A DNA stretch of 22,484 nt. Source: Candidatus Zixiibacteriota bacterium. Lineage in GTDB: Bacteria > Zixibacteria > MSB-5A5 > GN15 > FEB-12. The DNA is taken from positions 1 through 22,484 of the forward strand of contig JBGSIV010000099.1 in NCBI GenBank assembly GCA_041742355.1, given 5' to 3'. Position numbers and translations under genes: made by a program. This document shows, one piece after another, positions 1-22,484 of this stretch. Position 1 is the first letter of the stretch, and each line of letters starts with the position of its first letter. The notes below the pieces were generated by a model that made no database searches, was not told where the DNA came from, and was given only the letters and a program-made list of their open reading frames with translations.

Positions 1-2524
1 CGCCATTGTTCCAGTACTCGCCGAGCGCAGGCTTCAGCTTGTGCTGTATGAAATCTTTCACCTGCGCGAGATTGGCAAACGATCGCTCTCCCGTTGTTCG
101 TCTCGACCTTTCTTGAGGAAAATAGGCTTCAATGGATCCGCCGTCGGTCTCGCAAAGCACTTTGGCGATCGTGGTATCGAGAACATTGCCGGCGACGTTG
201 GCGCCGACTTTCCCGATTTCCTCGATCTCGACCGGGTGGGCATCGTCACCCATGGAAATCCGTGCATAAGTGATATCTACTGTGCCTGCACCGATGTCAT
301 AAACCAGCACGCGTTCCACATCGGGCAGTTTGCCTGAAGCCCACTTGTTTCTCGTTTGCATGTAGTAGACCACTACGGCATCTGACTCACTGATGAAGCG
401 AAAACGGCGTGAGTCGCTAAAGAAGACGGACGTATGACGGTTCCGCAACCGCGAAACGAAGTCGCTTTCGCCCTCGCCATTTTCGGGCGCCGTGATCGCC
501 GCCCACGTGATCTTCTCTTGAAGACACTTGCGGATTACCTGCTCGTGGACTTGATTGAAAGTATTGGGCACCGTAATCACCAAGTTGCCGAGTGTCGCCA
601 GGAGACCTTCGTCGCCGAATACACCCCGACCTCTCGCGAATTTGTCCAGCATGGCGGGTATCAGGTAGTCGCGGAACACGAGGAGATAAGCCTGCTCCAC
701 CAGTTCGCTGACCGGCAATTCCTGCATCGGCAATGGGCTTCGAGCACGGCAGTAGTATGCCGACTTCGGGTCGAAGACTGGGAGAGCTTTGAATCCGAGC
801 AGCATCTTGAGTGTCGGCAGAAACTTTGGAGCAAAGGAGCTCTCCCGGCGCAGTTCTCCATCGGGAGCAATGCCGATGAGACGAGGCGAAAGATTGACGA
901 GCGAAGCGACACCCAATTGGCGCTTGACGTCTTCCAAACCGTCTTCTGCGTCATCGGCGTACTGCAGGTAGAGTTGCGACCATAGGTAGTCTGTGTCGGC
1001 ATCGGGGAAATCGCGGTTCCCCTTCTCGCGGTGCTTGGCCGCTAGAGACAAGGAAACTAGCTCGTCGCCGGTCATGAGGTAAGCACAAATCGCGGACGTG
1101 CCAAAGTCCACCGCCAACCATGGAATCACCCGACGCTCCACCGAAAACCTCAGCCGTAGATCCAAGCTTCCCTCCTGCCGGATACTTCGGCTGGACTGGG
1201 AGACTTCATAGTTCGCCGTTACCCGTAACTCACATGAAAGGGAATCTGCCTGGGTAATCAGGTAGATTAGTTCCGCTGGACTGAGCCGGAACTGGATCAT
1301 TTGATCAGCGTCGCCGTTAAGTACCTCACGACTGGTCCGCATCTCAATTACGTCGCCGTTACCTTCGTCGTCGCAGATAAGGACGTTGGGCGCTTCAGTT
1401 ATCGTCTGGTCACTGAGTGTTACCTCAAGGTGAGCCTGCAGGTCTTCAATGCGAACCCGGCCATCAGACCCATCTCTGCGGGCAGCATTGCGAAAGGTCA
1501 GCATCAGCAGCACCACCTCGTCAGTAGAATCAGCATAAAAACCGACTGGATAGCGCAGGGTCGTATCCCAACTAACAAGACCAGTGGCATCGTCACGTGT
1601 CAGATTCTGCAATTCCATGTCCTTGGGCTCAACCACGACCTGAAGCTCAGCTGTTTGGGGGTCCGGCAAGAGTGTAAAGGGCGGCAACTTGTGCGCTTGA
1701 AAAACCTCCCCCGACATGGATATTAGTTCGAGCATGGGGCTTACGGTTGCGGCTTCGGATGGGCTCGCCAGTGCAGCGGTGTCCAGATACAGCCTCAGCG
1801 GAACTGCAGCAAAAGGATCAAGCTTAAGTGAGTGATCGCCATCGGCGCTGGATTCACTCCGGACCGCCTTCGAGAGGTCAATGCGGCCGTTGATCGCGGA
1901 TGTGACGCGCCAATTGATGTCCGTAATGTCGACGAAACGCTGTTCGGGAAGCCGACGGATGTGCACCGTGTAGATGGGATAGGTCGATCCGTCGCAGGTG
2001 ATCTCGGGCGGTCCGGCCTTGACGACTGAGGTGATCTCTACGCTTCCCTTCTTAGGGTTCAGGAGTATCCGAATTGGCATCCCGTCGAGCAAGGGAGCAC
2101 TGCTGCCGTCCTTGACCTCGTAAACTGTCAGCTTGATCTCGATCGAGATCGGCTTTCCTGCCTGGGGCTGCAAACGGCAATCCTCGATCGCAGAGAGATC
2201 GATTCCTACATCTATGTATTCGCCTAATGCATCAACGGCTTGGCCGCTGAGCTTCCCATATATCAAATCCTTGCTCCCGTGCGGCTTCAAATAAAACAAT
2301 TCATGCCTGCGGGCCACCAGCTCCTTGGGCACCTGGCCGTCCAGTTCCAAAGAGAGCACCTTACGGCGCTGTCCCGCACTCGGAAGCGAGCAAGTGATCA
2401 CACTGTCAAAGTGCTTGCTGGGATTGCCCTTTATGTCGATGGCCGCGACAACAACCTGAGCCTCGTCTGGTTCCGGCGGCCATTGGAGGATGATCGAATC
2501 TCTGGGCGAAGTGCTTCCTTTCAC
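1..2524 (-). CDS. Hsp70/actin-like ATPase-fold protein with ~470-aa N-terminal extension (3'-partial, runs off left edge)
   Basis: Manual translation of the minus strand gives one stop-free frame from GTG at 2524 to position 2 (~841 codons). Hsp70-type motifs occur in order: WLAVDFGTS (phosphate-1, ~1095-1121), LVITVPNTF, FISESDAV (connect-1), VLVYDIGAGTVDIT (phosphate-2), VAGNVLD. Absent from the ORF track, presumably because no stop lies in the window. Start codon uncertain. Confidence 0.85.
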   Translation of the reverse strand, partial: MKGSTSPRDSIILQWPPEPDEAQVVVAAIDIKGNPSKHFDSVITCSLPSAGQRRKVLSLELDGQVPKELVARRHELFYLKPHGSKDLIYGKLSGQAVDALGEYIDVGIDLSAIEDCRLQPQAGKPISIEIKLTVYEVKDGSSAPLLDGMPIRILLNPKKGSVEITSVVKAGPPEITCDGSTYPIYTVHIRRLPEQRFVDITDINWRVTSAINGRIDLSKAVRSESSADGDHSLKLDPFAAVPLRLYLDTAALASPSEAATVSPMLELISMSGEVFQAHKLPPFTLLPDPQTAELQVVVEPKDMELQNLTRDDATGLVSWDTTLRYPVGFYADSTDEVVLLMLTFRNAARRDGSDGRVRIEDLQAHLEVTLSDQTITEAPNVLICDDEGNGDVIEMRTSREVLNGDADQMIQFRLSPAELIYLITQADSLSCELRVTANYEVSQSSRSIRQEGSLDLRLRFSVERRVIPWLAVDFGTSAICAYLMTGDELVSLSLAAKHREKGNRDFPDADTDYLWSQLYLQYADDAEDGLEDVKRQLGVASLVNLSPRLIGIAPDGELRRESSFAPKFLPTLKMLLGFKALPVFDPKSAYYCRARSPLPMQELPVSELVEQAYLLVFRDYLIPAMLDKFARGRGVFGDEGLLATLGNLVITVPNTFNQVHEQVIRKCLQEKITWAAITAPENGEGESDFVSRLRNRHTSVFFSDSRRFRFISESDAVVVYYMQTRNKWASGKLPDVERVLVYDIGAGTVDITYARISMGDDAHPVEIEEIGKVGANVAGNVLDTTIAKVLCETDGGSIEAYFPQERSRRTTGERSFANLAQVKDFIQHKLKPALGEYWNNG

Positions 2525-2617
2525 GGATCCGTCTCTTCCCTGTTGCGAGTATTGGTGTCCACTTAGGGGAAGCTGCCTGCGCCCCCACCCTTTGCCTCTA
2601 CCTGACTGAGTGCAATC

Positions 2618-3841
2618 TTACCAGGGTTTGATGTCGAATGGGACTATAACTGTGTCCGCCACATCCACCCCATTCTTGGTTGCCGGCTTCCAGCGAGACT
2701 TCATAGCCTTGTCGGTTGCTGTGGAGTGAAGTGACACGGGCGCAGTTGTTCCTTCCGCGACAATCTCTGCCTTTACAGGAGTTCCGTCGCTTGCGATCTG
2801 CAGTCTGACTACCACACGCCCCGAAGCGTGGGTTGACTTCGCAATCGTCGAGTACTTAGCATCGCCGCCGTCGAAGATCATCTCCGCCTTACGATCGGGA
2901 ACCGCGGGCGCCGAGGATTCAACCTGCTCAGGAGGAATCGCCCCATCGGGCGACTGTCCAGAGCCATCGCTACTGCCGAATCCCCGGACGTCGCCAGCGT
3001 ATGGCGAAACAACCGGACTGTCTGGTTGCACAAAACCCAAGACAGCCGATGAAGTATCGAAAGATTCGGTCTGGTCGTCGCCGGGAATCGGCACAGTCCA
3101 CTGCGAATCCTGTTGATCCGTAATCCCGCTTTCGAACCGCACTGGGGTTCGATTAACGCTGTCACCTCCAAGTGGCATTCGCGGAGCCATACCCACAGCG
3201 ACAAGTACCGGGGGCGATGTTGAATTAGCCGATGCTTGACCGACGGCATCCGACCGTATCGGATCCTTCCGTTTGGGGGCTGGCGGGGGAGTTAAGACTG
3301 GCTCCAGAGGTGTCGAGTCGATGGCCCCGGCAGATGAGGTCTCTGCATTGCTCTCCGGTAGCAAGTCCGTCGGTACTCGATCTGCAATTAGAGATGGTAT
3401 GAGGAAAGCTGACGTCGCCACCAAGAGCACTGCCGCAGCGGCGGCGAGTTGGGTCCAACGAGCTCTCAGAACGCGGTACAGTCCCGACGGTTCAACAATT
3501 GGCGGCAGCGATACATTGCGGAGAGGCTTCAGCGCCTCACTCCATGTCTTGATGGCCCACGCGGCGTCATCCGAACCATATCCGAATTCTTTGACGAGCC
3601 GGTCAGTCAAATACGCTACGAATGAGGACTCTTGACTGCTCTGACGTGATAGCAACCAAACCGCGCCTATTTCAACTGATCGAGAGGCCAGAATGATATC
3701 GGAATCATTCGCATGCCCTGAAACGAACAGCGAACGCTCGACATGAAGAGGCGAGGCAAGTAACTCTGACTTCTCATTCACGACGTGCGTGGCTATTATT
3801 GAGGCCAAAGCCTGCCGAGAAGCATCATCGCCTGAACCCAT
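2618..3841 (-). CDS. TonB C-terminal-domain membrane protein with helical N-terminal domain
   Basis: ORF 2618-3892; first ATG at 3841 chosen as likely start. One hydrophobic segment (LAAAAAVLLVATSAFLIPSLI), a Pro/Ser-rich linker, and a TonB_C-like C-terminus (GRVVVRLQIASDGTP...AMKSRWKPATKNGVDVADTVIVPFDI). Confidence 0.75.
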   Translation of the reverse strand: MGSGDDASRQALASIIATHVVNEKSELLASPLHVERSLFVSGHANDSDIILASRSVEIGAVWLLSRQSSQESSFVAYLTDRLVKEFGYGSDDAAWAIKTWSEALKPLRNVSLPPIVEPSGLYRVLRARWTQLAAAAAVLLVATSAFLIPSLIADRVPTDLLPESNAETSSAGAIDSTPLEPVLTPPPAPKRKDPIRSDAVGQASANSTSPPVLVAVGMAPRMPLGGDSVNRTPVRFESGITDQQDSQWTVPIPGDDQTESFDTSSAVLGFVQPDSPVVSPYAGDVRGFGSSDGSGQSPDGAIPPEQVESSAPAVPDRKAEMIFDGGDAKYSTIAKSTHASGRVVVRLQIASDGTPVKAEIVAEGTTAPVSLHSTATDKAMKSRWKPATKNGVDVADTVIVPFDIKPW

Positions 3842-3996
3842 TGGTCTTGTCAGTTCCCCATTGTATATAGTGATCCACTGCGCAATCAACAATAGAACTG
3901 CCGTCGAAACCCTGCTGTCAGTCGTCGGTGCAAATCGATCCCGATCTCCATAACGGATGACCTGCGAACATCATGGATTGGGATTTCAACGATATC

Positions 3997-4024
3997 AACC
4001 TAATCAATAATTCCGAATTGTCAA
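3997..4024 (-). promoter_or_regulatory. putative sigma70 promoter for the TonB-like/Hsp70-like operon
   Basis: Minus strand TTGACA-16 bp-TAGGTT in an AT-rich patch ~155 bp upstream of the ATG at 3841. Confidence 0.4.
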
Positions 4025-4483
4025 GCCCCTCTTGGGGTTTTCTTGCACGCCTTTGAGGACCAATACATGACCTCCAAACCGACAACCCTTGGAGTACGAC
4101 GAATTCCTCATGAGATTCCGAGCGCTGGGTCTCAAGGGGCCGACCGCCTCTGATCCGACTCCGCGAGGAAGGGCGACAGCAGGACTTCCGAGCGGGTAGA
4201 TCTATGCCCAGAGGGCAGTTTGTACAGCGGCTTGCTTGCGCTGAGTTATGTGTAGCCCATTGGAGCACTGTGGTGGTTTGCCTGTAGCGAACTGGCGATA
4301 CATCGACTACTTCCCGTCCGTAACCGGCTGTTGCTCAGAGAGTGTTGTTCGGCTGACTCCTTCATGGAGTCCAGGCATGGAAATGACGGTAGCAAAGTAG
4401 CGAGGAGTAAGACAGAAAGATTCTTGGAGGCGCTCTTCGGGCAACTGGGAAACAGAATCGTATGAAATGATAGAATTCGGATG

Positions 4484-4777
4484 TCAAGGTAGCTTCGTAG
4501 GAGAAACCGGCTCGTCGCCGGTCTCCTCTCCATCGTGGTGCTCCATTAGGTACTGGTACACCTGCACCAGGGCCAGGATCGCCTTGGGGATGTCGTTGAC
4601 ACCCAACCCCTGCGTGCTGTTGTAGTTGCCCGAGCGGTCGCGGTAGGTTCGTTCAAGGATGACCCGTATCGAGGCGAAGCCCTGTCCATCGCAGCCCTGG
4701 TGCTGATTTCTCCATGCAGCCGCTCGCACGGAGCCCACTCTGACGCTGGTCACTGGTCGGTTCTTGGTTTCATTCAT
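4484..4777 (-). CDS. small putative PC4/Whirly-like single-stranded DNA-binding protein
   Basis: 97 aa, GGAGG RBS before ATG. Pattern PV..VRVGSVRAAAWRN...VILERTYRD..G.YNST..LGVNDIPKAILAL resembles small PC4-like proteins seen on mobile elements (recognised by eye, not by search). Confidence 0.6.
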   Translation of the reverse strand: MNETKNRPVTSVRVGSVRAAAWRNQHQGCDGQGFASIRVILERTYRDRSGNYNSTQGLGVNDIPKAILALVQVYQYLMEHHDGEETGDEPVSPTKLP

Positions 4778-4836
4778 GGTCGGTACCTCCCGGGGATCCC
4801 CCGTACACCCAGGGGACGCGGGAGCTCCTTATATGG

Positions 4837-5484
4837 TTATGAGCGAAACTCCGGAGCGATGAAGACCGACGGGGCAGCAAACGGTCCCGGCCGGTTCAGG
4901 AAATACCGGTGGCTGCCAATGAGCTCGTCCCAGTAGTCTGCTTCCGACAACGGGCCATCCTGTTTGCGTTGGATCCAGTAAGCTATGTGCTTCATGATTG
5001 CCTCTCGGTCCGGTTCCATCCGGCCGTCGCGGATAATCACCGGACAGGTCAGGTAGTCGCCTTCGTCCTGGACCTGAAACCTGACGTGTGGCGCCAGCCG
5101 GGAAGCCTCCAGCAGGAAGTTGATAACTAACCGGGCATTGTCCTCGTCATCGCGGGCCTTGGTGAAGCCGCTCATGAGGAACCCTTCGCTCCGGTAGCCG
5201 CCGAGGCGCACCTCGATGAGTTTCCGGTCTTCCAATCGCCTGCGGCCGTCAGGTGTGGCCAATTCGCCTGTGATCCGCTGCCACACCTCCTGGACCTACA
5301 GCCCCAAAGCCTCCCAGACCGTCCAGTTGGGGTAAATAGTCTCCCGCTCAAGTAACAGCCGCTCGCAAGTCCAGGTATGCTCGGTGTTGTATTTCTCCTG
5401 CAGGGCCTCGATCGCCTGCCATTCGGCATCGGTGATCCGGTTCTGCCCGTCGTTCTCGACGGCGGAATGAATGGTTCAACCCAT
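4837..5484 (-). pseudogene. hypothetical protein (~215 codons) disrupted by two in-frame stops
   Basis: GGAGGAG RBS + ATG at 5484, in frame with track ORF 4837-5286. TGA at codon 3 (5476-5478) and TAG at 5296-5298. The intervening frame reads as protein-like sequence (ITDAEWQAIEALQEKYNTEHTWTCERL). Confidence 0.7.
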
Positions 5485-5930
5485 GGTTTCTCCTCCGGGA
5501 CTCTTTGTCCCATAGTCGGAGACAAAGAGCCCCCGTCTGTGATGCCCGCTAAACAGTCGGCGAGTATCGGGTTCTCAGTTGTTGGATTTGTGTGCTCGGA
5601 AAGAGCAAGTGAGGGAATCAGCCGTCGATTCTCAGGAAGGAGCCGGTCAGCCGGATGTCCTCGCAAAGCAGGCTGCGGGCCAGCGCTCGGACGTCGATGG
5701 ACCGGACATTTTCCCGCTTATATATTCGTCCCATTAGCTCCTCCAGATGGGCACAAGTTGGACACAACGAGGATTCTATCCGGAAATGCTGTCGGCAAAT
5801 GTATTGTCAATGACTAACTTGCACTGAATAACCCTCAAATGGCGGGCCATTGTGGACTATCTTCGAAACGTGGCGTGACAACTGACGGATGCCCTCTCAT
5901 AGTCAGCCAGCACGAGCTTTCGGTAGTGGG

Positions 5931-6268
5931 TCAGTTTGAAGTTTCATCCTCTTTTCCCTCCAACAGATTTACTATGTCTTCAATCTCCCAAAGATGATCG
6001 GTAACACTCGTAGCCATAGCGGGAGACACGCGCAACGTCTGGTGGGGCCGCACAAAGTTGTAGTACATGAAGCGCATGGCGACCGCATACGCAAGGTTTT
6101 GCACTTTCTTGGAGAAGCCATTGGTCAACACGATAAAGCGGCGCATGCCCATTCTCATTGTGAGGTTTTGACGTTCCACGAATGAGGTTGAAACATGCGC
6201 CTTTTTCAGTTTCTCAACAATTACCTGTCGTCTAACTCCAATACAAGCTAATGGGGATACCGACCCGT
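5931..6268 (-). pseudogene. IS1-family (DDE) transposase C-terminal fragment
   Basis: HVSTSFVERQNLTMRMGMRRF..LTNGFSKK...MYYNFVRPHQTLRVSPAMA..VTDHLW is the characteristic C-terminus of this transposase group. The 5' part is missing, cut at the IS3 end at 6269. Confidence 0.85.
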
Positions 6269-6924
6269 TGACCTCCCCCAATTTTATGGTCCAGTCATAA
6301 TCTCACATGTTCTGACTCTCTTGTCAATCGGTTCTCATAGTCGTGGGCGTACTCGCAGGGTGTCTGTTGACGGAGCGACCGGTGCGGACGATGCTAATTG
6401 TAGTCGTGTCGCCAGACTTCAAATTTCTGCCGGGCAGCGGCTGAAGTGCCTGACGGTGGTAGATGACTTTACCCGGAAAGCACCGAGATCTTCGTGGGAC
6501 GGTCGATCGGCACGCAGCAGGTGGCGAACGTTTCTGACCTCCTGGCGCAGGGTGGTCATCCCCTGCCGGAGGTCATTGTCAGCGGCCCCGGTCCGGAGTT
6601 TACCAGCGGGGCAATGGATCGGTGGGCGGAACGATGTGCAGTCAAGCTCTCGTCCATTGAGCCGGGCAAGCTGGGGCAGAACTGCTTTGTGGAGTCGTTC
6701 AACGGGAAGTTCCGGGATGAGTGTCTCAACGGCCATTTGTTCTGGATCTTAGCCGATGCCCGGCAGAAATTTGAAGTCTGGCGACACGACTACAATCAGC
6801 ATCGTCCGCACCGTTCCCTCGGCCAGCGGACACCTACCGAGTTCCTTGAAGAGTATGAGAATCGATTGACAGAACGAACGGAGACTTTGAGGTTATAACT
6901 GGACCAAAGAACGGGCGAAGGTCA
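6269..6924. mobile_element. IS3-family (IS407-like) remnant bounded by two inverted copies of the element's right end
   Basis: Starts TGACCT and ends AGGTCA (TG...CA). 6269-6436 is the reverse complement of 6757-6924 (168 bp each). No target-site duplication seen. Confidence 0.8.
6432..6898 (+). pseudogene. IS3-family transposase OrfB integrase-core fragment, frameshifted
   Basis: GQRLKCLTVVDDFTR, then a frameshift near 6485, then GPEFT...IEPGK..QN.FVESFNGKFRDECLN...WRHDYNQHRPHRSLG..TP. The usual DNGPEF catalytic motif reads GPGPEF. Confidence 0.9.
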
Positions 6925-7723
6925 GATCAGCGGCAGCATTCTCTTCCCATTCTTCAATGGTATCAGAGCTCAAAACCGCTGCACTCCGTGCGCGCCAATA
7001 GCGCTCACCGGTCTCGTCCTTCTGGCGGACGGACCCGCCCGTTACAAGCGTCTTCTCTCGCACATTTTGTAAGGTCCTTGCGAATTCCGGTAAGGCGGCA
7101 GTGCTGTTCGGCATTCAGAAGTCTAAAATATGCCAGAGAGCGCCTCAGGGTACATCCCTCACGTGAAGTTGCGGAATCCAGGGTGGTCCAAACGGATGGT
7201 GACCTCGGAGTGACACGCCCGAGGGGGACTGAGGGTAGGGCCCTCGTCAGCACCAGAGCCGGGGTTCTTGCTGCAAGCTGAAAGTGCAAGCCACGGGAAG
7301 CCGCTGACCCGACTGGCTGGTTGAGCGTATCCACGGCCGATTTTCGACGGAATTGTCCTCGGCCAGTTGGCATGCGATCACTGACGGAGTCTTGCGAAAG
7401 CAGCTGTCGCTTAGTGCTTCTGTTCATGATCCTCGTCAAGCGCGCGATGTTGAAGCAAATGTTGGCGGTCCACGTCAGAAAACAGTAGAACCGATGCTGA
7501 TCAGTTGGTCACCTGGTGTCTCACGGTGGACGGTGATCAGCCTTCCTGTGTTTCGTATCGAATCATAGTCGTATCACAACATGGTTGTTGAGAGAGCTTT
7601 CACAATTAATCTTGACAAGATTGTCCCCTTATGACATTGTATCTTAAGCGTAGGGCCGCATATCCACCTGGAGAGTGCTAACAGGCCTTATACTCCCAAC
7701 ATTCTCACCGCGGGGTTACTGAG

Positions 7724-10700
7724 ATGAAATCACTTCTGTGGATGATTGCCACCTTGGCAATTGCGGCTACTGTGTCCGCACAGGGATTGAACATTGACGG
7801 CGTCATCGTGGATGACGACTTCTCGTCGTTCGATTCAAACCGCTACATTCTCTATCACAATGCAGTCTATGACGCGGCCAATCAAAGTGTTAGACTAACC
7901 CCCGTAGCGACTAACCAAGCTGGCCGACTATATCTGAGAGACCAGTTCTGGATGGATAACTTCACGGTCCAGTTCGACTTCTATATGGGGGGTGGTTCGG
8001 GAGCGGATGGAATCGTCTTCGCTTTCACACAATCGCACAACTACGGCCGTTCAGACGGCGGATCGTTGGACTTTGCCGGTGCTACCGGTTACGGAATCGT
8101 ACTCAACACTTACTCCAACGCCGGCGACCCGTCCGAAGAATGTCTCGGACTGGTACGTAACGGCCCCAACAGCTATCTCTCGTATTGGTTGGCGCCCAAC
8201 GGTGCTCTGGAAGGCGGGATTTGGAGAACTGTCAGGGTAACGAATGAATCCGGCCATGTCCGAGTCTGGCTCGATGACACTCTCCGGATCAACTACCAAA
8301 TCGCCAATTATCAGCCTTTCGCCGGCTACTTTGGTTTCACCGCCGCAACTGGGGGATCGACGAACTACCATCGCATCGACAACTTCTTCATCGAGAATGC
8401 CTCCCAGATGAATGTCTGGGCCGACCTGGAGTGTCGATCAATAACCACTCACCCACCCCAACCGTTCGCAGGACAATCGGTTACGGTCTCTGCCGAGATC
8501 GTAAATTCCGGAGACTCAACCGTCCCAATCTTCCTGGTCGACTACTACGAGAGTCCTTCCGGCGCCTACATCGGTTCCGACACTGTACCAGGAATCCGCG
8601 CAGGAGGGCAATTCACCTCAGAAGTCGATTGGACTCCTGGGTGCGGCACTTATAACCTCACGGTAGAAGTTGACCCTCGGAACCTCATTCCGGAGGCCAG
8701 TGAACTCAACAATACGTTTTCGGCAACTGTACAGGCACTCTGTGACACCGGTCTCCAAGTGATAGCGCAGCCGCAGACTCACTCTGCTGGAATTGATGAC
8801 ACAGTGTCGTACAACATCCTTGTGGCGAATCGGAAGCCAGTCCCCGTGCAAGTCACTCTTGAGATAAGTGGTTTACCGTCGGAGTGGTATGCATCTACCC
8901 AAGACACGGTCTGGATTGAGGCGTGGGGAGAACGAAACCTCGCAATCTTGGTCCGGACACCAACCTCATGCGGCGCCGCTGGTCGGTACCCTTTTGTAGT
9001 CTCGGTCAATGCCGTGGATCTGTCGACAACAATTGAAAATGATCTCAGCCTTGAGATCACCTCTGATCCGCATATCATCGACTTGTTGCCCGCCAACGCC
9101 GCAAAGACCAGCACCAACTCCGTCTGGATCAATTGGACCACCCTCAATCATTCGACCAGTGTCGTCTACTATCGTATAGCGGGGACCACCACGTTCTCGC
9201 AGGCAACCGCGGCCGACGGTCGATTTCATAACGTCGAACTGACCAGTCTAAATTGGGATACGCAGTACGAATGGTACTGCCAGAGCGTTTCTGCCTGCGG
9301 ATCGAGCCTGAGCGAGATCCGGCACTTCCGGGTTGGCCACGGCATAGTGTTCCTCGATGCCCCATTTACCATTATTATCGGACGCGATTACAACCAGGAG
9401 CGGACGATAGCCGTCATGAATGAAGACAATCAACCGCATACGCTTCTGCTCGAAGTCATCAACTCGCATTCGGATCTGATTGTAGGCTTCATCGGATCGG
9501 GTAGTATGGACGAGCAGATTACTCTCCAGCCGGGCGAATCGCGGGACGTCACCGTTGTGTTCCATACACAGGACGCCACCAGCCGGCACTATGACGTGTT
9601 GTTTCGGCTCTTGGCCGATGCCGAGACTGTCACCCCCATCTCGGCACTCGCCCCGTGTGCTGTCGATGTAACCTGGCCGGTGGTGGATTTCCGTTTTGAA
9701 GAAGTCTCTTTTGATTCACTCAGCATGATCAGGACGCTTCGAGTTTGTAACGATGGTGATCAGCTCTCCGACCTGAATGTCTTTATCGCGGAGTCATTCG
9801 GCATGAGCATGACCCTCTATCCGAACGTCAACCATGCGTCTCTGCAGCCCGGAGAATGCCTTCAGTTCGCCGTTATTCCGAACTTTCCCGATACGTCGTC
9901 CGGTCGCCAAGGTTGTTCCGCGCTGCTCACCGCAACGGCCGCAGGAGTATCCACTCATTATCGAGTCGAGGACTGCTGCCACGAGACGATCTACGAGGTA
10001 CACGTTCCGAACGTAATCACCTGTCAGAAGGAACACGTCAATTCTTGGTACTGCACGAATCGACCGTATATCCGGATCTATCTCAGCTCCTTTGTCGGAG
10101 GAGACGCAGGCGGCAAGGATTTCTCTGAGGACGTCACGCTAAACATGCATTTCGCAACTCCAGCGGGTTGGCAGCCGCGACCTCATGACGTCCAGGTATT
10201 TGTGAATGGCCATTCGGTAGCTCAACTGCTGAATGGCGTGCCGAAGGGTGACTACAGCTTCTCGATCGATCCGGCATTTCTAAACTCTGCAACTACTGGG
10301 GCCGCGACCAACATCATCGAGCTTTCAACGCAGCATCTCAACGGCGGCCACTACGTTTTGACCGCGGGCGCCCAGTTGTGCCGATGTGTAGCCGACTATT
10401 CTGAGCGCATTTGTGCCGCGACACAGCAACAGGCAGTGCAGGTGCTGCTCGACCGCCCCTACTTGCGAACTGGACCGGAAGGTCTGAGCGTCGCCATTCA
10501 AGAACCGCTCGAGGGAGCCGTACTCAGCGCCGGTTATCGCGTAAATCTGAGGGCCCAAGTAAACGATCAGACCGGTGCACCATTCGACGCCGCCAACGTC
10601 CTCGTCACGACTTGCGATGGGAAGCAGATCCTTCTCGGGCATACGAGAGACGGTGAGTACCAGGGGACGTGGGTGCCCGGGCAGTGCTTGGAGCAATGCG

Positions 10701-13700
10701 GTCTTGACTTTGTCGCGTCGGCTTGCGGTACATCGGGCGTCCAGTCCGTTGGGGTTGTCGTGCAGTGTCCCGTGACGCTCTACCACCTTGAGTCTATTGA
10801 GCCGGCCTATGATGAGGTCTCCGAAATCATGCACGGCGGCATACTTCATCGCTACTACCGTGTCCGAGATGTCCAGACGACTCAACCAGTCGAGGGAGTG
10901 ACGCTGTATTTCGCCGATGGACAGATACTGGTCACCGATAGCAAGGGCGAGTTCACCATCAGCCTCAGGCCCGACGATCTGGGCTGGAGGGACATTGGTT
11001 TGTACGTTTGGGACATGCTTGACCACGTTGAGTTTGCCGGGCAGGAAGTCGCGCTCGATGAACTTCTGGCCTTTAATGTCGACCTGCAGCCCCGCACCTA
11101 CACCAGGGAGTGGGATCTCTTGGCCGGAGTAAGTGTCGAAGTGGGCGGTGGTATCGGAGCCGGGATCGGTCCTCTTGGTATTCGGGCGGCGCGGCTATCT
11201 GTCTCTGGATCATCGGCAATCGGCGGGACTATTTCGGCGGAAGTCAGCTCGGTGGATCCACTCTGGCTGACGTATTCGCGGCGGATAGAAACATCGGTGG
11301 GAGCGGGGCTTTCGGTCGGTCGCATCCCGGCGCTGTCGTTCCTCAACTACCGTGTTGGTGGAGGGGCCAATCTCAAACTTGAAGCCGTCGGGAATCAGTC
11401 GTTTTCATTCAACGACCCGTACGAAGATTCGCGACAGACTGTCGCCCAGTCCATCGTTTTCCTGGAAAGCGGAACGCGCTTGGCCACCGGATTTCTTTCG
11501 TACGCGTGTGTGCCAATTCTTGACGGCCTGATAAACTATGCGAAGTCGCACAACGATTACGTTGCGTATTTTGCGAATAGCGAAGATCAGCTGGGGGCCT
11601 CTCTCGGTCTGGAGTTTTCTGCCGACGCCGGCTGCAAGACCATGCTTTACAATTCCCAGGCAAACAAGTATGTCGGCATCGAGCTGCCCAACGCGGAGCT
11701 TTCCCTGAGTCTCATGGCATCGATCGACCAGTACAAGCACTCCGTGTTCGGAGACAACCACGAGGGTGCGGACCGCGCAATCACTCTGACAGAAGCCGCC
11801 CAGTTCGATATGTCTCTCCTCAAGTTGCGGATTGGCACCGGAGCCGGCGGTCCGATCCTACCTTGGTTCGAGCAGTTGTTGCCTTATTGGAGCCTCAGCT
11901 ATGGAGGCGAGCTTTCAGAGTCAGTTGAGTTCGACTCCGACTGGCAACCGACTGGCGGTTCGGTGACGCTGCTCCAGGACGATCAGGGGTTGAGTACCAA
12001 TCCTGAGGCGCTCCACGACTTCCAGGAGCTGACCGTGTCATTCGGGCCGGACATAGCCCGGGGGCTCGTCAGCACCGGAACTAACCTGGCCAACCTGATG
12101 CTGACGGCATCGAATCCGGCAGGTCCCCTCATGTCTGGCGGCGGGCTGGCCCTCGGCAACGACGTCGCCGATGTATTGACGTCTGCTATCCAGTTGGAGG
12201 AAGATGTGAAATCTGGCGAACTGGAGTACACCAAGTCCTCGATCCGTACTCAAGCTTTCAGTTTGCCTGTGAACGTGCCGATAGATCTTGGCGTCGGCAT
12301 CGAATGGAGTCTCGACCTGGGCGTGAATCTCGCATTTTCGAGAACGCAGTCTTTCGAAACCACTAAGGGAGCGATCAACGGTCAGGAATTCAACCGCTTC
12401 CCTCTCGAGGAATACGAAGAAGATGAATACCTGCAGGATGACCTGAGCCTCTGGGGGATACTGGAGCCCGTCTTTATGCACGCCATCAATGCCGCCCGTG
12501 AGCATATCCTCGGATTGCTGAATCGCGTCCAGGTGCTGATCGAGAGCGGCGTGGAACTTATTCTTCAGACCCAACCCGAGATCATCAACGGTGGAGCCCA
12601 GCTCTCTGTCTCTGCCGGTTCGTACCCTGCTGGCTATACCGCTCAGATTATCAGCTTTGCAGTCAACAGAGAGGCAGCGCCCGAGGGTGCCGGAGTGACG
12701 CCATATCGTGGGCGAGCCGTTCCGAGTTTCGCATCCAGAGACACGGTGGCATCGTTCACGTCGGTGGGAGAGGCCTATGAGGTGAAAATCCTCGGTCTAT
12801 CCATGGTACCGTTGGACACGTTTGTCAATCCCATTGTCTTCAAGATTGTAGTCACGGATTCCGATCTCGTCGCCTCCGGATACACTCCTGCGGACCGCCC
12901 ATGGCTAAAGGTGTTCCACTGGGATCGCGTGAGATGCATATCAGTGGAGAGTCCATCTTCTCTTTCCGGTGACACCATTCTCAGCTCTTTGACAGCCGGT
13001 GGCCAGTACGTTGCCGGTCTCTTCGGTGCACCGGTTGATCTACTGCCTCCGGTCATCGACAGCCTGAGCCCGGAACACGGGGCGGTCATTCACCATGACA
13101 GTCCGATTCTCAGGGCGTTTGCATCTGACACAGGCATCGCCGCCAGTGGCCTCAGTCCGGTTCGCGGGTTTGCAGTACTCGATCAGGATACGATTCCGTT
13201 CAGCTTCGAAACCGGGAAAGCTTTCCGTGGCTGCTTCTATGCCGAAGTGATTTCGCCTCTTGGTTCTGGAGAGCACCGTTATCGCGCTCACGTCTTCGAC
13301 AACGCCGGCAACCAGACCGTTTCCTCTGAGGTGACTTTCATCTACTCTGACTCGCTCTGCGATAGCGGCCGGTTGATTGTACGACCCGAGCCTCAGCGGT
13401 GGTTCTTCCAAAATTCCGTGCCGTCATTCATTGATACGCTCTACATCGGCGATCTTGGTGGTTGCAGTGTGTCAGAGATTTCCACCATAAACCTCACCGT
13501 GCTCGACTCGGTAGCTGTCCCAGTACTCACTACACAGGTGCTTGCCGCCGGGGAGTATGACTCGAGCCTTGGATTCAACGGCGACGTCCTGGCAGTCCTG
13601 GTTGAGGCGGCTGATCTCATCGCTCCATTCGGGGAGATCTACGATACAACAGTCCAGGAGGTCGATTCATACGGAACGCTTCAGAATGGTGAACCGTATA

Positions 13701-13918
13701 GGCTCTCGGGAAAATTCCTGCTGACGGGCCACCTTTCTGGCGATCTGAACAATGATGGTCTGATAAATCTCTCTGATTTGTCGATCTTGAGCACTCACTT
13801 CTTCACGAGTTCCGATCAGCCGGGACGTGTCGACCCGATAGCAGCGGACTTTGACCGCGATGGACAGTTGACAATATCCGACATCTGTTCGCTCGTTAGA
13901 TTCGTGTTTAGGCAGTAG
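7724..13918 (+). CDS. 2064-aa secreted multidomain protein: signal peptide, L-type (legume/ConA-like) lectin, CARDB, Ig/Fn3-like domains, C-terminal dockerin type I
   Basis: Signal peptide MKSLLWMIATLAIAATVSA. Lectin motifs GGGSGADGIVF and YFGFTAATGGSTNYHRI. CARDB motif VDPRNLIPEASELNN. Paired Ca-binding loops GDLNNDGLINLSD and ADFDRDGQLTISD at ~13739-13915. Confidence 0.9.
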   Translation: MKSLLWMIATLAIAATVSAQGLNIDGVIVDDDFSSFDSNRYILYHNAVYDAANQSVRLTPVATNQAGRLYLRDQFWMDNFTVQFDFYMGGGSGADGIVFAFTQSHNYGRSDGGSLDFAGATGYGIVLNTYSNAGDPSEECLGLVRNGPNSYLSYWLAPNGALEGGIWRTVRVTNESGHVRVWLDDTLRINYQIANYQPFAGYFGFTAATGGSTNYHRIDNFFIENASQMNVWADLECRSITTHPPQPFAGQSVTVSAEIVNSGDSTVPIFLVDYYESPSGAYIGSDTVPGIRAGGQFTSEVDWTPGCGTYNLTVEVDPRNLIPEASELNNTFSATVQALCDTGLQVIAQPQTHSAGIDDTVSYNILVANRKPVPVQVTLEISGLPSEWYASTQDTVWIEAWGERNLAILVRTPTSCGAAGRYPFVVSVNAVDLSTTIENDLSLEITSDPHIIDLLPANAAKTSTNSVWINWTTLNHSTSVVYYRIAGTTTFSQATAADGRFHNVELTSLNWDTQYEWYCQSVSACGSSLSEIRHFRVGHGIVFLDAPFTIIIGRDYNQERTIAVMNEDNQPHTLLLEVINSHSDLIVGFIGSGSMDEQITLQPGESRDVTVVFHTQDATSRHYDVLFRLLADAETVTPISALAPCAVDVTWPVVDFRFEEVSFDSLSMIRTLRVCNDGDQLSDLNVFIAESFGMSMTLYPNVNHASLQPGECLQFAVIPNFPDTSSGRQGCSALLTATAAGVSTHYRVEDCCHETIYEVHVPNVITCQKEHVNSWYCTNRPYIRIYLSSFVGGDAGGKDFSEDVTLNMHFATPAGWQPRPHDVQVFVNGHSVAQLLNGVPKGDYSFSIDPAFLNSATTGAATNIIELSTQHLNGGHYVLTAGAQLCRCVADYSERICAATQQQAVQVLLDRPYLRTGPEGLSVAIQEPLEGAVLSAGYRVNLRAQVNDQTGAPFDAANVLVTTCDGKQILLGHTRDGEYQGTWVPGQCLEQCGLDFVASACGTSGVQSVGVVVQCPVTLYHLESIEPAYDEVSEIMHGGILHRYYRVRDVQTTQPVEGVTLYFADGQILVTDSKGEFTISLRPDDLGWRDIGLYVWDMLDHVEFAGQEVALDELLAFNVDLQPRTYTREWDLLAGVSVEVGGGIGAGIGPLGIRAARLSVSGSSAIGGTISAEVSSVDPLWLTYSRRIETSVGAGLSVGRIPALSFLNYRVGGGANLKLEAVGNQSFSFNDPYEDSRQTVAQSIVFLESGTRLATGFLSYACVPILDGLINYAKSHNDYVAYFANSEDQLGASLGLEFSADAGCKTMLYNSQANKYVGIELPNAELSLSLMASIDQYKHSVFGDNHEGADRAITLTEAAQFDMSLLKLRIGTGAGGPILPWFEQLLPYWSLSYGGELSESVEFDSDWQPTGGSVTLLQDDQGLSTNPEALHDFQELTVSFGPDIARGLVSTGTNLANLMLTASNPAGPLMSGGGLALGNDVADVLTSAIQLEEDVKSGELEYTKSSIRTQAFSLPVNVPIDLGVGIEWSLDLGVNLAFSRTQSFETTKGAINGQEFNRFPLEEYEEDEYLQDDLSLWGILEPVFMHAINAAREHILGLLNRVQVLIESGVELILQTQPEIINGGAQLSVSAGSYPAGYTAQIISFAVNREAAPEGAGVTPYRGRAVPSFASRDTVASFTSVGEAYEVKILGLSMVPLDTFVNPIVFKIVVTDSDLVASGYTPADRPWLKVFHWDRVRCISVESPSSLSGDTILSSLTAGGQYVAGLFGAPVDLLPPVIDSLSPEHGAVIHHDSPILRAFASDTGIAASGLSPVRGFAVLDQDTIPFSFETGKAFRGCFYAEVISPLGSGEHRYRAHVFDNAGNQTVSSEVTFIYSDSLCDSGRLIVRPEPQRWFFQNSVPSFIDTLYIGDLGGCSVSEISTINLTVLDSVAVPVLTTQVLAAGEYDSSLGFNGDVLAVLVEAADLIAPFGEIYDTTVQEVDSYGTLQNGEPYRLSGKFLLTGHLSGDLNNDGLINLSDLSILSTHFFTSSDQPGRVDPIAADFDRDGQLTISDICSLVRFVFRQ

Positions 13919-13979
13919 CTTGAACAGACTGATGGTTCGATGCCAGTTAACCTGCACCGAACCGAATGAACTGCTTCAT

Positions 13980-14013
13980 GCACTGTGGGCGGCCGCCGAG
14001 CCGCCCACAGTGC
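13980..14013 (+). terminator. GC-rich hairpin downstream of the giant gene
   Basis: Perfect 14-bp stem GCACTGTGGGCGGC / GCCGCCCACAGTGC with a 6-nt loop, followed by an AT-rich tail but no clean U-tract. Confidence 0.55.
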
Positions 14014-14255
14014 CTTAGTAATTAATCCCCCAGTGTATTGGCCGCGCAAGGGTGCACCATATGTAGAATCGGATGTCACAGATGCGATGACTGCCGAATG
14101 TTTGAATAGGGAAGGTGCCTTAGATTGCAGCCTCTGAGCAAGGATGTGGAACGCTCTATCCGGCCTGGGTTAAGTTGCCCATTACGAAGCTTTAGACTAA
14201 TCCTGTAGTGCGATCCACATATTCTTGCCGGTTCCCCAACCATCCGCCCTTGGGG

Positions 14256-14541
14256 TCAGAGCCTCAGCCCATCCAGCGCGTCTGCCGGGTGATCTGGGGC
14301 GAGGATAGCGTAGATAATCGTGTTTGTATACCCGAATAGCCCATCACTTCTACTTGGTAGGGGTGTCGACGCCAGATATCACGAGATGACTGGCGAAAGT
14401 GTGGCACGGCGCGTACAGCTTCGTCAGATTTGGGATTCCTGCCGCCGCAGCGATCTTGATCAGCTCCGGGCGAAGTCGATTGTGGGAACAGCAGGAGTTC
14501 CTTTCGGTGAACATGTGGTGGCAATCGGCAGCATACGACAC
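14256..14541 (-). pseudogene. tyrosine recombinase/integrase C-terminal remnant
   Basis: Across shifting frames: LIKIAAAAGIPNLTKLYAPCHTFASHLVISGVD / MGYSGIQT / IIYAILAPDHPADALDGL. This matches a decayed H..RHTFAS...MGH......IY box II, with catalytic H/R/H substituted plus stops and frameshifts. Confidence 0.8.
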
Positions 14542-14779
14542 TCGCGATCAGGGCTATTCTTGACTTGGCTGGTGTAATCTGATGCCTGCCCCGGCAGGCA
14601 GGCGACGGCTGCTTGCGATCAAGCTTCAGTGCCACTGGACGATTCGATCAACCGGCAAGCCAATTCCGCACAGCAGCTTACCAAGACAGGCGGGCCATGG
14701 CGACCTATTCCCGAACGGTGGCATAGCCGAACGGGCTTCTTCTGCTCGACCCGGTTCCCCTCACTCGGTTCAACCTAAA

Positions 14780-15296
14780 CGGTTCACCCCCACGCGTGTG
14801 GGGACGACTGCCCGTCCAGGTTCTCAACTTGGGCTATCCGCGGTTCACCCCCACGCGTGTGGGGACGACATGGTCAACACTTGTGCGCCCTCAAGCTCGG
14901 CCGGTTCACCCCCACGCGTGTGGGGACGACGGAGTAACCTGTCAATTAAAAAGCTCGGTATGCGGTTCACCCCCACGCGTGTGGGGACGACTCCCATATC
15001 ACTTCCCCGTCGGGGTGTCATACCGGTTCACCCCCACGCGTGTGGGGACGACGCCAGCAAGAAGGCGGTTGGGAAATGACATGCCGGTTCACCCCCACGC
15101 GTGTGGGGACGACATGCCCTGTTTCGGTCGCACAGTCACATTCGCCGGTTCACCCCCACGCGTGTGGGGACGACGCCATCGGGTGAGGTTCGCCGGGTTG
15201 CAGATCCGGTTCACCCCCACGCGTGTGGGGACGACCTTGCCTTGCCTCGTTTCATTGGGTTCGGGTTCGGTTCACCCCCACGCGTGTGGGGACGAC
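14780..15296 (-). CRISPR. type I-E-like CRISPR array: 9 identical 29-bp repeats, 8 spacers of 32 bp
   Basis: CGGTTCACCCCCACGCGTGTGGGGACGAC starts at 14780, 14841, 14902, 14963, 15024, 15085, 15146, 15207 and 15268 (61-bp period), with internal hairpin CCCCAC/GTGGGG. The minus-strand form ends ...GGTGAACCG like the E. coli I-E repeat (...ATAAACCG), so minus orientation is inferred. Confidence 0.97.
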
Positions 15297-15520
15297 GATA
15301 TGGGATGTGTTACTACCGGCACGCCGAGGCCACAAGAAAGTGGATGAAGAACACCCTAATTTGATCACCGACCCGTCTGCTGATATGTCACTAAGTCACA
15401 TTTCGCTTAGGCCGCCTCCGTCTTTCGCATCAACAAGCCTGTACCTCTGGTTCAAGTAACTATAGGCGGCTCGGTAGCTCCTGCCTCGGAACGAGCCGAT
15501 GTTTTAGTGAGGATGATCCG

Positions 15521-16531
15521 ATGTATGACAAGAGACGTGACCATCAGGATGTCTATCGTGTTCCTTTGCTGCGGCATGCAGAGCTCCCCACCTGGTACTT
15601 TGACCAAGAGTGCGTTACGGCGGCTCGACCGATACCCCACATCGACCTTCAGCTGGGGCCTTCCCATGAAGACGGTTTGCGTGTCAAGAAGATTGAGATT
15701 GTCTTATGCTACAGAGGGTTCACGGGAGATATCCAGCCTCTTGACCCGCTGACTCTGCTGCTCGAACCATTCGATTTCGGATACGGCCCTGACAATCTTC
15801 TTAAAGGTCCGAATGATTCTGGGTTAAGAATTACCCGAGACTCGGCCAGACAGCGCAGCAAATATCGTCAGGATGATGACAGTATAGACCTGTTGCATTT
15901 TGGCAACTCTTTCAGTCTCTTCGCGGGTCGGGTTTGGGACGAATACTGCCTGTTTGAAGGTAGTTCGACCATCTGGAGGACAGACTTCTGCGGCTGGATT
16001 TATCGGTTCACTGCCTTGACCTCGGATATGATTGACTATCCCTTCGTTGATGAATTGAATTGGGATCGACGACGCAGAGAACTGCAACATTTACTCCAGA
16101 AGCGGGAGGCCTGTGAAATCAATGCGTTTCACGAACCTCATTGGAGTTCGTTTATTGAAGGCGACCAATGGCCTCCAAACCTAGCGGAACGGGCACGGCA
16201 GCGCGATGCCTGCGTAACCATTGATGACTTCCGTGCCAAGGTCAAATGAGGTCAACCTTTGGAAGACTTCTTGCACGCAATTGTCGATGCTTTCGTAGGT
16301 TACCTCCTGAGTACGCGCCAGATCAAACGATGCGGCTTCTGCCGGGGATTCTTCCCATTCGAGGAAAGAAAGCTCTACTGCTCGCTGCGTTCTGAAGGTA
16401 GGGATTGCGGCAAGAGGGCCCGTAATCGCCGTAGTTATTTGAAACGGACGGAAGACCAGAAAGAACGGATTCGACAGGGGAATCGTGAGCTCCGTTCTTT
16501 CTACCAACAAAGGCAAATCCGAAAGTATTAA
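15521..16531 (+). pseudogene. protein with C-terminal CGNR-type zinc finger, interrupted by one in-frame TGA
   Basis: ORFs 15521-16249 and 16259-16531 share a frame (AAA TGA GGT CAA CCT TTG). The C-terminal part has IKRCGFC..FF...KLYCS......CGKRARNRR. GAGG precedes the ATG at 15521. Confidence 0.65.
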
Positions 16532-16700
16532 CCCTACTGAACAGAGATTTGCTCACCTGCTTTTCAGCCTACTGGTTTCACTCACGACACCGCGCGATGT
16601 AGTATCTACCGACAAGATCTTTTTCCCGCCAAATTGGCCGAGAGGATGAGCAAAGGCCAGCCGAACGAGGCCCGATGCCTCCTTAAGGAGATCGGCAAAG

Positions 16701-16901
16701 TTGCGGGATGAACGGTCAAGAAATGAACCTCTGTGTCGAATCAGGGAGATCCGAGAACTACCTGAGTCGGAAGGTCGAGAGTTCCTCGAGAAACGATTCT
16801 CGCATTCAGAGTATGAGGAGATCTGCGATAATCTTCGAGGGTTTTTTGACCTGCTCCGGACTTGGCGCCAGAACAAGGCCGGCGGGAGCACGGCACCCTA
16901 A
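16701..16901 (+). CDS. small hypothetical protein upstream of the serine recombinase
   Basis: AAGGAG 9 nt before a TTG start. The motif EYEEICDNLRGFFDLLRTW resembles small helical ORFs I recall preceding large serine recombinases (not verified by search). Confidence 0.5.
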   Translation: MRDERSRNEPLCRIREIRELPESEGREFLEKRFSHSEYEEICDNLRGFFDLLRTWRQNKAGGSTAP

Positions 16902-17071
16902 GTTCAGCTTGCCGAATGCCTACACTCCTGTCACACGCGTTTGAAACAGGGCGGTAGATTGAAATGGAGACCTTCAGATCGAATACGACTCCCATTCAGT
17001 GCAGCGATGCAATAACAATGGTTGCGGATCCGTCGCAGGAAATGTTTTTCAGGCTCTATGAGAGAATGTGA

Positions 17072-17100
17072 TTGACAGAGAAACCTGTGTCCCTTTTAAT
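17072..17100 (+). promoter_or_regulatory. near-consensus sigma70 promoter pointing toward the recombinase
   Basis: TTGACA-17 bp-TTTAAT in an AT-rich intergenic region. Confidence 0.65.
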
Positions 17101-17688
17101 AAGTTTAACATGTCCTCCTGCTTAATCACAAGCTGACTTTCCATAGTTCTTCAGAGTTACTCACGAATTACAGACAGAGGCAAGAAAAGGTGAATGTTCC
17201 ATTCACTAAGGCGCTCATAGATTTAGACAGTTCCGGTTCTTATCGGCGGCTGGCGAGGCGAGAGGGTCTATCGAAACAGAACAAAGGGTCCAAGCATTGG
17301 ATTATCAGTGAGTTAGACGCAACTCGAAACCGAAGCGTGTCTGAAAAAGATGGGGATTATGAACTTGTCATTGATCGTTCTGATCGGACCAGAACAAGAC
17401 ATGATCTAAGAGTGAGTACAATCCGACGGGATAGGGGAGTGCAACTGATCGATGGCGGTATCGACTCCACAGAACACAATAACGCCCTCAGACTCAAAGG
17501 TTCAATCTCTTATGGAAAATCTCATTTTGATGAAAACGGTCTAAGCGGCTTACATGTTCTGAAGATGCTGCAAATCACATTGGACTTCAGGCTCTTCACC
17601 AGCTGTTGATGCAAGAATTCCTCGATTCGTATATCGGCACAGCATGTCGTGAGTGGCGGAAATGGCTGTGCCGTAGGAGATCGACAAA

Positions 17689-19137
17689 ATGAAATGCGTT
17701 CTCTACACTCGCGTCTCCTCAAAAGAACAAGAGAGAGAAGGATTCTCAATCCCCGCCCAGCGGAAGCTGCTCCTTGAGTATGCTCGTAAACGCGGCATCG
17801 AGGCCGCCCAGGAGTTCAGTGACGTCGAAACGGCCAAGTCGGCTGGCCGAACCGCTTTTGGGCAAATGGTTCAGTTTCTCCGTATCCATAGAGACATTCG
17901 CGCTATACTGGTTGAGAAGACCGATCGACTCTACCGCAATCTTCGCGATTGGGTGGAGATTGAGGATCTTGGCCTCGAAGTCCACCTGGTCAAAGAGGGG
18001 GAGGTCCTCACCAAGGACAGCCACTCGCACACCAAGTTTATTCACGGTATCAACGTCTTGATGGCCAAGAACTACATCGACAACCTCTCTGAAGAGGTTA
18101 AAAAGGGCATGCAGGAGATGGTGGAAGAGGGAGAGTGGCCACACCGGGCGCCACTGGGCTATCTGAACGACCGGGTTACCCACACTCTTGTTGTCGACCC
18201 AGATCGTGGGCCGATAGTCGCTCGGTTGTTTGAAACCTATGCAACCGGCCGTTACTCGATAAGCCTTCTTCGGGAAAAGGCCAAGGAACTCGGGCTCCGA
18301 TACCGAGGCTCAAACAGCCTCGTTAGCCGAAGCTGGATTGAGAAGCTACTCAAGAATCCGATCTATTCGGGCCGGTTTAAGTGGAAAGGCAGAATCTATC
18401 AAGGGACCCATATGCCGCTCATTTCTCAGGAGACCTTCGACCGGGTTCAGGAGACTCTCCAAAATGTTCGAAAACCTAAAGGGCACAAACATCAGTTCGC
18501 CTTTCGAGGACTACTGACCTGCGGGCATTGTGGATGCGCCATAACAGCGGAGATCAAGAAGGGCCGGTACATTTACTACCGGTGTACCAATGGCAAGGGA
18601 AGGTGCCCTCAGCCCTACATCCCCGAGTCTCATTTAGCCGAAATGCTCGCTGAGACGGTCAAGCGGATTACAATCAGCGCCGAAACAGCAGAGGAAATCC
18701 GCCTTGCGCTCAAGGACAGCTTCGACAAAGAGCAGGATTTCCGTGAAACCGAACTCAGGCAGCTTCGCCAACAATCCGATAAGCTTCAGGCCAGAATCGA
18801 TCAGTGTTATCGGGACAAGTTGGATGGCCAGATTACCGTGGGTTTCTGGCAGACCACTCACCATCGGCTTCTGGAGGACCAAGATCGGCTGTCCGATCGC
18901 GTGAGACGGCTGGAGAAAGCAAACAGAGATTACTACCAGACAGGGGTCAGCTTCTTAGAACTCGCCCAGTCCGCTCATTCTCTCTATGTCGAGCAGAAAC
19001 CCAAAGAGCAGGCTGAACTGCTGCGAAACATACTTTCGAACTGCGTGCTCACCGACCTAAACCTATCCCCAACATACAAAAAGCCCTTCAACTACCTTGT
19101 CGAAGAGCCCCGAACTGAAATATGGCGGAGGAGGTAG
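17689..19137 (+). CDS. large serine recombinase (integrase)
   Basis: AGGAGA RBS; catalytic YTRVSS, SIPAQ, EKTDRLYRN; recombinase domain (APLGYLN...LLKNPIYSG...HMPLISQETFDRVQ); zinc ribbon (GLLTCGHCG...YYRC...C); coiled coil. Confidence 0.96.
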   Translation: MKCVLYTRVSSKEQEREGFSIPAQRKLLLEYARKRGIEAAQEFSDVETAKSAGRTAFGQMVQFLRIHRDIRAILVEKTDRLYRNLRDWVEIEDLGLEVHLVKEGEVLTKDSHSHTKFIHGINVLMAKNYIDNLSEEVKKGMQEMVEEGEWPHRAPLGYLNDRVTHTLVVDPDRGPIVARLFETYATGRYSISLLREKAKELGLRYRGSNSLVSRSWIEKLLKNPIYSGRFKWKGRIYQGTHMPLISQETFDRVQETLQNVRKPKGHKHQFAFRGLLTCGHCGCAITAEIKKGRYIYYRCTNGKGRCPQPYIPESHLAEMLAETVKRITISAETAEEIRLALKDSFDKEQDFRETELRQLRQQSDKLQARIDQCYRDKLDGQITVGFWQTTHHRLLEDQDRLSDRVRRLEKANRDYYQTGVSFLELAQSAHSLYVEQKPKEQAELLRNILSNCVLTDLNLSPTYKKPFNYLVEEPRTEIWRRR

Positions 19138-19210
19138 GATTCGAACCCACGGTACCCGAAGGTACAACGGTTTTCAAGACCGCCGCTTTCGACCACTCAG
19201 CCACTCCTCC
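19123..19210 (-). tRNA. tRNA-Ser (anticodon UGA)
   Basis: GGAGGAGTGGCTGAGTGGTCGAAAGCGGCGGTC-T-TGA-AAACCGTTGTACCTTCGGGTACCGTGGGTTCGAATCCTACCTCCTCCGCCA: acceptor stem, long variable arm, GTTCGAATC T-loop, encoded CCA. Confidence 0.97.
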
Positions 19211-19334
19211 GGCGTCGAAAACTTCTGCCGGCAGGCCCATGCCCGCCGCACCCAAGTAACGCAATCCCCTGCCCTGCGTCAAGCCCCACTCATACCGCAA
19301 CGGTGGCGGAGGCGCAATTCCAGCCGGGGAGGCG

Positions 19335-19364
19335 AAGAAAACGGGCGGCCATCACAGCCGCCCG
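19335..19364 (-). terminator. intrinsic terminator after the lipoprotein genes
   Basis: Minus strand CGGGCGGC-TGTGATG-GCCGCCCG-TTTTCTT. Confidence 0.75.
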
Positions 19365-19396
19365 CCGAATAAGTCTAATGTCCGGTACGCCGAACA

Positions 19397-19568
19397 AGGC
19401 ATACCAGCGCGCGCAAAGTCAAACCAGCGCTTGCAGGCCAAACCAGCACTTGCAGGGCAAACCAGCGCAGGCAAGGCAGACAAGCTAAGGCAAGCCAAAC
19501 CAGCACACGCAAGGCAGACCAGCGCTTGCAAGACAAACTACTGCAGGCCGGGCGAGCCAGCACATGCT
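19397..19568. repeat. degenerate 19-bp tandem repeat, ~9 units
   Basis: Units such as agtcaaaccagcgcttgca, ggccaaaccagcacttgca, gggcaaaccagcgcaggca, agccaaaccagcacacgca, aggcagaccagcgcttgca. Confidence 0.85.
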
Positions 19569-19580
19569 CGGCGAATCAGG

Positions 19581-20492
19581 CTACTGCTGCCGGCCCAGCA
19601 ACTCCTCGAACCGCTTGGGGACCCCGATCATATCGGTCCCGCAGTCATCGGTAAAGGTCCACCGGGTCGTGTTGTCTTCGAAGGTAAACGCAATCGTTCC
19701 GTCGTCAAACGTCTCCCGCACGAACCAGGAGCCATCGTACGAAAACGTCGTATCCCCCGTGCACTCGGCCTGCAACGCAAACTGGTGCGTGATCGAACCG
19801 GCGGACGGGCAACCGCCGCTGTCGAATACCTGGGCCAGGTTCAGCATCACATTGGAGTAAACGCCTGATCCTTGCATGGCAATTTCGCACGTCACTTGCG
19901 AGGCCGATTTCCGAGGCAGTATCGAGAATGCGAAGTACTGCGTGCCGTCGATCTCGACATCTCCCTGCGCCAGCAGCTCTCCGGCCATCGAGAACCGCTG
20001 TCCGACCACGACCGAGTCATCCTCCTGAGTCATCAGGATCTTGATTCCCGCGGTAATGCCCACCAACAGGGCCGAATCCGGCCACTGGACGGGGCCGGTC
20101 GCATGGCGGAACTGCACCGAGTCCTCGACCGTCAAGTACCCGTCCCCCATCGAACCCGCACCGTAGTAGTACCAGTACTTCGAGCCCGAGTGATACGCGA
20201 CCAGTGTCGAGTCCTGCAGCGCGAGATCGGCGCCGGTCCGGGCGCCGACAGGCAGCTGGTCGGCCGAGTCAAGTACGTCTTCGACGAGGCTGCCGGTCCA
20301 GCTCATCATGAATTCCGTCATACCGCCGAAACCTGCGTCGTCATACATCTCCCGAACCATCTGGAATTCGGCGTCGGTCGTGTCGCCCGCCGCGAGTTGC
20401 GAGTTGGTCGACTCGTCATCGCCGCAGCCCCAGAGGAACCCCAGGCCGCTGATTGTCAGACCGAATACCGCTACCATAAGAATTCGCTTCAT
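19581..20492 (-). CDS. hypothetical lipoprotein (303 aa), paralog of 20650-21561
   Basis: GGGGAG RBS + ATG at 20492; signal MKRILMVAVFGLTISGLGFLWG-C lipobox. The track start at 20621 is probably overextended. Confidence 0.85.
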   Translation of the reverse strand: MKRILMVAVFGLTISGLGFLWGCGDDESTNSQLAAGDTTDAEFQMVREMYDDAGFGGMTEFMMSWTGSLVEDVLDSADQLPVGARTGADLALQDSTLVAYHSGSKYWYYYGAGSMGDGYLTVEDSVQFRHATGPVQWPDSALLVGITAGIKILMTQEDDSVVVGQRFSMAGELLAQGDVEIDGTQYFAFSILPRKSASQVTCEIAMQGSGVYSNVMLNLAQVFDSGGCPSAGSITHQFALQAECTGDTTFSYDGSWFVRETFDDGTIAFTFEDNTTRWTFTDDCGTDMIGVPKRFEELLGRQQ

Positions 20493-20649
20493 AACCAGAC
20501 TCCCCGAAATAGTGTGAGATTTGTGCATGGGTTTATTAGCGTAGTGTGTCATTTCTGGAGTAGACATAACCATAGACATAGTCGGCTTCAGGCCGCCGGT
20601 TCTGCAGTCACTTTCTGCCATCCACGATACTTTTCCCGCGGAGACTGCT

Positions 20650-21561
20650 TCACCGCTCGAGTCTCAGGGCTTCCTGAAGAAGCTCGCTGACGGCCGCCAC
20701 TTCGCAGCTGTCCGTTTCCGTCCACCTGGTCAGGTTGTGCTCGTAGATCGTGGTGACCTCACCCTCTGCAAAAGTCTGGACCAGCCTCCAGTCGCCATCG
20801 ACCGGGAAGAGCGAGTCGGCGACACATATCGCGCGCAGGGTGAGTTGGCAGTCAATCGACCCGCCGCTGGGACATGCGCCGCCCCAGGACAGCTCGTTCA
20901 GATTCGCCGTAACATCCTCCAGCTGCCAGGAAGCACTAACCTCCCCGAAACACTCCAGCGATTGCTTCGTCGCCATCGACTGCAGCGGGTAGTTCAGCAA
21001 CATCGATCCATTGATTTCCACATCTCCCGCACTGACTACATCGCCCATCATCGAGAGCTGCTGGCCGATCAGGAAGGTTTCCTGGTCGGACGACATGATG
21101 AACAACACACCGGTCTTGATTCCCACCACCAGCGCCGAATCCGGCCACTGCACCGGTCCCGAGGCGTGCAGGAACTGGACGGAGTCCACCGCCGTGACTA
21201 TACCTCCCGACACTGGTGCTCCCGCGTAGGTGTACCAGTACTTCGAATCCGGATGGTAGGTGAGCGACATCAGCGATTGCAGCGCCAGATCTCCGCCAGG
21301 TTCGCGAGCGCTCATCTCTCCGGCCGCCGAATCGAAGACCATGTCTATCATCGGCCCGGTCAACATCATGATCGGAAAGCCGGTCGCGCCGATGAACATG
21401 TCCTCTTCGATAATCTGCTGCGCCGTGACGTACTCGGGATCATCCGGCTCGCCGGTTTGCCACGAGGGTCCGGTCGCATTGTCATCGTCGCCGCATCCGA
21501 CCAGCAGCCCGATTCCGCCGAGCACCAGGCCGCAGAGTGATAACACGAGAATCCGCTTCAT
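20650..21561 (-). CDS. hypothetical lipoprotein (303 aa), paralog of 19581-20492
   Basis: GGGGAG RBS + ATG at 21561; MKRILVLSLCGLVLGGIGLLVG-C lipobox. Shares YH..SKYWY, DSVQF.HA.GPVQWPDSAL, GDVEI.G, CPS.GSI and TRWT.TD.C with the neighbour. Confidence 0.85.
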   Translation of the reverse strand: MKRILVLSLCGLVLGGIGLLVGCGDDDNATGPSWQTGEPDDPEYVTAQQIIEEDMFIGATGFPIMMLTGPMIDMVFDSAAGEMSAREPGGDLALQSLMSLTYHPDSKYWYTYAGAPVSGGIVTAVDSVQFLHASGPVQWPDSALVVGIKTGVLFIMSSDQETFLIGQQLSMMGDVVSAGDVEINGSMLLNYPLQSMATKQSLECFGEVSASWQLEDVTANLNELSWGGACPSGGSIDCQLTLRAICVADSLFPVDGDWRLVQTFAEGEVTTIYEHNLTRWTETDSCEVAAVSELLQEALRLER

Positions 21562-21695
21562 GTTGTTCTCCCCAAAATCATGGTGAAGGAATATCCGTTT
21601 CCCTAAGTCTTCTGGATCCTCATTCTGTCCGGGGCGATTCGCTGACCAGACCTGGTGCGCGCCCCGGAATAGCCGGCGCGGTCGAATTCCGTGCC

Positions 21696-22484
21696 TCACC
21701 GCCGCGACCGTTTTGCCTGCGGTCCGCCGTAGAGCCCGATGTGCGAACGGGTCCCGTCGACATTGTAAATGAGCGTATCCCCACCGTGCATTCCTGCCGA
21801 TTCGGGCGCCAAGTGAAAATCCCCGTCCTCCACAAACCCCGGCAGCGTATCGAGATTCCCGTGAATGTCGGTCTGACTCCAGATACCCTCGTAGTTCCCC
21901 GCCACGTTGCCGTTCACGATGTTGAAGCGGAAGTCCCACTTGGCCCAGTCGCCGTTGTTCCACACGCCGACGCACGGGCACACCCACTGCTCCCGCCAGC
22001 CGTTGTTCGCGATGATATTGTTGGCGATTCTTCCCCGGCAGTCGCTCGACCACGGCGCCACGCCGCAGTTGCCGTTGTGGTACACGACGTTGTTCGTGAC
22101 ATCCATATAGGCCTGCCCGGTCGCGATGATCCCCCAGCCGAGGTTCTCGTGCACGAGGTTGTTGCGGGCCACCACCCACGATGTCCCGAACGCCCCGATC
22201 CCCTTCCAGAAGCCGCTGATCTCGTTGCGGTAGGCCGTGCACGAGGCGTCCCATGTCACGCCGATGCCCGCGCCTCGGCCGTCCTTGATCACGCAGTCGG
22301 TCACCGTCACCGCCGCCCCACGGTAGAGCGCCACGCCGTCCCAGCCGTTGTTCAGTATGTTGCAGTTGCGAATTTCGAGTTCCGCGCCCTCGCGGCCGAA
22401 AATCCCGCCGATCCCGACCACGACCGAGTCAAGCCGGTGCGTGTTGTCCCGCACATCGACATCGCTGATCCGCGCCCGCGAGTT
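21696..22484 (-). CDS. right-handed parallel beta-helix repeat protein (5'-partial)
   Basis: Frame open to the right edge. Repeating I.NN.I..N...G[IV] units, and C-terminal PGFV....DFHLAPES.....GD......DGTRSHIGLYGGP typical of these proteins. Confidence 0.85.
   Translation of the reverse strand, partial: NSRARISDVDVRDNTHRLDSVVVGIGGIFGREGAELEIRNCNILNNGWDGVALYRGAAVTVTDCVIKDGRGAGIGVTWDASCTAYRNEISGFWKGIGAFGTSWVVARNNLVHENLGWGIIATGQAYMDVTNNVVYHNGNCGVAPWSSDCRGRIANNIIANNGWREQWVCPCVGVWNNGDWAKWDFRFNIVNGNVAGNYEGIWSQTDIHGNLDTLPGFVEDGDFHLAPESAGMHGGDTLIYNVDGTRSHIGLYGGPQAKRSRR

Follow-up and report, generated by a model that had tools for sequence, protein, structure and literature searches.

A cas-less type I-E CRISPR array in a tRNA-targeting serine-recombinase island of an uncultured Zixibacteria-like bacterium, probably a remnant of an island-borne system

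The window analysed here, 22,484 nt long, is the whole of one contig (C99) of a 4.37-Mb, 310-contig assembly that is 93.76% complete. The comparisons below support the presence in it of a type I-E CRISPR array which is devoid of cas genes at its own locus and lies inside a tRNA-targeting serine-recombinase island. We regard this array as probably the inert leftover of an island-borne I-E system that lost its operon and leader through an internal deletion. Such a deletion would have taken out the operon together with the short leader, and perhaps the newest spacers as well, with the repeats on the trailer side left in place; deprived of Cas6e, Cascade, Cas3 and Cas1-Cas2, the array would stay unprocessed, guide nothing and gain no spacers. 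As most likely read, the locus is a snapshot of CRISPR-Cas loss: one genome has a whole I-E system and a sister genome a leaderless stub, both within one family of islands. This contrast helps to explain the patchy occurrence of type I-E in the phylum, where 7 of 251 genomes have Cas7e. Because orphan arrays are a common and already described phenomenon, the finding is useful rather than surprising; the stub would gain importance only if its expression and its use in trans were demonstrated.

The features of the window discussed below are the following (coordinates, strand where assigned, description):

5840..5878, plus: att-like far-end junction A (score 39.8, the best in the assembly); related islands have the motif too, on their recombinase strand
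5931..6898: two insertion-sequence transposase fragments (rve_3, from the domain scan)
7724..13918, plus: 2064-aa secreted-type protein (lectin-like, CARDB, dockerin), cargo between junctions A and B
14290..14547 (approximate), minus: tyrosine-recombinase-like C-terminal remnant with stops and a frameshift, from sequence comparison
14688..14726, plus: att-like far-end junction B, a weaker copy (score 18.2, second best in the 4.37-Mb assembly)
14752..14767, minus: possible degenerate 3' half-repeat at the trailer end (weak)
14780..15296, minus: type I-E CRISPR array, from repeats and spacers, hairpin, and orientation as in cas-linked loci
15297..15520: leader-side flank with neither leader end nor cas2, a probable deletion scar, from leader and promoter comparison
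15521..16531, plus: interrupted gene with a C-terminal CGNR-like cysteine motif and an in-frame TGA at 16247-16249
16716..16901 (about), plus: small conserved island-core gene with homologues in 15 of 42 loci
16902..17688: stretch without the HTH gene and tyrosine recombinase seen in relatives, from locus comparison
17689-19137, plus: large serine recombinase, open frame, 482 aa (Resolvase, Recombinase and Zn-ribbon domains)
19123-19210, minus: tRNA-Ser(TGA), the integration target, with the core TGGCGG at 19123-19128

The array and its leader-side flank

As the earlier note had described, the array consists of nine base-identical 29-nt repeats, which start at positions 14780, 14841, 14902, 14963, 15024, 15085, 15146, 15207 and 15268 with a period of 61, and eight unique spacers of a uniform 32 nt. 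The palindromic repeat, its hairpin on the minus strand (-14.4 kcal/mol) with a short 3' tail of 4 nt, and the regular spacers are those of type I-E arrays, and the identical repeat belongs with I-E cas operons, being found after cas2 at several loci. The minus strand of the array corresponds to the strand that follows cas2 in these loci; it represents the crRNA sense and, therefore, the leader side of the array is the right flank. The possible half-repeat left of the array has a local score of 17, a value reached by 3% of 5000 shuffles and by 1% of 1087 window segments, and may weakly agree with a leader on the right.

A scan of the whole window confirmed that no cas gene lies near the array: none was found in the 7.2 kb on the leader side or in the 14.8 kb on the trailer side. 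Exact copies of the repeat came up in 20 stretches of genome sequence and in 41 metagenome rows; their sources include Chloroflexota, Blastocatellia and further lineages, but no other listed array from the host phylum has it, and it does not occur among the viral contigs of IMG/VR. For comparison of leaders, loci with at least 100 nt visible upstream were combined with the phylum's own arrays, and merging of near-identical leaders yielded 30 groups. In 19 of these, cas genes are present within 500 nt upstream, mostly cas2 at a distance of 22-132 nt, and 18 of the 19 cas-adjacent leaders end in AG[T/A/C] (AGT in 15, AGA in 2 and AGC in 1), the single exception being an array that interrupts cas1. 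The leader-side flank in the window, by contrast, ends in ATC; over its 224 nt, the best similarity to any leader is 20, compared with a null mean of 21 from shuffles, and similarity over the 100-nt leaders likewise does not exceed that of shuffled sequence. Promoter-like sites number 0 against 1.0 expected, in what is a weak test. A leader-side flank of 7.2 kb free of cas genes and ending in ATC favours deletion of the operon, and 15297..15520 is probably the scar, although no cas remnant is present at the deletion point.

Leaderless stubs of this repeat are not unique to the window. Among the 11 cas-less leader groups, two are long arrays that keep the AGT end (which is kept with no cas in view at L056 and L069), six comprise just one or two repeats, and the last three, with 4-5 repeats each, are leaderless, free of cas genes and built from the identical repeat. 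The neighbours of these three are phage protease and capsid genes, a beta-clamp-like ORF and a CoA-transferase, respectively; the first (L045:16-3880) directly follows the phage genes and has at least 4 repeats up to the contig end. Cas-free stubs similar to L045 were also seen at L044/L050 and L061. At L043, an array with the same repeat starts inside cas1, 14 nt past the aligned N-terminal part, which suggests an ectopic array or a misassembly. Within the window, an imperfect palindrome located by eye at 15385-15401, between the array and the interrupted gene, could be a regulator site.

The island, its borders and its relatives

The large serine recombinase, reported earlier as intact and about 2.4 kb from the array, indeed forms an open frame that starts 2,393 bp past the array end. 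It abuts and overlaps the 3' end of tRNA-Ser(TGA), its last codons being the antisense of the tRNA 3' end, as befits a tRNA-targeting serine-recombinase island. The nearest named homologue, 65% identical, is labelled Zixibacteria, and we take the host to belong to that phylum; homologues at E<=1e-80 are present in 55 of 250 other genomes of the phylum, and no relative was found in viral contigs. We examined 42 of the 67 other listed places, namely 41 loci plus that of G001, a genome of the same genus; the island side is visible over at least 5 kb in 32 of the 41 loci and over at least 10 kb in 26. A tRNA is present in 38 of the 41, and the family uses a wide range of tRNAs as targets (Ser, Gln, Asp, Asn, Arg, His and Glu). 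A brief literature search, too thin to claim absence, returned no paper on CRISPR cargo in this recombinase island family.

No extended second copy of the tRNA 3' end was found; instead, the far ends are short-core sites, each with a tRNA-3'-end-like core followed by a short reading frame, at 5840 WRAIVDYLRNVA-stop. These frames are conserved and belong to the xRAIVD..RT.A or WRGLRDDFRNW types (the window, L085, L103, L113, L150, L119, L018 and others). With a weight matrix built from seven far-end sites in other genomes, junctions A and B rank first and second in the assembly, the third-best score being 15.5; as these seven sites had originally been picked out by a matrix containing the window sites, the ranking has some circularity, especially where the weaker site at 14688 is concerned. 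Across about 1 Mb of islands, the recombinase strand gave 15 matrix matches and the opposite strand 4; of the former, 7 are the training sites, 2 lie in the window and 6 are new, these last being located 9-32 kb upstream of their own recombinases. Junctions A and B share a 34-nt pair (family D7, at 5841 and 14689) that is found again in a tRNA-Ser relative, at a distance of 18 kb on the upstream side of its recombinase, and stacked far-end sites are also present in L085 and L113. Arm symmetry is 14/40 for both junctions, a value that 48% of the background reaches. From these sequence features we infer that the far-end sites may be attachment junctions carrying the recombinase's own C-terminus, a family trait by which the enzyme would seem to swap its C-terminus on integration; a recombinase-tail profile detected no second tail in the window. 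Junction A is likely the outer border of a 13.3-kb island (5840-19128). Junction B, with a core resembling the tRNA 3' end and an element arm, lies 53 bp left of the array. Whichever far site pairs with the recombinase, the array is inside the island, between the recombinase and the far-end sites, pointing away from the former and with its trailer towards the far end, as in G001, a position that favours an island-borne origin.

The island of G001 provides the closest parallel and a further argument for the deletion. In contig C24 of this genome (L016:8798-19798 and L017:52-6091), a recombinase of the same family, 49% identical, belongs to an island that spans about 46 kb. The far-end site of this island, at a distance of 44.6 kb from its recombinase, encloses an intact I-E operon and an array with 32-nt spacers and the same polarity as in the window. 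Unlike the window, G001 has a complete cas3-cas8e-cas11-cas7-cas5-cas6e-cas1-cas2 operon, confirmed as I-E by PADLOC, a leader of about 20 nt ending in AGT between cas2 and the first repeat, and the HTH/tyrosine-recombinase pair together with a QatC-like gene. Its array comprises 30 repeats, all identical (30/30), and hence the identity of the repeats in the window, described in the earlier note as pristine, holds as an observation but carries little weight as evidence. The G001 repeat differs from that of the window at 3 positions and no spacers are shared, which counts against a direct derivation; G001 is therefore an analogue rather than the direct ancestor of the window array. The other relatives contain nothing comparable: array or cas matches number 0 in the 41 loci, and 18 further stretches, 15 of them island-side extensions, likewise contain no array and no cas genes. 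The rarity of such cargo, along with that of Cas7e in the phylum, is consistent with the deletion reading. The check proposed earlier, whether homologues of this recombinase also carry arrays, thus revealed no recurring cas-less cargo, the only linked case, G001, having its own complete operon.

The remainder of the island core in the window is incomplete and decayed, in line with loss by deletion. The ORFs at 15521-16249 and 16250-16531 correspond to a single 310-aa ORF in G227, which shows that the TGA at 16247-16249 interrupts a gene; the alignment runs through this stop, with 34% identity over 198 aa. The 242-aa ORF retrieved only itself among proteins of 133-424 aa and had no usable Atlas match, its relative coming from the fetched loci. 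On the other side of the array, the fragment near 14290-14547 resembles a tyrosine-recombinase-like C-terminal fragment of G002, with 47% identity over 34 aa (E=0.001). The decay of the immediate neighbours claimed earlier is thus borne out by the comparisons with G227 and G002, but Pfam confirmed neither of the names given to them: 'CGNR' and 'Tyr integrase' both reflect motif likeness. In G002 itself (L020:17900-18160), at the same tRNA-Ser, only the last 88 nt of the recombinase gene are kept, fused to the tyrosine-recombinase-like C-terminal fragment that resembles the window's remnant. Homologues of the small gene at 16716..16901 are always located just upstream of an HTH/tyrosine-recombinase pair, and the tyrosine recombinase is present in 20 of the 32 relative loci with at least 5 kb visible; of both genes of the pair there is no trace in the window.

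Cas genes, sequencing runs and the provenance of the array

Genome-wide searches of the kind suggested earlier, for an I-E cas operon and for a second array, gave no match. None of the families Cas1, Cas7e, Cas6e, Cas5, RAMP, Cas3-HD and DevR was detected in the assembly, not even as a fragment, the controls being positive each time; in a tblastn search with the seven I-E Cas proteins of G001, identified by PADLOC as Cas3e, Cas8e, Cas7e, Cas5e, Cas6e, Cas1e and Cas2e, the best E value was 0.06. The repeat occurs nowhere else in the assembly at up to 6 mismatches, and a generic scan for periodic repeats revealed no other CRISPR-like array, leaving this array as the only one in the assembly and not a duplicate of another. 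The absence of all seven families from this assembly, 93.8% complete and in 310 contigs, would suit an orphan array, and together with the singularity of the array it favours the deletion. None of the remaining periodic repeats of the genome was accepted as CRISPR; the example looked at more closely, in contig C107 (L023:6244-6510), has five near-identical 57-nt palindromic units with no unique spacers and is REP-like.

The fragmentation of the assembly counts against the deletion and in favour of a different explanation, namely, that the host has an I-E system with this repeat that is unassembled or unbinned, either at a second locus or as an operon between two same-direction arrays collapsed by the assembler. 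We consider this unlikely. In the phylum sample, the repeat pattern is present in 10 of 251 genomes, 8 of which have four or more copies; five of the seven other array-bearing genomes have Cas7e, and the two exceptions, G113 and G229, have their arrays on short contigs of fragmented assemblies. In G113, cas6e lies 279 nt upstream of the array on a 2.5-kb contig, showing that an assembly 98% complete can miss most of a cas operon, and in G229 (85% complete) the leader side of the array is the contig end. Among the eight, the host genome alone combines a long visible leader side with an absence of cas.

Three DNA runs of one study (X1, X2 and X3), available as contigs only, bear on the same question; X1 is probably the source of the assembly and so not independent of it. 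The host has a depth of about 9, 2.5 and 0 in X1, X2 and X3, respectively. The array/flank junctions are real, because in X1 the left flank (10500 onward) joins the repeat at a depth of 9.0 and the right flank (15269-16307) does so at 7.3. The in-frame TGA of the interrupted gene is also present in X1's own contig, with no other letters there. More contigs bearing this or a near-identical repeat exist in X1 than the window explains, at odds with a simple remnant: depth over the array is 319 and 190 against about 9 on the flanks, a different spacer stands beside the first repeat, there is a skipping joint at a depth of 17.9, and no single piece among those listed spans the array. A longer array or an unbinned operon in the host organism may be compatible with these data. 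Against a missing system, however, depths of 18 and 5 over the array were obtained in X3, which contains no host flanks, and hence other community members carry similar repeats; the two window spacer units listed in X1 have depths of 7.2 and 9.3, like the flanks and apart from the extra joint; and the first and last letters of the different spacer are those of spacer 1, as expected of a short-k assembly bubble, which we infer it to be. Furthermore, the right flank joins the repeat directly in X1 with no leader end, whereas L056 and L069 keep AGT, and not even a fragment of the seven families is available to represent the missing operon.

Another possibility is that a repeat-spacer block from an unrelated donor was placed at the far end of an island that never carried cas genes, by repeat-mediated or illegitimate recombination. 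The wide distribution of the exact repeat outside the phylum, the three other leaderless cas-free arrays and the 53 bp that separate the array from junction B all speak for such a capture, and L045, beside its phage head genes, fits it as well as it fits a deletion. Nevertheless, we consider capture very unlikely, since polarity and position match those of the cas-bearing island in G001 and the same element shows other deletions. The suggestion that the locus is a recently captured array fragment is accordingly retained with respect to the fragment, a fresh capture being less favoured than deletion from an island-borne system. Both routes have the same functional outcome, an inert orphan.

Spacers, possible function and other cargo

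No target was identified for any spacer. In the host genome there was no match within 8 mismatches, the best having 9, which is the chance level, and tRNA-Ser was not matched. With the whole array as query, INPHARED phages gave no match at E<=10; the best 30 of 56 PLSDB records corresponded to the repeats of other arrays, except for one 33-nt match at E=0.5 that is partly repeat. Spacers 5-8 (4 of the 8), searched as gapped patterns, had 0 matches in IMG/VR, and spacer queries against 285 genomes of the phylum matched repeats only. Among 1,745 spacers of related arrays, none is common to the window array, and 1.26 Mb of fetched loci, including many cas operons, contained no match within 8 mismatches. 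Self-targeting and anti-cas or regulatory roles thus receive no support from the genome or from loci with I-E operons. A homing array of a CRISPR-associated transposon is equally unsupported, with no integration-site spacer and no Tn7-like gene family among the 28 window ORFs scanned. Otherwise, the missing targets do not discriminate between the readings. Absence of spacer targets is usual for uncultured hosts.

These results leave little room for the proposal of the earlier note that the island carries a guide cassette borrowing a host I-E system against competing elements or for regulation. Its crRNAs would be loaded by Cascade in trans, supplied by an unassembled host locus or an incoming element; the repeats are intact, an I-E hairpin is possible, and isolated arrays are described as able to work in trans in PMC13142298, with the same proposed for plasmid orphans in PMC9071438. 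Still less likely than capture, this reading is opposed by the lack of any tested cas gene in the assembly, of a spacer target in phages, plasmids, the genome or the fetched loci, of a promoter-like site (the weak test above), of recurrence in the 41 related loci and of a leader end, whereas the working isolated array in PMC13142298 has a leader nearly identical to that of the cas-adjacent array. A more specific version, a leaderless stand-alone cassette of eight spacers at the far attachment end, transcribed from an intergenic region of the island itself and served by Cascade from a different locus or a co-infecting element, is similarly a long shot. Were it true, the three other leaderless arrays, one of them in a phage head module, would form an unrecognised class of mobile guide cassettes.

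Several kinds of cas-less array are already known. Orphan arrays have been defined as arrays in genomes lacking cas and surveyed, with cas loss, as assumed here, given as one of three cited origins (PMC13142298), and they have been counted on plasmids (PMC9071438). With those of the former survey, among which 18 of type I-E are reported from putative Pseudomonas aeruginosa prophages, the window array shares canonical repeats, short length, an assembly without cas and a mobile-element setting; it differs in being carried by an island of the tRNA-targeting serine-recombinase type, in an uncultured Zixibacteria-like host, and in having no leader, whereas the I-F orphans of that survey keep theirs. 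CRISPR3 of P. aeruginosa PA10145, described in the same source, similarly lies far from cas and is linked to mobile DNA, but its genome supplies a cognate cas operon and its leader is near-identical; nothing of either kind was found for the window array. Phage mini-arrays and crRNA-like regulatory RNAs (bioRxiv 10.1101/2024.10.29.618823) are likewise cas-less repeat-spacer DNA on mobile elements, and the anti-cas orphan CRISPR4 of Escherichia coli (cited in PMC13142298 and PMC9071438) is a cas-less array stranded in a chromosome. These, however, use the host Cas system or target cas genes, whereas the 8 spacers of the window array are ordinary ones, for which neither a match to self or to cas nor a Cas partner was found.

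Other parts of the window and of the island family also contain conspicuous sequences. Beyond junction A, an 841-aa open-ended ORF (2-2524, minus) has Hsp70/actin-like motifs by eye, no Pfam match and a weak PADLOC match to PDC-M61B (E 6e-4); it adjoins a TonB-C-terminal protein (2618-3892, minus), and the region has an island-like GC of 0.56 versus 0.61. On the host side, upstream of the tRNA, about ten degenerate 19-nt tandem units occupy 19397-19586. In 12 of the 41 relative loci and in G001, a QatC-like gene and a conserved 259-aa partner adjoin the HTH/tyrosine-/serine-recombinase core (L087-L089, L091, L094, L099, L102, L103, L105-L107, L110 and L016); the G001 copy of the QatC-like gene matches with a PADLOC E value of 7e-43, and the recurrent arrangement suggests that the two genes may form a fixed defence-like module.
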